This document shows, piece after piece, positions 1-64,000 of a stretch of 64,000 nucleotides of DNA; positions within the stretch are counted from its first letter, which is position 1, and each line of letters begins with the position of its first letter. The DNA comes from a virus. Lineage: Duplodnaviria; Caudoviricetes. The translations under genes and the position numbers were made by a program. The notes beneath the pieces are model-generated. The model did not search any database, was not told where the DNA came from, and saw only the letters and a list, made by a program, of their open reading frames with translations. The stretch lies in the IMG/VR virus record IMGVR_UViG_3300026549_000040, positions 64,001 to 128,000 of that record. The stretch is one strand, 5' to 3'.

Positions 1-618
1 GGAGCACATACAGCAATAGTTGGAGATATTATATTAAAGAAAGCTCCAGGAAGTAGCAATGACTTTGGTGATGGTTTTTATTTAGGTGAAGATATATCAC
101 AAGCCGGTATGTGGGTTGCAAATGATGTTAACTCTTCTTTATATATATTTACATTAGACAAAAGTGATCTTATTGAAGCAAGATTTAATGTAGATGTTGA
201 TTGGATGTTAGCAGTTGCACTATGTAGAAATAAGTTAGATGACTATTTAGATAATCCAAGATTACAATCTTTAAAAGAGAAAATAGATAACTGTGATTAT
301 GTATATGCACCAATAGCAGACAATAATTTGTTTGAAGTAATTGATTCATTCCTAAATGGAGAGATTACAGATTTACAATGTTTATATGCTATTTCAGCAT
401 CACATTTAGGATATCAAATAGTTATTAAAAATGAAAAAGCTCTAAGTCGTATTGATATGAAAAAACATCTATATCTTTGTTCTGTAGAAAAAAGTTTATT
501 CAATAGAGAATCTGATATTGAAAGTAATACATCAATGCATAAGTCGCAAATTGCACAGGTAAGATATAAAGAGGTTGGTAAGTATATAAATGAATTACTT
601 GAAGAGGGAATTGAATGA
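1..618 (+). CDS. DUF3990-family (ADP-ribosyltransferase-like) protein, 5' truncated by window
   Basis: Frame open from base 1 (GAHTAIVGDI...NDFGDGFYLGEDISQAGMW); DFG-x-GFYL and Y-APIAD motifs typical of DUF3990; the ORF-track start at 109 is internal. Confidence 0.65.
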   Translation, partial: GAHTAIVGDIILKKAPGSSNDFGDGFYLGEDISQAGMWVANDVNSSLYIFTLDKSDLIEARFNVDVDWMLAVALCRNKLDDYLDNPRLQSLKEKIDNCDYVYAPIADNNLFEVIDSFLNGEITDLQCLYAISASHLGYQIVIKNEKALSRIDMKKHLYLCSVEKSLFNRESDIESNTSMHKSQIAQVRYKEVGKYINELLEEGIE

Positions 619-974
619 TATTAATAGAAAAAATAATTGAATTAAATGATAAGCTATATATAGATTCCTGGTATGATAAATATTCTAGAAATTATATAAC
701 GCAAGTTAAAGATCTAGATGATAATGAAGTTGATTATGCTTACTCAGGTAATTCAAAAGACAGGAATGCAGATATACAGATGTTTAAAGATAAATACAAA
801 GAAGAGATTGTAGAGTATTATCAGAATAAGAAAAAGAAGAAAAAGAAACAAGAGTTGCCTATTACTGGTATAAATCCAATTATGCCAGATAAAGGTGCTG
901 GAATAGATACATTTAATAAAAATGCAGCTCCTGCAGGAGACATTGGAGGAGAAGCTGCAGGAGGCGGAGAATAA
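615..974 (+). CDS. hypothetical protein (Lys tract, Gly-rich tail); possible head-associated protein
   Basis: 119 aa ORF, ATGA overlap with upstream gene, N-terminal L-I-E. Confidence 0.6.
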   Translation: MILIEKIIELNDKLYIDSWYDKYSRNYITQVKDLDDNEVDYAYSGNSKDRNADIQMFKDKYKEEIVEYYQNKKKKKKKQELPITGINPIMPDKGAGIDTFNKNAAPAGDIGGEAAGGGE

Positions 975-1502
975 ATGAAAAACCTTAGAGAATGTTTTAA
1001 AGACTGGGATAGAAAAGAATTTAGAGATAATTCAAGATCATTTGAACTTGAAATGTTGTATGAGTCTGTTAAAACAACATTATCTGCTCAACAAAAAAAC
1101 GATTTAGCTAGATTTGTTAGAAAAGCTAAAACTGCCGAAGAAGTAAATACTTATATGACAGGCATGATTGCAAAAGATAATGTTAAAGAATCATTTACAG
1201 AAGATATAGATGAAGAATCATTCAATAAACTTAAAGAAATAGCATACGAGCTAGATAATTATATAGAAGACAAAGTTTGGGTAAGAGATTTTTGGTATGA
1301 TGCTCAATTTGATAATACTATTACATTTAGTATAAGTGGTGATTGGAAACATGATCATTTAAGATTTAACTACTATGCCAGTGAGTGGTTAGATAATAGA
1401 GGTATTGATTATAAAATTTCAGAACATATAACTGATGATAGTGAAGATGATTCTTACGACGCTGATCATACTATAAGAATTTATAACTTAAAGGAATTAT
1501 AA
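975..1502 (+). CDS. hypothetical acidic protein, candidate internal head protein
   Basis: MKNLRE start, internal LYES and ESFTE linkers, GGAG RBS. Confidence 0.6.
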   Translation: MKNLRECFKDWDRKEFRDNSRSFELEMLYESVKTTLSAQQKNDLARFVRKAKTAEEVNTYMTGMIAKDNVKESFTEDIDEESFNKLKEIAYELDNYIEDKVWVRDFWYDAQFDNTITFSISGDWKHDHLRFNYYASEWLDNRGIDYKISEHITDDSEDDSYDADHTIRIYNLKEL

Positions 1503-2438
1503 ATGAAGTTAAAGTTAAGAGAAAATGCAGATATAAATACAGTAACAGGTATATCTGATATTATTATAGACTCTATAAATAAAAAATGGGATAACATAAG
1601 AGATTTTAATAGTATAATAGTTAATTTAAATGAAGAAGGCTATGAAGACCTTGTTCCTGTTATAGAAAGCATACTTGAAGACGAAAATAGAAACGTAGGG
1701 AAATTACAACAATTGGTTGAATTAGTTTCTCCTACTGCTAGCTCTATAGAAGATGGTAAGCAAGAAGCTATTGATGAGTTAGATGGTAATGAAGTAAAGG
1801 TAGAAGAAGAAATGAAATTAGATGAGAATTTTACAAACGTATCTGATGAAGTAGAATCAAAGATGGATGATACTTTCTTTAAGGCCAATAAAGATCACGA
1901 TAGAGATGAGAAAGAAGCTGAAGATGCATTAAAAGAAAATGAAAAATTGGCTAAAGAAACTATTCCTAAAGAAGGTGAAACTGGTAAAAAAGTTACTTCA
2001 AAGGCATTAAAAGCTATGCATCTTAGTGAAGCATTATTTGATGAAGATACTGAATCTAAAAAAAAAGACCATCTACTAGAGGATAATGAAAATATCAAAT
2101 TTGATATAGCAAAAGAACAAATTAGAAAATTTAAAGAGGGGAAGATGCCAAAAGATTGGACCCCTAAAGATTATATAGATGATTTAGTTAATAGAAAGCA
2201 TCTATCAAGAGAAGAAGGTGAAAAATTATTATCTGAAGACTTTGATGATGACTATTCAATAGAGTCTTTTAGATCTTATTCTAAGCAAGCTTTGTTTAAA
2301 CTAAAAGAAGCATATAATCATATAACTCATGGAGAAGAGTATGACGAAGCCATGAATTCATTAAAAGAAGCAAGAAATATTATAGATAAATTAATGGATG
2401 AAATGGGTGAGCAATATTTAGATGGTGATTATGAATAA
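1503..2438 (+). CDS. hypothetical acidic modular protein, candidate internal head protein
   Basis: MKLKLRE start; LDE, LSE, LLE, LSE sites; AAGGA RBS. Confidence 0.6.
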   Translation: MKLKLRENADINTVTGISDIIIDSINKKWDNIRDFNSIIVNLNEEGYEDLVPVIESILEDENRNVGKLQQLVELVSPTASSIEDGKQEAIDELDGNEVKVEEEMKLDENFTNVSDEVESKMDDTFFKANKDHDRDEKEAEDALKENEKLAKETIPKEGETGKKVTSKALKAMHLSEALFDEDTESKKKDHLLEDNENIKFDIAKEQIRKFKEGKMPKDWTPKDYIDDLVNRKHLSREEGEKLLSEDFDDDYSIESFRSYSKQALFKLKEAYNHITHGEEYDEAMNSLKEARNIIDKLMDEMGEQYLDGDYE

Positions 2439-2809
2439 TGTCATATGAGAATGAATTATATTCTTATGAATATCCTATTTCTTGGGATAGAAGAAATAAG
2501 AATTATTTAAAAAAAGTTCATAATAGGTCAGTCGTTGTGGAAATGATAGTACCTATTGTTTTTAGGTTAAGATTCTATATTGATGATAAGCTGATTTCTG
2601 ATGAGACTTATTCACCAACTAATAACACAATAAGATTTCCAATGCCTTATATTGTACAAGATAAGGTTTTTTCAGGCTGGCAGTTTGAATATAATAGTGA
2701 ATATAAAATAATAACTTCTGAAAATTATGACGACTTAAAGGTTGTCATTTTAGATGGTTGTGAAGATATAAAACTAACAGCTTTATATGAAGATATAGTA
2801 AATGATTAA
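2438..2809 (+). CDS. hypothetical protein with InlB B-repeat-like segment
   Basis: F-Y-x-D...P...FSGW...LTALY pattern. Confidence 0.45.
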   Translation: MSYENELYSYEYPISWDRRNKNYLKKVHNRSVVVEMIVPIVFRLRFYIDDKLISDETYSPTNNTIRFPMPYIVQDKVFSGWQFEYNSEYKIITSENYDDLKVVILDGCEDIKLTALYEDIVND

Positions 2810-2818
2810 GGAATATGA

Positions 2819-4237
2819 ATGTCATTTCATGTATATAATACAAAAAATCAAGCACTAAAAGCGAATAAACTATCTGAGATATTATCTTATATATCTGAAG
2901 ATTTTGCTGGAGTGATAACTGATGATTGGAGTGTTGGTGCTTTTGATAATCCAACACAAATAGAATACTCAGAAGTAGGATCCCCAACTGGAAATCCAAA
3001 AACAAGTAATTATTATGAATTTACAGATGGAATTGGATATTTCCCTTCACAAGATATGTCTGTTGTAGAAGGAAAAACTTATTATACTTATAATAATTAT
3101 TGGATATGGCACCCAGATTTAAGAGATAAAGAAATAACTTTTATAGGTGCTGGAATAAATATAGGATATGATGTACCTACGCCAGATTTTGAAGAAAGCA
3201 GTGGTTACTGGCCGTATGAGTCTGGAGATAAAGAATATCTGTACGGAATAGATGTAATAGTTCCTGGTGATAATTCTTCAATTGCATCAGATGCAGGTAG
3301 AGTGTGGTTATGCACAGTAAGTTGTGATTCTATATCACAAGCTGATATTTATATAATAGTAGATAATCCTGCTGGTAATCCTGTTGAGAATGGTTATTAT
3401 GAATATACTGGTTCTGAATTCCAATTAACTGAAGATGAACAAGTAGTTTCAGGTAAGATATATTATTATGTAATAAAAGATGAAGCTATAAAAGTTACTA
3501 ATGCTAGTTTTCCTAACAGAGCCGATAGTACAGCTGGGAATATTCTTGTTAGTTCCTTTGAATATTATGGTAATACTGTATGGGTTCAGAGGTCTTTAGT
3601 TTATAATGGTATGCAAGCAAGAAGATTTTTTATACCTATTTGCTATAGATCTGTAAATAGTCTAGGTGGATACTATAGTAATAATATTATATTCAGGAGA
3701 GATAAGCAAAGCTATAACTCATTCCTATCTGCAAGAACTTATTATAATTTATTAAATGAACTCAGTGGTAAGTTTGTTCATAGATCCGGTGGTCCTAAAG
3801 TTGGTGATATTGGAAATCTTAATATAACGAATAGCACTATTAGCAGTAATCAAGGTGATTCGATAGAAAACATGGTTTCTATAAATAGACCACATGTTAC
3901 AGGGTTGTCTGTTATAGATAATAAATATCCTGAGGTTTCTAATATTATAATGTTAGGTGGAACTGGGGAAGCCAATGATGACACTGACCCAGATAGAATA
4001 GGGTGTAAAAAAGGTAGACTATATAGAACACCTGATAATTGGTATATTCCAGTTACTCATGGTGGTACTAGTGCTACAGAACAATACCAAGCTAGAAGAA
4101 ATTTAGGATTTTATTTTGGTAAAAGTATACCTACTGCCGATCCAAAATTAAATGGTACACCTGGATATTTATACTCAACACCGGTAAAAGTTGATAATCA
4201 GCCAGATTATGGCAGAGTATGGTTTAGGATTCTATAA
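2819..4237 (+). CDS. putative tail fibre/baseplate structural protein
   Basis: IPVTHGGTSAT..QARRNLG fibre motif; two GNP..YYE...D..VV.GK.YY repeats. Confidence 0.55.
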   Translation: MSFHVYNTKNQALKANKLSEILSYISEDFAGVITDDWSVGAFDNPTQIEYSEVGSPTGNPKTSNYYEFTDGIGYFPSQDMSVVEGKTYYTYNNYWIWHPDLRDKEITFIGAGINIGYDVPTPDFEESSGYWPYESGDKEYLYGIDVIVPGDNSSIASDAGRVWLCTVSCDSISQADIYIIVDNPAGNPVENGYYEYTGSEFQLTEDEQVVSGKIYYYVIKDEAIKVTNASFPNRADSTAGNILVSSFEYYGNTVWVQRSLVYNGMQARRFFIPICYRSVNSLGGYYSNNIIFRRDKQSYNSFLSARTYYNLLNELSGKFVHRSGGPKVGDIGNLNITNSTISSNQGDSIENMVSINRPHVTGLSVIDNKYPEVSNIIMLGGTGEANDDTDPDRIGCKKGRLYRTPDNWYIPVTHGGTSATEQYQARRNLGFYFGKSIPTADPKLNGTPGYLYSTPVKVDNQPDYGRVWFRIL

Positions 4238-4239
4238 TA

Positions 4240-5646
4240 ATGTCAAGCATTAAAAAACATTGGGATGATGCTGGATATAGACCAGGACAAAGACAAGATT
4301 TAGAAATAACCTTTGTTTCCCGTAAAGGTAATAAAGTTAAGATTAAATGGGAATTAAAGGTACGGTCTAATGGTACTGATATGTATCATTATAATACACG
4401 TCATAATAAAGCCAGCATTTATTCTCCTAAAGACAACAAAAGATCTTCAGAAACATATCAGGCTAGAGGTACTAATGATAAAGCTACTGTGTCTGATTCA
4501 TTTACGATGACAGTAGAAAACGATACAGATAAGATAGATTTTTGGTACAAAAACAAAAGAGTATGGGTTAAGCATACTGATGCTTACGAACCAAGAAGTA
4601 CTGGTGTTGTTGATAAAACCAAAGTAGGTACTTTATCTATTCCTAAAAATGTAAAGCACACTATAAAATTTGTAGGTGTTGTTAATAAGTATGAAAAAGA
4701 ATATTCTGTTTATGATGAAAATTCTTTTACTATACCTAAGTTATCTCCAACGTCTAGTTATTATGATTTTAAAGGTTGGACGACAAAAAAGTATAGTAAT
4801 ACTTTAAAAAATATAAAAGCGGCTAAGGTAGACACTTCTACAGGTCATAAAATAGATAGTGTTGAAAAAAGTATAACTTATTATGCTGTATGGCGTCCTA
4901 AGACTATTTATTATTATTTCTGGGATAAAGGAAGTAAATCTCCAAATCCATCTTATAAGATAAAACATACTTATGGTACACCTACATCAATGCCTAATGG
5001 AGATACTCATTTAAAAGGTAAGTATAAAGTAGATGGGTATTCTTTTAAGCATTGGTTACTGTTGCCAGATAAAAAAGTTAAATATAAAGCTAATAGTGAT
5101 TGTTCAGAATGGGTTAAAGGCTCAAGTAACCATGTAAGTTTTTCTCCATATAGAGAAGCAGATGCCAATAGAATAGAATTTATATTTAATAATCCTAATG
5201 GAGATAAACGAATATTTACAGGTGATGAAGCATATTATACTGATTCTAAGTTTAATATGTCAAAAGCATTAACAAATTCAAATGGTGAACAAAAGTTCAC
5301 TCCTACAACTGCTTGGCCTGGATATAATTTAGTTGGATGGTCTACAACTCCTTTAGACATAGAAGATCCAGGTAAAAGCTCATCTAGTGGAAAACATACA
5401 TCTGCATCAAGCAACGACACTAATAAGTCTTTTACTATTTACCCTGTATCTGGAATTATAGATAAATTTGATTATTCTTATTTTAAAGATCATAAATTAA
5501 CTTTATATGCTTATTATGAGTATTATACTACAACCTATGTATACACACAAGATGGTTGGAAATTAGCAATGCCTTATGTCTACACAAAAGATGGTTGGAA
5601 GATGGCAATGGCATACGTATACACAAAAGATGGTTGGAAGATATAG
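4240..5646 (+). CDS. InlB B-repeat (Flg_new)-containing virion/fibre protein
   Basis: Three Y-x-F/L-x-G/H-W...YAVW-type repeats; C-terminal triple YVYTxDGWK repeat. Confidence 0.6.
   Translation: MSSIKKHWDDAGYRPGQRQDLEITFVSRKGNKVKIKWELKVRSNGTDMYHYNTRHNKASIYSPKDNKRSSETYQARGTNDKATVSDSFTMTVENDTDKIDFWYKNKRVWVKHTDAYEPRSTGVVDKTKVGTLSIPKNVKHTIKFVGVVNKYEKEYSVYDENSFTIPKLSPTSSYYDFKGWTTKKYSNTLKNIKAAKVDTSTGHKIDSVEKSITYYAVWRPKTIYYYFWDKGSKSPNPSYKIKHTYGTPTSMPNGDTHLKGKYKVDGYSFKHWLLLPDKKVKYKANSDCSEWVKGSSNHVSFSPYREADANRIEFIFNNPNGDKRIFTGDEAYYTDSKFNMSKALTNSNGEQKFTPTTAWPGYNLVGWSTTPLDIEDPGKSSSSGKHTSASSNDTNKSFTIYPVSGIIDKFDYSYFKDHKLTLYAYYEYYTTTYVYTQDGWKLAMPYVYTKDGWKMAMAYVYTKDGWKI
5536..5643 (+). repeat. 3 x 39-nt tandem repeat encoding YVYT(Q/K)DGWK
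   Basis: Three copies of tatgt.tacaca.aagatggttggaa read directly. Confidence 0.9.
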
Positions 5647-5656
5647 ATAGACTAGA

Positions 5657-7681
5657 ATGATAGATAACCTTAAAGAATTAGAAAATTTAAGTAGAGAAGA
5701 AAAAGAAGAAGTTCTTAAAATATTAGACCAGATATATGACTCAGGCGCTTCAGAAGAATATAATAAATTATTATTAGAAGATTACGAAGAAATACCAGTA
5801 GATATTGAAACTTTTTTAAGAGATAAAAAATATCTCGGTAAAGGCTTAATAAATGATGAAGGAAAGTTTACAGTTTATACTTATTGGGAAGATATGCTAA
5901 AGATTATATTTCCAGATCCTTTACTTCCTGCACAGTATAATACATTAGCTCTTACTGGATCAATTGGTATTGGTAAATCTTTTGTAGCTGTTTTATGCAT
6001 GCTCTATGAATTATACAGAATGTTATGCCTAAAAGATCCTTATGTATATTATGGTCTACAACCTATAGACAAAATTACTTTTGCAGTTATGAATATAACA
6101 TTGGATGCAAGTAAAGGTGTAGCGTGGGATAAAATGCAACAACTATTACAGTCATCTGAATGGTTTTTATCAAAAGGGTCTGTAAGAGGGGATATAAATA
6201 TTGAGTGGAGTCCAAGTAAGAATATAGAACTTATTGCTGGTTCATTAAGTAGACATATAATTGGTCGTGCAGTATTTAGTGCGTTTTTTGATGAAGTTTC
6301 ATTTCAACCTAATCAAGATGTTGAGAAACAAAAGGAAAAAGCAAAAGCATTAGTTAATACTGCAAATGCTCGTATGCAGTCCAGATTTATGAAAGGTGAT
6401 AAAAATCCTACTCTATTAATTCTTGCTTCTTCAAAAAGAACAGAACAATCTTATATGGAAACTTTCATTGAGAATAAGAAGAAAAATGAAAGTAAAACAA
6501 CGTATGTTGTAGATGAACCACAGTGGGTTATAAGAGAAGATAAAAAAAGTTCTGTTACTTTTAAGGTTGCAATAGGGAATAAATTCTTAGCATCAGAAGT
6601 AGTACCACTAACTGCTACTGAGAAAGATATACAAATATATCGTGATAGGGGTTACAAAATATTAGATGTACCAATTGGGTATTATGAAAACTTTATAGAT
6701 GATATTGATATTGCATTAACCGATATTGCTGGTATATCAACAACAAGTAGCAGTAGGTATTTATCAGGTCCAAGAATAGCAGCAATAAAAAATAATACAT
6801 TAAAGAATCCATTCTCAAATGATATATTAGAGATTGGTAATAATCCAGAAGATAATACGCAGTATTACGATCATTTTGATTTAGATAGTATAGATAAAAC
6901 TTTATTACAATATCCTTTATACATACATTTAGATATGTCTATATCTGGAGATAAGACAGGTATTGCAGGTGTTTGGATAAAAGGAAAGAAGCCTCCAGTT
7001 GAAGGACAGCCTCCTTCTAAAGAACTATTTTTTCAACCAGCATTTGTAGTATCTATAAAAGCTCCAAAAGGTTATCAGATAAGTTTTGAAAAAAATAGAC
7101 AATTTATTTATTGGTTAAAGGATAATGGTTTTAATATACGAGGAGTATCATTCGACTCTTTCCAATCTGCAGATATGAAACAACAACTTGCAGGTAAAGG
7201 ATTTGAAGTTGAGACGATATCCGTTGATAAAACTAAAGACAATATTTGTCAACCTTACCAATATTTAAAAAATACTATCTATGAAGAGAGATTAACTTTA
7301 TTTGAAAATACTCTACTAACAGAAGAATTATTAGGATTAGAAAGAAATAATTCAAATGGTAAGATAGATCATACTCCAAGTGGTATAAACTCAAAGGACT
7401 CTGCTGATGCTCTTTGTGGTGCAATATGGAACGCTTCACAGCATGGAGAAGAATTTGATTTTGAATTTGGAGAAACATTAGATACCATAGTAGACGTTTC
7501 TGAACAAAATACGATAAAAGATGAAGGCAAGCAGCTTATGATAGATTTTGAAGATGAATTAAAAAGAGCAGCAAACGCTTTTGGTGAAAGCCTAAAAAGA
7601 AAAGATAATAATTATACAGATTTTGGTTTAGGGGCTTCTACAACAGATTATATGCTGTATGGTGATTGTTTAATAATATAA
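5657..7681 (+). CDS. terL: terminase large subunit
   Basis: Walker A TGSIGIGKS, Walker B AFFDE, nuclease motifs HLDMS..GDKTG and KDSADA; directly upstream of portal. Confidence 0.92.
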   Translation: MIDNLKELENLSREEKEEVLKILDQIYDSGASEEYNKLLLEDYEEIPVDIETFLRDKKYLGKGLINDEGKFTVYTYWEDMLKIIFPDPLLPAQYNTLALTGSIGIGKSFVAVLCMLYELYRMLCLKDPYVYYGLQPIDKITFAVMNITLDASKGVAWDKMQQLLQSSEWFLSKGSVRGDINIEWSPSKNIELIAGSLSRHIIGRAVFSAFFDEVSFQPNQDVEKQKEKAKALVNTANARMQSRFMKGDKNPTLLILASSKRTEQSYMETFIENKKKNESKTTYVVDEPQWVIREDKKSSVTFKVAIGNKFLASEVVPLTATEKDIQIYRDRGYKILDVPIGYYENFIDDIDIALTDIAGISTTSSSRYLSGPRIAAIKNNTLKNPFSNDILEIGNNPEDNTQYYDHFDLDSIDKTLLQYPLYIHLDMSISGDKTGIAGVWIKGKKPPVEGQPPSKELFFQPAFVVSIKAPKGYQISFEKNRQFIYWLKDNGFNIRGVSFDSFQSADMKQQLAGKGFEVETISVDKTKDNICQPYQYLKNTIYEERLTLFENTLLTEELLGLERNNSNGKIDHTPSGINSKDSADALCGAIWNASQHGEEFDFEFGETLDTIVDVSEQNTIKDEGKQLMIDFEDELKRAANAFGESLKRKDNNYTDFGLGASTTDYMLYGDCLII

Positions 7682-7712
7682 AGAAGTGGAATGATACTAA
7701 GTTGGTGATAAA

Positions 7713-9620
7713 ATGGCAGAAGTAGATAACAACATTTTTAATAAAGAAAATGATAAGATAGGTCAAAAAATAAATCCCATGCCAGTACCAGAAACTAATA
7801 TAGGTGTGGATACAGATAATGACTTTTTTAAGGATATAGCAAATTTAGGGGATTCTTCTAGTATTGATATAACAACTATAAATAGTTTTTCACAACTATC
7901 AAATAGTAGAGAAACTTTATATCAAGTCTTAGATACCATGGCTCAAGATTCCACCGTATCTGCTATATTAGAAATATATGCAGAAGACGCTACAGAACAA
8001 AACGAACAAGGTCAAACAGTTTGGGTTGAATCTGATGATGCTAATATTGCTAAATATGTTACTTTCTTATTAAATAGTTTGAATGTAGAAAAGAATATAT
8101 ATAGATGGGTATACTCATTATGTAAGTATGGGGATTTATATTTAAAGCTATTCAGACAATCTGATTTTGATGATGATTTATTAAAAGACGAAGATAAGAG
8201 TGTGTTAAATGAAAAGTTTAATAATATAAGTGAAGTACCGTCAGAAAAACAGAATCTTGATGAGAATGTAATTGTAAAAGCATATAGAAAAGATGATAGA
8301 TTAGTTAATTTTGTTGAAATGGTTTACAACCCAGGAGAGATGTTTGAATTAACTAAATTCGGCAAGAGTTATGCTTACATAAAAACAAATACGTTACCTG
8401 TTCTTCATCAGCAAGATAATCCTATTATTTCTTCTTACTATTTATATAAAATGCGTAAGAGAGATGTAGAAGTATATAATGCAGTAAGTTATGTGCATGC
8501 AGCTTTAACTGATGATACACCGAGAATACCTGAACAAGTACAGATATTTAATGGTGAAGATTTATCTAAAGATAGTGATTCAAATACCTATACTGTAAAC
8601 AGAGGACAATCTTTATTATTTAGCTCTTATAAGATATGGCGTCAGATGATGCTTCTTGAAAATGCTTTATTATTAAATAGATTAACCAAGTCTTCTATAT
8701 TAAGAGTTATAGAAGTGGAAGTTGCAGATATGCCTAAAGAAAGAGTTCAACCTTATCTGCAAAGAGTTAAAACATTAGTAGAGCAAAAAACCTCATTAAG
8801 CGATGGGGATAAGATATCTGAATATACAAATCCAGGCTCTATGGAAAATAATATTTATGTTCCTACCAGAGGTGGTATTGGTGCTATAAATACTCAACAA
8901 ATTGGTGGTGATGTAAATGTTAAAGATATTGCTGATATAGATTATTTTAAGAATAAGTTCTATGGAAGTATGAAAATTCCAAAGCAGTATTTAGGAGATA
9001 CTGATGATGCTACAGGATTTAACGGTGGTACTTCATTATCTATAGTATCTTCCAGGTATGCTAAAACTGTAAAAAGAGTTCAAGCTACTATACGACAAAT
9101 GTTAACTGACGTAGTTAATATTCTTCTAATAGACAGAGGTTTAGACTCTTATGTAAATAAGTTTACATTACAGATGCAAGAGCCAGTTACACAAGAAGAG
9201 TTAGATAAGAGAGATAGTTTATCTTCTGAAATTCAGATAACAGATGATTTAATGAGAATGGTAGGTGATATAGAAGATCCTATCATTAAGTTAAAAATAC
9301 TAAAAGCTTTATTATCAAAAGTTATATCTAACCAAGAAGTTATAAGTCTTATACAAGAAACTATTGAAAGCCTAGAGAGTGCTAATGAAGAACAAACTCC
9401 TGATGCAGGTGATGATGAATTTGGGGATGATGACTTATTTGGTGACATAGGTGGTGGTTCTGGTGGAGCCGGAATGGATTCAGACTTTGATTTTGGAGAT
9501 GAATCAGATTTTGGTGATATTGATAATGATGTTGGTGGTGAAACTGATATGGATACTTCTTCAGGTGACAGTTTACCATCCCCAGCTGACTTAAGTGCTG
9601 GTGATTTCACAGAGTTATAA
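7713..9620 (+). CDS. portal protein (T4 gp20-like)
   Basis: KYGDLYL, KIWRQMMLLENALLLNRL, DIDYFKNKFYGSMKIPKQYL motifs; acidic Gly-rich tail; position after TerL. Confidence 0.88.
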   Translation: MAEVDNNIFNKENDKIGQKINPMPVPETNIGVDTDNDFFKDIANLGDSSSIDITTINSFSQLSNSRETLYQVLDTMAQDSTVSAILEIYAEDATEQNEQGQTVWVESDDANIAKYVTFLLNSLNVEKNIYRWVYSLCKYGDLYLKLFRQSDFDDDLLKDEDKSVLNEKFNNISEVPSEKQNLDENVIVKAYRKDDRLVNFVEMVYNPGEMFELTKFGKSYAYIKTNTLPVLHQQDNPIISSYYLYKMRKRDVEVYNAVSYVHAALTDDTPRIPEQVQIFNGEDLSKDSDSNTYTVNRGQSLLFSSYKIWRQMMLLENALLLNRLTKSSILRVIEVEVADMPKERVQPYLQRVKTLVEQKTSLSDGDKISEYTNPGSMENNIYVPTRGGIGAINTQQIGGDVNVKDIADIDYFKNKFYGSMKIPKQYLGDTDDATGFNGGTSLSIVSSRYAKTVKRVQATIRQMLTDVVNILLIDRGLDSYVNKFTLQMQEPVTQEELDKRDSLSSEIQITDDLMRMVGDIEDPIIKLKILKALLSKVISNQEVISLIQETIESLESANEEQTPDAGDDEFGDDDLFGDIGGGSGGAGMDSDFDFGDESDFGDIDNDVGGETDMDTSSGDSLPSPADLSAGDFTEL

Positions 9621-9635
9621 AATGTAAATAAATTA

Positions 9636-9651
9636 TTGGCTATGCCAAGGA
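9636..9651 (+). repeat. 16-bp direct repeat TTGGCTATGCCAAGGA, copy 1 (hairpin plus RBS-like AAGGA)
   Basis: Identical to 10041-10056; internal inverted repeat TTGGC/GCCAA. Confidence 0.9.
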
Positions 9652-9661
9652 TGTCTGAATA

Positions 9662-10033
9662 ATGATTGATTATAGATTATATATTAGAGAAAGTATAGAA
9701 TCAGATGTTTTATATCATGCTACTTTTGGTTATTACTTAGATAATATAACTACTAATGGGTTGATGCCAAATAATACACAAAATTATTCTGATTCAAAAG
9801 ATAATTGTGTATATCTAGCAAATGATTTAGATGTGGCCGCTTCTTACTGTGAAGCGGCTGAAGTAGATGATGAAATATATGATTCTGGTATCTATATAAT
9901 ATATATAGATACAAGTAGGCTAGATGATTCAAAATTAATTGAAGACGAAAATGTATTAGATGATGATAGTACATTTGAGTATCATGGGGTAATTAAACCT
10001 AATTGCTTTTTAAAAATAGAAGAGTATGACTAG
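9662..10033 (+). CDS. Tpt1/KptA-like NAD-dependent ADP-ribosyltransferase-fold protein
   Basis: LYHAT...I...GL.P...VYLA...A...IDT...F-E-Y-x-G-x-I-x-P pattern. Confidence 0.65.
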   Translation: MIDYRLYIRESIESDVLYHATFGYYLDNITTNGLMPNNTQNYSDSKDNCVYLANDLDVAASYCEAAEVDDEIYDSGIYIIYIDTSRLDDSKLIEDENVLDDDSTFEYHGVIKPNCFLKIEEYD

Positions 10034-10040
10034 ATAAAAT

Positions 10041-10056
10041 TTGGCTATGCCAAGGA
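10041..10056 (+). repeat. 16-bp direct repeat TTGGCTATGCCAAGGA, copy 2
   Basis: Identical to 9636-9651; supplies the AAGGAG RBS of the next gene. Confidence 0.9.
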
Positions 10057-10065
10057 GAATATAGA

Positions 10066-10530
10066 ATGATAACTAAAAATGATTGTTTGATACTGCTAGT
10101 TGAGTTAAAAGAAAATTTACCAGATAAAACAGAAGAAATAGATAACTATATTAAGAAATTAGTAATATCTTCTCAACCTACTATTGATATTATAAGGTAC
10201 ATAAATGATAACAAAGAGTTGAACCTTAGAAGTTTTTATGAGAAGTTAAGAAAGAGTTATAATCAAGGACATTCTAAGTTATATAAAAATATAGTTAATG
10301 AAACGTCTTTAGAACCTAAAGAACTTATTTGTTGTTTAGGTGCTTTACAGCAACAGGTATTATTATACTATAAATTATTAGATGATATTTCATTCTTAAA
10401 ACAAGCAAGATTTGATGAAATTTCTAAGTGCTTATTACATTATTATAAGACAGGCGATATAATACAGTGTCAAAAGTTATTAGAGTTATTCAAAGCAGAT
10501 TTAAAGTTTATGGAAGAGATAAGTAAATAA
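10066..10530 (+). CDS. hypothetical helical protein in head module
   Basis: 154 aa ORF with AAGGAG RBS. Confidence 0.65.
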   Translation: MITKNDCLILLVELKENLPDKTEEIDNYIKKLVISSQPTIDIIRYINDNKELNLRSFYEKLRKSYNQGHSKLYKNIVNETSLEPKELICCLGALQQQVLLYYKLLDDISFLKQARFDEISKCLLHYYKTGDIIQCQKLLELFKADLKFMEEISK

Positions 10531-10572
10531 TAAATTGAAGTAATAAATTCAAATTTTACACGATAAAAATAC

Positions 10573-10601
10573 TTGAATTTATTGCTAAATTAGTATATAA
10601 T
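10573..10601 (+). promoter_or_regulatory. putative late promoter TTGAATTTATTGCTAAATTA...TATAAT
   Basis: 20 bp identical to 38824-38843; also fits TTGAAT-17-TATAAT. Confidence 0.7.
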
Positions 10602-10635
10602 TACAAAATATAACTAAGAGAGGAAGTGATTAAAC

Positions 10636-10893
10636 TTGGCACAAGTTTACGTTAAGAAGATTAATAAAAATGACTATCAATCACAGGCTGAATATAGAGA
10701 TGCTTGTGCTGATAATGTAGAAGCTGCAATAAAATTATTTAGAAAAAAAGTTGCTAACGAAGGTATTATGAAAGAAGTACAAGATAGAATGTACTACGTT
10801 AGCAAGGGTGAAAAAAGACGAAAAGCCGCTAAGATAGGCAGAAGAAAGCAGCTAAAGAAAATGTATCGTGATAGACGTTTTTATAAGGACTAA
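10636..10893 (+). CDS. rpsU: phage-encoded ribosomal protein bS21
   Basis: NVEAAIKLFRKKVANEGIMKEVQDRMYYVSKGEKRRK matches the bS21 signature; basic tail; TTG start after GAGAGGA. Confidence 0.85.
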   Translation: MAQVYVKKINKNDYQSQAEYRDACADNVEAAIKLFRKKVANEGIMKEVQDRMYYVSKGEKRRKAAKIGRRKQLKKMYRDRRFYKD

Positions 10894-10968
10894 AAGTAAT
10901 ATAGTATAACAGAGAGTTTACATAGAATTAGCAGTATTTATATTACTGTATAAGGACTATAAATTATA

Positions 10969-13900
10969 ATGTTAGAATCATTAAAACATGAAGATTTACA
11001 ATTTCAAGAATTAAGTCCAGAAGAAAAACAAGCTAGAGGTATATTAGCTAGATTATCAGGACCAATAGCTAGTTTTACAAAGGGCACTAGAAATGGACGT
11101 AAGTATTCAGATAAATTATGGGAAAAGGCATTTGATTCACCATTAGTTAAAGAAATGTTTTCTAATGGTGGTTTACCAGGTGAATTACAGCATCCTGCAG
11201 ATAGATCAGAAACTGATCCAACTAAAATTGCTATTATGATGCCAGAGCCTCCTAAGAAAGATTCAAACGGACACTTAGTTGCATCTGTTGATATATTAGA
11301 TACACCATGTGGACAGATTGCATATCAATTAGGAAAATATGGTTTTAAGTTTGGGATCAGTTCAAGAGGAGAAGGAGATCTTATACAAGATTTCTCAGGA
11401 GAAGAATCTGTAGATCCTGATACATATACATTAAATGCTTTTGACCTTGTATTAATTCCAGCATGTGAGGATGCAAGATTACAATTTACAGAAAGTTTAA
11501 ATTCAAAGACTTCTACCAATACAAATATTAGATCTATATTAAGTGAAGCTTTAAATAGTGCTTCTGATAAAGATAGAAAAATAATGGAAGAGGCTATTGA
11601 TGAATTAGATCTAAGTGATAACTATCAATTTGTAGAAACTTATAATGGTGAGGATATCTATTTTGATCCAGAAACTAAAAAGTATATTGTAGGTACGATT
11701 GATAATGAAACCGTATTAAATTCTATTAAAAATGCCAGAGAGTACATAGATAGATATTTAACAGAAGCTTCTAATGGGTCTAAAGAATTTGTAATAGAAT
11801 TTTTATATGATGAATATAATGATATGACAGATGAATCAGATCATAATCTATTAGGTCATATTAAAGTACGTGCTTCTTCTGAATCTGATGCTCTACAAAA
11901 AGCTAAAGAGTATTTATCTTCTACTGGTTATCATGATGCTTTGAATATAAGACATCTTAAAATAAGTAATGATAATTACTCAAATATTCCTTTAGTAGAA
12001 GAACAAGTTGGTAGAGAAGAAACAAAAGTTAATACAAAGCCAAGTGAGATTCTTCAAAATAAATCTGAAGATGATTCTGAAGACAATAAAGAAGAAGTAT
12101 CTAATAATATGAATCAAGTGGTAGCACAAGATGAAGAGGATAAAGATTTACTTGAAGAAGCATTAACTCCAGAAGAAAAGATGGATTTATGGCATGATGG
12201 TAAACGTCGTGAAAATATAAAAGCTTGTGGTGATAGAAAACTTGTTAAGTATAGACATATATGCTTACAAAATGGTTATGATAAAGAAGTAGAGATTATA
12301 GAAAAAGAGCTTGAAAAAAGAGGAATTCCAAAAGAGCTTTATGAATCTATGGATACTAGAGAAGATGATGAACCAAAGAGAGCTTCTTGGGATACTGATT
12401 TCCATAGATTAGACGTAGAGTATAATCATAATTTTAAACAATTTAAAGATATGGAAAAAGAAAGTGGTGTTATTAGAGACTTCATAGATGATTTAAAAGC
12501 CTCTGGAAAAGATTATGATATATATGAACACCATTCAGACCCAGGCTGTACTATATTCTTTAATGAATCTTTAACTAAATCTTTAACTGAGGATGAAGAT
12601 AACGAAGAGGATGATACAGATTTCTTTGCTCCATATTGGGAAGATTTAAATGGCACTGAACAAAGTGCAGCTGAAGCAGCATTAGCCGAAATTAAAAGAG
12701 GTTCATCTATAGAAGATGCAGTACATGGTGCAGTTACCATGTATAATGAAGCTAATGAAGATGACGAATATTCTGAAGAAGATTTCTTTATGGAAGAAGC
12801 CGATTATAAAAAAGTATTAGATTATGTTAAAGCTCATGAAAATGTAGATGAATCATTAACTGAGGCTAAAATGGGTATGTATTCCTATATTTATGGTGTT
12901 CATGCACACCCTAATGGAAACGATAGAATACTGGCTGGTTCCAGAGATCTAGATGAGATAACAAGATCTGGCATAAAACAGGCAAAGAAAATATTCAAAA
13001 ACCCATTTATGACAGATAAAGAGAAATATGATTATTTAGATACTATGTATATATCTAATGATGATACAGAAGAAATTGATGTTTCTCCTGAATTTGATGA
13101 TTATGTAGATGGTTTAATGTCAGAACTATCATCAAGGATAAATAAGAGTTCAAATAAATTTAATGAAGGTGCTATAACTCCTAAAAAGAAGATACCATTA
13201 ACTGCTAAAGAATTTAAATACACAATGTCTTATAATGGTGAATCATCTGATATAAATTCAGCTGTAGTTATTATTCCTAATGGCATTAAACTTGGTGATG
13301 GATCTTTTATGGATGCCGTAGTTCATTGTGAAGATACTAATGGAGAGGAAATAAATTTTAATTCTGTTAGTGAGGCACAAGATTGGATTGATACTTATGG
13401 TGATGATTGCCTTTATAGAATAGATAATGGTAATGAATTATATGCAACACCATCACAAGCATATGATATTGACAATAGTGAGGAATTAACTGAAGATAAA
13501 TACACTCGTGATGAGTTATTTGATAAATTTGGTACTGATAATTTAGATATTATCAATGCTGGAAATGAAGAAACTGTAGAACTTGCAGACGACAATGACG
13601 TGGCAATGGTAGAACAGCTTCAAAATATATTAAAACAAAATAAATCTTTAGAAGAAAAGGTAAAGACTCTTCAAGAAAAACTTTCAGTTGGCTATGCGAA
13701 GGAAATGGAATTAAAAGAAGAGATTGATACTTATAAACAAAAAGTATCTAAGTTATCTAAGAAAACTAAAGAGATAAAAGTTTTAACTGAGAAATTATCT
13801 AACGCTGAGAGGAAGATGAAAGATGCTAATTCTCAAGCAGATGGTAAAATCTCAACTCTTAATGAATCTATATCTGCTAAAGATTATGAGAATAAAGGTC

Positions 13901-14424
13901 TTAAAAAAGATATTTCTTCTTTAAAAGAATCGTTAAGCAAGAAAGATTCGTTAATAAAATCTTTAGACGAGCAATTAGGCAAGTATAAAGATAAATTAAA
14001 TTCTAAACAAGATGACATAGAACAATTAAAAGAACAATATGAAACTGGTCAGAAAGATTTAGAACAATTAAAAAATCAATACGCTAAAAAAGTAGAACAA
14101 CAAAATCAGATCATAGAAAAATATCAAAGAGTAGCAAAAAATTCTGTAAAAAGATATATAGAATCACAGGCGGTTAGACTTGGTGTAAAATCCGATGAAA
14201 TCGTAAATAGGTTACCTAAAAACTATTCTTTCAATGATATAGATACAATATGTGAAGATTTACAAGAGTATAAGTTCAATATGAGTAATTTACCGTTTAG
14301 CCAATATGGTTTAAACGAAGGATTAAAAGTTACCGCAAAAAATGTAAGTAACGGTTTGGTAGAGGCAAACCCAGATGATGAAATCACAGAATATGACTTA
14401 AAGATAGCGGAGGCATTTTTATAA
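10969..14424 (+). CDS. prohead protease (T4 gp21-like) fused to a modular middle region and a C-terminal coiled-coil scaffold
   Basis: RNGRKYS, GELQHP, GISSRG, AFDLVLIP motifs in first ~175 aa; heptad coiled coil after ~13600; upstream of MCP. Confidence 0.88.
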   Translation: MLESLKHEDLQFQELSPEEKQARGILARLSGPIASFTKGTRNGRKYSDKLWEKAFDSPLVKEMFSNGGLPGELQHPADRSETDPTKIAIMMPEPPKKDSNGHLVASVDILDTPCGQIAYQLGKYGFKFGISSRGEGDLIQDFSGEESVDPDTYTLNAFDLVLIPACEDARLQFTESLNSKTSTNTNIRSILSEALNSASDKDRKIMEEAIDELDLSDNYQFVETYNGEDIYFDPETKKYIVGTIDNETVLNSIKNAREYIDRYLTEASNGSKEFVIEFLYDEYNDMTDESDHNLLGHIKVRASSESDALQKAKEYLSSTGYHDALNIRHLKISNDNYSNIPLVEEQVGREETKVNTKPSEILQNKSEDDSEDNKEEVSNNMNQVVAQDEEDKDLLEEALTPEEKMDLWHDGKRRENIKACGDRKLVKYRHICLQNGYDKEVEIIEKELEKRGIPKELYESMDTREDDEPKRASWDTDFHRLDVEYNHNFKQFKDMEKESGVIRDFIDDLKASGKDYDIYEHHSDPGCTIFFNESLTKSLTEDEDNEEDDTDFFAPYWEDLNGTEQSAAEAALAEIKRGSSIEDAVHGAVTMYNEANEDDEYSEEDFFMEEADYKKVLDYVKAHENVDESLTEAKMGMYSYIYGVHAHPNGNDRILAGSRDLDEITRSGIKQAKKIFKNPFMTDKEKYDYLDTMYISNDDTEEIDVSPEFDDYVDGLMSELSSRINKSSNKFNEGAITPKKKIPLTAKEFKYTMSYNGESSDINSAVVIIPNGIKLGDGSFMDAVVHCEDTNGEEINFNSVSEAQDWIDTYGDDCLYRIDNGNELYATPSQAYDIDNSEELTEDKYTRDELFDKFGTDNLDIINAGNEETVELADDNDVAMVEQLQNILKQNKSLEEKVKTLQEKLSVGYAKEMELKEEIDTYKQKVSKLSKKTKEIKVLTEKLSNAERKMKDANSQADGKISTLNESISAKDYENKGLKKDISSLKESLSKKDSLIKSLDEQLGKYKDKLNSKQDDIEQLKEQYETGQKDLEQLKNQYAKKVEQQNQIIEKYQRVAKNSVKRYIESQAVRLGVKSDEIVNRLPKNYSFNDIDTICEDLQEYKFNMSNLPFSQYGLNEGLKVTAKNVSNGLVEANPDDEITEYDLKIAEAFL

Positions 14425-14475
14425 AATTACACATGATTGACAATTTAATAATATAAATAAAGGAAGTTAAATATA

Positions 14476-15810
14476 ATGGCTAATAGATTATTAGAAAAAT
14501 ATTCAAAGAAGATACAGTTAGCAGAAGCTGTATATAAGAAAAGACATCAAGGCGAGCCGATGGACAGCATGAGAAAGATCACTGTTGCTAAGTGTCTTGA
14601 TAATGTTAATAAGTTCCTCAATGAGGCTTTTGATTCTTCAATGGGTACTCAGAGAAGTGCAATGGGAGATTATAAGAGATTTTGTATTGCGTTAACTAAT
14701 GTTGGTCTTCCTAACTTAATCGCTTTTGATTTAGTTCACGTTTCACCGATGAGCTCAATGTATGGTAATGTAGCCTATATTGAATATGTCAAAGGAACAA
14801 CCAAGGGTGAGTCAAAAGAAGGCGATTTCACTAATGGTGTATGGTCGTTAGGTGATGTAGATGTTAACTACACTGGTCAGGCAGTTGTAGAGCCAGTTGA
14901 AAGTTTCACTTCTGAAACTACTGCAGTTGCTTTTAAGCAAGGTGCTAAAGCTGTTCGTCTGTTAGATGCTAATGGCGTTCAAGTTGATGATGCTGATGGT
15001 GAACATCCAGCTACAGTTAATGCTGATACTGGTGTTGTTACACAGACTTCTTTCAAGACAGGTAAGAGTGCTAGCGATGTTAAGAAGATTGCTTATGTCT
15101 ATGATAATGTAGTTATTCCTCAGGAAACTCTTCCAACATTAAAAGCTGAATTAAAGAATATTGGTCTTGAAGCTAGAGCTAGAAGAATCGCTGTATTCTA
15201 TAGTCAGATGGCTGCTTTCCAAGCTAAGACTGATTATGGTTTTGATTTAGCTGACGGTCTTGCTGAACAGGCTGTTGGTCAGTTATCTTATGAGATTGAT
15301 ACTGAGATTTGCAATATGTTAATCGATGCTGCTAGCCCAGTTGCTGGTATCGAAGACTTTAGTAAAACTCTTCCTGTAGGTGTTAACCTTGCAGACCACT
15401 ACGCTGCGTTTGCTGCTAAGTTAGAAGAGTACAAGATGGCATTATATGACAGAACTAAGAAGTTTGTTCCTAACTTTATGTTAGTTGCTTCTGATGTTAT
15501 GCCTGTAATTCAGTTTGTACCTGGATTCCAAGCTGCTACAGTTTCAGACATTAATGGTCCATACTTTGCTGGTACATTAGCTGGTCTTAAAGTATTCGTA
15601 ACTCCGAATATCGATCCTGGTAAGATGATATTTGGTGTTAACCAAGGTGCTATGCAGGCTGCTGCTGGTATTTATGCCCCGTATATGCCTGTTGTTCCGA
15701 CTCAACTTCTTGGATTTGCTGATGGTGGAATGAGTCAGGGCTGGTCAACGATGTATGACTGCAAGATCTTAAATGCGGATCTGTTAATTTCAGCTAACAT
15801 TGTTGCTTAA
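14476..15810 (+). CDS. major capsid protein (T4 gp23-like)
   Basis: DLVHVSPMS, EARARRI, LSYEIDTEI, GIYAPYMP motifs; biased codon usage; terminator follows. Confidence 0.92.
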   Translation: MANRLLEKYSKKIQLAEAVYKKRHQGEPMDSMRKITVAKCLDNVNKFLNEAFDSSMGTQRSAMGDYKRFCIALTNVGLPNLIAFDLVHVSPMSSMYGNVAYIEYVKGTTKGESKEGDFTNGVWSLGDVDVNYTGQAVVEPVESFTSETTAVAFKQGAKAVRLLDANGVQVDDADGEHPATVNADTGVVTQTSFKTGKSASDVKKIAYVYDNVVIPQETLPTLKAELKNIGLEARARRIAVFYSQMAAFQAKTDYGFDLADGLAEQAVGQLSYEIDTEICNMLIDAASPVAGIEDFSKTLPVGVNLADHYAAFAAKLEEYKMALYDRTKKFVPNFMLVASDVMPVIQFVPGFQAATVSDINGPYFAGTLAGLKVFVTPNIDPGKMIFGVNQGAMQAAAGIYAPYMPVVPTQLLGFADGGMSQGWSTMYDCKILNADLLISANIVA

Positions 15811-15845
15811 TTAGTTAGTAGATATTATTAATATGATATCGTATT

Positions 15846-15874
15846 GGGGGTGAATATTTTTTCATCCCCTTTTT
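15846..15874 (+). terminator. rho-independent terminator after MCP
   Basis: GGGGGTGAA-tatttt-TTCATCCCC followed by TTTTT. Confidence 0.85.
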
Positions 15875-15882
15875 ATTAAACA

Positions 15883-15911
15883 TTTACAATCATATAGATA
15901 TGTAATATAAT
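15883..15911 (+). promoter_or_regulatory. sigmaA-type promoter TTTACA-17-TATAAT
   Basis: Near-consensus hexamers, 17-nt spacer. Confidence 0.75.
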
Positions 15912-16073
15912 AAATATTATATAGTTACATTATTTATATATGATATGTAGGAGATTTATTCTCAGAAGCCGTCAAAATGTTTATGAAGTCAACGAGTATG
16001 AAGCAGTTGTATATTGGAAACAATTCAATTTGCGAATCGTTGACGCCAATTTATGAAAAGGAGGTAAAGTGAC

Positions 16074-16268
16074 ATGGAAAGAAATACGATGGAGAAAAAA
16101 TTTGCAAAGGCTTTATTTAAGTATTCGTTTGGAAAAGTATCCGTGGACGAAGCAGAAAAGATTGCGCCGTCTTTTGTTAGCAAGTTTCTCAAAGGTTGCG
16201 AGTCCTCCCATACATTAGCGCACAAGGGACTTGATTGGTACGCCAAAGAAGTAGCAAAGAATATGTAA
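16074..16268 (+). CDS. small hypothetical protein in a compositionally foreign segment
   Basis: AAGGAGGT RBS, own terminator, GC/CpG-richer codons than neighbours. Confidence 0.75.
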   Translation: MERNTMEKKFAKALFKYSFGKVSVDEAEKIAPSFVSKFLKGCESSHTLAHKGLDWYAKEVAKNM

Positions 16269-16282
16269 AGAAAGTTTGAAAC

Positions 16283-16313
16283 CACAAAAGCCCGCCGAAG
16301 CGGGCTTTTTGTG
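16283..16313 (+). terminator. rho-independent (bidirectional-type) terminator
   Basis: AAAAGCCCGC-CGAA-GCGGGCTTTTT. Confidence 0.9.
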
Positions 16314-16351
16314 TGCGATAAAAATAATCAGATTTGCAATTATTTAAGGAC

Positions 16352-16402
16352 TAAATGCAACACCCATCTATTTAAAGAGTAAATGCAACAAAAATTGCAT
16401 TT
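16352..16402. promoter_or_regulatory. repeated operator-like motif TAAATGCAACA x2 plus inverted TTGCATTT
   Basis: Copies at 16352-16362 and 16380-16390; inverted half at 16395-16402. Confidence 0.45.
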
Positions 16403-16455
16403 TCTTCTTTAATTCACGAATAAGCTTAGACTTTTTTATTTTTTTAATTTAACTA

Positions 16456-16484
16456 TTTACAAATGGGTATAGGTATGTTATTAT
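16456..16484 (+). promoter_or_regulatory. sigmaA-type promoter TTTACA-17-TATTAT with extended -10 TG
   Basis: Upstream of the AAGGAGGT RBS of the gene at 16525. Confidence 0.7.
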
Positions 16485-16524
16485 AATTATAGGAAAGGGG
16501 AGTTATTAAAAAGGAGGTAAGGAC

Positions 16525-17049
16525 ATGGAATTCAAGAGTGGAATGAAAGTTCAATCAGAAGTGATATTGATTGAATCTATCACATACGGTTCAGAACCAA
16601 AGCATTACTACGACGATGGCATTAGACATATCTATAAATTTATGGATAAAGACGATAATGTGTTTACTTGGTTCACCACAAAAGTATTAGGATTTGACTT
16701 TGTAACTTCACGGGGAAATGTTGACTTTGAATTCATTAATGAAGGTGATAAAATGGAAATTCGTGGTACTATTAAGTCAATAGGTGAATATAAAGGCGAA
16801 CCCCAGATCATTATAACCAGAGTTAAAGTAACTAATGTTAATAAGTCCAATCTTAGTGAAGATAAAATAAACGAATTAAAGCGTATTGTTCAGTTAGCAA
16901 AATATGATAGAATGCCTGGAGTATACAAGGTTATTAATGTTTCTTATAGAGAATATAAAGAAAAGTATAAAGAGTATGAAGTAGTACATGGTAGTTTTAA
17001 GAGAACTGATCATGGTAGCTATGTTGATATTATTATTTATAGGGGGTGA
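16525..17049 (+). CDS. hypothetical protein, probable OB-fold
   Basis: YKFMD...FTWFT...GDKMEIRGTIK...EYKGEPQIIITRVK beta-barrel pattern. Confidence 0.6.
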   Translation: MEFKSGMKVQSEVILIESITYGSEPKHYYDDGIRHIYKFMDKDDNVFTWFTTKVLGFDFVTSRGNVDFEFINEGDKMEIRGTIKSIGEYKGEPQIIITRVKVTNVNKSNLSEDKINELKRIVQLAKYDRMPGVYKVINVSYREYKEKYKEYEVVHGSFKRTDHGSYVDIIIYRG

Positions 17050-17249
17050 TTAATATGACAACCTTAACAGAAAGAGCTAATATGCACATCTGCTGTATTT
17101 GTGGAAAAGAATATAATGGTCATGGTAATAATCCATACCCTATTGGTTGGGATATCTATTCAGAAGATGATAGATGTTGTGATGAATGTAATAGAAAATA
17201 TGTTATACCAGCTAGAATTGCAGAATTGTACTCTGGGAAGAGGAGGTGA
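17046..17249 (+). CDS. small zinc-binding phage protein
   Basis: CCICG...GNNPYP...RCCDECN...VIPAR. Confidence 0.7.
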   Translation: MINMTTLTERANMHICCICGKEYNGHGNNPYPIGWDIYSEDDRCCDECNRKYVIPARIAELYSGKRR

Positions 17250-17818
17250 TTTGTATGAGAGAGTTATTATTCTATCCGGCATTTAAAAGATCTGACAATG
17301 GCGAGTATATTCCACTAGTTTATAATTATAAAGGAAAACCTTCACAAATTTTTTGGAAGAGTCAGAGTTTTATTGATATAGATTATTTTATAGAGAAGTT
17401 TCCTATGGTAAAAAGAGAAAATCTTATAAACAGTGATTTTAAAGATTTAGTCTTTACACTTGATGATGATCGTAAAGATGGTCCTTCATACGTGTATGAA
17501 ATAACAGAAAAAGATCTTATTCAAGAATCTAAAGATATGGGCATAGTTTCTGGATATTGCCCAAAAGAAGAAGTTAAACTGTATTACGAAGTTGATAATC
17601 CCCAAGAGTATCTATATTGGGAAATGAGTAAACCTATAAGGGCAGATTTTATAGCAGAGTTATCCGAAGAAGAAAGAAGTAAGTATATGAAATTTTATAC
17701 TGTAGATATGTATAGCTCAAGTTATGTATGTAATATATTGTATGAGACTCTAGATAGATTGGATATACCCTGGGATATAGATGGAGAATCATGTATACTA
17801 ATTAACTATTCTTTTTAA
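17246..17818 (+). CDS. hypothetical protein
   Basis: 190 aa ORF; GAGGAGG RBS favours the ATG slightly downstream of the listed start. Confidence 0.65.
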   Translation: MICMRELLFYPAFKRSDNGEYIPLVYNYKGKPSQIFWKSQSFIDIDYFIEKFPMVKRENLINSDFKDLVFTLDDDRKDGPSYVYEITEKDLIQESKDMGIVSGYCPKEEVKLYYEVDNPQEYLYWEMSKPIRADFIAELSEEERSKYMKFYTVDMYSSSYVCNILYETLDRLDIPWDIDGESCILINYSF

Positions 17819-17825
17819 GATAATG

Positions 17826-17854
17826 TTTACATTATGCATAATGTAATATATAAT
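17826..17854 (+). promoter_or_regulatory. sigmaA promoter TTTACA-17-TATAAT overlapped by perfect 20-bp palindrome TTACATTATGCATAATGTAA
   Basis: Palindrome at 17827-17846, directly upstream of the HTH gene. Confidence 0.8.
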
Positions 17855-17897
17855 AAATTTGTACTTAATAAAACTAATTGTTGAGAGGAGAAAAATT

Positions 17898-18251
17898 ATG
17901 ACAAAGAAGGAACTTATTAATTCATCAGATTATGTAGTTGATAAGGCTGTTAAGATCGCTGGTACTAACTATGACAGACGCAGAAAAGTTACAAAATCTA
18001 TGAAGAGAAGAATGAATCAGATGTACGAAGCTGGTAAAAGTATTTATTCCATCTCAGAGCATTTTAATGTTTCTTATGACTCTGTAAAGAGAGCTGTCAA
18101 TAGTATGTTTAATGAAGCTGAAAAAGCAAGGAAAAGGGAAGTAAATAAGAAGCATGGCCCATATACGGATTACGATCCATCAAATCTTTCTAACAGAGCT
18201 AACTATAAAAGACAGCTGCTTATGGAAAATAAGCGTTTAGTTATTTCATAA
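17898..18251 (+). CDS. helix-turn-helix DNA-binding protein
   Basis: MYEAGKSIYSISEHFNVSYDSVKRAV HTH; GAGGAG RBS supports ATG at 17898. Confidence 0.75.
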   Translation: MTKKELINSSDYVVDKAVKIAGTNYDRRRKVTKSMKRRMNQMYEAGKSIYSISEHFNVSYDSVKRAVNSMFNEAEKARKREVNKKHGPYTDYDPSNLSNRANYKRQLLMENKRLVIS

Positions 18252-18281
18252 TATAAAGGGATTATATATAATCCCTTTATA
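18252..18281. terminator. perfect 30-bp palindrome/hairpin after HTH gene
   Basis: TATAAAGGGATTATA/TATAATCCCTTTATA, T-rich downstream. Confidence 0.6.
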
Positions 18282-18323
18282 CCTTTTATATTTAGATTAA
18301 TGTGAGTATTTAGGAGGTATGGT

Positions 18324-18758
18324 ATGAACATTAACTATTATGCAGGGAAGATCATTTATTATATCAAGAGATTCGTAATTGTGGTTTTTAATATTAAAAC
18401 TTATGAAACAGAAGTAGAAAGACTTAACAATCTGAGGAAGATAGATAAAGAAATGATGGAGCTGTATGAAGAGACTATTTCATACTATTCCAGAGAGCTA
18501 AAAGAACTTGAGCATATTTGTAAAGAACCTTTATCTGTTGTAGAGGCTGTTGATAGAATAAAGCATAGTTCATATGCACAAGGACGCAAAGATGCCTATT
18601 CACAAATGGGTATAAAAGCACTTAATGCAAGGGTAGATGGTAATACATTGTTAGTTGATGAAGAAGGAAAACTTATAGAAGTAATCACAACACCAACACT
18701 TGAAGAAGTGTGTATGGATGAAGGAATTGATATTAATGAATTGGAGAATGTATCATAA
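18324..18758 (+). CDS. hypothetical protein
   Basis: AGGAGGT RBS, 144 aa. Confidence 0.65.
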   Translation: MNINYYAGKIIYYIKRFVIVVFNIKTYETEVERLNNLRKIDKEMMELYEETISYYSRELKELEHICKEPLSVVEAVDRIKHSSYAQGRKDAYSQMGIKALNARVDGNTLLVDEEGKLIEVITTPTLEEVCMDEGIDINELENVS

Positions 18759-19673
18759 ATGAAATTAGAAAATTTAGAAGTATTTAATTTTAAGGGTGCT
18801 TTTAGAGGCATGCGTAATCCTATGAATAGCTGGGATAGAAGTGACAGTTATTTTGGTTTGGCAAATTTTGATTATGATAATCCGATATCTAAGCTATCAA
18901 ATAAGTGGGTTGAAAATGAAAATAAAATAAGAGAAATAACAGGGAAGAATGTATTTGAAAAAGGTACAGAAAAATATTATGAAGTATGGTCAAAATATTA
19001 TGATTGGTTAGAAGGATATAGTAAATTAAATGTAGATAGTTATACTACTGAACTTATATGTATTGGGCCTGAAGATATGAAATTAGCTCAGAGGTTGATA
19101 AGATCTGGAAGTGAACATCGTAAATTTTTAAGACAGATTATTATTTGTTTTGATCTTGAAGCCCCATTATATTTCTGGAAAGAATTTGATACCTATAAAG
19201 TAGGTACAGCATCGAATTCTACTTCAACAATGCATAAATTAGCTTCTACACCAATAACATTAGATTGTTTTGAAACAGATGATTATGAACCTAATTTAAT
19301 CTATCTTACTGGTGTAGATGATAGTGGAGATAATATGTTTTCATATCAGTTGACAGTTAGAGATATTGTTGAATCTCAAGGTATGAATACATATGATGAA
19401 CCTACAATTATTCAATTTCTTGAAGAACTTCGTGTAAAATATAATAAAACTAAATATAAAAAATATTGGAAAGAACTAATAAGATGGTTACCTGAAAGTT
19501 GGTTACAGAAAAGAACTATAACTATGAATTATGAAACAGCTTTTAATATTATACATCAGAGAAAAAATCATAAACTTTCAGAGTGGCACTATCTAATAGA
19601 TAAATTTAAAGAACTATTACCATACGCTAATGAACTATTGTTTATTGAAGAACAGGATGTAAAACTGCCATAG
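18759..19673 (+). CDS. ThyX-like (FAD-dependent thymidylate synthase-like) protein
   Basis: RGMRNPMNSW, HRKFLRQI, APLYFWKEFDTYKVGT..NSTSTMH, QRKNHKLSEW motifs of the phage Thy1-like family. Confidence 0.7.
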   Translation: MKLENLEVFNFKGAFRGMRNPMNSWDRSDSYFGLANFDYDNPISKLSNKWVENENKIREITGKNVFEKGTEKYYEVWSKYYDWLEGYSKLNVDSYTTELICIGPEDMKLAQRLIRSGSEHRKFLRQIIICFDLEAPLYFWKEFDTYKVGTASNSTSTMHKLASTPITLDCFETDDYEPNLIYLTGVDDSGDNMFSYQLTVRDIVESQGMNTYDEPTIIQFLEELRVKYNKTKYKKYWKELIRWLPESWLQKRTITMNYETAFNIIHQRKNHKLSEWHYLIDKFKELLPYANELLFIEEQDVKLP

Positions 19674-19698
19674 GTATTTATTAAGAGGATTTTTAATT

Positions 19699-20034
19699 AT
19701 GTTAGAAGATAGTCATGTGCAATTTATATCTTATACTGGTAAATATCCAAATCTTTGTAGTGGTATCTTAACTTTAAAAATTGATAATAAAGAAGTTTCT
19801 TTTGGCAAAGATTACTCATTACCAGATTCTGAAAATAAATCAAATTTTAATTCTTTTTGGTCTTCTGGTGGTGGGTGTAGTTTTAACGATGATTGGACAG
19901 AATCTTTCGTTAATCGTGATGAGTGGATTATTTATGAAGATGATCTTCCAGAAGAGTATCAGAAGTATGCAGAAGAGATTGAAGAAGTTTTTAATGAAAA
20001 CGTGAAACATGGATGCTGTGGTGGATGTCTTTAA
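19699..20034 (+). CDS. conserved hypothetical phage protein
   Basis: SYTGKYPNLCSG...FWSSGG...GCCGGCL. Confidence 0.65.
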   Translation: MLEDSHVQFISYTGKYPNLCSGILTLKIDNKEVSFGKDYSLPDSENKSNFNSFWSSGGGCSFNDDWTESFVNRDEWIIYEDDLPEEYQKYAEEIEEVFNENVKHGCCGGCL

Positions 20035-20047
20035 TTAGGAGGCACTT

Positions 20048-21241
20048 ATGATTATAAATGGTAAACGAGCTCTTGCTCACACTGAAAAAATTGAATGGAT
20101 AAAACCTATAGAAGGTGCAGATAATATAGAGCTAGTAGGAATTCTTGGTTGGACTTGCATTGCAAAGATAGGTGAGTTCAAAGAAGGAGATACTTGTGTA
20201 TATATTGAAATAGATTCTAAAGTACCTGAAAAAGAATGGTCTGAATTTCTTAGGGGAAAACATTTTAAAGTAAAGACAATGAAACTTGGTAAATTTAAAG
20301 TTATTTCTCAAGGATTAGCTTTACCGATTGATTCTTTTGATGTAGAAATTCCTAATAAGATAGGTATTGATGTTACAGATATTCTTGGTATTAAATATTC
20401 TGTAAAAGAGGATAATAGGAGAAAAGGGAAGGGTATTGATAAATATCAGTCTATGGCTCAACGTAGACCAGATATATTTAAACGTCCTTGGGCTCGCTGG
20501 GTGATGCGTAGAATGTGGGGAAAGAGAATTATGTTTTTCTTTTTTGGTAAGAAGAAAGATACCGATAGAAAGTTCCCTACAAAGTTTGAATATATTCATA
20601 AAACAGATCAAGAGCGGGTTGAAAATATGCCTTGGGTTCTTGAAGACAAAACTCCTTTTATTCGTACACAAAAATGTGATGGGTCAAGTGCTACTTATAT
20701 TCTTGAAAGAAAAGGTAGGGGGAAATATGAATTCTATGTGTGTTCAAGAAATGTAAGGATGATAGATGAGAAGTCAGAAAATTTCTTTGGTGAAGACAAT
20801 CCATATTGGGAAATGGCGATAAAATATGATATCGAAAATAAACTTAAAGACTATTTAGAATGGTTCAAAACTGTTGATTATGTATGTTGGCAAGGGGAAA
20901 TATGTGGACCTAAGATCCAAAAAAATCCTCATAAATTAAAAGAAAATCATTTATATCTGTTTCATATGATTGATAGCGAAATAGGTATGTTTGATATAAG
21001 AAAAGCTAAGTATTTTTGGGATAGATACTTTATGGAGTCTGTTCCTATTATGGAAGATGATTATATATTACCAGATAGTCTTGAAGAGTTTAAGTTAAGT
21101 GCCGATGGGTATTATGACTCACAAGTATGCGAAGGAATAATGAATTGTAAAAGAGAGGGGTGGGTATACTATAAAACAGATGATCCAACATTTAGCTTTA
21201 AGAATGTATCAAGAGAGTATTTATTGAAAAAGGGTGAGTAA
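20048..21241 (+). CDS. RNA ligase (Rnl2/DRB0094-type)
   Basis: N-terminal IKPIEGADNIE domain; KTDQER; motif I TQKCDGSS; QGEICGPKIQKN; REGWV; FSFKNVS. Confidence 0.85.
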   Translation: MIINGKRALAHTEKIEWIKPIEGADNIELVGILGWTCIAKIGEFKEGDTCVYIEIDSKVPEKEWSEFLRGKHFKVKTMKLGKFKVISQGLALPIDSFDVEIPNKIGIDVTDILGIKYSVKEDNRRKGKGIDKYQSMAQRRPDIFKRPWARWVMRRMWGKRIMFFFFGKKKDTDRKFPTKFEYIHKTDQERVENMPWVLEDKTPFIRTQKCDGSSATYILERKGRGKYEFYVCSRNVRMIDEKSENFFGEDNPYWEMAIKYDIENKLKDYLEWFKTVDYVCWQGEICGPKIQKNPHKLKENHLYLFHMIDSEIGMFDIRKAKYFWDRYFMESVPIMEDDYILPDSLEEFKLSADGYYDSQVCEGIMNCKREGWVYYKTDDPTFSFKNVSREYLLKKGE

Positions 21242-21387
21242 TGAAATATCAATTAGTATTTATATTTGGGTTATCTGTAGGATTTTTTATAAGCTCTTTA
21301 CATGGTGCCAATAAAATAAATGATATACATGCAGGATATGGTCAAATATTAAAACATATATCTGAAAGGGATAAAGATGAAAACTAA
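21241..21387 (+). CDS. small membrane protein (48 aa), not in ORF track
   Basis: TAATG overlap with the ligase stop; MKYQLVFIFGLSVGFFISSL hydrophobic N-terminus. Confidence 0.5.
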   Translation: MKYQLVFIFGLSVGFFISSLHGANKINDIHAGYGQILKHISERDKDEN

Positions 21388-21736
21388 AGTATTTACAAAA
21401 AATAAAGATGGAAAGATTGAGTTCACAGAGTTAGAACTTAAAAGATTATTAGATGAAATTTATAATGATGGGTATAATGATGGAAAGAAGAATTGTACTT
21501 ATACATATACAACTCCATATAGATACCCATATACACCTTGGTATTATACTTATTGTAATAGTAATAATATAACATCAGGTTCAAGTGCAGAGGGTTATAC
21601 TCTTTCAACTGTAACTTCTTCTACTTGTAGTGATAATACAAAATGTAATTGTAGTGATAAGAAGAAAGATGATGATAAATATACGTTTACATATACATTT
21701 GATAATACAAATAAGAAGAAGGGGAATAATAAATGA
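21377..21736 (+). CDS. hypothetical protein
   Basis: 119 aa; Y/T/S-rich low-complexity C-terminal half. Confidence 0.6.
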   Translation: MKTKVFTKNKDGKIEFTELELKRLLDEIYNDGYNDGKKNCTYTYTTPYRYPYTPWYYTYCNSNNITSGSSAEGYTLSTVTSSTCSDNTKCNCSDKKKDDDKYTFTYTFDNTNKKKGNNK

Positions 21737-22137
21737 ATTTAAAAACATTGGTAGAAGAGGGTTATAGTATACTTAATGGAAGAATAGTAGATTTTTCTAT
21801 TGAAAGTACTGGAACAGCTCTTGTATCTAAAGTTATTATAGAAGGTGATAATTGGACATGTAACTTTGGTATCTATGATTTACTAAGAAGTGATTTCGAT
21901 GGTTTGGCTTTTATTAAAGGGCTGATGGATGTTCTAGAAACACCCAAGATTTCTGATCTTACAGGTAAGATAATAAGGTTAGCAGCTAAGCCCGATGAAC
22001 AAGTTAAGATAATTGGTAACATCTTATATGATGTATGGCTTAATTGTGAGGACTATGAATCAAAAGAATCAGATTTAGAAGATACTGAAATTCAAGTTAA
22101 TAATAATGAAGATGAGCTTATAGAGGAGGAAGAATAA
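21733..22137 (+). CDS. hypothetical phage protein
   Basis: 134 aa, ATGA overlap. Confidence 0.6.
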   Translation: MNLKTLVEEGYSILNGRIVDFSIESTGTALVSKVIIEGDNWTCNFGIYDLLRSDFDGLAFIKGLMDVLETPKISDLTGKIIRLAAKPDEQVKIIGNILYDVWLNCEDYESKESDLEDTEIQVNNNEDELIEEEE

Positions 22138-22139
22138 GA

Positions 22140-23003
22140 ATGTTCTATCCAACAGATACTGGTGTACATCTTATTATAGATGGTGATCATATTGAAACCA
22201 TATCTAATACAGAAGATGTACCCGAACAATTTTGTACTGAGTGTATAAATTATATAGAAGATACCACAGAAAGTAAAGAAAAGCACTTTAATGTTCATTT
22301 TGATTGTACTTCCGGTGAGGAACTAAGCTTTGTACAGATTGGAGAATATGGATTTAATATTTGCATTTCTACAGAAGAAGAACCCTGTACTAAAGTTGTT
22401 TTAGATCTTCCTACAGAAAATAATTTTCCTCATAATTATATGTCACTTAGTAATAAGGAATTAGTAAAATGCTTATTAGTAGAAGCTGTAGAAGATTTTG
22501 AAAGAGATTTCTCAAAATGGGTCAATATCTTGTGTGTAGATAAATCAAATAAAAAAGTAAGAGATGAAAAAGCTATAGAATTACATAAACTATTGCTAAG
22601 AGCGAGGGCTGTAATTCAAGATTATGAAAGTAAAACTAAGGTAAATATTAAAACTTCCTCGGGTAATAATTATCCGATAAAAGATAGAGCTGCTTGGGAA
22701 AAAGTATTTTATACACTATTTGAACCAGAGTTTGATTCATATATGTATTATCAAGATATAGATAATCCAGATGCCAAATCATTCCTTACAGATAGAGGTG
22801 GATATGAAAATGATGTTTTTTTGATTAATCCATATTATTGGGGGGATGATGAAAAAATAGCTGGAGAACCTAATTTTATATATAAGCCTTCAGATCTAAA
22901 AATATATTGGTATAAATATCCTTTTAGAGGAGCTTATATGAATAAAGATATAAAGTTAGAAGAATTTATAAGGATTCTTCAAAAGTGTAAGACTTCTATG
23001 TAG
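22140..23003 (+). CDS. hypothetical protein, likely two fused domains
   Basis: C-terminal YENDVF.INPYYWG...PNF.YKP...I.WYKYP.R domain. Confidence 0.6.
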   Translation: MFYPTDTGVHLIIDGDHIETISNTEDVPEQFCTECINYIEDTTESKEKHFNVHFDCTSGEELSFVQIGEYGFNICISTEEEPCTKVVLDLPTENNFPHNYMSLSNKELVKCLLVEAVEDFERDFSKWVNILCVDKSNKKVRDEKAIELHKLLLRARAVIQDYESKTKVNIKTSSGNNYPIKDRAAWEKVFYTLFEPEFDSYMYYQDIDNPDAKSFLTDRGGYENDVFLINPYYWGDDEKIAGEPNFIYKPSDLKIYWYKYPFRGAYMNKDIKLEEFIRILQKCKTSM

Positions 23004-23006
23004 TAG

Positions 23007-23040
23007 AAAAGGGTCTAGGTTATATCCTGGGCTCTTTTTT
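23007..23040 (+). terminator. rho-independent terminator closing the early island
   Basis: GGGTCTAGG-ttatat-CCTGGGCTC followed by T6. Confidence 0.8.
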
Positions 23041-23055
23041 AGTATTAAAATAATA

Positions 23056-23080
23056 AAATTTAATGCTAAATTATTTATAT
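23056..23080 (+). promoter_or_regulatory. putative late promoter AAATTTAATGCTAAATTA
   Basis: Shares core with 10573 and 38824; lies right after the terminator, ahead of the MoxR operon. Confidence 0.6.
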
Positions 23081-23124
23081 TAATAGGAATAGATCTACTT
23101 ATTAAGGTGGTGAAATATTAAACA

Positions 23125-23520
23125 ATGAATAGTAAATATTATGTAGAAAAAGAAGGAAAATATTATTACATATACGAATATGATAATTCTTCAGGAGAAA
23201 GTCATTTTGTAAAAGCCGTATCTTCAAAAGATGACTTAGCAGAGTTTGATCCTGAATTAGTTAAGATACAGGGAAGTTTAGAAAAAGAAAAACTAAAAGA
23301 AGCTATGAAGTCAAATAGAAGAATATGGAATCCAGATAGGCATTTAGATGAAGTTTGTAATCTGTATAGAAAATGGGCTGGCTGGGATGACGATGAAGTG
23401 ATAACAGAAGAACATTTTAAAAATCAAGATTGGCGATTAAGAAAGATGAGTGCTTTAAAGAACACTCCTGTTAATAAGATAAAAGAAGGATTATTAAATC
23501 AAAGGATTCAGAATAAATGA
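23125..23520 (+). CDS. hypothetical protein
   Basis: 131 aa; two apparent modules joined near KLKEA. Confidence 0.55.
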   Translation: MNSKYYVEKEGKYYYIYEYDNSSGESHFVKAVSSKDDLAEFDPELVKIQGSLEKEKLKEAMKSNRRIWNPDRHLDEVCNLYRKWAGWDDDEVITEEHFKNQDWRLRKMSALKNTPVNKIKEGLLNQRIQNK

Positions 23521-24620
23521 AAATTAGGAAAGTATTAAACGAAGCTACTATAGAACAAGCTGCTAAAGAATATGGCAGTGGAGTTAAAAAAGCTGCAAAT
23601 GATATACAAGCAGGACAAGTAGTAGATGGTGAAGAGCCATTAGGTATGATGGGTAGAGAACTAGATGCTGCTCTTGCTGCTGCCAGAGAGGCTCAAGATT
23701 TTGGTGAAATTGGTGGTGTAAATGTATTATTTGTAGGCCGTGGTGGTACAGGTAAAACATATACTGTTAAAAAATGGGCACAGCAAAGAGGTATCAATTT
23801 AGTAGAAAAAGATGCTAAAACTATGGACCCTTCAGATTTAGGTGGTGTTGTTGCCAGAAGATATGATGATGAAGGTAATGCTACTAATACTGTTACAAAA
23901 CTTTCTAATACAGAATTCGATGAATTAGATAAACCTAATTCTGTATTATTCTTAGATGAGTTAAACAGAGCAAGAAAAGATGTTGCTGGTGCATTATTAA
24001 CTTTAATTAATGACCATGTTATTAATGACCAGACTCAACCTTCTGGCAAGAGATTATTAAAAGGATTCTTATTTACTATTGCTGCTATTAACCCGAATAA
24101 ATCAGGTAATGAAGTAAATAGTTTAGATAATCCTATGAGATCAAGATTTAAGACAGTTGATGTTGAATCTAATCCGCAGGAAAGTATTGAACACTTTGAG
24201 TATAAGTTTGGTAAACAGATTGAAAAACTGAAAGCTATGGGTAAGCCAGAAAGAATACCTGTTGTTCAAGGTAGATTAGAGCTTGCTAAGAAATTATTAT
24301 CAGATCCAAGATTTGAATTTGATGGTGATGAAGAAGAAGAAATCGCACAGGATGAAGGACTTCCAGTACTCAATCCAAGATCTTTCTCAAGATTATTAAC
24401 TGCTACAAATGGTACTAAAGAATCTTTATTAGCTAACTGGAGTGGTTTCTGTAATCCAGAAAAGTATAATGTTGTAGAAGATATATTATCAGATTATGTT
24501 GATGTAGATGATAAGGCTAATGATGCTTTAAAATTTGATGGGGATAATCCATTTGCAAAAGCTAAAGCTCAACAAAGAGCACAAAAGAGTATTTACGATC
24601 AAATAGCTGATCTCATTTAG
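23517..24620 (+). CDS. MoxR-type AAA+ ATPase
   Basis: Walker A GRGGTGKT, Walker B LFLDELNRA, AAINP, LDNPMRSRF, NPRS. Confidence 0.88.
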   Translation: MKIRKVLNEATIEQAAKEYGSGVKKAANDIQAGQVVDGEEPLGMMGRELDAALAAAREAQDFGEIGGVNVLFVGRGGTGKTYTVKKWAQQRGINLVEKDAKTMDPSDLGGVVARRYDDEGNATNTVTKLSNTEFDELDKPNSVLFLDELNRARKDVAGALLTLINDHVINDQTQPSGKRLLKGFLFTIAAINPNKSGNEVNSLDNPMRSRFKTVDVESNPQESIEHFEYKFGKQIEKLKAMGKPERIPVVQGRLELAKKLLSDPRFEFDGDEEEEIAQDEGLPVLNPRSFSRLLTATNGTKESLLANWSGFCNPEKYNVVEDILSDYVDVDDKANDALKFDGDNPFAKAKAQQRAQKSIYDQIADLI

Positions 24621-24634
24621 TGGGGTGATTTAAT

Positions 24635-25363
24635 ATGGCTATGACAAAAGAAGAAAAAATCGCTAAGAACTATTTGATGAGAGTATTGGCTACAGATGGT
24701 TATTCTACATACGCTAAGATATTTAGTAAGTTTGATTTTAATTTTACCAGTGATCCTGATGTTGTAGCCTATTTAGATCCAGCCAGAGGCGTTATTGTAG
24801 CTAATAGAGGCTTAGATGAGTTTCAAATAAGTGTAATAATAAGACATGAAATATTACACGATTATTTAAAACATGAGAAAAGGTTACTGACAAAGTTAGC
24901 AGTTGAGCATGGTTTAGATCCAGATGATTTAGATGATATTGCTATAAGAGATTTAAAGAATGAACTCTATGGTAATAAAGATTTTAATATTGCTGGTGAC
25001 TATGAGATTTCTAATAAGGGCTATACTGACAAAGATAAGAAAACAATTAGAAATATTATTCTAAATGGTAGAACATTATCTGGATTAGTTACAGAAGATG
25101 ACCATCCTGAATGGACAGAGCTATCCATAGAAGAAATGTTCGATGAGTTAAGAAAAGAGAAGCAAAAGATGAAGCCAGACGAGGACGTGATCATAGGTGT
25201 GTTACTTCCTCTTAAATCTGCATTAGATAGTGTTATACAAACTGGTGGTTGTGATATCTTCGTAGGTGTTGATGGTGTTATGTATTCTTCACAGTCTGTA
25301 GTAGACTATGCTAAACAGAATGGAATAGGAAATATTATTAGACAGAATGGAGGAACTAAATGA
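24635..25363 (+). CDS. zincin-like metallopeptidase (DUF2201 N-terminal-like)
   Basis: IIRHEILHDYLKH (HExxH) and FNIAGDYEIS; follows MoxR. Confidence 0.8.
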   Translation: MAMTKEEKIAKNYLMRVLATDGYSTYAKIFSKFDFNFTSDPDVVAYLDPARGVIVANRGLDEFQISVIIRHEILHDYLKHEKRLLTKLAVEHGLDPDDLDDIAIRDLKNELYGNKDFNIAGDYEISNKGYTDKDKKTIRNIILNGRTLSGLVTEDDHPEWTELSIEEMFDELRKEKQKMKPDEDVIIGVLLPLKSALDSVIQTGGCDIFVGVDGVMYSSQSVVDYAKQNGIGNIIRQNGGTK

Positions 25364-25992
25364 AAAAAAATGTATTACTAGAGGCTCCTTCAAAACCTCC
25401 TGTCCATATTCATCATGGTTCACTAAAAGATTTAAAAACTTTCTTAGACAAAGATGGTAATCCTTATGACTTAAAAGTATCTTCTATGAATCCTATGGAT
25501 CAAGGTTCTGGTGATGGAACTGAAAGTTCTTCAGGACAAAATAATAATCAACAGGGTAACCAAGGTAATTCACAAAGTAGTAGACAAGGTGGTTCCAGTG
25601 GTGGTCAACAAGGTAACCAATCTGGTAATCAAGGTAATCAGAGTGGTACACAGAATGGACAATCTGGTAGTCAAGGTCAACAAGGTGACCAAGGACAACA
25701 AGGTGCTCAAGGTCAACAAGGAAATCAAGGTCGACAAGGTGGTCAGCAAGGTGATCAAGGAGATGGCCAAGGCAATCAAGGAGATAGTCAAGATAACCAA
25801 CAAGGTGGACAACAAAGTAGTCAAGGTGGTAACCAACAAGATAATCAAGGTAACGGTCAACAAAGTAATCAACAGTCTAACAACGAAGATAAGTTTAAAG
25901 TCCCAGAAAAAGGTCAGATGTTTAGGGATATAAATACAGGAAAGACTTATGAATGGGACGGTTCTAAGTTTGTTGGAACAAGAGGAGTTTAA
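25360..25992 (+). CDS. Gln/Gly-rich low-complexity linker protein with small terminal domains
   Basis: GGAGG RBS; QQG/NQG repeats; C-terminal PEKGQMFRDINTGKTYEWDG. Confidence 0.75.
   Translation: MKKNVLLEAPSKPPVHIHHGSLKDLKTFLDKDGNPYDLKVSSMNPMDQGSGDGTESSSGQNNNQQGNQGNSQSSRQGGSSGGQQGNQSGNQGNQSGTQNGQSGSQGQQGDQGQQGAQGQQGNQGRQGGQQGDQGDGQGNQGDSQDNQQGGQQSSQGGNQQDNQGNGQQSNQQSNNEDKFKVPEKGQMFRDINTGKTYEWDGSKFVGTRGV
25500..25885 (+). repeat. degenerate CAAGGT-based coding repeat
   Basis: Repeated caaggt/caacaaggt units. Confidence 0.8.
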
Positions 25993-25994
25993 TT

Positions 25995-26948
25995 GTGCCA
26001 GATAATAAAGTACCAAATGTAAATGAATTGGGCGAGGTACATATCTATAAAGATGATGCTACTGGAGATATGTACATATTTGATGGAACCCAATTAGTAA
26101 AGATTGGAAATTCAACTCCTCAAATAGGTGATAAAGGGGATCGTGAATTTCAAGATAAAGAAGAAGAAGAAAGAAAAGCTCAGATTGAAAAAGAAAGAGC
26201 TGAAGCTGAAGAAAACGGAGAAGAGGTAGACGAAGAAGAAACCGAAGAAGAAAAACAGCAACGTATTGATGATATAAAAAACATGATGGGTGATGAAGGT
26301 ATAGCAGATGATATACAAAATGAAACCCGTGGTCATGTAGATAAAGAGTTAAAGAAAAAGCGTGCTGCTAAAGAAAAAGAAGTAAAAAAGTATACTTCTT
26401 CTATGCAAAGATTTAGAGAATCTTTAAGAAGATTCATTGCTAACCAAGTTAGCGAAATAAGAGATAGAACATTCAAACGTGAAGATCCTTCTTATGAAGG
26501 TTCTGGTATTATAAGACCTGGTCGAATGATAGATGATAATAATAAAATACCTAAAATTAATGTTTACTTTGACCAGTCCAGCTCTTGGGGAGATGCTGAT
26601 ATTAGAAAAGGTGAAGAAGCAATTGGTGTTTTGAATAATTATGTTAAAAGAGGCGAGATCACAATAGATGTATATTATTTTAGTGACTTTGTTTCTGATA
26701 ACAAAGAACAAGTAGCTGGTGGTGGAACAGCTGCTGGTGCAGAGTTAATCGAGCACATACAGGCAACGAAGCCGGATAATGTAATTGTAATGACAGATGC
26801 TGATTTTGATCATTGGGGAGAAATTAACGAAGCACCTAATATAAAGGTTCCGGGTGCTGTATGGCTTTTATTCAGAAAGGGTGAAAGATCAATATTATTG
26901 CAACAACACCTTAAAGGTAGAAAGCAAACAAGAGTATTTGATTTTTAA
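25995..26948 (+). CDS. vWA-like domain protein (DUF2201 C-terminal-like)
   Basis: MIDAS-like YFDQSSSW, GGGT, VIVMTDAD; GTG start after AGAGGAG. Confidence 0.8.
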   Translation: MPDNKVPNVNELGEVHIYKDDATGDMYIFDGTQLVKIGNSTPQIGDKGDREFQDKEEEERKAQIEKERAEAEENGEEVDEEETEEEKQQRIDDIKNMMGDEGIADDIQNETRGHVDKELKKKRAAKEKEVKKYTSSMQRFRESLRRFIANQVSEIRDRTFKREDPSYEGSGIIRPGRMIDDNNKIPKINVYFDQSSSWGDADIRKGEEAIGVLNNYVKRGEITIDVYYFSDFVSDNKEQVAGGGTAAGAELIEHIQATKPDNVIVMTDADFDHWGEINEAPNIKVPGAVWLLFRKGERSILLQQHLKGRKQTRVFDF

Positions 26949-26969
26949 TTTAATAAGGATTAAGTTATA

Positions 26970-27527
26970 ATGATAAAATTAGAAGACAACGAAAAAGAAA
27001 TTCTTAGAGAACTTGGGAAAAAGTATCTTAAGAATAATGATATACTTGGATTCTGTAGGGCACAAGATTCAGCTGGTGCCATTAATCCAGGAAGAATAAT
27101 GCAGTTTTTAATGGAAAATGGTGTGCCAGTGTTTGACTATTTAGAATTTATACCTGATAAAATGTTTCTAGGAGCAGAAATTGAATCTATTTCTATTCCA
27201 AATCATATAACTAGAATAGGAAAATCAGCATTCCGTAATTGTAGTGATTTAACTTCTGTGAATATAGGCGATTCTGTTATTCAGATAGGGGATCATGCAT
27301 TTGGAAATTGTGGAAAGCTTACAGAAGTTTTCTTACCAAACTCTGTTAGAGTGCTTGGGTCTGATGTTTTTGAGGATTGTTCAAATAATCTTATTATATA
27401 TGCTGAGAAGAGAGGTCCTGGAAATAGATTAAAATGTAAACAAGGGGAAATACCTTGGTATAAAGAGCATCTATTTAGACAGCCAGAAACTACTGAAGAA
27501 GATGCAGAACAAGAAGAACAACTATAG
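26970..27527 (+). CDS. BspA-type (LRR_5) leucine-rich repeat protein, no signal peptide
   Basis: IPNHITRIGKSAFRNCSDLTSVNIGDSVIQIGDHAFGNC repeats. Confidence 0.85.
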   Translation: MIKLEDNEKEILRELGKKYLKNNDILGFCRAQDSAGAINPGRIMQFLMENGVPVFDYLEFIPDKMFLGAEIESISIPNHITRIGKSAFRNCSDLTSVNIGDSVIQIGDHAFGNCGKLTEVFLPNSVRVLGSDVFEDCSNNLIIYAEKRGPGNRLKCKQGEIPWYKEHLFRQPETTEEDAEQEEQL

Positions 27528-27542
27528 ATTGGATTTATTAGA

Positions 27543-28673
27543 ATGTTAAGATTAAGAAATTTAACAGAAAGTTTAGAAAAAAGATATAATTTAAGTGAAT
27601 CTCGTGACTTGAATGAATCTGATAAGTTAAATGAGAAACTTAGTGACGATATGCCAGATTGGTTTGCGAAAAGATTATTAACTACAAAATATACTGATTC
27701 AAGTCGTATTTATAAGAGGGATCTAGGAGGCTCTGCACATTTTGCCGGAGGTAACAATTATACTTATCTTAAGGGTAAAGGCGCTAAGAAAAATCCTAAT
27801 TATGGTAAAGTACCAGATTATAAACAATCTGAATATGATGATCAATCACTATTTACAGGGTTACTACATAAGGGCATAAGTCTAGATAATGTGAAAATTA
27901 TAGAAGGCCCAGTACCAATTTCTGATACAGATAAAAGATTACAGCCGCCTAATATCCCAATTTTTCTTCTTAATGATGGTGTAGTATATATTCCTGGTGT
28001 AAATGATGAAGAAAAACTTGGAAGTAGAAAGACATTAGGAGCGTATAAAATAAGTGCTTTATTGCCTCAATGTAAAAAATTTGCTTACATAGATGGAAAT
28101 GACCCAGATAATTTTAAAAGAGAATATAAACGGAATACAAGATACAAAGACCGTAGTGGTTCAATATATAGAGCTGATAGTCCTGAAAAAGATAGAGATG
28201 GAAATCCAATAGGCGGTCTAAAAAATACTTATTGGAATAAATATGATAAATCAGGATATAAGATTATTCCTCCAGCAGAGAAATATAAAGATAAATTAGA
28301 TGAAATAAAAGCTAAGAAAATTTATGAAATTATGAAGAAATATGAAGATTATCTTACTGATGCACAGCAAGAAATTGCAAACTATATTTCTTCTTTATCT
28401 ATGAAAGAATATCGTTTAAATAATGATACCATAGAACGATTACAAACTATATTAAATAATGCTATAGGATATTATGTAGCTGTCGATAAACATATAAACG
28501 AAATAGTTAATGATACGTCTACTACTGATGAAGAAAAAAGAGATAGGTTAGTTGATCTAATAAACTCAAATTATCCTTATAGATGGGAAGGAGTTAAACA
28601 ATTAGATAGAGAAGTAGTTAGATTAAAAGATGCTTCAAAAGACGTATTTAACGCAACTATAGATTGGATATAA
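27543..28673 (+). CDS. hypothetical protein, candidate internal head protein
   Basis: N-terminus with stacked LTE, LSE, LNE, LNE sites. Confidence 0.65.
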   Translation: MLRLRNLTESLEKRYNLSESRDLNESDKLNEKLSDDMPDWFAKRLLTTKYTDSSRIYKRDLGGSAHFAGGNNYTYLKGKGAKKNPNYGKVPDYKQSEYDDQSLFTGLLHKGISLDNVKIIEGPVPISDTDKRLQPPNIPIFLLNDGVVYIPGVNDEEKLGSRKTLGAYKISALLPQCKKFAYIDGNDPDNFKREYKRNTRYKDRSGSIYRADSPEKDRDGNPIGGLKNTYWNKYDKSGYKIIPPAEKYKDKLDEIKAKKIYEIMKKYEDYLTDAQQEIANYISSLSMKEYRLNNDTIERLQTILNNAIGYYVAVDKHINEIVNDTSTTDEEKRDRLVDLINSNYPYRWEGVKQLDREVVRLKDASKDVFNATIDWI

Positions 28674-28687
28674 ATTAAGGATATTAT

Positions 28688-29731
28688 ATGAATATAAGAA
28701 CATTAACAGAATGTTTAGATACTAAACTAAAAACAGAAGCTTTTGAGTATGAATTTGATGATGAATTAGATTATATAATGGATGATGATTCATTATCAGA
28801 TGAAGAAAAAGAACAAGCTATAAAGGATCTGTATAATAAATACAACATAGATGAAAGTTGGAGTGATGAAGATATATCTTCAATACCATTTTCAGAATTA
28901 ATTAGTGGTAATTGGTTTGGTGCAAAAGAGAGTGATTATGGTGGAACTGTAGATAAGTCATTCTTTTCTAAATGGGGAGATACAGAAGATACCAAGTTTT
29001 CAGATGAAGATCCTGAATCATTAAATGAAGATTGGGATGATGATTCATTATCTGATATTGAAAGAGAACAAGCTATCAGTGATTTATATTCTAAATATAA
29101 TTTGCACGAAAGTAATTCTTGTGATGGGTGGATAGCTTTTTATAATGGTAAGAAATTAGAAATACCAAAATCTGATGTAGACGGCGGTATATATGAAGCA
29201 AAACAAAAAGCTATTAAAGAGTTAAAAGTTCCTAAATCTAAGATTGGTCTTTTAAGTATAAAGCCTGCTTATAATGAATCCTTAAATGAAGGAAGAAAAT
29301 CAACAAAGAAAAAATTTATAATTCGTAGAGAGCAACGTGGGTCTATATTTAATGATGACTGGCATGAAATAAGACCGCTTGAAGTAATGGCTAAAAATGC
29401 TCAAGAAGCACAGGATAAATATCGCAGGATACTAAGAAGCAGAGGTAAAACTGCTAATCAATATGAAAGACATATAGATATTAAGGAAGCTGATCCACAG
29501 AATGAATCATTAACTGAAAGTGTTGCAGGAGATATTATTTGGGAAAAAGTTAGAGATTATATTCAAGAATTAATAGAAACAGAAGTAGTAGATAATCTGG
29601 CTAGTGTTGTTTCTTCAGAAATACCTGAATATAATCCAGATTGGTGCGGTGATTCATCTTTTACAAGTCAACGCGCAGTTGAAAAGCTTGCAGAAGAATT
29701 AGCTACAGAATTAATGTTTAATCTAGAATAA
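28688..29731 (+). CDS. modular polyprotein-like protein, candidate head cargo
   Basis: Modules separated by IDES, ESLNE, LHES, ESLNE, ESLTE; internal duplication DDDSLSD.E.EQAI.DLY.KYN. Confidence 0.65.
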   Translation: MNIRTLTECLDTKLKTEAFEYEFDDELDYIMDDDSLSDEEKEQAIKDLYNKYNIDESWSDEDISSIPFSELISGNWFGAKESDYGGTVDKSFFSKWGDTEDTKFSDEDPESLNEDWDDDSLSDIEREQAISDLYSKYNLHESNSCDGWIAFYNGKKLEIPKSDVDGGIYEAKQKAIKELKVPKSKIGLLSIKPAYNESLNEGRKSTKKKFIIRREQRGSIFNDDWHEIRPLEVMAKNAQEAQDKYRRILRSRGKTANQYERHIDIKEADPQNESLTESVAGDIIWEKVRDYIQELIETEVVDNLASVVSSEIPEYNPDWCGDSSFTSQRAVEKLAEELATELMFNLE

Positions 29732-29746
29732 ATATAAAGGAAATAA

Positions 29747-30241
29747 ATGTTAGTATATGAAAAGAAAGTAGATGGCACAAGACATCTTTATGGAAAAGTA
29801 GAAGGAACAGTTCCGGCTGTTGATGATGTTCAACTAACTTATAAAGATGCTGATGGTCAAGAATTAGAGTTAGTAGAAAAAGATACATACAAAGATAATG
29901 GTAAGGGTGGTATTTATAGAGTATCAGATAATGCTGCTGTAAATGTATTTATTGGTGATACTCAAATTATTGGTGAAGAGATTGAAGAACCCGATACTCC
30001 TTTAATTACAAGTATTACAGTAACTCCTCCGACTAAGACTACTTATAATGGTGGTGAAACTTTAGATTTAACTGGTATGGTAGTAACTGCTAATTTTGAT
30101 AATGGAGATACAGAAGTATTAACTGAAGGATTTACAACATCTCCTGCTGAAGGGGCTACGTTACAAGGCGGTGAAACAGTGACAGTTACTGTTTCTTATT
30201 ATGAATTAACAGATACGTTTGAAGTAACTGTTGGACAATAA
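29747..30241 (+). CDS. Ig-like (Big_3-type) domain virion decoration protein
   Basis: ITSITVTPPTKTTY..GETLDLTGMVVTA. Confidence 0.75.
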   Translation: MLVYEKKVDGTRHLYGKVEGTVPAVDDVQLTYKDADGQELELVEKDTYKDNGKGGIYRVSDNAAVNVFIGDTQIIGEEIEEPDTPLITSITVTPPTKTTYNGGETLDLTGMVVTANFDNGDTEVLTEGFTTSPAEGATLQGGETVTVTVSYYELTDTFEVTVGQ

Positions 30242-30263
30242 GTATAATAATTAAGGTAGTATA

Positions 30264-31004
30264 ATGCATATTGATGATTTTAGAGATGAGGTAAAGTTAA
30301 AATTAACTGGAGATATTCTTGAATCTGAATTAGATGATGATACATTAAATAAAATTATCAAAAGTGCATTAAGAGAACTTCAAAGATATATAAATCATAC
30401 AAAGTTAATTACAATACCTTATAAGCCTTGTATTGATTTATCTAACGAAGAAGATACTAATAATGTAAAGATAGATGTTAATTCTGTTGTAATGGTATAC
30501 AGAACAGAAGATTTAGCAGGAACAACTTCAGGAGAAGGTGATGGTGGAACTTCTGATCCTATGCAGGTAGCACAATGGCAATTATTAAGTGGTATGGGGA
30601 ATATAATGTATTTCCAAGATGCTGTATACAACTATGGAGCTTGGACTACATTACAACAAATAAGGAATACTACTTCAACAGACTTAGCATTTAGATTTGA
30701 TAAAGATTCAAGTAAGTTATATATTAATGTTCCTAATGGTACACCAAGCAAGATCACATTAGAGTATGTTCCGATTATACATAATGTAGATGAAATTAAA
30801 TCTCCTTACTGGATAGATATGTTAGTAAGATTATCAGTAGCACTAACAAAAGTAACAGTAGGGAGAATAAGAACAAGATATACTCAAAGTAATGCTTTAT
30901 GGCAAAGCGATGGTGATACTATTCTTTCAGAAGGAAAAGAAGAATTAAATAGTTTACGGGAAATGTTACTTCAGAATTCAGAATTAACATACCCAATAGA
31001 TTAA
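30264..31004 (+). CDS. putative neck/head-tail adaptor (T4 gp13-like)
   Basis: ALTKVTVGRIRTRY...DGDTILSEGKEEL C-terminal motif; position. Confidence 0.65.
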   Translation: MHIDDFRDEVKLKLTGDILESELDDDTLNKIIKSALRELQRYINHTKLITIPYKPCIDLSNEEDTNNVKIDVNSVVMVYRTEDLAGTTSGEGDGGTSDPMQVAQWQLLSGMGNIMYFQDAVYNYGAWTTLQQIRNTTSTDLAFRFDKDSSKLYINVPNGTPSKITLEYVPIIHNVDEIKSPYWIDMLVRLSVALTKVTVGRIRTRYTQSNALWQSDGDTILSEGKEELNSLREMLLQNSELTYPID

Positions 31005-31019
31005 TAGGAGAATAATTTA

Positions 31020-32561
31020 ATGGATAAAAATTTTATTCAGGAAGCATTTAAGCAAGTTTATCTAACAGAAGATGCTGAAGAATTTTCATTAAATGTTTCT
31101 GGTCCAGACGATACTGAATCATTCATGGATATTGTTAATTCTGATGAATACGCAGATGATGAAATGATATCTGATGTTTATGATTTAGAGGCTGAAGCAA
31201 AAGAAGACTTAAAGCAATCATATATCGGTAAAGTAATATTAGACTGTAATGTATGTCATAGTAATGTATTCGTTGATAAAGATGAGATTACTGAAAATGA
31301 AGATGGTGTTTGTTGTGAAGAATTAGAATGCCCGTATTGCATGTCTAATGAAGGTTACACTATTATAGGTGAAGTTAAACCTTATCAAGAAGCTGATGAA
31401 AATACGGACGAGATAGAAGATATTGAAGTAAATACTTCAGATGATGAACCAGTAGAAATAGAAGCTGATGAAGAACCTGAAGAAGATGAAGATTTAGAAG
31501 AAGGCCTTAAAGCAGACAAAGTAAAAGCTCTTCAAAGAAACGACAAACTTGATGGACAAAAGGGTCTTGGAAGAGGTAAAGGTTTAGAAGCATCAGATGA
31601 TATTCGTGGTCCTAAGTATAAAGAACTGAATGAATGTGGTGATCCAGAAGAAATAAATGAATGTGGTGATACAGAAGAACTTAATGAAGCCAAGAAAAAA
31701 GGCACCCCTTGGGTAGTAGAGTCTGATGTAGATGGTGAAATAGCAAGAGTAAAATCAGAAAATGAAGCTAAAGAAACCATAGCGGAATTAAAGAAAGAAG
31801 ATAAAAAACTGAGAAAGGGTAAGAAAGTTAAATATTCTTACAAATTTGATGAATCAGTTGATAAGAGTTTATATGATAAAGTTCAAAACACTATGAATGA
31901 AGATATAGAAGATATATCTGTTTCTACTTCTAATGAAACCACAACTATATCTACAAAAGATGATGGTGGAGTGGTAGTAGAAACTTCCCCTAAAGAAGAT
32001 GAAGATTCATTTGAAGAATATACGGGTGATGAAATGATTGCACCTATAGAACCTGAAACTGAGTCAGACATATCTGATACCTTAGAAGCTGATACTGAAG
32101 ATACAGAAGAAATTCCAGAAGATGAAATTCCAGAAGAGGAAACTTCAGAAGAGGAGACTCCAGAAGGTGAAGGAGAAGATGAATTCGAAGAGTTTGATGA
32201 AGAATCATTTAATGATTTAGGTGAATCTTATCTTAAAAGATGTTATGAAAATGTAACTTCTTTTGAAACTTCCAGAGTAACCTTAAATGAGAATAAAGAC
32301 TTCGTGGTAGAAGGTAATATTGGTTTTGATTCAGGAAATAAGAAAGCTACTCAATTTGTATTTTCACAGAAGTCAAATAATGATGGAAAATTAAAGTTGG
32401 AAGGTTATAATAAACAAATCAGCAGAGGCAAGAAAACATTTAAACTTAATTGCTCAGTCAATAACAAAACTCTAGTATGTGAATCATTAAACTATAATTA
32501 CAAAGGCAAGAATGATTTAAATGAATCTGTAAGAGTTTATGGCACTGTTAAACGGAAATAA
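31020..32561 (+). CDS. highly acidic head-associated protein with Zn ribbon
   Basis: CNVC...CPYC; many LTE/LEE/LNE/INE sites. Confidence 0.6.
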   Translation: MDKNFIQEAFKQVYLTEDAEEFSLNVSGPDDTESFMDIVNSDEYADDEMISDVYDLEAEAKEDLKQSYIGKVILDCNVCHSNVFVDKDEITENEDGVCCEELECPYCMSNEGYTIIGEVKPYQEADENTDEIEDIEVNTSDDEPVEIEADEEPEEDEDLEEGLKADKVKALQRNDKLDGQKGLGRGKGLEASDDIRGPKYKELNECGDPEEINECGDTEELNEAKKKGTPWVVESDVDGEIARVKSENEAKETIAELKKEDKKLRKGKKVKYSYKFDESVDKSLYDKVQNTMNEDIEDISVSTSNETTTISTKDDGGVVVETSPKEDEDSFEEYTGDEMIAPIEPETESDISDTLEADTEDTEEIPEDEIPEEETSEEETPEGEGEDEFEEFDEESFNDLGESYLKRCYENVTSFETSRVTLNENKDFVVEGNIGFDSGNKKATQFVFSQKSNNDGKLKLEGYNKQISRGKKTFKLNCSVNNKTLVCESLNYNYKGKNDLNESVRVYGTVKRK

Positions 32562-32563
32562 AA

Positions 32564-32809
32564 TTGGGAGTTTTAATGAAGTATAGAAATATATGTACTA
32601 GTGATGCTTTTAATGAGGCTTATTCACTAGAAGAAGCTAATGCGAATTTAGCTACTAGATTTTATGAGCTTACTAAAGATTGGGATCCATATGAAGTTAT
32701 GCAAGATTTTTTAGAATTTGTTCCAGATAAAGTATTACAGGATTATGTAGATTGGCTTGAGGAAACAAGTTTAGATGAATCTTATAATTTAAAAAAAAGT
32801 AAAGATTAA
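32564..32809 (+). CDS. small acidic protein, possibly truncated by a frameshift at an A8 tract
   Basis: FNEA/LEEA/LDES sites; GGGAG RBS favours the internal ATG; +1 frame continues as KINEALRVTKARDY. Confidence 0.55.
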   Translation: MGVLMKYRNICTSDAFNEAYSLEEANANLATRFYELTKDWDPYEVMQDFLEFVPDKVLQDYVDWLEETSLDESYNLKKSKD

Positions 32810-32916
32810 TGAAGCATTAAGAGTTACAAAAGCAAGAGATTATAATACTAAGTTCAGAACTAGTATATGTACTTTATGAAAATAATCTAACTATGTGATT
32901 TAAACTGAGGAACTAA

Positions 32917-33486
32917 ATGGAACATCAGAAATATGGTCAATTATTAACTCCAGATATAAAAATACATAGACAATATTTTAGAGAAATGGTAAAACTCTTA
33001 GGAATAAGGGTTTTATATAGAGCTCCTAAGATTAATAAAGATTACAGTTTGTATCGGGAACTCGAGTCAGACTATGAAGATCCAATATTAATAGGTTGTA
33101 TTTTTGATGAACATCCTACTCAACAAACTTTAAGAAAAATTGGTTGGGTTTCAGAATTAAATGAGAATTCTTCATTTATTCATGTAGATTATGATCTACC
33201 TGGTTTACAACAAGGAGCTTTATTTATTATACCAAGTGGTTTAGATGATGGAAAAGGTAGAGTATTTCGTGTTGTAAAAATGGTAACAGAAATAGTTTAT
33301 CCATCATCTATAACTTGTGAAATAGTGCCTCAATATGAGAATGATTTTAAATCAATATCTGGAGGAAAAGATATAAAAGAATTAGTGGAATCAGAAGAGC
33401 TTAATATATTAAATAATGAAAGTATAAGGCCAATGACTTCCTATTTAGAAGATTTAGAAAAAGAATTGGCATTGAATGGAGATTAG
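32917..33486 (+). CDS. putative head completion/neck protein (gp14-like)
   Basis: Position between neck and tail terminator; FREMVKLLGI.V.Y pattern. Confidence 0.55.
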   Translation: MEHQKYGQLLTPDIKIHRQYFREMVKLLGIRVLYRAPKINKDYSLYRELESDYEDPILIGCIFDEHPTQQTLRKIGWVSELNENSSFIHVDYDLPGLQQGALFIIPSGLDDGKGRVFRVVKMVTEIVYPSSITCEIVPQYENDFKSISGGKDIKELVESEELNILNNESIRPMTSYLEDLEKELALNGD

Positions 33487-34221
33487 ATGTCTACATATTT
33501 ATATGATGAAGCAATAGTTAAAAAATTTAAAAATTGGACTTCAACTTCCAAAACACAAATATATGGGCCTTCTGAAACTAGAAGATTATTTGAAATAATA
33601 GCAGATAAGACTACTGATTCAAAAATAAAATTACCATTTATATCTATAAATAGAGAACTTGGATATGATATTATTAATGATGGCACTACAAGACGTCCAT
33701 TGTCCTATGACGGTGTAAATAGAATGTATGACCCATCCACTAAGACAATGACTATAATGAATGCCATACCTATTACTATTAGATATCAAGTTAATGTATA
33801 TGCAAGGTATGCTCAAGAAGCAGATATATTAATGCGTAATTTAATATTTAATATTGTTAATTTTCCTGCTATGACAATAGATGTTCCAGCAGCAGATCAA
33901 GAACATACTGCTAGAATATCTATTGCTGATACTACTATAAGAGATACTTCTAATATTGCAGAAAGATTTATAGAAGGAAATTTAACTTGTTTAAGTATTT
34001 CTATTGAAATTAGAGATGCTTACTTATGGGATGTTAGAAAACACCGCGATGCGGAAATTGAATTAAGAATAGATGACATTTATGAGAATAAGAATTTTGA
34101 ATGTCTTTCTTGTGGGTTTATATATCAAGGTTATATACCGCCTGCAGCATGTCCTATGTGTGGTGAAAATAACTGGCAAGTAAAACCCTATAGCAGAGAA
34201 TTAAATTCTAATCAAGATTAA
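33487..34221 (+). CDS. putative tail terminator/sheath stabiliser (gp15-like) with C-terminal rubredoxin-like domain
   Basis: IKLPFISINR and IPITIRYQVNVY motifs; FECLSCGFIY...PAACPMCG. Confidence 0.65.
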   Translation: MSTYLYDEAIVKKFKNWTSTSKTQIYGPSETRRLFEIIADKTTDSKIKLPFISINRELGYDIINDGTTRRPLSYDGVNRMYDPSTKTMTIMNAIPITIRYQVNVYARYAQEADILMRNLIFNIVNFPAMTIDVPAADQEHTARISIADTTIRDTSNIAERFIEGNLTCLSISIEIRDAYLWDVRKHRDAEIELRIDDIYENKNFECLSCGFIYQGYIPPAACPMCGENNWQVKPYSRELNSNQD

Positions 34222-34242
34222 TTAAATGGAGAATAAAAATTA

Positions 34243-36411
34243 ATGGAAAGAATTATAATCAGAGAAGAAGATAATACTTCGAATGTTGAACAATTATCTT
34301 CATATGATGTTGTGTACGTTCCAGGTTTTTCTGATGATTTAAGTGACAAGAATCTTTTTAGAACACCAACACTTGTTACATCTAAGTATAAATTTGTAAG
34401 CTTATATGGTGGTAATTGTCCTACATTTGATATTCCACAGGATTGGCCTGAAGCTACAGCTACTACTGAAGGTTTTCCATCTTATGCGATTCCAAATTAT
34501 TCAGACTTAGTTGTAGATAATTCACCTATAGTATTAGATTCATTTGTAGACATAGATACAGGATCTGATTTTGCAAGTTACTTTACTAGAGTAAATATTG
34601 TAGCAGGAGAAGCTCAAACAGACTTTGTACCAGTTGATAATTTAAATTATTTTATCGCTGAAAGAGCTGTTGGATCTGAAGGAAGTTATACTGTTTCTTA
34701 TACAGATTTACCAAGAGATACGAATCCTGAAACAGGTGAACCGTATACATATATAGAAATGTATGGTACAGATGGTAGATATTGGAAAACATATAGCGAT
34801 GAAGAAGATGAAGAAGGTACTGTAACTAAGCAAGGTTGTGTATGTGTTTCTAGTGTAGATCCGTATGAGAATCGTTGGTACGAAAATATAGGTACTACAG
34901 ATGCTCCATATTATAGAGTTTCTGGTGATAGACAAATATCTTATGTAACTCCACAAGATGGTGGTGATAGAGTTATGAAAGCTTATTATGAAGCTTCAAA
35001 GAGTACTCCACCAATGTTTGATGCTGGAGATAGAGACCCAGGTTATAGATACGCATTATATTTATTATCTTTAGGTATTCCTGTTTATTATGAATGTATG
35101 AATTGTGGTTCTCATTGGGAAGAAGTTGAAGTATTATATAGTGATTTTAATACTGCAATGATCTTATATGGAGACATTCCTGAAGGTAATACTAATGATG
35201 ATGAGACAGCTACAAAGGTAATAAGTCCATATAGACAAGGTTGGTATTATTACGATGGGCCAAGCAATAGTTATAAGAAAGCTGGTGAAGATGCACCTGT
35301 GTATGCTACTGCAGATGATGTATCTAGAGGTGGTACTACTACTTGGTACAAAGGTGCTGACATGAGTCTGGAAAGTATGTATACAGGCCTAAAGAAAAGA
35401 TTTATGACAGATCCTACAACGCCTGATTACTCATTTGATAGTATGGGTGACTACTCTATTAAATATATGACAACAGGTGGATATCCAGTATTTGAATATG
35501 GTATGGCAACAGAAAATGCTTCCGATACAGGAGATGTTACTTCTGGTTTAGCTTTTGCTATGATGGATTTATGTCAAAAACGTGGTGATGCAATTGCTCT
35601 TATAGATCATACAGATAATCCAGATAGAACTATATATAATGAAGATGAATTATCTGTAAGTAGTGTAGCAAGAAGAGACTTTATGAATATAGATGATAAG
35701 GTTGCTTCTCATGGTGCTATGTTCACACCTTGGTATCATTGCACACATGCAACTATAGCTGGTGAAACAACTGATGCAAATAGCTCAGATTTAATGCCTG
35801 CTTCATTAGCATACCTAAGCAGTTTAGCTATACAACTTAGAAATTATAATCCATGGTTAGCAGTATCTGGTGTTACTAGAGGTAAAGTTCCATACTTTGG
35901 TGGTCTTCATACTAATTACACGTTAACTAATAATGTAGCTGACTCATATCAATATGTTCCAAGTGGAATAGCTACTGATGAAGCTCTTGTTTCAATTAAC
36001 CCAATAACATACATAAGACAATATGGATATTGTATCTGGGGTAATAGAACTTTAAGAAATAATAAGTTAGGTACAAAAGCAACGTCCTTCTTAAATATTA
36101 GAAACTTAGTTTCAGATATTAAGAAAGTATTGTATGAAACTTCTCAACAGTTATTATTCGAACAGAATACGGATATACTGTGGATCAACTTTAAGTCAAA
36201 AGTAACTCCGTTGTTAGATACTATGGTTTCTAACTATATATTAAGTGATTATAAACTAACTAAATTTAATATTGATCCAGATTCAGGTGAGCCAGTACCA
36301 GCATATATGGTATTAGCTAACTTAAAGATTATGCCAATAAATTCTGTAGAAGTATTTGACTTAACAATACAGTTAGAAAATAACGAAGTAGAAGTTTCGG
36401 AAGAAGAATAA
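34243..36411 (+). CDS. tail sheath protein
   Basis: RGDAIALID, PWLAVSGVTRG, INPI, IWGNRTL, FLNIRNL, LFEQN. Confidence 0.9.
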   Translation: MERIIIREEDNTSNVEQLSSYDVVYVPGFSDDLSDKNLFRTPTLVTSKYKFVSLYGGNCPTFDIPQDWPEATATTEGFPSYAIPNYSDLVVDNSPIVLDSFVDIDTGSDFASYFTRVNIVAGEAQTDFVPVDNLNYFIAERAVGSEGSYTVSYTDLPRDTNPETGEPYTYIEMYGTDGRYWKTYSDEEDEEGTVTKQGCVCVSSVDPYENRWYENIGTTDAPYYRVSGDRQISYVTPQDGGDRVMKAYYEASKSTPPMFDAGDRDPGYRYALYLLSLGIPVYYECMNCGSHWEEVEVLYSDFNTAMILYGDIPEGNTNDDETATKVISPYRQGWYYYDGPSNSYKKAGEDAPVYATADDVSRGGTTTWYKGADMSLESMYTGLKKRFMTDPTTPDYSFDSMGDYSIKYMTTGGYPVFEYGMATENASDTGDVTSGLAFAMMDLCQKRGDAIALIDHTDNPDRTIYNEDELSVSSVARRDFMNIDDKVASHGAMFTPWYHCTHATIAGETTDANSSDLMPASLAYLSSLAIQLRNYNPWLAVSGVTRGKVPYFGGLHTNYTLTNNVADSYQYVPSGIATDEALVSINPITYIRQYGYCIWGNRTLRNNKLGTKATSFLNIRNLVSDIKKVLYETSQQLLFEQNTDILWINFKSKVTPLLDTMVSNYILSDYKLTKFNIDPDSGEPVPAYMVLANLKIMPINSVEVFDLTIQLENNEVEVSEEE

Positions 36412-36431
36412 TTAAGGAGAGGAAATAAATA

Positions 36432-37004
36432 ATGCCAATTAGACCAGATCAAGGTGCTTATCATTTCTCTGCTGAGAAACAAATATACGAAATTCAAAGA
36501 GGAAATAACTTTGAAGTAGTACTTAATACTGATTTTATAAATCGGTTAACTGCTTTAGGAAGCCCAGCTACTTCATTCCCAAAAGCACAGGATTATATTA
36601 GAATTTCTGTTGCTTCTTTCTCAGTACCACATTTTTCACAAAACCCAATAGAAGTTAGAAGAGGTAATACTTCTGTAAAATATGCAGGTGTAATGTCCTT
36701 CAATTCAGGGTCACTTCAGTGCTATGATTTTATTGGTACTAGAACTAAAGATATATTAATGGCTTGGCAGGCTAGATCGGGTAATCCATTAGATCAAACA
36801 GTAGGATTACAAGCACAATATAAGACAGATTGTACTTTATTAGAGTACCCACCAGACTACAGTAGAATAGTAAGAACGTGGAAACTTGAAGGATGTTGGA
36901 TATCTGAAATATCAGAACCAGAGTATTCAGCAGATTCTAATGATGCAAGAAGAATATCTGTTACTATACAGTATGATAGAGCATATCCTGTATATGATGT
37001 ATGA
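36432..37004 (+). CDS. tail tube protein (gp19-like)
   Basis: VKYAG, YKTDCTLLEY...RTWKLEGCWIS, ISVTIQYDRA; follows sheath. Confidence 0.88.
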   Translation: MPIRPDQGAYHFSAEKQIYEIQRGNNFEVVLNTDFINRLTALGSPATSFPKAQDYIRISVASFSVPHFSQNPIEVRRGNTSVKYAGVMSFNSGSLQCYDFIGTRTKDILMAWQARSGNPLDQTVGLQAQYKTDCTLLEYPPDYSRIVRTWKLEGCWISEISEPEYSADSNDARRISVTIQYDRAYPVYDV

Positions 37005-37008
37005 TTTA

Positions 37009-37040
37009 TAGTGGGCTGGTTGTAACTAATCAGCCCACTA
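37009..37040 (+). terminator. stem-loop after tail tube gene (terminator or processing/stabilising hairpin)
   Basis: TAGTGGGCTG...CAGCCCACTA; no clean U-tract. Confidence 0.55.
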
Positions 37041-37060
37041 ATATTAGAAAAGTATTAAAA

Positions 37061-38005
37061 TTGAAAAATTTATTATTAGAGGATAAAAGAAGTCAGTTAT
37101 TATCCAGATCTAAAACTGGAGATCCGTATGTACCTTGGAATCAGTTCCGGGGTAAGAACAGATACCAAAGAAGATTATATTCTAGATTAGCCTCATCTGT
37201 TAAAAATTTTAATTCTATTGATATGAATAAACTTTTTAAAGATGATATATTAGATGTAGACATTGATGTTAAAGGTGAAACAAATGTTTATGTCGTTAGA
37301 ATTTCTTTTGGTGGTTTTCTGGATGAATTGCATAACTTCTTAAAAACACAAGAATTAAATAGAAAAATAATTGCTAAGGCTTTATCAAAGGCTTTTAATG
37401 GAGATCAGGTATATATAAACTGCACATGTCCAGATTTTAGATATAGAGGTAAATATTGGGCAACTAAGAATAATATTCTTATAGGTGCTCCTGAGACAAG
37501 ACCTTCTAATATAACAAATCCAAATGATACAAAAGGTCCTGGATGTAAGCATATTACATTAGCTTTAAGTGATAGCTCTTGGCTAGTAAAAGTAAGTTCT
37601 GTTATATATAACTATATAGAATATATGAAAGAGCATGATGAAAGGCTTTATCAAAAATATATATATCCAGCTATTTATCAAAAACCGTATGAAGCAGATG
37701 AGATACAATTAGATATGACAGATATTGATAATAGAGGATTAGATATAAGATTTAGTGAGTATCAGGAATTAGTAGATGATGATATGGCTAGATATGGTAA
37801 AGTAACTAACACTACAAAAGAATTGATAGCCGATGCAGGATTATATATCGAAGAAACAGATAAAGGGCCAGTAGTATCTGGAAGTACCTTATCAAAAGCA
37901 AATAAAGCAGCTGTGGAACGTGGTAGATTTAAAAAAGATAATGAATATAGGTTTACAAAACCTAATAAGGAATTTGAAGACCAAGTAGAAATGGAATTAG
38001 ATTAA
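37061..38005 (+). CDS. SWIM-type zinc-finger protein
   Basis: CTCPDFRYR...GCKH; probable TTG start (MKNLLLED) after the hairpin. Confidence 0.7.
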   Translation: MKNLLLEDKRSQLLSRSKTGDPYVPWNQFRGKNRYQRRLYSRLASSVKNFNSIDMNKLFKDDILDVDIDVKGETNVYVVRISFGGFLDELHNFLKTQELNRKIIAKALSKAFNGDQVYINCTCPDFRYRGKYWATKNNILIGAPETRPSNITNPNDTKGPGCKHITLALSDSSWLVKVSSVIYNYIEYMKEHDERLYQKYIYPAIYQKPYEADEIQLDMTDIDNRGLDIRFSEYQELVDDDMARYGKVTNTTKELIADAGLYIEETDKGPVVSGSTLSKANKAAVERGRFKKDNEYRFTKPNKEFEDQVEMELD

Positions 38006-38006
38006 A

Positions 38007-38807
38007 ATGAAATTACAAGAATTTACAGATAGATTATATGACATGGGTGGCATAGAACAAAATGGAAAAAGAAGAATACTAACAGAAGCAAGAAATCCTG
38101 AAAATGATGAAGTAAATGCAGTTATAAGGAAGTGGGCTAATTCTAGTAGAAATAGATTATCTAAACGTGACCAAAAAATATTAGCGGATAATGGTATTTC
38201 ATTAGAAGATATGACCGGTGAATATCAGAAAAAAGAATTATCAGGTCCAGGAAGGTCAACCGGAGTTTCAGGATCTTATCCTCAAGTTCTATCGAAAGAA
38301 GAAGTGAAAAGTTACCATCCAGATGCAGATTTATTAGGTGTTTTAAGCAAAGACAGAGATAGGGAAGAGGTTGAATATGATTATCCTGATTATAAGCATG
38401 GGGACCATAGAATAACCGATTCTGATAAATCACATTGGTTAACATCAGGAAAGACTAAAAAGGGTGCTAAAGTTAAGATGCCTACAAAAAGTCAGATGGA
38501 TGCTTTACAACCTTATAGAAAAGAAAAAGATGAGCTCAAGAGAGCAAAGAAAGAGTATGAAAAGCAGCGGGAAAGAATAAAGGATAGGGCAGAATATAAG
38601 AGATGGAAGAGAAAGAATGAATCATTAAACTTAAATGAATCTAAGCAAGGATTAGTAGATTATTTTAATGAATTAATGTCTACTTTTGGTGTAAAGCCTT
38701 ATGAACAAGTAGATTACCTATTGGGTTATATGAATGAAAGTGAATTATTAGATGCTATAGATGATTTTAAGGAATATATGGATATAGATGATGAAGATAT
38801 AATGTAA
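38007..38807 (+). CDS. hypothetical modular protein, candidate internal head protein
   Basis: MKLQEF start; ILTEA and ESLNLNES linkers. Confidence 0.6.
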   Translation: MKLQEFTDRLYDMGGIEQNGKRRILTEARNPENDEVNAVIRKWANSSRNRLSKRDQKILADNGISLEDMTGEYQKKELSGPGRSTGVSGSYPQVLSKEEVKSYHPDADLLGVLSKDRDREEVEYDYPDYKHGDHRITDSDKSHWLTSGKTKKGAKVKMPTKSQMDALQPYRKEKDELKRAKKEYEKQRERIKDRAEYKRWKRKNESLNLNESKQGLVDYFNELMSTFGVKPYEQVDYLLGYMNESELLDAIDDFKEYMDIDDEDIM

Positions 38808-38823
38808 AATTATTATAAATCAT

Positions 38824-38851
38824 TTGAATTTATTGCTAAATTATATATAAA
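38824..38851 (+). promoter_or_regulatory. putative late promoter
   Basis: TTGAATTTATTGCTAAATTA identical to 10573-10592. Confidence 0.7.
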
Positions 38852-38991
38852 AACTGAAAAATAGAATCTCAATAGATAACTAAATAGATGAATAAAATAG
38901 AGATAACTTATGATTGATAATATATAATATGAGATTCAGTTGAGATTATTAAAGTCAACATGAACCTATTTGTTTTGTGTTGACTTTTTTT
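38852..38991 (+). ncRNA. candidate small RNA or structured leader (~140 nt)
   Basis: Between promoter motif and terminator; only very short ORFs; complementary segments. Confidence 0.3.
38951..38991 (+). terminator. rho-independent terminator
   Basis: AAAGTCAACA...TGTTGACTTT plus T-tract. Confidence 0.75.
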
Positions 38992-39016
38992 ATTATAAAA
39001 TACGGAAATAAAAAGA

Positions 39017-39400
39017 ATGACTGATAAAACAGATTTACAGAAGTTTATAGAGTGGTGTAGAAGCTACACAGATATGCCTGAATCTCTTAAGAACAGTATG
39101 CTTCAAGATGCACTTGAAGAAATAAAGCAGCATGGATTTGATAATCTAAGCTCCAATATATATTTAAGACTAATTTCATTCTATACGTGCAAGTTATTAG
39201 ACGATAAATCTACATCTAAGTATGTCCCATCTTTACTAAATAATTCTAATATTGATATGTCCTCATTAGATACTATGTATAAGAATACTGCAGGCTTGAG
39301 AGAATTATCAAAATCATTGATAAAATTTAATAAGGGCTATAAGACAGCAGATGGAGAATACTTAAAATACTTGCAAAGACTTATAAATGATGGTGTATAG
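39017..39400 (+). CDS. hypothetical protein
   Basis: 127 aa ORF. Confidence 0.6.
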   Translation: MTDKTDLQKFIEWCRSYTDMPESLKNSMLQDALEEIKQHGFDNLSSNIYLRLISFYTCKLLDDKSTSKYVPSLLNNSNIDMSSLDTMYKNTAGLRELSKSLIKFNKGYKTADGEYLKYLQRLINDGV

Positions 39401-39438
39401 TATATTATAAATAATAACTAGAGGAGAAATGATAATAA

Positions 39439-40197
39439 ATGGAAAATGCAAGAATAGTAGAAGAAATATGTTTACCTTCAAAAGGACTAATTTATGAAGA
39501 AGAAGTTAATCCTAATATTGAATTAAGTAGTATGAAAACAAAGCATGAAATGCTTAGATTATCTGCTACAGAAGACAGTCAAAAGGTTATGTCTAAAATA
39601 GTAGATGATTGTATCGTATCTGATATGGGAATAAGTTCTTATGATTTATGTTTAGGAGATTTTCAATATCTTCTTTATAAATTAAGAGTTGTTACGTTTG
39701 GTCCAGATTATGAAATGCAGGCAAAATGCCCGTACTGTAATTTTGAAAATACCCTTAAACTAAATATTGATGAATTAGAAGTTAATGAATATGATGATTC
39801 TTTACTTGATTTATTAGAAATGGATCTTCCTATTAGTGGTAATCATATTAAATTAACTATGCAAACTCCAAGGATGATCGATAGAATAAATTCAAGGATA
39901 AGGGAACATAATAAAAGAAGAAAAACTACTAATGAAAATTTAACTGTTCTATATACTATAATGGCAAGTCTAGAAGAAATTGATGGTGAACCAGTTGAAG
40001 TATCTACATTAGAAAATTGGATTAGAGAATTACCACTGGCTGACTCTAATGCAATATTATATAGAATAGATGAAATAAATAGTTCAATAGGTGTAGAGAT
40101 AGATTCAGTTGCAACTTGTGGGGTTTGTGGGTCCTCATTTATTGCCCCCTTTCGTGTCAACGACTCATTTTTTAGACCTAATCCTTCCATCAGGTAG
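39439..40197 (+). CDS. baseplate hub/tail assembly chaperone (T4 gp26-like)
   Basis: LPSKGLIY, GDFQYLLYKLR, CPYC, CGVCG, FFRP end; upstream of tape measure. Confidence 0.75.
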   Translation: MENARIVEEICLPSKGLIYEEEVNPNIELSSMKTKHEMLRLSATEDSQKVMSKIVDDCIVSDMGISSYDLCLGDFQYLLYKLRVVTFGPDYEMQAKCPYCNFENTLKLNIDELEVNEYDDSLLDLLEMDLPISGNHIKLTMQTPRMIDRINSRIREHNKRRKTTNENLTVLYTIMASLEEIDGEPVEVSTLENWIRELPLADSNAILYRIDEINSSIGVEIDSVATCGVCGSSFIAPFRVNDSFFRPNPSIR

Positions 40198-40210
40198 ATA
40201 TAAATCCGTT

Positions 40211-40381
40211 ATGCTTGAGAACTTAACAAAAGAAAAGTATGTAATATCAAGAAAACTACATACATCATTTCTTGATTTAGATGAGATAACTCCTATAGAA
40301 AGGAAGATGATATTAAAATTTATCACAGAAGATTTACAAGAACAAAGTGAAGCCATGCAAAAAGCTAGAAAAGGCTCTTAA
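40211..40381 (+). CDS. small gp51-like chaperone, or frameshift extension of the upstream gene
   Basis: Y.IS..L..S..D.D.ITP.ER..ILKFI.E pattern; frame open from 40109. Confidence 0.55.
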   Translation: MLENLTKEKYVISRKLHTSFLDLDEITPIERKMILKFITEDLQEQSEAMQKARKGS

Positions 40382-42930
40382 TGTCAGATGTCAACAAAAA
40401 TGAAGATAAAACAGTATTAATAAATGAGATGCCTACGGATAAATTGGTTGAGGCTCTTAGAAAAGCTTCTAAAGAAGAAGACGAGTATATCCGTAAGTAT
40501 AAAGAAGAGCAAACAACTAAGCTAGTAAAGCTTATTCAAAATGCAAAAAAGCATAGAGATGCTTTACAAAAAGCCAAAGCACAATTAAAATCCATGAAAC
40601 CGTCTGATGAAAACTATGAAGATTTTAAGAATCAGATAGAAGAATTACAGCGTGTTTCTAATGGTGCTGAAAAAGAGAGAGACTCTTTTATGAAGGCATT
40701 AAGAGAGTCAAATCAGCAAAATATAATTAATCAAGCAAAAGAAGCAGCTGCTACAAGTCGTATGAAGGCTGCTATGGAAAAGTCAAAGGAAAGTCTTGAC
40801 AAAGCTAATGAAGATTTAGCTAGAGCAGAATACGAACAATTTTGGCAAGAAGCATTAGATGATAGAGATGGCAGTACAGCTCAACAAAAGGAACATTTAG
40901 AACGCTCCAGACAAAAAACTGAAAAAGCTAGGCAAGAAAAAAATAAAGCAGAGGAATCTTATATTAGAACTTCTAATCCTTCTAATTATGAAGATGAAGA
41001 TTTAGAGAAAAAAATTGCAAAAGCTATGGGCTCTATGCCGACTTTACTTCAAAATATAGCAGAAGGACTATTTAGTAAGGAACATACTTCCGAATCAGGT
41101 AAGATAGCAGCTACTCTAAGTGAAAAATTATCAGATTCAAGCCCTCTTGGAAAAATTGGTTCAGCATCACTTAAAGTATTAGGAAAAATTCTTGACGTTG
41201 CAATGGCTGCAAGAAAAACATTAGATGGTTATGTTGATGATGCTGCAAATGTATTAGCACTTAATGTAGGTAAAATAAATGCAGCTTTAGAGGGAACAGG
41301 AAAAACTTATAAAAGTGCTTTATCAGAAGCAGTAGAAGGTTTAGGTATAAATAGATTTGTAAGACAAACAGATTACTTAGCACAAATAGCAAATCTTACA
41401 ACTCAAGGTGTAACCTTTAATGTAGAGCAACGTGCGTTATTAGAAACAATTAAAGATAAAACAATAAATTCATTTAGTTCTTTAGATGCTAATATATTAA
41501 GATTAGTTCGGTTAACAGAAGCAGATGTTACTGCTAACCAATTTGGATTAGAAGTTGCACTAAGAAATACTTTAAATAAAGTGTTTAAAGATTCAACTTA
41601 TTTACAAGGTATATATGATTCAATATCAAGTGCTATAACAGATGCTGTCATGATATCCGGTAGATCAGATATTACTCAATACAGTTCAGTAGCACAAACT
41701 TGGATGGGTGCTATGTATGAATCAGGTATAGATTCAAGTACTGTAAATAAGTTTGCTAATGCTATAAACTATTTAGGTTCTGGTAATGTGCAAGGTTTAT
41801 CTTCAGATGCAGATATGCAAAGATTAATATTATTAAGTATGGATACTATAGGTATGGACTATGCTGATATATTACAACAAGGTTTATCTGCTTCTGATAT
41901 AACTAAACTTATGGCTGCTATGGTAGATTACTTATCACAAATAGCAAAGAGTACAAAAGATAATAATGTACTACAATCATCATATACTCAATTATTTGGT
42001 ATGAGCATGTCAGATTTACAAGGATTCAAAAACCTACAATCCAAAATGAATGCTCTACAATACGTTACAAATGCTAGCTCACTTAAAGTAGTAGAACAAG
42101 AATTAGCAAGATATCAATCAGATGAAAGAGTAATGATAAATGAGCAGATTGCTAATGTATTTGATAATGCTAAATTTATTTATGGTAGTGATATAGCAGA
42201 GGATGCTTCACAATATATTGCTTGGAAAACAACAAATCTTATATTAGATATAACAAGTGCAGTACTTTCGAATCCATCATTATCAACAGGAGCAATAGGT
42301 AAAGCATTTTCAAAAGGTGTTGGTGCTATAGGTGTTGGTGCTGAAATTGCATTATTCTTACAAACTTTACATCCATTTTTAGAAACTATGAAAGGTTTAC
42401 CTGCAGCATTTAAGAGTGGAGAAAATGGTATTTTACAAAGTTATATAACTGGCCCTGCTACTATGGGGGGTACTTCTGCTAGTAGTGGTGCAGCAGTAAC
42501 TACATCTTCTAATACAATAAAAACTACTAATGCTAGTGCACTTGCTTCTATACGAGGTGATACTTATAACACTGAAATTAAAAAATTCAAAGATGTAGAT
42601 TGGTATCATCCAGAAGAAGAAAAGAATGAAACATTAGAAGAAATTAAGAAGATAACTGCAACAATAGTTGAGTCTAAAGAAGCTAAGAAAGCATTAGCCA
42701 CTTATCTTGTTGGAATGACAGATGATACATTAAGATCATTTGCGTCTATATTTGCTGATGAAAATGCTATGCAAGATACTTTCCAAGGTAAGAATAAAAC
42801 ACTTCAAGCTAACCTCTTTAACTTTGCTGATGATAAAACAAGTAATAGCAGTAAAAAAACTACTAAAACTACTGCAAATAAATCTAAAACTTCATCAAAC
42901 ACTGTTTCTGGTAATATAAAAACAACATAG
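40381..42930 (+). CDS. putative tape measure protein
   Basis: Long helical Ala/Ser/Leu-rich protein after the chaperones. Confidence 0.7.
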   Translation: MSDVNKNEDKTVLINEMPTDKLVEALRKASKEEDEYIRKYKEEQTTKLVKLIQNAKKHRDALQKAKAQLKSMKPSDENYEDFKNQIEELQRVSNGAEKERDSFMKALRESNQQNIINQAKEAAATSRMKAAMEKSKESLDKANEDLARAEYEQFWQEALDDRDGSTAQQKEHLERSRQKTEKARQEKNKAEESYIRTSNPSNYEDEDLEKKIAKAMGSMPTLLQNIAEGLFSKEHTSESGKIAATLSEKLSDSSPLGKIGSASLKVLGKILDVAMAARKTLDGYVDDAANVLALNVGKINAALEGTGKTYKSALSEAVEGLGINRFVRQTDYLAQIANLTTQGVTFNVEQRALLETIKDKTINSFSSLDANILRLVRLTEADVTANQFGLEVALRNTLNKVFKDSTYLQGIYDSISSAITDAVMISGRSDITQYSSVAQTWMGAMYESGIDSSTVNKFANAINYLGSGNVQGLSSDADMQRLILLSMDTIGMDYADILQQGLSASDITKLMAAMVDYLSQIAKSTKDNNVLQSSYTQLFGMSMSDLQGFKNLQSKMNALQYVTNASSLKVVEQELARYQSDERVMINEQIANVFDNAKFIYGSDIAEDASQYIAWKTTNLILDITSAVLSNPSLSTGAIGKAFSKGVGAIGVGAEIALFLQTLHPFLETMKGLPAAFKSGENGILQSYITGPATMGGTSASSGAAVTTSSNTIKTTNASALASIRGDTYNTEIKKFKDVDWYHPEEEKNETLEEIKKITATIVESKEAKKALATYLVGMTDDTLRSFASIFADENAMQDTFQGKNKTLQANLFNFADDKTSNSSKKTTKTTANKSKTSSNTVSGNIKTT

Positions 42931-42938
42931 GTTATTAA

Positions 42939-45176
42939 ATGATTGAATTTAACAAAGTTTCTACAGAATCAAATTTTATAAAGAATTTATTACATAGTAC
43001 TTTTTTACCCAGACTTAGAACGGTTAGGGATGATGATTATATCATAAAAGATAGAATATATGTCTATAAGTGTAATATAATTAAGTGTACTAATAGTGGT
43101 TATATAGCAGTTAAGAATGCTAATCTTGATCCTAACTTATATCCTAAAGCAACTTTAAGAAAAACAGATGATGAAAAGGTTAAAAAGGATCAAGTTTATT
43201 ATACTTATGTTAATGGTAACATTAGAAAAATACAATCTACGTCTAATGATTTAAGAAGCCCTATGGCAGAAGGTTGGTATGAACTTAATGTTGCATCTTA
43301 TGTTATATTAGAAGAATATTTCTTTGGTGAAAGAAATGATAAGTTGTGTACTAACTTTCTATCAAGTTCAGAAGGATATGATTATAAAACACATGAAAGG
43401 TTAGGACAATATCTTAGAGGTCTTAGAGATATGTATGGATTAAATTTAATGCCTCTATATAATTGTTTCGATAATGTGTTGTTAGAAAATATTCATATAA
43501 CTAATCATGAAATAGTAAGAACATCAGAAGACTTCCAGACAAAAGTATATAAAGTACCAATTAGGTTTAATGTAGACTATACCATTTGTATGGAAAATAT
43601 TGGTATGACTACATTCGCTCCAGCTTTTATACGACATGGTACATTAGCGAAATTAAATAACACAAGATTCGGTAATGGCTTAGATATAACAAATAAGTAC
43701 ATAAAGTTAAATCATGAGGATGTTATATATAATAAACCAAACCTTAGGTTTAAAGATCCTATAACACTTAGGTTTGATAATATACCACAGAATAAAAAAG
43801 TAAGATATAGTCAATTTGTATATACTGAAATTCCTGCTAAATATATGTCTGAATATTACAGGAAGAGTGATGGTACGTATCCAATATATTTTAAGAAATA
43901 TATAACAGAACCAGAAACTTATAGATTTTTTAAATACACAATTGATGGTAGTGATACTGTAATTCCAGATGGTATTCCTGTTAAGCAACCTGGATATGCT
44001 TATATATTACAAGAAGATGGGGGTAGTGGCCAAGAAGCATTATATCCATCAGATACTGAATTATATCCAGGAGATAATGTAGTATTACCACCATTACTAG
44101 ATGATGCTTATGAAAGTGTAAATCCAAGTATAGGTACTTTTGATAGTGTAGCCGGTTCTTTTAAAAAATGCAGTGAAGATGAAACTGTATTTAATAAAAA
44201 AATATTTGACAGTGATAAAAATAAATACTATGTATATGATACAACTGAGAATAAATTTGTACAATGCACAGAAGACTGGACTTATTCTGAGTCAGATATA
44301 TACTACTATAAAAGTTTAGATACGGATTTAGGCTGGTATGAATTTATTGATGGAGAATTTGTTAAGACTGAAGATACGTTTATAAAGAATACATTCTATA
44401 AATGTGCAGATACCTTTAGTGAAGATGAATTTAACAAGGATAAAACTAAGTATTACATATATGATTCTATAGAAGATACTTATACTCAATGTACATCAGA
44501 AGATGAATTTTATAGTGACTCATTGTATTTTTATAAAGATACAAAGAAATATTATAAAAAAGATATGACAGAAATAATAACATCATATAACTATGATATA
44601 ACTGAAGAAAATTGCTGTATGTACGATTATGTAGAAGATGAATTATATCTATTGATACAAGTACCGCAATCATTTAATTCAAGCATAGTTATATTAGAAG
44701 GTGATTATACTAATTTTGCTAATGAACGAATATATGATAATGTAAAATTTGAATTATTCAATGATAGAAAATTAGATTACTTATTTACCAAAAATCTAAA
44801 ACTAATGGAATCTGGTGGAGATACTATAGTACCTTTTTCTGATACACTAATTCAGTTCTTATTATGGCACGTTATTTGTAGTTTGGATACTATAAATGGT
44901 GATATGAATAGAGTTGTATATCAATTAGGTTCTTCTGGTAGTCTTCCAGTTTATCCTATTAATAACTATTGGTATTCCAGATATAGAGAATTAGTATTTA
45001 ATTATGCTGATACATATCCTAAAAAATATATTTCAGATAATCTTGGTTATATAACAACTGATATAGAAAATATAATAGAGTCTGGTGCTACTTATTTCAA
45101 TGAACAAACAACTGTAGACAATGAAAATATACCAGAACCACCAAATGCTTATTTAGAAGAGGAAGGTATTAAATGA
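42939..45176 (+). CDS. putative baseplate/tail structural protein with Tyr-rich repeats
   Basis: Position; duplicated F..DK.KYY.YD..E....QCT repeats. Confidence 0.55.
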   Translation: MIEFNKVSTESNFIKNLLHSTFLPRLRTVRDDDYIIKDRIYVYKCNIIKCTNSGYIAVKNANLDPNLYPKATLRKTDDEKVKKDQVYYTYVNGNIRKIQSTSNDLRSPMAEGWYELNVASYVILEEYFFGERNDKLCTNFLSSSEGYDYKTHERLGQYLRGLRDMYGLNLMPLYNCFDNVLLENIHITNHEIVRTSEDFQTKVYKVPIRFNVDYTICMENIGMTTFAPAFIRHGTLAKLNNTRFGNGLDITNKYIKLNHEDVIYNKPNLRFKDPITLRFDNIPQNKKVRYSQFVYTEIPAKYMSEYYRKSDGTYPIYFKKYITEPETYRFFKYTIDGSDTVIPDGIPVKQPGYAYILQEDGGSGQEALYPSDTELYPGDNVVLPPLLDDAYESVNPSIGTFDSVAGSFKKCSEDETVFNKKIFDSDKNKYYVYDTTENKFVQCTEDWTYSESDIYYYKSLDTDLGWYEFIDGEFVKTEDTFIKNTFYKCADTFSEDEFNKDKTKYYIYDSIEDTYTQCTSEDEFYSDSLYFYKDTKKYYKKDMTEIITSYNYDITEENCCMYDYVEDELYLLIQVPQSFNSSIVILEGDYTNFANERIYDNVKFELFNDRKLDYLFTKNLKLMESGGDTIVPFSDTLIQFLLWHVICSLDTINGDMNRVVYQLGSSGSLPVYPINNYWYSRYRELVFNYADTYPKKYISDNLGYITTDIENIIESGATYFNEQTTVDNENIPEPPNAYLEEEGIK

Positions 45177-45715
45177 CTATAAAAGTTAAGAAAAATTTAG
45201 CAATACCTACAGATAATTTTGTAATATTGCATCATACTGGACAATCCTATGTGATACCAGTGGATCCAGATTCAATAGCTGATCAAATGTCAGCTTCTTT
45301 CGCTTCTAATTTCCCATTAAGTAGAAGTGCTCCTATATATTCTTATCAAAATTCAGGACCAAGATCTGTTCAAGTATCATTTACTTTACATCGTGATCTA
45401 TGTAATGAATTTAATCCTAAATCTAAAGATATGGTAGAAGAGTTGATTAATAATTTAGAAGCAATGGTACTGCCAGAATATAACTCTTCTAAAAAGGTAG
45501 TTAATCCTCCTATAGTTACTTTAAAGATACGTGATGAGATAACTATAAAAGGGGTAGTTACTAATGTAGGTAAATCATTTAATTTACCCTTACTAAATTA
45601 TGGTGGAGCATATAAATATGCTGTAGTGAATCTTAACTTTTCAGTTTCTGAAGTTCAACCACAAAGCGCAAGTATTCTTTCTTCAATAAAAGGTGGAAGA
45701 AGATTAGGACAATAA
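45173..45715 (+). CDS. tail tube initiator-like baseplate protein
   Basis: RSAPIYSYQNSGPRSVQVSFTL...LPEY...PPIVTLKI. Confidence 0.7.
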   Translation: MTIKVKKNLAIPTDNFVILHHTGQSYVIPVDPDSIADQMSASFASNFPLSRSAPIYSYQNSGPRSVQVSFTLHRDLCNEFNPKSKDMVEELINNLEAMVLPEYNSSKKVVNPPIVTLKIRDEITIKGVVTNVGKSFNLPLLNYGGAYKYAVVNLNFSVSEVQPQSASILSSIKGGRRLGQ

Positions 45716-45716
45716 A

Positions 45717-46121
45717 ATGGATGTATTAACTGGTAAAACAACTAAAACAAGTGATTACTTTTCTAGGTATAATGGATTTTCATATTATTATAATAAGCTA
45801 AGTGAAAAAAGAATTCCTATAAAAGATACCTGGGGTCGTACTTCTACTGATGAGACTACAGGTGAATTATTATATAGAATAGACGGCAGATATAATATGT
45901 CTACTTCTTCTTGGCTTAAAGATACAGATCAGTACGAAGCATATACTGTGCAAGAAGGAGATACTTATGATTATATTGCATTGAAGAAATATAACAATCC
46001 AACGCAATATTGGATTATTTGTGACTTTAATAAAATAATAGATCCTTTTAAAGAACCGAAACCCGGAGATGTTTTATTTCTTCCTGCTAAAGGTAAAGAC
46101 TTAGAGTTCGAACATTATTAA
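45717..46121 (+). CDS. LysM-domain baseplate wedge protein (gp53/P2 X-like)
   Basis: YTVQEGDTYDYIALKKYNNPTQYWIICDFN.I.DPF...PGDVLFLP. Confidence 0.85.
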   Translation: MDVLTGKTTKTSDYFSRYNGFSYYYNKLSEKRIPIKDTWGRTSTDETTGELLYRIDGRYNMSTSSWLKDTDQYEAYTVQEGDTYDYIALKKYNNPTQYWIICDFNKIIDPFKEPKPGDVLFLPAKGKDLEFEHY

Positions 46122-46123
46122 TA

Positions 46124-48589
46124 ATGATATTAACATATAATAAAAATTTAATACAGAAAACTCTTGGTAAGCAAGGTAGTTCACAATGCGGGGTATACGC
46201 TGTTGCCTATGGTTTCACAATATTAGAAGGAAAATGTAGAGTTTCCGGGAGTCCTGCCTCTCATCAGTCAGTTGCTAATAAATATAATGGGGGTCATTTT
46301 GCTATTTGTTACTGGAGCACAATGGGTGTTGCTAGTAAAAGTGCAAGTTCTGTTAAAAACAGATATGGTAAGATACTTGATGAATTAAAAAAAGGAAAAC
46401 CCACTGTAGTTGCTACTAAAGGTTCTTCTTCCAATCACTATGTTCTAGTTATTGGAGTTAAAGATGGTAAAACAGCAGATACTATTGATCCTTCTGATTT
46501 CTATATTATAGATCCAGCAGATAATAAAATAGGCTATTTTGGTTCTACATGGGCTCATGGATTTAATAATAGTAGTTATGGTTTACAATATATAACTTTT
46601 CCTGGCAAAGGTGTAGGGGCAACAGGGGCTGTAGGAGGTGCAGATCATCCAAGATCTTGGTATACTAAAAAATACGGTAATGAAGCTAAGGTTTATTTTT
46701 GGATGAGAGATCTTGGTTATAGTCATAAAGGTACTTGCGCAATTATGGGTAATATTGCCCAAGAATCTAATTTTAATACCTCTGTAACTAGTAGGGATGG
46801 TTATGGCTCAAAGGGCATGTGTCAGTGGACAGGTGGCAGACTTACTAATTTAAAGAATTTTGCAAAAGATAAAGGCTTATCCTGGACAAGTGTAGAATGT
46901 CAATGTAAGTTTCTTGATAAAGAATTAAAAAGCTATAAAAAATTACATTCTAGTTTAGTAAAAGGATCTGGAAAATTATATGATTTAACATATGATTTTT
47001 GTTTTACTTTTGAGCGTCCCGCTAAAGCTTACGCCAATATGAGCAACAGAAGTAGTAAAGCAGAGACTTATTATAGTCGGTATGCTAAAGCTTTTGGTGC
47101 AGATGGAGGTATGAGTGGTGATGAATATGCAATGGGTACTGCCGCAGTTAATATGCAGCAACGTAGTTCTCAATTATATTCATCTGCTAATTATGAATGG
47201 GCTTCACAAAAAGAAAAAGAAAAGTATGAATCAAAATCAGATAAATTTGCAAGAGAAAATACAGAAGCAATACGTGATTATTTAAATAGTATATCTATTG
47301 ATTATAATTCAAGCACAACTTTTGCTATACCTGATTATACTAATATTAAAATTGTAAAGTCAAGTAATAATCTTATAAGAAGTTCAACAGATATTTTACC
47401 AATAGCAACAGCTATGGTTGAAGCACCATTCGTTGAAGTTAATTTTAAAGATATAACTGTAGGTACAGTTAATAATTCATTAGATGAATTTCCTAATCAT
47501 ATATCACAGTTAGAAGTACAGAAAATTAATGGTGAGATAAATAAATACTCATTTAATTTAGTTCATCAAATAAGAGCTGGTGAAGATCCGAATTTATTTG
47601 ATAAGATATTTTCTCATGTAAGATATGAAAGAATATCTATAAAGTATGGTGATTATGCTTCAAATACTATTTACGGAGATGAAAAAGCATTCATTACAGA
47701 TGTTGTTATGAATAGAGACTATGTGAGTAATCGTATTAATTATACTGTTCATGCTACATCTGCTGGGTCATTAGTAACATCTTATAAGCTTAATTTTTCG
47801 ACCAGAACAGATAAGCCATCAACTGTTATAAATGATTTATTGTATAAAAACTCAACAACCTCTAAATTACTATTAGATGCCTTTCCTGGTATGCGTAATA
47901 AAACAAAAGTTAATTCTAGCAATCTACTACCTAATACCGATAGTGTAGTAGAACTAGAAGACCAGGTAAATAAGAGTCCTATAGAATATATAAATTACTT
48001 AGTAGGTTGTATGAGTAATGCTTCTAATCCTGTTGATAGCGTAATTAGAAATTCTTCCTATTATATATCATATGAAAATGATTTTAATGGTAATATGGGA
48101 GGAGCCTTTTTTAAGGTAACAGAAGTAAAGCCTAATTCCTTATCAAAATATTATAGTAATAATATATATGAAATTACAGTAGGATATCCAGATAATAATT
48201 TTGTTTTAGGGTTTTCCGTTAGTAATGAATCAGCATGGTCATTACTATATAAAAATTCAAGTATTGCAAGTGAATATATTTATTCCTTAGATAGTAAAGG
48301 AAACAGTGTAAAACAATACTCTCCAAATCTAATGAGTTCATCTAATCCTTTTAATGAAATACAAAAGAATTGGTGGACTAATATGACTCAATTTCCTATA
48401 AATGCTACATTAACACTAAAAGGTCTTATGAAACCTGTAATGCTTATGGATTATGTTATAGTTAATGTTGTATTTTATGGACAAAAACATATAACAAGTG
48501 GTGTATATACTATAACTGGACAAACTGATACATTATCTGGTGATGGTTTTAGAACTGCTTTATCATTAACAAGAATAGGTGCTATTTAA
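46124..48589 (+). CDS. baseplate hub paralogue 1: C39-like peptidase + phage tail lysozyme + hub domain
   Basis: Q...CGVYA...HYVLVIG...IIDP; AIMGNIAQES...GMCQWT...FERP; C-terminal hub shared with the next two genes. Confidence 0.75.
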   Translation: MILTYNKNLIQKTLGKQGSSQCGVYAVAYGFTILEGKCRVSGSPASHQSVANKYNGGHFAICYWSTMGVASKSASSVKNRYGKILDELKKGKPTVVATKGSSSNHYVLVIGVKDGKTADTIDPSDFYIIDPADNKIGYFGSTWAHGFNNSSYGLQYITFPGKGVGATGAVGGADHPRSWYTKKYGNEAKVYFWMRDLGYSHKGTCAIMGNIAQESNFNTSVTSRDGYGSKGMCQWTGGRLTNLKNFAKDKGLSWTSVECQCKFLDKELKSYKKLHSSLVKGSGKLYDLTYDFCFTFERPAKAYANMSNRSSKAETYYSRYAKAFGADGGMSGDEYAMGTAAVNMQQRSSQLYSSANYEWASQKEKEKYESKSDKFARENTEAIRDYLNSISIDYNSSTTFAIPDYTNIKIVKSSNNLIRSSTDILPIATAMVEAPFVEVNFKDITVGTVNNSLDEFPNHISQLEVQKINGEINKYSFNLVHQIRAGEDPNLFDKIFSHVRYERISIKYGDYASNTIYGDEKAFITDVVMNRDYVSNRINYTVHATSAGSLVTSYKLNFSTRTDKPSTVINDLLYKNSTTSKLLLDAFPGMRNKTKVNSSNLLPNTDSVVELEDQVNKSPIEYINYLVGCMSNASNPVDSVIRNSSYYISYENDFNGNMGGAFFKVTEVKPNSLSKYYSNNIYEITVGYPDNNFVLGFSVSNESAWSLLYKNSSIASEYIYSLDSKGNSVKQYSPNLMSSSNPFNEIQKNWWTNMTQFPINATLTLKGLMKPVMLMDYVIVNVVFYGQKHITSGVYTITGQTDTLSGDGFRTALSLTRIGAI

Positions 48590-51195
48590 TGGCAAAAGTT
48601 ATAGGTGCTCTTTCAACAAAACCATATATAAGACATTTTTCATCTAGTAAAGGTCTAGGAAAAACACTAGTATTTAGACCTAATGATAAAACTACAAGAA
48701 ATCTTATATTAAAAGCTGCTTTTCTTATGCAGTCTAATACAGGTAAATACTATTATGATAATACTGGATGGAAGTGGGTAAATACTGTTAAGAAAAATAA
48801 AGCTAGCACTCTATTAGCTCCTAATGTAATTGGTAAAACACACGTAACAAGTTTAGCATTCGTAGTAGCAGTATGTAGATTTGCAGGTATAACAAAAGCC
48901 ACTTCTTGTAATTCTTTTGGTGCATTAAGAGATAAATTAGAAAATGCTACTAAACTTACTAAACAAAGAAAGGTTGCTTCTCAAGTTACTTTAAAGCCTG
49001 GTGATATACTAATAAGACCCAAAAGCTCATCTATGAAGGGTTATGGGTGTATATATGTAGGTAATACAAAACGTACAAGTGTATTGCCAAGTAAGTCAAG
49101 TGGTTCTTCAGGCACTAATAAAGAAACTAAGAAAAAAGATTTAGGAGAATTTGCTAAAGGCTTATGCTGGCCATCTGTAAAAGGTAATTCTAATCCAAAA
49201 GGTGAATATCCTAATGGGAAAAGAACAGTAGCATATGATGCAGCTTATAAGGCGATAAAGTCTAAATTAAAAATAAAAGATAAAAGGTATCAAGTTGGTG
49301 CTAGTTGTGATGTATTTGTTTTTGCTGCTTGTAGAGCTTATGGTATAGATAATTTTCCTAATAGATTATCCGCACAATGTGAGTACTTTTTTAAGAGCGA
49401 TAAATATAAAACTTATTTTACAAAAGTACAAACTGATAAAGGCAGCACTGCAAAAATGAAAAGTGGAGATGTAGTATGTAGGATTAATTCAGGATCTAAA
49501 AATAATGGTCAAGGTCATATCTTAATAGTATGTGTAGAAAATGGTAAGAAGAGAACAGCTAATGCACATCACGAAAAAAAGCATAATGGTGTTAAAGGTT
49601 ATTATGGTGTAGTAGATGGCTTTAGTTCTAAAGATACTAACAAAGCTTCTGGGAAAAACAAATACTATGGAGTCTTTAGATTAAAACCAGGTGTTGCACT
49701 TGGTGATGGTACAATAGCTGGTGCTAGTGGTGATAGTTCAGATTCTGTAGTAGTTATGGATGATGGTAGTGCTTTAGTTCTTGATACTATAAATACATTA
49801 TTTTCTTCACAAGGATATGATTGGGCAAAGGCAGAAGAAAAGAAAGAATCAGAGTCAGATAAATTTGCAAGAGAGACAACAGACGATATAAGGAATTTCT
49901 TAGATAATTTAAAGATTGATCAATCTAGTTTTACTTATGCCCCACCTGCTGATGTTCAGGTTATGTCTTCTATGAAGGCTTCTAATAAAGCAGTTTATAA
50001 GACAGAATTATATAAAGGAAAATCAGGCGGAAATAAACTAACTTCATATCCAAATATGGTTCAAGCTCCAATTATAGAGCTTTCTTTTAATGGTACTATT
50101 ATCGGTGGTTATGGTAATGTAGGGGATGAATTCCCTAATTATATTAATTCTTTACAAGTACAAAAAGTAAATGGAAGAATTAATAGATATACAATAGGTT
50201 TATCTTATCAAGTAAGGCCGGGTGAAGATCCAAACTTTATAGATGGGTTATTAGGAAAAGTAGGTTATACTAATCCATTAAAAATTAGATATGGTGATGG
50301 GACAAGTCCTGGATTAATATTTAGAGAAGATAGTGCAGTTGTTATTGATGTAAAACATAAAGAAGATGTTGCATCAAGTTCTATTACGTACACTATATCA
50401 GCAATATCTTCTATAGCTAGTGCTAATAATTCTTCTTTTACGTTTACACCAACTGTAGATAGACCATCAAATGTTATAAATAATTTATTATACGGTAAGA
50501 ATAATGTAAGTAAACAATTAAGAGATGCTTTTCCTGCTATGACTAATAAAACATTCGTAAGTTCTAATAACTTAATACCTACAACTGATGGTGTTATTAG
50601 TATAGGTGGTATGAACAATACGAGTCCACTTACTTATTTAAGTCATTTAGTAAGCTGCATGAATAACAAAGGGTCTAGTTTTTTCTTGACCTTTCATGAT
50701 GGAAAAGATGGTGCCTATTTTAAAATAACAGAAGTTAAAAAACAAACAAGTTCTCAAGTAGCTGGATTATATGAAATAGATGTAGGTTATCCAGGTGATA
50801 ATTTTGTAACTAATTTTCAATTATGCAATAATATCTATTGGCCATTGGTTTATGAGTATAATGGAAATGTACCAAAGTATAACTATGATATAGACAGTAA
50901 TGGAAGTATCTTTAGTAGTTCAAGTAACAGATTATTGAGTGATAATAAATTTTTAGCTGATAGTGTTATAAATGAGAATTGGTGGTCATCAATTACAGAA
51001 TTTCCAGTATCTGCTAAGATAACATTAAAAGGCTTAACAGCACCTGTTATGCTTATGACTTATATAAAAGTCAATACATTATTTTATGGTCAAAAAGATA
51101 TGGCAAGTGGTTTATATGTAGTTACAGATCAAGAAGATTCCGTATCTGGTAATGGCTGTTCAACTACATTGACTATGTTAAGAGTTGGAGAATAA
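48589..51195 (+). CDS. baseplate hub paralogue 2: degenerate plus intact NlpC/P60-like domains + hub domain
   Basis: LKPGDILI...IYVG without catalytic C/H; ASCDVFV...SGDVV...GHILI; shared hub. Confidence 0.7.
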   Translation: MAKVIGALSTKPYIRHFSSSKGLGKTLVFRPNDKTTRNLILKAAFLMQSNTGKYYYDNTGWKWVNTVKKNKASTLLAPNVIGKTHVTSLAFVVAVCRFAGITKATSCNSFGALRDKLENATKLTKQRKVASQVTLKPGDILIRPKSSSMKGYGCIYVGNTKRTSVLPSKSSGSSGTNKETKKKDLGEFAKGLCWPSVKGNSNPKGEYPNGKRTVAYDAAYKAIKSKLKIKDKRYQVGASCDVFVFAACRAYGIDNFPNRLSAQCEYFFKSDKYKTYFTKVQTDKGSTAKMKSGDVVCRINSGSKNNGQGHILIVCVENGKKRTANAHHEKKHNGVKGYYGVVDGFSSKDTNKASGKNKYYGVFRLKPGVALGDGTIAGASGDSSDSVVVMDDGSALVLDTINTLFSSQGYDWAKAEEKKESESDKFARETTDDIRNFLDNLKIDQSSFTYAPPADVQVMSSMKASNKAVYKTELYKGKSGGNKLTSYPNMVQAPIIELSFNGTIIGGYGNVGDEFPNYINSLQVQKVNGRINRYTIGLSYQVRPGEDPNFIDGLLGKVGYTNPLKIRYGDGTSPGLIFREDSAVVIDVKHKEDVASSSITYTISAISSIASANNSSFTFTPTVDRPSNVINNLLYGKNNVSKQLRDAFPAMTNKTFVSSNNLIPTTDGVISIGGMNNTSPLTYLSHLVSCMNNKGSSFFLTFHDGKDGAYFKITEVKKQTSSQVAGLYEIDVGYPGDNFVTNFQLCNNIYWPLVYEYNGNVPKYNYDIDSNGSIFSSSSNRLLSDNKFLADSVINENWWSSITEFPVSAKITLKGLTAPVMLMTYIKVNTLFYGQKDMASGLYVVTDQEDSVSGNGCSTTLTMLRVGE

Positions 51196-51197
51196 AA

Positions 51198-53942
51198 ATG
51201 GCATCGAGGGATGTTAAAGCTACTATAAAATTATCAAAATGCAAAAGTGATATAGTTTTATCTATGAATAAACAACCACAATCTATGACTGTTATAAGTT
51301 CTACAAATAGGGTAATAGCTTATGAAGGAGATCAACTAAAGAGGTTTTCTGATAAGATAGAATGGCCAAGTAGTAACCCTGGTGGACTTAAAGCTAAAGC
51401 ATCTACTAAAAATCTAGGGCATGCTAATGGTTGCACCTATTGTGATGTGACTAATGAAATAATGGTATGTGATGGTGGTGGAAGTAATAAAAAAAGAGTT
51501 CGTGTATTTGATGCTAATTCATTTAAGCATAAACGAGATATACATTTACCAAAAAGTGTTTCTGCATTAGCTTATGATAGAGTTACTGGTGAATTTTATA
51601 CTGCCTATGGACATTCTTTAAGTATTTATTCTTATAAAAATTTTATGGCAGGTAAATCTCGTAAAAAGAATTTTAATTGTAAAGATTTTAAACATAAGCA
51701 CTGGCAGGATATAGGTGGTTATAACGGAATATTATATAGGGTTGTAACAGCTTCCACCGGAGTTAATTATATAGATGCTTATAGAGTCTCTTCTGGAAAA
51801 TACTTAGGATCTATAAAGCTTAGTATGGGTGAAATGGAATCATGCGCAATTGATGAAAATCATCAACTACATGTATCAACTTTAAATCCAAGGCATTTAT
51901 TACATACTAATATTAATATTAATTCAGTATTTCAGGGTACAAATGCTGCAGTTAATAATAATAAAAAAGTTTCAGCTGGTACTGGAAAAAGAATGTCAGC
52001 GCCACAAGCATTTGTTGCAACTGCAAAAAAAGAATTAGGCACAAGGGAATCTGGAAATAATGATAATAAATATGGTAAATGGTATGGAATGAATCATCAG
52101 CCTTGGTGTGCTATATTTGTATGCTGGTGTGCACATGAAACTTTTGGGGAATCATGGACTAAATTTTTTAAAAAGAATGCATCAGCTTATGGTGTTGGAG
52201 AAGGAGTAGTTGATAAAGGTGGTAAATGGTTAAAAAAAGCCTCTAAAGGTCCTACTACTCACGTAGGTATTATTGCATCAGTTAATTCAAAAGGTGTAGC
52301 AACTACAGTAGAAGGTAATGCCGGGGATAAAGTTTCTTCCAGAACTATTAAAGTTCCTTCTGGCACTCGTACTGGAGATTTAATTATATTTTATAACGGA
52401 AGAGTAGGTGGAATAGCAAGACCCAAATGGCCTGATGGTTCTTTTTTTGTTGGTGGTATGGGAATGGAAGGCGAAGTTCCAGAAGAATTAACTTTAAAAG
52501 TAAGCCCTGAACAACTATACTCATCTGCTGGCTGGAATTATATGGAGCAAAAAGAAAAGGAAGAATCTGCAGCAGATAAATTTTCAAAAGAAACTACTGA
52601 AGCTATTAGAGATTATTTAAGTGATATATCTATAACTAATTTGAGCTATAATGCTATACCAGATATTAAATTAGATGGTCTTTTTTCTGTTAAGCAAGAC
52701 AGTAAACCAAAAACAAAAGTTTATGGTAATATAAAAGGATCTCACTTACCTTCAACTATAAGTTATGTAGAAGCACCATATATAAAACTTACAATAGGTG
52801 GAGTTCAGATAGGTACTTACAGAAATGGTAACTATCCAAATTATGTAAATAATTTATCTGTTAAGAAGACTAATGGGTCTATGAATGAGTATACTATTGG
52901 ATTAACTCATCAAATATTTCCAGGTGATAATCCAAATTATATAGATAATCTTATATCTGCAAATAGTTATAATAAGATAAAGATTGAATATGGAGATTCA
53001 CAATCTGGTGTAACTTTTAGAGATGATAATGCTTTACTGATAGATGTTAAAAGTAATTTTGATTTTTTTAATAATAATATTAACTATACTTTATCAGCAA
53101 CCAGTTCTTCAATTGCTTCTGTAATAGTTACAAGAAATTATCCAGAAGTTACAGATAAGCCGTCAACTATCATTAATAACATGCTGTATGGTACTGGTGA
53201 ATTATTATCTTATTTTCCAGGCATGCAGAATAAAACATTTACAAGTTCAAATAATTTAATTCCTACAACAGATAAGCCTGTAACGATAGGTGCAGTAGAT
53301 AGTATAACTTCATTTGATTATTTAAAACTTTTAGTATCTTCCATGAAACCACTTGATAGCAAAAATAATTCTACTTATTTTTTAGACATAAAAGATAGTG
53401 GATCAAATGGTACTTATTTTCAAGTGAAAGAAGTTAATCCAAGTACTGCTAATTCATCATCAGCATTTATGTATGAAGTAGATATTAATTATCCAGATGA
53501 AAATTCTTTGGTTTATAATTTTTCAGTTGATGAAGATTTTGCTTGGCCATTGGCTTATAAATATTCTGGTAGTTTTGGTACATATAATTATCATATAGAT
53601 AGTAACGGAAGAACATCTGCTTATAATTCTTCTTCTAATTTAAAAAACATATCTTCAGTAACAGGTGTTAGTGTAACAGATCAAAATTGGTGGAGAAATG
53701 TTACAGAATTTCCTGTAAGAGCTTCCTTAGAAATAAAAGGACTATCTACTTATGTTTTATTGCTAAATTATATAAAAGTTAATGTTTATTATTTTGGTAA
53801 GAAAAGAAGTTCCTCAGGTGTTTACATAGTCACTGGTCAAGAAGATAGTTTATCAGGAAATGGATTTAGAACAAAGCTAGATTTATTAAGAGTTGCAGGC
53901 GATAATCAATATATAAACGTAGATGGAAGAGTCATAACTTAG
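51198..53942 (+). CDS. baseplate hub paralogue 3: beta-propeller-like + CHAP amidase + hub domain
   Basis: LGHANGCTY propeller-type motif; PWCAIFVCWC...HVGII...TVEGN; shared hub. Confidence 0.75.
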   Translation: MASRDVKATIKLSKCKSDIVLSMNKQPQSMTVISSTNRVIAYEGDQLKRFSDKIEWPSSNPGGLKAKASTKNLGHANGCTYCDVTNEIMVCDGGGSNKKRVRVFDANSFKHKRDIHLPKSVSALAYDRVTGEFYTAYGHSLSIYSYKNFMAGKSRKKNFNCKDFKHKHWQDIGGYNGILYRVVTASTGVNYIDAYRVSSGKYLGSIKLSMGEMESCAIDENHQLHVSTLNPRHLLHTNININSVFQGTNAAVNNNKKVSAGTGKRMSAPQAFVATAKKELGTRESGNNDNKYGKWYGMNHQPWCAIFVCWCAHETFGESWTKFFKKNASAYGVGEGVVDKGGKWLKKASKGPTTHVGIIASVNSKGVATTVEGNAGDKVSSRTIKVPSGTRTGDLIIFYNGRVGGIARPKWPDGSFFVGGMGMEGEVPEELTLKVSPEQLYSSAGWNYMEQKEKEESAADKFSKETTEAIRDYLSDISITNLSYNAIPDIKLDGLFSVKQDSKPKTKVYGNIKGSHLPSTISYVEAPYIKLTIGGVQIGTYRNGNYPNYVNNLSVKKTNGSMNEYTIGLTHQIFPGDNPNYIDNLISANSYNKIKIEYGDSQSGVTFRDDNALLIDVKSNFDFFNNNINYTLSATSSSIASVIVTRNYPEVTDKPSTIINNMLYGTGELLSYFPGMQNKTFTSSNNLIPTTDKPVTIGAVDSITSFDYLKLLVSSMKPLDSKNNSTYFLDIKDSGSNGTYFQVKEVNPSTANSSSAFMYEVDINYPDENSLVYNFSVDEDFAWPLAYKYSGSFGTYNYHIDSNGRTSAYNSSSNLKNISSVTGVSVTDQNWWRNVTEFPVRASLEIKGLSTYVLLLNYIKVNVYYFGKKRSSSGVYIVTGQEDSLSGNGFRTKLDLLRVAGDNQYINVDGRVIT
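53756..53774 (+). promoter_or_regulatory. intragenic copy of the late promoter motif upstream of the spike gene
   Basis: TTTATTGCTAAATTATATA matches the 38829 copy over 19 nt. Confidence 0.45.
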
Positions 53943-53952
53943 AGGAAATTAG

Positions 53953-56900
53953 ATGATTCAAAAAGGTAGAATTGAAAGAGTAATAGACAAATATACTTAT
54001 AAGGTTAGAATACCTAAGTATGATAAAGTATTAGAAGATCCAGAAGGTACAAGAACAGAAGATTTAGCAGAAGGTCTTGTATGTATAACTCCTGGAATGA
54101 ATGTTGCTTATACTGTAGGTGATATTGTTATTGTATCTTTTGAAAATGATGAAATAAGTAAACCTGTAATACTTGGTTTACTTTATAGAGATAACAATGA
54201 GAATATTGATTCAGGTGCAGCGTTAACACTTGTTGACGATAATATAAAACAACTAAAGTCGTCTATAAGCGGTATTAAAAATTCTTCTTCTGTTTATACT
54301 CATGTAAGATATTCTAATGATAATGGAGTTACCTTTACGAGTTTATATAATCCAAACATATCAGAACGAACTGATAGTGAAGGAAATATATATTGTATTC
54401 CAGTATGGTCAACTAGAGGATTAAATGGTATACAAATAGATAAAGATTCTGACTTCTTAACTTGGTTTATACTAGATGAAAATAAACATAATATAACAAA
54501 TCAAATAGGAATAGATACTATCTTTTTTGATTCAGAAGGAAATATACTAAGAACGGTTCCTAAAGAAGATAGAGAGTATACTATTCAACTTAATAATCTA
54601 ACTGACATAGAAGGTGCTTTATATCTTACTTATAGAATATATGCACCTAAGAACTATTTAGATAAATTACATATATCATTAAGCTCTGATAAAAATGTTT
54701 TAGGAACAGTAGAAGGAAAATATTTAGGTTTATATATAACAAATTCTCCTGAAGCATCTTTAGATTGTTCTGATTATCAATGGATTTCTTTTGCTTCTGG
54801 TGGTATGTCTAATGATGTTACTGAAGCTATAGCTGAATTAGAAGAAACTACTGGTGATATAAAAGAACAAATAACAGAAGTAGTTACAGATGTAGATGGA
54901 TTTAGAGTATCTGTTACAGAAGCTGTAGCTACATCTAAACAAGCAGAAGATATGGCTAAAGCAGTACAAGATGCTGCAGATAGAGGAGATTTTGATGGCG
55001 TAGGTGTTTATAGCACTGTTGTAACTTATCAAGCAAGTTCAAGTAATACAGAAGTTCCTTCTGGTACATGGTATGATGAAGATCATATGCCGGAAGTTCC
55101 TGATGGTCATTATTTATGGACTAAAACTTATATTACTTATACAAATAATACACATAGTACTTCTTATTCAGTTGCTAGACAAGGTATTAAAGGTGATACT
55201 GGTGATACAGGATTAAATGTATCTAATGTTTCATTATATCAAAGAGGAAGTACTGCGCCTTCAAAGCCAACAGGTAATTTAATATACTCATTCATTACAG
55301 GAGATATAACATTAGATCCAGAAGACATTACTTCAAATCTAAATGGTTGGACAAAAAATATACCAGAAATAGACGGACACCCGTGTTGGGTTATTTCAAC
55401 AACTGTAAGTGCTAATACTTCAACAACTATAATAGAAGATACAAGTTGGAGCGCACAGGTAAAGTTTGTTGAAGATGGAGAAAGTGGTGGAATTGGTGCT
55501 CATGGTATTAATACTGCTCCGATTTATTTATATCAGAGAAGTTCTTCTACTCCAAAGAAACCAGTAAATACTTTAACTTATACTTTCTCTACTAGAGCTA
55601 TAAGTGGAACAATAGATAATAATTGGGTAGTAGATATAGGAACTTTAACTGGTACTGATCCAATATGGGTAATTGGGGCTGTTGCAAGTTCTAATACTGA
55701 TTCTGATACTATAGGAAGTAATGAATGGTCTGCTCCTATAATTCTTTCACAAGACGGAAATGATGGTTCTGATGGTCAAGATGGAAGTGATGGAATAAGT
55801 ATTAGTTCTGTTACGAATTATTATTTAGCTACATCTTTATCAAGTGGTGTTACTCCTTCAACATCTGGGTGGACAACCACTATTCAAACTATGGATTCCA
55901 CTAATCAATATCTTTGGAATTATGAAGTTGTAACAGGTTCTGATAGTTCTATAATAAATACAACTACACCGATTATTATAGGAAGATATGGGCAAGATGG
56001 AAGTCAAGGTCCTTCAGGGTCTGACGGAAAAGGTATAACAAGTATTACAGAATATTACTTAGCAACATCTGCTTCTTCTGATGTTACTCCTTCAACATCT
56101 GGGTGGACTACTGAAGTTCAAACAACTGATTCTACAAATAAGTATTTATGGAATTATGAAGTAATTGCTTATACAGTTGGAAGTCCTTATACTTCAGAAC
56201 CAAGAATAATTGGAACGCAAGGAGAAGATGGTCAGGACGGTCAAGATGGTATTGATGGAATTAATGGATTAAATCAAGCAACTGTTTATATTTATAAAAG
56301 AAGTAGTGTAATTCCAGATACGCCTGAAGAATCAGGTATCTATACTTTTGCTACCGGTGAATTAACTGGTGATGTTATAGATATCGAAGGATGGGAAACA
56401 TCTGTTCCAAATGGATCTAACCCTTGTTATGTAAGTACAGCATTAGCAATAAGTAGAGAATCAGAGGCTACTATTGAAGCCTGGTCAGATGTTGTTAAAT
56501 TTGTAGAAAATGGTATTAATGGTTATAATCAAGCGACATTAAATTTATATCAAAGAACATCATCTACTTTAACAGGAAGTGATGTACCTACTAATACCTC
56601 TTATAATTTTAATACTAAGCAGATTTCAGGTTCTATCGGAAATTGGTCTACATCTATACCTAATGGAACTGCTCCTTGTTGGTCTACTTCTGCTGTAGCA
56701 ATAAGTAGAGAGCAATCTGTAAGTTTAGTTTGGTCAGCGCCTGTAAAAATAGTTCAAAATGGACAAGATGGACAGAGTGGTTTAAATCAAGCAACAATAA
56801 ACTTATATAAAAGAGCAGCATCCGTAACTGCTCCTACAATTTCTGTTAGATATAAATTTAGTGATGGTACTTTAAGAAATAATAGTGATGTAATAATTGA

Positions 56901-59900
56901 TACACTCCAAGGGTGGGGAAGAAATATCCCTACAGGTACAGAACAATGCTGGATAGTTTCAGCTTCTGCAATAAGTAGAGAAGATTATGTTACTATATCT
57001 TCCTGGTCATCTCCAATCAAATTAGTAAAAGATGGTACATCTGCTACTCAATATTATACTTATGTAAAATATGCGACAGATAGTAGTGGTTCTAATATGA
57101 GAGATACTCCTATGGCGGGTTATAATTATATTGGAACTTACACAGGTACTACACAAACCCCATCTGCTAATTTGTATACATGGAGCAAATATGTAGGAGA
57201 TAATGGGCAAGATGGTACGAGTGTTACAGTAACAAGTATTGAATATGCTGTAACAGATACAGAAGATGAACCAATTAGTTGGGAATCACAAATACCTGAA
57301 GTTGGAGAAGATCAATGGTTGTGGTCTAAAGTAACTTTATCAGGCAGCGATAATGTTATAATAAGTAAATCTTATTCAGGAAAATCAGGGACTGACGGCT
57401 ATAATCAGGCTACTATTAATTTATATCAAAGAGCATCATCTGCATCTAAACCATCTTCTACTGTTACATATAGATTTAGTGATGGAAAATTTTCTACTAA
57501 TGGTACTACATGGTCAGATAGTGTAGGTAGCTGGGTTAAGTCTATGCCAGCTATCAATACGAGTCATCCAGAATATCCTTGTTGGGTTATAAGTGCTGTA
57601 GCTATTAGTCAAGATTCAACTGATGATATAAGTACAACTGAATGGTCAGGTCCTAATAAATGCGCTGAAAATGGATTAAATCAGGCAGTAATTAGATTAT
57701 ATAAAAGAGCTTCATCAAAACCTGTTGATACTGAAATTAGACCAAACAGAAATTTAACTTATACATTTAAAACATCTACTCTATCACCGACTGATTCAGA
57801 TGGTAAGTTTAATGGATGGTCTAAAGACATTCCAGAATCAGATTCAAATAAAAATCCTTGTTGGTTTATATCTGCCGTAGCTTCAGGAACTGGTTTAACA
57901 GATACTATACTTACTACTGATTGGAATCCTCCATTAAAACTTATGAATGATGGAGTTGGTATAACAAGGGTAGAAGAAGAATATAGATTATCAGATAGAG
58001 AAGATAAATTAGATCCTGAAACATCTTCCGTTTCAAAATATACTTGGAGTACTACTCAACCTGCTTACGAATATGGGAAATTCTATTGGGTAAGACAACA
58101 TATATTTTATGATAATGGAAGTAATGATTATTCAACTCCAGTATGCGATAAATCTATAAATGGAGCAATAAATCATGTAGAAACATATTATCTTTCTACG
58201 GCATCTTTTGATGTAGCAAAGGATCAAATACAGAGTAGAGTAGCTAAGACTCAATTAGAATTAATTGGTCAGACCTATGCTTTATGTCAAACTGCATCAG
58301 AAACTTCTACTAAAGAAGCTATAATAACTCCTCAAGATCAATCTTGGACATTACAAACTGATACAGAAATTACTGTTCAATTTGAATATAGGAATACTAC
58401 AAATAATCCTAAATTAAGTATAAATGGTCAGCCACAAAATGGGGCATCATTAAAAGATAAAGATGGAAATACTTTAACTGAAGAAAAACTTCATTGGGAA
58501 GCTGGTAGCATTTTCTTATTCAAATATGATGGTACTAACTGGAGATTACAAGATAATCTAAAGTTTGAAAGACTAGATAAAGCAGAGAGTGCTATTACAC
58601 AGAATGCAAATAATATAGAATTAAAAGTTTCTGATTCTGATCTTACTGGTAATAATGTTATATCCAGAATAAACTTAAATAGTACTACAGCTACTATAAA
58701 AGCTGCTAGAGTACAAATAGATGGTGCTGCAATATTTAATAATTCTGATTTTCAATCTCTTGCTAATAATGCATATGATGAAAATGGTGCTGCGAATATT
58801 GCTAAACAACAAGCTATAAGTTATACAGATAATAAAACTGCTAATATGGCTACAACTACTGATATTAATCAGTTAAAAGCTAATTATGGCACTTGTTCTA
58901 CTAGTGCTTCTACAAGAATAAAAGTAGTAACCTGTTCTAATTTTGAATTGGTAGATGGTAATGAATTAACTGTTTATTTTTCTATTGCTAATACACAGTA
59001 TAGCAGTTCTGTTCAGCTAAATATAAATAATAAAGGTGCGAAAGATGTGTGGGTAGCGAATGCTGTTACTTCATCTTCAAATCAATTACTTTGGGGAGCT
59101 GGTGCATATATTACTTTTAAATATGTAACAGTTGGAAGTAGTTCATACTTTATAGTAATTGGTGAACCACGTTCATGGTATGGAGCTTCCACTACTGCTG
59201 CAAGCACAGCATCAAAAACTGATACTACAGCGATTACAGGCTGTGTTATTTGTAAAGGTGCAAAAATAGAGTTGGCTATGTCTAATAAAAATACTAATGA
59301 TAGTGCCACTCTAAATATAAGAAGTACTGGTGCTAAAGCTATTTATTATGGTAATACTTCAACTAGACCGACTGTTGATAACGGTCATTCTTGGATTGAT
59401 AGTACTACTGCAACATTTACTTTTGATGGTTCAGCTTATCGTATGGCTGGTCAAACAGTAATTAATGGTGATAATATAGTTACAGGAAGTATTTCTGCAA
59501 ATGAGTTAAACGTAAATAATATAAATGCAAGTGGAATATTTTCTGCTGGATCATTTAATAGTGATGCAAAGCGTAATATAAATAAAAGATCACAAAGAAT
59601 TTATTATAAAACAAATCAAGAATCTACACCTGGTACACCTAATAGTTGGGTAAGTAGAAGTGATACTGTAACTAATAATTGGACTACTTGTTATATGTCA
59701 TATGATAACAATAATCCTTGTTTATTTACTTGTATTCAGTATGAATCTCTTGATGGATATCTTACTTATTCTGAAGTTATAGAAGATACTACTCAGAGTG
59801 ATGCTAGATTTTATACTGATGGAGAGTTATCATTCAAGGCAGCTTCAGCAGATTTAATAGAAAAACAACAAACTCTTTATCGTAGGTCTTTAATCAGACT

Positions 59901-60891
59901 TAATCCAGCTACTATAAAACCTTCTGCTTGGGTAGAACAACAAGATGCTGATGGATGGACCACTACAAATCCTGAAGTAAGAAGTGAAAATGATGGAATT
60001 TATCTTTATACTTGCACTCAGATGTTAACTAATGGTGGTGAATGTATTACTTCTGATGTTGTATTAGATGAATCTATGAAAGGTTTAGCTTTTACTGATG
60101 GAGTAGAAAACAGATTTAAGTCTTTATCTAGTACATATACTAAAAAGTCTGACTCTATAAAAAGAACACAAAGGATATATCTTAGAAATAATGATCCAAA
60201 TCAATTACCTGCAGAACCATCTAGTGATTCTTGGATAGAGGATTCTGAGGATTATAATTATAGTCCCAGTCTTGGATGGGTAAATTATATACCTGAATAT
60301 AATTCAGATTTTAAAATATTATGGACTTGTGAACAATACGAATTATCTGATAATAGCTTTGGTCATACTCCTATAAAAGTAGATAATACTACAACCGTTA
60401 TTGATGGAGATAATATAACTACTGGTACTATAAATGCTAATAGAATAAATTTAGCTCCATATATGACTTTTGAGAATAGAGACTATGCTGCAGTAGATGC
60501 TTCAGGTACTAAACCTACTTTTGGAACCAATACGTACTATATACATACTACTGCAGATGAATATATATTAATTGAAGATTTTTATTCAACAACTCCTCCT
60601 GGTTCATCTGGATGGGATACTATATGGAATGATAATTGGAAAAATTGTTATATAAAATCTCAAACTTCTCAAACGCCTTATTTAAAGATAGGAAATAAAG
60701 ATACATTTGCTATTACAGTTGATAACAAGCAGATAATATTTTGGAATGAGAATGAAAGAGTTGCATTTATAGATGGTAAATTAATGAGCATACCAAAATC
60801 TGTTATGTTAGAAGAAATGATGATTGGACAAGATAAATGGTCTTGGAAAGAACATAATGGTAATTTACAGTTAAAGTGGTTAGGAGAATAA
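53953..60891 (+). CDS. central spike (gp5/gpV OB-fold) fused to a long repetitive fibre
   Basis: N-terminal KVRIP...GDIVIVSFEN...PVILG; two interleaved repeat types with short GxDG collagen-like linkers; IDGDNITTG motifs. Confidence 0.75.
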   Translation: MIQKGRIERVIDKYTYKVRIPKYDKVLEDPEGTRTEDLAEGLVCITPGMNVAYTVGDIVIVSFENDEISKPVILGLLYRDNNENIDSGAALTLVDDNIKQLKSSISGIKNSSSVYTHVRYSNDNGVTFTSLYNPNISERTDSEGNIYCIPVWSTRGLNGIQIDKDSDFLTWFILDENKHNITNQIGIDTIFFDSEGNILRTVPKEDREYTIQLNNLTDIEGALYLTYRIYAPKNYLDKLHISLSSDKNVLGTVEGKYLGLYITNSPEASLDCSDYQWISFASGGMSNDVTEAIAELEETTGDIKEQITEVVTDVDGFRVSVTEAVATSKQAEDMAKAVQDAADRGDFDGVGVYSTVVTYQASSSNTEVPSGTWYDEDHMPEVPDGHYLWTKTYITYTNNTHSTSYSVARQGIKGDTGDTGLNVSNVSLYQRGSTAPSKPTGNLIYSFITGDITLDPEDITSNLNGWTKNIPEIDGHPCWVISTTVSANTSTTIIEDTSWSAQVKFVEDGESGGIGAHGINTAPIYLYQRSSSTPKKPVNTLTYTFSTRAISGTIDNNWVVDIGTLTGTDPIWVIGAVASSNTDSDTIGSNEWSAPIILSQDGNDGSDGQDGSDGISISSVTNYYLATSLSSGVTPSTSGWTTTIQTMDSTNQYLWNYEVVTGSDSSIINTTTPIIIGRYGQDGSQGPSGSDGKGITSITEYYLATSASSDVTPSTSGWTTEVQTTDSTNKYLWNYEVIAYTVGSPYTSEPRIIGTQGEDGQDGQDGIDGINGLNQATVYIYKRSSVIPDTPEESGIYTFATGELTGDVIDIEGWETSVPNGSNPCYVSTALAISRESEATIEAWSDVVKFVENGINGYNQATLNLYQRTSSTLTGSDVPTNTSYNFNTKQISGSIGNWSTSIPNGTAPCWSTSAVAISREQSVSLVWSAPVKIVQNGQDGQSGLNQATINLYKRAASVTAPTISVRYKFSDGTLRNNSDVIIDTLQGWGRNIPTGTEQCWIVSASAISREDYVTISSWSSPIKLVKDGTSATQYYTYVKYATDSSGSNMRDTPMAGYNYIGTYTGTTQTPSANLYTWSKYVGDNGQDGTSVTVTSIEYAVTDTEDEPISWESQIPEVGEDQWLWSKVTLSGSDNVIISKSYSGKSGTDGYNQATINLYQRASSASKPSSTVTYRFSDGKFSTNGTTWSDSVGSWVKSMPAINTSHPEYPCWVISAVAISQDSTDDISTTEWSGPNKCAENGLNQAVIRLYKRASSKPVDTEIRPNRNLTYTFKTSTLSPTDSDGKFNGWSKDIPESDSNKNPCWFISAVASGTGLTDTILTTDWNPPLKLMNDGVGITRVEEEYRLSDREDKLDPETSSVSKYTWSTTQPAYEYGKFYWVRQHIFYDNGSNDYSTPVCDKSINGAINHVETYYLSTASFDVAKDQIQSRVAKTQLELIGQTYALCQTASETSTKEAIITPQDQSWTLQTDTEITVQFEYRNTTNNPKLSINGQPQNGASLKDKDGNTLTEEKLHWEAGSIFLFKYDGTNWRLQDNLKFERLDKAESAITQNANNIELKVSDSDLTGNNVISRINLNSTTATIKAARVQIDGAAIFNNSDFQSLANNAYDENGAANIAKQQAISYTDNKTANMATTTDINQLKANYGTCSTSASTRIKVVTCSNFELVDGNELTVYFSIANTQYSSSVQLNINNKGAKDVWVANAVTSSSNQLLWGAGAYITFKYVTVGSSSYFIVIGEPRSWYGASTTAASTASKTDTTAITGCVICKGAKIELAMSNKNTNDSATLNIRSTGAKAIYYGNTSTRPTVDNGHSWIDSTTATFTFDGSAYRMAGQTVINGDNIVTGSISANELNVNNINASGIFSAGSFNSDAKRNINKRSQRIYYKTNQESTPGTPNSWVSRSDTVTNNWTTCYMSYDNNNPCLFTCIQYESLDGYLTYSEVIEDTTQSDARFYTDGELSFKAASADLIEKQQTLYRRSLIRLNPATIKPSAWVEQQDADGWTTTNPEVRSENDGIYLYTCTQMLTNGGECITSDVVLDESMKGLAFTDGVENRFKSLSSTYTKKSDSIKRTQRIYLRNNDPNQLPAEPSSDSWIEDSEDYNYSPSLGWVNYIPEYNSDFKILWTCEQYELSDNSFGHTPIKVDNTTTVIDGDNITTGTINANRINLAPYMTFENRDYAAVDASGTKPTFGTNTYYIHTTADEYILIEDFYSTTPPGSSGWDTIWNDNWKNCYIKSQTSQTPYLKIGNKDTFAITVDNKQIIFWNENERVAFIDGKLMSIPKSVMLEEMMIGQDKWSWKEHNGNLQLKWLGE

Positions 60892-60892
60892 T

Positions 60893-63800
60893 ATGGCTTT
60901 TACAATTTATTACAAAATAGAAAACAATACATCTTTACACCTAAGAAATAATTCAGCAACTGGATATACTGCTGCTACATTCGGTGATGATACTACAACG
61001 CCATCTTGGGTGTCAAGTACTACACAATCGAATATTAGTAACGTAATAATTGATAATGTTTTATCTCCAACTAGTTGCTATCATTGGTTTTATGGATTTA
61101 AAAATTTAAAGTCTATAACTAATCTTAATAAACTTGATACTAATAATATTGTAAGTATGAACTCTATGTTTTATAATTGTTCCTCATTAACCAACTTAGA
61201 TCTAAGTAGTTGGAATTCTAATATATGGGGTACCTATCGTGTTCTATTTATGACATCCATGTTTTATGGTTGCTCTTCATTAACTAGTCTAAACTTAGGT
61301 AATTTTAATACTAGTGGTGTTACTAACATGCGTTCTATGTTTTATAATTGTTCTTCATTAACTAGCCTGGATCTAAGTAATTTTAATACTAGTGGTGTTA
61401 CTAGTATGCTCTCTATGTTTTATGGGTGTTCTTCATTAACTAGTTTAAATCTAAGTAATTTTAATACTTCTAATGTTAGGTTTATGGATCATATGTTTTA
61501 TGGTTGCTCCTTACTAACTAGTTTAAACCTAAGTAATTTTAATACTTTTAATGTTGAAGATATGAGCTATATGTTTAGTAAGTGTTCTTCATTAACTAGC
61601 CTGGATCTAAGTAATTTTAATACTAGTGGTGTTAAAAATATGTCAGGGATGTTTAATTATTGTGGAAGTTTATCCTCAATAATTTTTGGTAATAATTGGG
61701 ATACTTCTAAAGTTGAAAATATGTATTGTATGTTTCAAAATTGCTCCTCACTAACTAGTTTAAACCTAAGTAATTTTAATACTTCTAATGTTGAAAATAT
61801 GGAGTTTATATTTGATTCTTGCGAAAGCTTGTCTAGAATTACTTTTGGTAGTAATTGGAAAACTATTAATGTTCAAAGTATGCGTTGCATGTTTCAAGAT
61901 TGCCCTTTATTAACTAATTTAGATCTAAGTAGTTGGAATACTATTGATAATGTTATTACTAACAATGCTAGTACTAATATGCGTTTAATGTTTTGGGGTT
62001 GCTCTTCATTAACTAGTTTAAACCTAACTAATTTTGATACTTCAAATGTTAAAGATATGAATCAGATGTTTTATAATTGCTCTTCATTAACTAGTTTAGA
62101 TTTAAGTAGTTTTAATACTTCTAATGTTGAAAATATGAAATATATGTTTAGCCATTGTAGAAGTTTACCATCAATAATTTTTGGTAATAATTGGGATACT
62201 TCTAAAGTTGAAAATATGGAATATATGTTTCAATTATCTTCATTAACTAGTTTAGATTTAAGTAGTTGGAATACTTCTAATGTTAAAACTATGGAAGGTA
62301 TGTTTAATTATTGTGAAAGTTTATCTGGAATTACTTTTAGCAGTAATTGGAATACTTCTAAAGTTGAAACTATGTATCGTATGTTTCAACAATGTTCTTC
62401 ATTAACTAATTTAGATTTAAGTAGTTGGACTACTGCTAATAATGTTACTACTAGCATGTGTCGTATGTTTAATAACTGCTCCTCACTAACTAGTTTAAAC
62501 CTAACTAATTTTGATACTTCAAATGTTGAAGATATGAGCTATATGTTTGGTAATTGCTCTTCATTAATTGGTTTAGATTTAAGTAGTTTTAATACTTCTA
62601 ATGTTGAAAATATGGAGTGCATGTTTCAACTTTGCTCCTCATTAACTAGCTTAGATATAAGTAGTTTTAATACTTCTAATGTTCTTAATATGGGGTTTAT
62701 GTTTAATCACTGTGAAAGGTTACCTTCAATTACTTTTGGTAATAATTGGAATACTTCTAAGGTAACTAATATGCACTGTATATTTCAAGCATGTTTTTCA
62801 TTAAATGAGTTAGATATAAGTAGATGGGATACTCATAATGTTAATAACATGAGTCATATGTTTTGGCGTTGTGAAAGTCTGCCCTCAATAACTTTTGGTA
62901 ATAATTGGGATACTAGTATGGTTACTGATATGAACTCTATGTTTCAGCAGTGTTATTTATTAACTAGTTTAGATCTAAGCAGCTGGGATACCAGTAATGT
63001 TACCAATATGCTTGATATGTTTTATGGTTGTTCTTCATTATCTAGTTTAAATTTAAGTAATTGGAATACCAATAATGTTACTAACATGTCTGGGATGTTT
63101 AATTCTTGTGAAAATCTAACATTTAGGTTTACAATAAATGGTAAACAGATTTCTAATGTAGAAAATATGTTTATCGATACAAAAAAAGATATACTTTTAT
63201 TAGGTGATGCACCTAATCTTAATTTAATGGCAGAAACTGCTAATAATAAAAATGTAAAAGTATGGAGACTTTCTAATACATTTTCTGCTCAAAGAGATGA
63301 TAGCCTAACTTCTAATATAGATATATCACTGACAGTAAATAGACCTGTACTTTCTACTTTTAGTAATAGTATTAAAATACATTTAATTATAGATGGTATT
63401 GAATATATTTATCCAGGAAATAATAATTTAATATTATATACCGATGAAAATTATACTCAAAGGTTTACAGGTACTGTTACTGAGTCTTCTACTAAGTTAT
63501 ATGCTTACGTGCAAAATATGGATGAAAATATTGCCCATGCACTTAGTGTATATATTACAGATGACTATGGGAATTCTTCTACACAATATTCTAGAATTCC
63601 TATTGTATACTATACAATAGATTTCTTACATGGAGGCAAAGGTGTATCATTTGGAGAAAAAGCTATAACTGATGATATGTATTTTCCTTTACAGGGGGTC
63701 ACGCCATTTGAAGCAGATAAATACTATAGTAGAGGGGTATCATCTAGTGGTGAACATGAATTTAATAAGATTCATACAAAACCAGATGATTGGGATGAAG

Positions 63801-64000
63801 AACCAGAAAATTATTACATTTTAGAAAATCCTGGTGGATTATTCAAGAATGATATGAATTCTCTATTTAAGAGGAAATTAGATCTATATGAAGATGGTTC
63901 ACCTGATGGAGAAGAGAGAGGATATGTAGATAGCATACTAACAGAAATGCTAGAAACAAGAGGGTGGAACGATTGTATATCTTATGTAGATGGTTCTGGC
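60893..64000 (+). CDS. BspA/DUF285 leucine-rich-repeat tail fibre/receptor-binding protein, 3' truncated (absent from ORF track)
   Basis: ATG at 60893 after AGGAG; about 25 MxxMFxxCSSLTSLDLSxFNTSNV repeats; C-terminal TIDFLHGGKGVSFGEKA motif of DUF859-like minor tail proteins; no stop seen. Confidence 0.85.
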   Translation, partial: MAFTIYYKIENNTSLHLRNNSATGYTAATFGDDTTTPSWVSSTTQSNISNVIIDNVLSPTSCYHWFYGFKNLKSITNLNKLDTNNIVSMNSMFYNCSSLTNLDLSSWNSNIWGTYRVLFMTSMFYGCSSLTSLNLGNFNTSGVTNMRSMFYNCSSLTSLDLSNFNTSGVTSMLSMFYGCSSLTSLNLSNFNTSNVRFMDHMFYGCSLLTSLNLSNFNTFNVEDMSYMFSKCSSLTSLDLSNFNTSGVKNMSGMFNYCGSLSSIIFGNNWDTSKVENMYCMFQNCSSLTSLNLSNFNTSNVENMEFIFDSCESLSRITFGSNWKTINVQSMRCMFQDCPLLTNLDLSSWNTIDNVITNNASTNMRLMFWGCSSLTSLNLTNFDTSNVKDMNQMFYNCSSLTSLDLSSFNTSNVENMKYMFSHCRSLPSIIFGNNWDTSKVENMEYMFQLSSLTSLDLSSWNTSNVKTMEGMFNYCESLSGITFSSNWNTSKVETMYRMFQQCSSLTNLDLSSWTTANNVTTSMCRMFNNCSSLTSLNLTNFDTSNVEDMSYMFGNCSSLIGLDLSSFNTSNVENMECMFQLCSSLTSLDISSFNTSNVLNMGFMFNHCERLPSITFGNNWNTSKVTNMHCIFQACFSLNELDISRWDTHNVNNMSHMFWRCESLPSITFGNNWDTSMVTDMNSMFQQCYLLTSLDLSSWDTSNVTNMLDMFYGCSSLSSLNLSNWNTNNVTNMSGMFNSCENLTFRFTINGKQISNVENMFIDTKKDILLLGDAPNLNLMAETANNKNVKVWRLSNTFSAQRDDSLTSNIDISLTVNRPVLSTFSNSIKIHLIIDGIEYIYPGNNNLILYTDENYTQRFTGTVTESSTKLYAYVQNMDENIAHALSVYITDDYGNSSTQYSRIPIVYYTIDFLHGGKGVSFGEKAITDDMYFPLQGVTPFEADKYYSRGVSSSGEHEFNKIHTKPDDWDEEPENYYILENPGGLFKNDMNSLFKRKLDLYEDGSPDGEERGYVDSILTEMLETRGWNDCISYVDGSG
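61130..63120 (+). repeat. ~25 x ~78-nt tandem coding repeat (LRR)
   Basis: Recurrent atg-nnn-nnn-atgttt-nnn-nnn-tg(t/c)tcttcattaactagt units. Confidence 0.9.

What the first reader, a model, noticed from the sequence alone, without database searches (positions are those of the whole stretch)
10969..14424. Prohead protease carries an internal polyprotein of small cargo modules separated by its own predicted cleavage sites
Seen: a ~175-aa gp21-type protease and a C-terminal coiled-coil scaffold are separated by ~700 aa. That stretch breaks into about eight unrelated segments of ~30-110 aa, delimited by YLTEA (~11755), LVEE (~11990), LLEEA (~12150), LYES (~12340), FNESLTKSLTE (~12560), VDESLTEA (~12845), KFNEG (~13156) and ELTED (~13485). 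Established: T4 gp21 cleaves after (L/I)-x-E, and processed internal proteins are ejected into the host. Inference: the protease-scaffold gene serves as an expandable cassette array. Captured small domains would be co-assembled into the prohead and released as separate proteins on maturation, giving a built-in delivery route for possible anti-defence or takeover factors.
Basis: partly seen in the sequence, partly recalled or inferred. Interest (0 to 1): 0.85.

Follow-up and report, generated by a model that had tools for sequence, protein, structure and literature searches.

The report
Capsid protease-scaffold gene carrying swappable cargo modules
In an uncultured 145-kb phage, the gene that fuses the capsid-maturation protease to the capsid scaffold has gained about 650 residues of small, unrelated, swappable protein modules, each preceded by the protease's likely cutting site, so the phage probably loads these mini-proteins into every capsid and cuts them free, although no cutting, packaging or function has been measured.

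Summary
ORF 10969-14424 encodes a 1151-aa protein. It has a T4 gp21-type (S77) protease with conserved His75 and Ser132, then about 650 aa of modules, then a 309-aa coiled-coil scaffold, and it lies just upstream of a gp23-like capsid gene.

More than 500 metagenomic relatives are cargo-less fusions of about 515 aa in which residue ~215 joins residue ~870 directly. More than 150 others (688-1200 aa) carry differing sets and orders of modules at that junction, even where the protease is 94-98% identical.

Modules M4-M8 each have stand-alone small-protein homologues. They also occur in protease-less polyproteins joined by ESLxE linkers. One such polyprotein lies in this genome, and one of its modules sits inside the protease-scaffold gene of relatives.

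The loose Φ-x-E motif (Φ = hydrophobic residue) is not enriched in the linkers of this protein. The sharper (L/F)(T/N)E motif is. Across the family a Φ-x-E sits at a fixed offset before each module.

Cleavage, retention in the capsid, ejection and function are all untested, and no module has a recognisable function. I rate it a new variant of known kinds: T4 internal proteins, protease-scaffold fusions and polyvalent proteins. This scan has noted similar ESLxE cargo polyproteins on other phage DNA.

The parts
10969..11493 (+). S77 (T4 gp21-type) prohead serine protease domain, aa 1-175. It ends at the invariant F(T/N)E175|S.
   Evidence: Pfam PF03420 matches aa 40-172 and phrog_207 also hits. 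The alignment to T4 gp21 (5jbl) places His75 (GELQHP) and Ser132 (ISSRG) at the corresponding motifs, and FTE|S on T4 EITE|S. H75, S132 and E175 are invariant in 44 sequences.
11494..11766 (+). Conserved post-protease segment N2, aa 176-266. It has helices 184-212 and a small beta/alpha fold at 220-264, and ends in YLTE266|A.
   Evidence: It is present in the close clade. Residues up to ~215 are shared with cargo-less relatives. pLDDT is 71-83 for 220-264 with a trough at 265-271.
11767..12000 (+). Module M2, aa 267-344. A beta-beta-alpha-beta bead ending in PLVE344|E.
   Evidence: pLDDT is 73-81 for 272-333. It is present in some relatives and absent in others, and sits at other positions in some, for example P-M8-M2-S.
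12001..12156 (+). M3, aa 345-396. A disordered acidic spacer (33% D+E) ending in LLE396|E.
   Evidence: pLDDT is 25-33.
12157..12345 (+). Module M4, aa 397-459. A small helical domain (LTPEEKMD.WH.G.R.EN.KAC.D.KL) ending in LYE459|S.
   Evidence: pLDDT is 85-94. It is the most widespread module, with dozens of stand-alone and fused homologues. At least 10 of 16 stand-alone forms carry a Φ-x-E 0-4 aa before the domain.
12346..12591 (+). Module M5, aa 460-541. An alpha/beta bead ending in FFNE533|SLTKSLTE541|D.
   Evidence: pLDDT is 75-84 for 477-531 with a trough at 534-555. Stand-alone homologues are P0235, P0250, P0218 and P0184.
12592..12864 (+). Module M6, aa 542-632. A very acidic helical bead (net charge -26) ending in DESLTE632|A.
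   Evidence: pLDDT is 81-89 for 556-625. Stand-alone homologues are P0215, P0236 and P0260.
12865..13167 (+). Module M7, aa 633-733. An alpha/beta bead ending in KFNE733|G.
   Evidence: pLDDT is 91-96. Stand-alone homologues are P0179, P0233 and P0243; P0233 and P0243 begin with an M...KLxE|A leader aligned to the LTE|A linker.
13168..13494 (+). Module M8, aa 734-842. A compact alpha/beta domain followed by the disordered tail DIDNSEELTE842|D.
   Evidence: Modelled alone it has pLDDT 88.2 and pTM 0.76, with the last 10 aa below 50. Stand-alone homologues are P0145, P0146, P0148, P0162 and P0216. It also occurs in the ESLxE polyproteins P0139, P0141, P0142 and P0149. No fold match was found; best VIA Z is 3.7.
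13495..14424 (+). Scaffold, aa 843-1151. A ~190-residue coiled coil plus a conserved C-terminal region, rich in LxE sites.
   Evidence: A helix spans 878-1071. Only coiled-coil matches were found. It is conserved in all family members. Its start KYT(R/K)DEL is preceded by Φ-x-E in 85% of contexts.
14476..15810 (+). gp23-like major capsid protein, with a candidate propeptide site KFLNE51|AFDSS.
   Evidence: Pfam PF07068 hits from aa 67. The site itself is inferred, not shown.
28688..29731 (+). Second, protease-less mini-polyprotein of this phage (P0274, 347 aa). It has the leader MNIRTLTE and three ESLxE linkers.
   Evidence: Its CDGWIAFYNGKK module (window 29075-29293) is 70-81% identical to a module inside the protease-scaffold genes of at least 10 relatives.

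Best explanation
The gene is a T4-type prohead protease fused to the capsid scaffold. The junction between the two has been expanded by insertion of six independently folding small domains and one acidic spacer.

Each inserted unit is preceded by a short linker carrying a gp21-type cleavage motif: hydrophobic-x-Glu followed by A, S, G, D or E. In this phage the motif is most clearly (L/F)(T/N)E.

Proposed mechanism:
1. The scaffold end drives co-assembly of the whole chain into the prohead core, so the modules need no targeting signal of their own.
2. On maturation the protease cuts the chain at the exposed linkers. This frees the protease, the scaffold (which is degraded further) and equimolar copies of each 7-12-kDa module.
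3. The folded modules stay in the head as internal proteins and leave with the DNA at infection.

What is shown: the architecture, the independence and shuffling of the modules, the placement of the motif, and the exchange of modules with stand-alone genes and with protease-less polyproteins.

What is inferred: steps 1 to 3 (co-assembly, cutting, retention in the head and ejection) and any action on the host.
For: - Protease identity and catalytic His/Ser.
- Position between portal and capsid gene, syntenic in relatives.
- Cargo-less base form: 112 of the 119 new short hits examined (median 515 aa) join q1-215 to q~870 through about 15 aa.
- Cargo forms of 688-1200 aa have shuffled module sets and orders although the protease is 94-98% identical. 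Relatives with 84% identical capsid protein carry different modules.
- Modules M4-M8 have stand-alone homologues of module size.
- Confident predicted beads are separated by disordered linkers at the motif sites.
- Motif statistics.
- Stand-alone M4 and M7 homologues carry N-terminal leaders ending in Φ-x-E at the position of the linker site.
- Protease-less polyproteins are joined by ESLxE, or by ESYL(R/K)E in another lineage.
- A module of this phage's own polyprotein sits inside the protease-scaffold gene of relatives.
- T4 precedent (PMC9026906): gp21 cuts after L/I-x-E, a 10-aa targeting leader loads internal proteins, and proteins fused to IPIII are packaged and delivered into the host.
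Against: - There is no proteomic or biochemical evidence of cutting, packaging or ejection for this phage or any relative, and none is cultured.
- In this protein the loose Φ-x-E motif is no more frequent in linkers than in domains.
- All modules are acidic. T4 internal proteins are basic as I recall them, while acidic T4 scaffold fragments mostly leave the head (both from memory, not checked).
- No module has a recognisable function.
- The protease domain itself was modelled poorly, with pLDDT 33-58.
- A genome-wide N-terminal leader pattern is not above chance: 13 observed against 10.2 expected.
Confidence: 0.6

Rival explanations
1. The modules are expendable stuffing of the scaffold. They enlarge or tune the internal core during assembly, are cut up with the scaffold and are expelled before or during DNA packaging. 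Nothing is delivered to the host.
For: - All segments are acidic like scaffold proteins, and M3 is pure acidic disorder.
- No effector-like domain was recognised.
- High turnover could reflect weak constraint.
- From memory, most T4 gp22 fragments leave the head.
Against: - The modules are discrete and confidently folded (pLDDT 75-96).
- They are kept at 40-60% identity as separate small genes, in polyproteins without any scaffold, and in a wide range of otherwise unannotated proteins. Filler would not be expected to do this.
- Total length varies from 486 to 1200 aa in the family. Only two pairs were checked directly: relatives with 84% identical capsid protein carry 949- and 928-aa versions against 1151 aa here, which argues against a size-setting role.
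Confidence: 0.2
2. The chain is not cut between modules, or is cut only at the two ends. It acts as one multi-domain core protein whose domains serve assembly itself, for example by contacting portal, capsid protein or DNA. The hydrophobic-x-Glu motifs would then be a by-product of a Glu-rich composition and helix-capping linkers.
For: - Loose Φ-x-E is not enriched in the linkers of this protein.
- The protease's specificity is inferred only from T4 and from one candidate capsid-propeptide site.
Against: - ESLxE occurs 41 times against 1.2 expected, and (L/F)(T/N)E 10 times against 1.6, with all middle copies in linkers.
- The motif sits at a fixed offset before every module whatever the upstream neighbour, with A/S/G/D/E at P1'.
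- Another lineage uses a different but internally uniform linker, ESYL(R/K)E. That fits a protease-specific site.
- Module content is too variable for a core assembly role.
Confidence: 0.13
3. The long ORF is an assembly chimaera or a decaying gene rather than a functional protein.
For: The record is a metagenomic assembly.
Against: - The frame is uninterrupted.
- An identical protein is already on record (P0002). More than 150 homologues of 633-2015 aa were found; 128 of those fetched have both the protease and the scaffold end, some on contigs up to 159 kb.
- Relatives are syntenic.
- The catalytic residues are invariant.
Confidence: 0.02

Closest known systems
T4 prohead core: gp21 protease, gp22 scaffold and the internal proteins IPI-III and Alt with their capsid targeting sequence (PMC9026906)
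   Same: - An S77 protease with the same catalytic His and Ser motifs.
- A predicted cut after hydrophobic-x-Glu.
- Small variable proteins loaded into the head.
- Stand-alone homologues of the modules carry short N-terminal leaders ending in that motif, like the T4 leader.
   Different: - In T4 the protease, the scaffold and each internal protein are separate genes, and cargo is recruited by a 10-aa leader.
- Here the cargo is covalently inserted between protease and scaffold, so it would be loaded 1:1 with the scaffold.
- The modules are acidic, and they are unrelated in sequence to the T4 proteins.
Protease-scaffold fusions: herpesvirus UL26/UL26.5, phage P2 gpO, lambda C/Nu3 (recalled from established knowledge, not tested here). 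Also the ~560-aa fusions of Bacillus phages SP-15 and HSE3 and Listeria phage LIS04 and more than 500 metagenomic forms of ~515 aa
   Same: - An N-terminal assemblin-like protease.
- A C-terminal scaffold next to the capsid gene.
- Self-cleavage expected between the parts.
   Different: - Known fusions have only a short linker.
- Here the linker has grown to ~650 aa of exchangeable folded domains.
- No nested internal start for a separate scaffold product was seen.
Polyvalent proteins of phages and conjugative elements (Iyer et al. 2017, PMC5512222)
   Same: - Many unrelated domains in one chain.
- An embedded peptidase proposed to release them.
- Proposed packaging in the capsid and delivery with the DNA.
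- Domains also occur solo.
   Different: - Those proteins carry recognisable conflict enzymes and mostly zincin-type (MPTase) peptidases, and they are not part of the scaffold.
- Here the peptidase is the head-maturation protease itself, the carrier is the scaffold, and the domains are 60-110-aa orphans with no known function.
Inner-body and ejection proteins of giant phages phiKZ, 201phi2-1 and SPN3US, processed by gp175/gp245 (PMC9026906; PMC7411985 seen only as an abstract)
   Same: - A diverged gp21-type protease that cuts after Glu at many sites.
- A large mass of processed internal proteins that enter the host.
   Different: - Those are separate genes with propeptides.
- No cargo array inside the protease gene has been described, to my knowledge or in the papers found.

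Membership tests
MEROPS S77 / Pfam PF03420 prohead core serine protease (T4 gp21) | Profile match above the curated threshold | tested here: met
   PF03420 scores 33.7 bits against a cutoff of 27 over aa 40-172. phrog_207 E=2.2e-29.
MEROPS S77 / Pfam PF03420 prohead core serine protease (T4 gp21) | Catalytic His and Ser in the conserved GEL.HP and SRG motifs | tested here: met
   The alignment to 5jbl places His75 and Ser132 at these motifs. Both are invariant in 44 family sequences. That these are the catalytic residues of gp21 is from established knowledge.
MEROPS S77 / Pfam PF03420 prohead core serine protease (T4 gp21) | Cleaves head proteins after Glu in an L/I-x-E context | not testable with these tools
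   Only motif placement could be tested. There are no proteomic data.
MEROPS S77 / Pfam PF03420 prohead core serine protease (T4 gp21) | Encoded between the portal and major capsid genes of a T4-type head module | tested here: met
   A T4-type portal lies at 7713-9620 and a gp23-like capsid gene at 14476-15810. The order is the same in L008 and L010.
T4-type internal proteins (targeting leader plus gp21 processing) | Short N-terminal targeting leader removed at L/I-x-E | tested here: inconclusive
   The modules inside this gene have no N-terminus of their own. Many stand-alone M4 and M7 homologues do have leaders ending in Φ-x-E. A loose leader pattern is not enriched across this genome: 13 observed against 10.2 expected.
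T4-type internal proteins (targeting leader plus gp21 processing) | Present in mature heads and ejected into the host | not testable with these tools
T4-type internal proteins (targeting leader plus gp21 processing) | Sequence homology to IPI, IPII, IPIII or Alt | tested here: not met
   No PHROG or Pfam hit for any module. No tblastn hit in 50,697 phage records.
Protease-scaffold fusion proteins | Protease domain and scaffold (coiled coil plus conserved C-terminus) in one ORF next to the capsid gene | tested here: met
   The cargo-less relatives show the same two ends joined directly.
Protease-scaffold fusion proteins | Nested in-frame start giving a separate scaffold product (as in UL26.5 or Nu3) | tested here: inconclusive
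   No convincing ribosome-binding site with a start codon was seen before the scaffold part, and promoter-like sites are not above chance. A sequence scan cannot exclude it.
Polyvalent proteins (Iyer et al. 2017) | Several unrelated domains in one chain with solo versions elsewhere | tested here: met
Polyvalent proteins (Iyer et al. 2017) | Recognisable conflict or effector domains and an MPTase-type peptidase | tested here: not met
   No Pfam, PHROG or PADLOC family matched the modules. The only peptidase is S77.

The most novel reading that the evidence does not exclude
The protease-scaffold junction is a general, evolvable cargo slot. Any small protein that acquires a Φ-x-Glu linker can be dropped into it and is then loaded at scaffold stoichiometry (hundreds of copies) into every capsid, without a targeting signal. 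Modules move freely among three carriers: leader-bearing solo genes, protease-less ESLxE polyproteins, and the protease-scaffold gene. The released mini-proteins would be injected host-directed effectors, for example anti-defence factors or acidic DNA mimics. This gene family would then be a catalogue of dozens of uncharacterised injected phage proteins.
Probability: 0.35. Interest if true: 0.85.

Novelty: new variant of a known kind. Interest (0 to 1): 0.7.

Why it matters
If the modules are loaded and released as proposed, this is a signal-free way of packaging proteins into capsids: covalent piggy-backing on the scaffold, with built-in release by the maturation protease.

It would give a first functional context, 'head-internal and probably injected', to several families of orphan small proteins that are widespread in uncultured phages. 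The M4 family alone accounts for most of the 286 cluster representatives found.

It also suggests an engineering route. T4-type capsids are already used for protein delivery through the IPIII leader (PMC9026906). A junction that tolerates zero to eight inserted domains would be a natural insertion site.

The hypothesis is directly testable by expressing the protein with and without the catalytic serine.

Tried and rejected
Searches on the modules that found nothing:
- Pfam, PHROG and PADLOC scans of each module and of ten larger module-bearing proteins gave nothing beyond coiled-coil noise. The exceptions were one BspA-type LRR protein and one DUF4314 protein that carry M4.
- PDB sequence searches with the middle region and with an M4 profile gave nothing credible.
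- ESM Atlas for M4 and M8 gave no usable hit.
- Foldseek (PDB) and VIA on the whole model returned no significant match and coiled-coil matches respectively. Weak VIA rows touching M2, M4 and M7 (Z 6.1-6.6) are within the tool's stated noise.
- For the M8 model, Foldseek against PDB and BFVD gave no E<=1e-3, and the best VIA Z was 3.7.
- tblastn of the middle region against 50,697 phage records found no match.

Alignments discarded:
- Global MAFFT alignments that mixed stand-alone modules with the long protein (A1, A2, A4, and partly A3) misplaced the modules, so I did not use them for folding.

Tests that came out negative:
- The loose Φ-x-E motif is not enriched in the linkers of this protein alone.
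- The loose N-terminal leader regex is not enriched over the whole proteome.
- I found no internal start for a separate scaffold.
- DNA repeats at the linkers are only 13-35-nt imperfect microhomologies.

Context searches that failed:
- The search for related loci for the polyprotein P0142 gave only two weak loci. For the stand-alone M8 protein P0148 it gave none, and the M8 alignment was too variable to search with.
The genomic context of the stand-alone homologues and the sample origin could therefore not be checked.
Full report
**What is there.** The window is bases 64001-128000 of a 144,875-bp IMG/VR virus record rated complete. G+C is about 30% and nearly all genes are on the + strand. 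ORF 10969-14424 encodes a 1151-aa protein. It lies in a T4-type head module:
- large terminase, 5657-7681
- T4-type portal, 7713-9620
- two small ORFs
- a ribosomal-protein-S21 gene, 10636-10893
- this gene
- a gp23-like major capsid gene, 14476-15810

Pfam S77 (PF03420) matches aa 40-172 above its threshold. The alignment to T4 gp21 (5jbl) places His75 (GELQHP) and Ser132 (ISSRG) at the corresponding motifs, and FTE175|S on T4 EITE|S. These residues are invariant in 44 family members. The last 309 aa are a long coiled coil with a conserved C-terminal region, which is a scaffold.

**The fusion itself is ordinary; the insertion is not.** The nearest cultured phages (Bacillus SP-15 and HSE3, Listeria LIS04) have a ~560-aa protease-containing ORF directly upstream of the capsid gene. 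A search for shorter relatives found 569 clusters. Of the 119 new short hits examined, 112 (median 515 aa) have both ends, and residues 1-215 of the query join residue ~870 through about 15 acidic residues. So aa ~216-870 of this protein is an insertion at the protease-scaffold junction. A search for proteins of similar length found more than 150 homologues of 688-1200 aa.

**The insertion is a mosaic of independent modules.**
- BLAST against these homologues shows conserved ends (1-~267 in the close clade, ~840-1151 in all) and a patchwork middle.
- The breakpoints cluster at aa 261-275, 341-345, 451-475, 531-560, 621-635, 836-840 and 861-875.
- A presence/order matrix for 35 non-redundant members shows different module sets among proteins whose proteases are 94-98% identical. 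It also shows permuted orders such as P-M8-M4-S, P-M4-M7-M5-S, P-M5-M4-S and P-N2-M2-M4-M5-M8-M6-S.
- Two related phages with 84% identical capsid protein and 77% identical portal carry 949- and 928-aa versions with other module sets.
- The other 34 members hold about 6,200 aa of further material not found in this protein.
- The modules of this protein are unrelated to each other.

**The modules exist on their own.** A phmmer search of aa 268-842 against 1.84 billion cluster representatives gave 286 hits. After removing family members, M4, M5, M6, M7 and M8 each have stand-alone homologues of module size:
- M8: P0145 (91 aa), P0146, P0148, P0162, P0216
- M7: P0179 (106 aa), P0233, P0243
- M6: P0215, P0236, P0260
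- M5: P0235
- M4: P0197, P0220, P0232

They also occur in many other multi-domain proteins. P0139, P0141, P0142 and P0149 (729-1384 aa) have neither protease nor scaffold. They are chains of small modules, including M8, joined by (D/N/E)ESLxE linkers. P0134 uses ESYL(R/K)E throughout instead.

This phage has such a chain too. ORF 28688-29731 (347 aa) has the leader MNIRTLTE and three ESLxE linkers. One of its modules is 70-81% identical to a module that sits inside the protease-scaffold gene of at least ten relatives. Modules therefore move between three kinds of carrier.

**Structure prediction.**
- The whole protein, folded with a 44-sequence family alignment, has mean pLDDT 60.6.
- It contains confident beads at 220-264, 272-333 (M2), 400-460 (M4, 85-94), 477-531 (M5), 556-625 (M6) and 640-730 (M7, 91-96), plus the scaffold helix 878-1071.
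- The beads are separated by pLDDT<50 troughs at 265-271, 336-394, 464-475, 534-555 and 626-637.
- M8 was poor in that model because the alignment was only 4-7 sequences deep there. Folded alone with its stand-alone homologues it is a compact alpha/beta domain with pLDDT 88.2 and pTM 0.76, and its last ten residues (DIDNSEELTE) are disordered.
- M3 (345-396) is a disordered acidic spacer rather than a module.

**Is the motif more than chance?** The protein is Glu-rich, so the loose motif [LIVFMY]xE occurs 53 times. In this protein alone it is not enriched in linkers (9 of 30 middle sites, p=0.39). Sharper tests are positive:
- (L/F)(T/N)E occurs 10 times against 1.6 in shuffles. All six copies in the middle (E266, E533, E541, E632, E733, E842) lie within 3 aa of a predicted linker (p=0.0016).
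- In 35 non-redundant family middles, ESLxE occurs 41 times against 1.2 expected, and LTE 49 times against 8.2.
- Internal HSP ends fall within 3 aa of an LxE Glu in 29% of cases against 11% at random.
- I took module cores from the structure model, independently of the motif. A Φ-x-E sits at one fixed offset before the core in 41-85% of unique upstream contexts against 13% expected, whatever the upstream neighbour. The residue after the Glu is mostly A, S, G, D or E.
- The sequences are related, so these p-values are overstated, but the pattern is plain in the listings.
- The capsid protein has KFLNE|AFDSS at aa 47-51, about where T4 gp23 is trimmed. This is a candidate site only.
- Stand-alone M7 and M4 homologues often begin with a short leader ending in Φ-x-E exactly where the linker site lies in the fusion. 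This resembles the 10-aa T4 capsid-targeting leader (PMC9026906).
- A loose leader regex over the whole proteome of this phage is not above chance: 13 against 10.2.

**Mechanism proposed.**
1. The scaffold end carries the whole chain into the prohead core.
2. The protease cuts at the exposed linkers.
3. The protease, the scaffold pieces and equimolar copies of each 7-12-kDa module are released.
4. The folded modules stay inside and leave with the DNA.

All four steps are inferred from the anatomy and from T4 (gp21 specificity, and packaging and delivery of IPIII fusions; PMC9026906). Retention in the head and ejection are the weakest steps. All modules are acidic (pI 4.1-6.2), and none resembles anything of known function.

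**Rivals.**
- Expendable scaffold stuffing. This is disfavoured because the modules are conserved folded domains that are also kept as solo genes and in scaffold-less chains.
- An uncut multi-domain core protein. This is disfavoured by the fixed-offset motif and by lineage-specific uniform linkers.
- An assembly artefact. This is excluded for practical purposes by the many intact homologues, 128 of which have both the protease and the scaffold end.

**Comparison with what is known.** The parts are known: S77 proteases, protease-scaffold fusions, T4 internal proteins with targeting leaders, processed inner-body proteins of giant phages, and polyvalent proteins (PMC5512222). Four literature searches found no description of cargo domains inserted between a prohead protease and its scaffold. 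The polyvalent-protein paper mentions the prohead protease only once and describes other peptidases. I therefore rate it a new variant of known kinds.

Earlier notes of this same scan (unchecked AI notes) describe ESLxE-linked cargo polyproteins in other cattle-gut and rumen phages. They also describe protease-anchored cargo chains in an actinobacterial phage and an archaeal virus. So the scan has met this theme before on other DNA. Those notes also call this phage a cattle-gut phage, which I could not verify.

**Limits.** Only two structure predictions were available, so M2 and M4-M7 were not searched as single-domain models.

Noticed in passing
window 10636-10893: An 85-aa TTG-start ORF matching ribosomal protein S21 (Pfam PF01165, E=5.9e-11) lies just upstream of the protease-scaffold gene. 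An 85-aa TTG-start ORF is kept at the same place in the relatives L008 and L010.
   Followed up: partly
window 28688-29731: A second, protease-less mini-polyprotein (347 aa) with the leader MNIRTLTE and three ESLxE linkers. Its CDGWIAFYNGKK module is 70-81% identical to a module inside the protease-scaffold genes of at least 10 related phages.
   Followed up: yes
window 27543-28673: A 376-aa ORF whose first 32 residues hold four tandem hydrophobic-x-Glu sites (LTE, LSE, LNE, LNE). It looks like a multi-site propeptide.
   Followed up: no
window 975-1502 and 1503-2438: Two ORFs upstream of the terminase share single modules. Window 1320-1481 matches P0212 and P0190, which also carry M4. Window 1797-2042 matches the polyprotein P0149, which carries M8.
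   Followed up: no
window 9662-10033: A 123-aa ORF between the portal gene and the 154-aa ORF has no counterpart at that position in the syntenic relatives L008 and L010.
   Followed up: no
P0134 (541 aa, metagenomic protein): A polyprotein carrying an M7 homologue uses ESYL(R/K)E at every junction instead of ESLxE. This suggests that the linker co-varies with the protease of each phage lineage.
   Followed up: no
P0212 (1351 aa, metagenomic protein): The M4 domain also occurs inside a BspA-type leucine-rich-repeat protein (Pfam LRR_5, E=5.9e-55). M4 is therefore not confined to head-protein carriers.
   Followed up: no
window 12563-12597 / 12836-12870 and 12855-12870 / 13485-13500: Short imperfect DNA repeats (16-35 nt, 74-88% identity) coincide with the SLTE linker codons. 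These microhomologies could help module exchange.
   Followed up: no
P0123 (615 aa, metagenomic protein): This protein carries modules (including M4 and M7) plus the scaffold but has no protease domain, and it starts with its own leader-like N-terminus. It may be a split version of the gene, or a truncation at a contig end.
   Followed up: no
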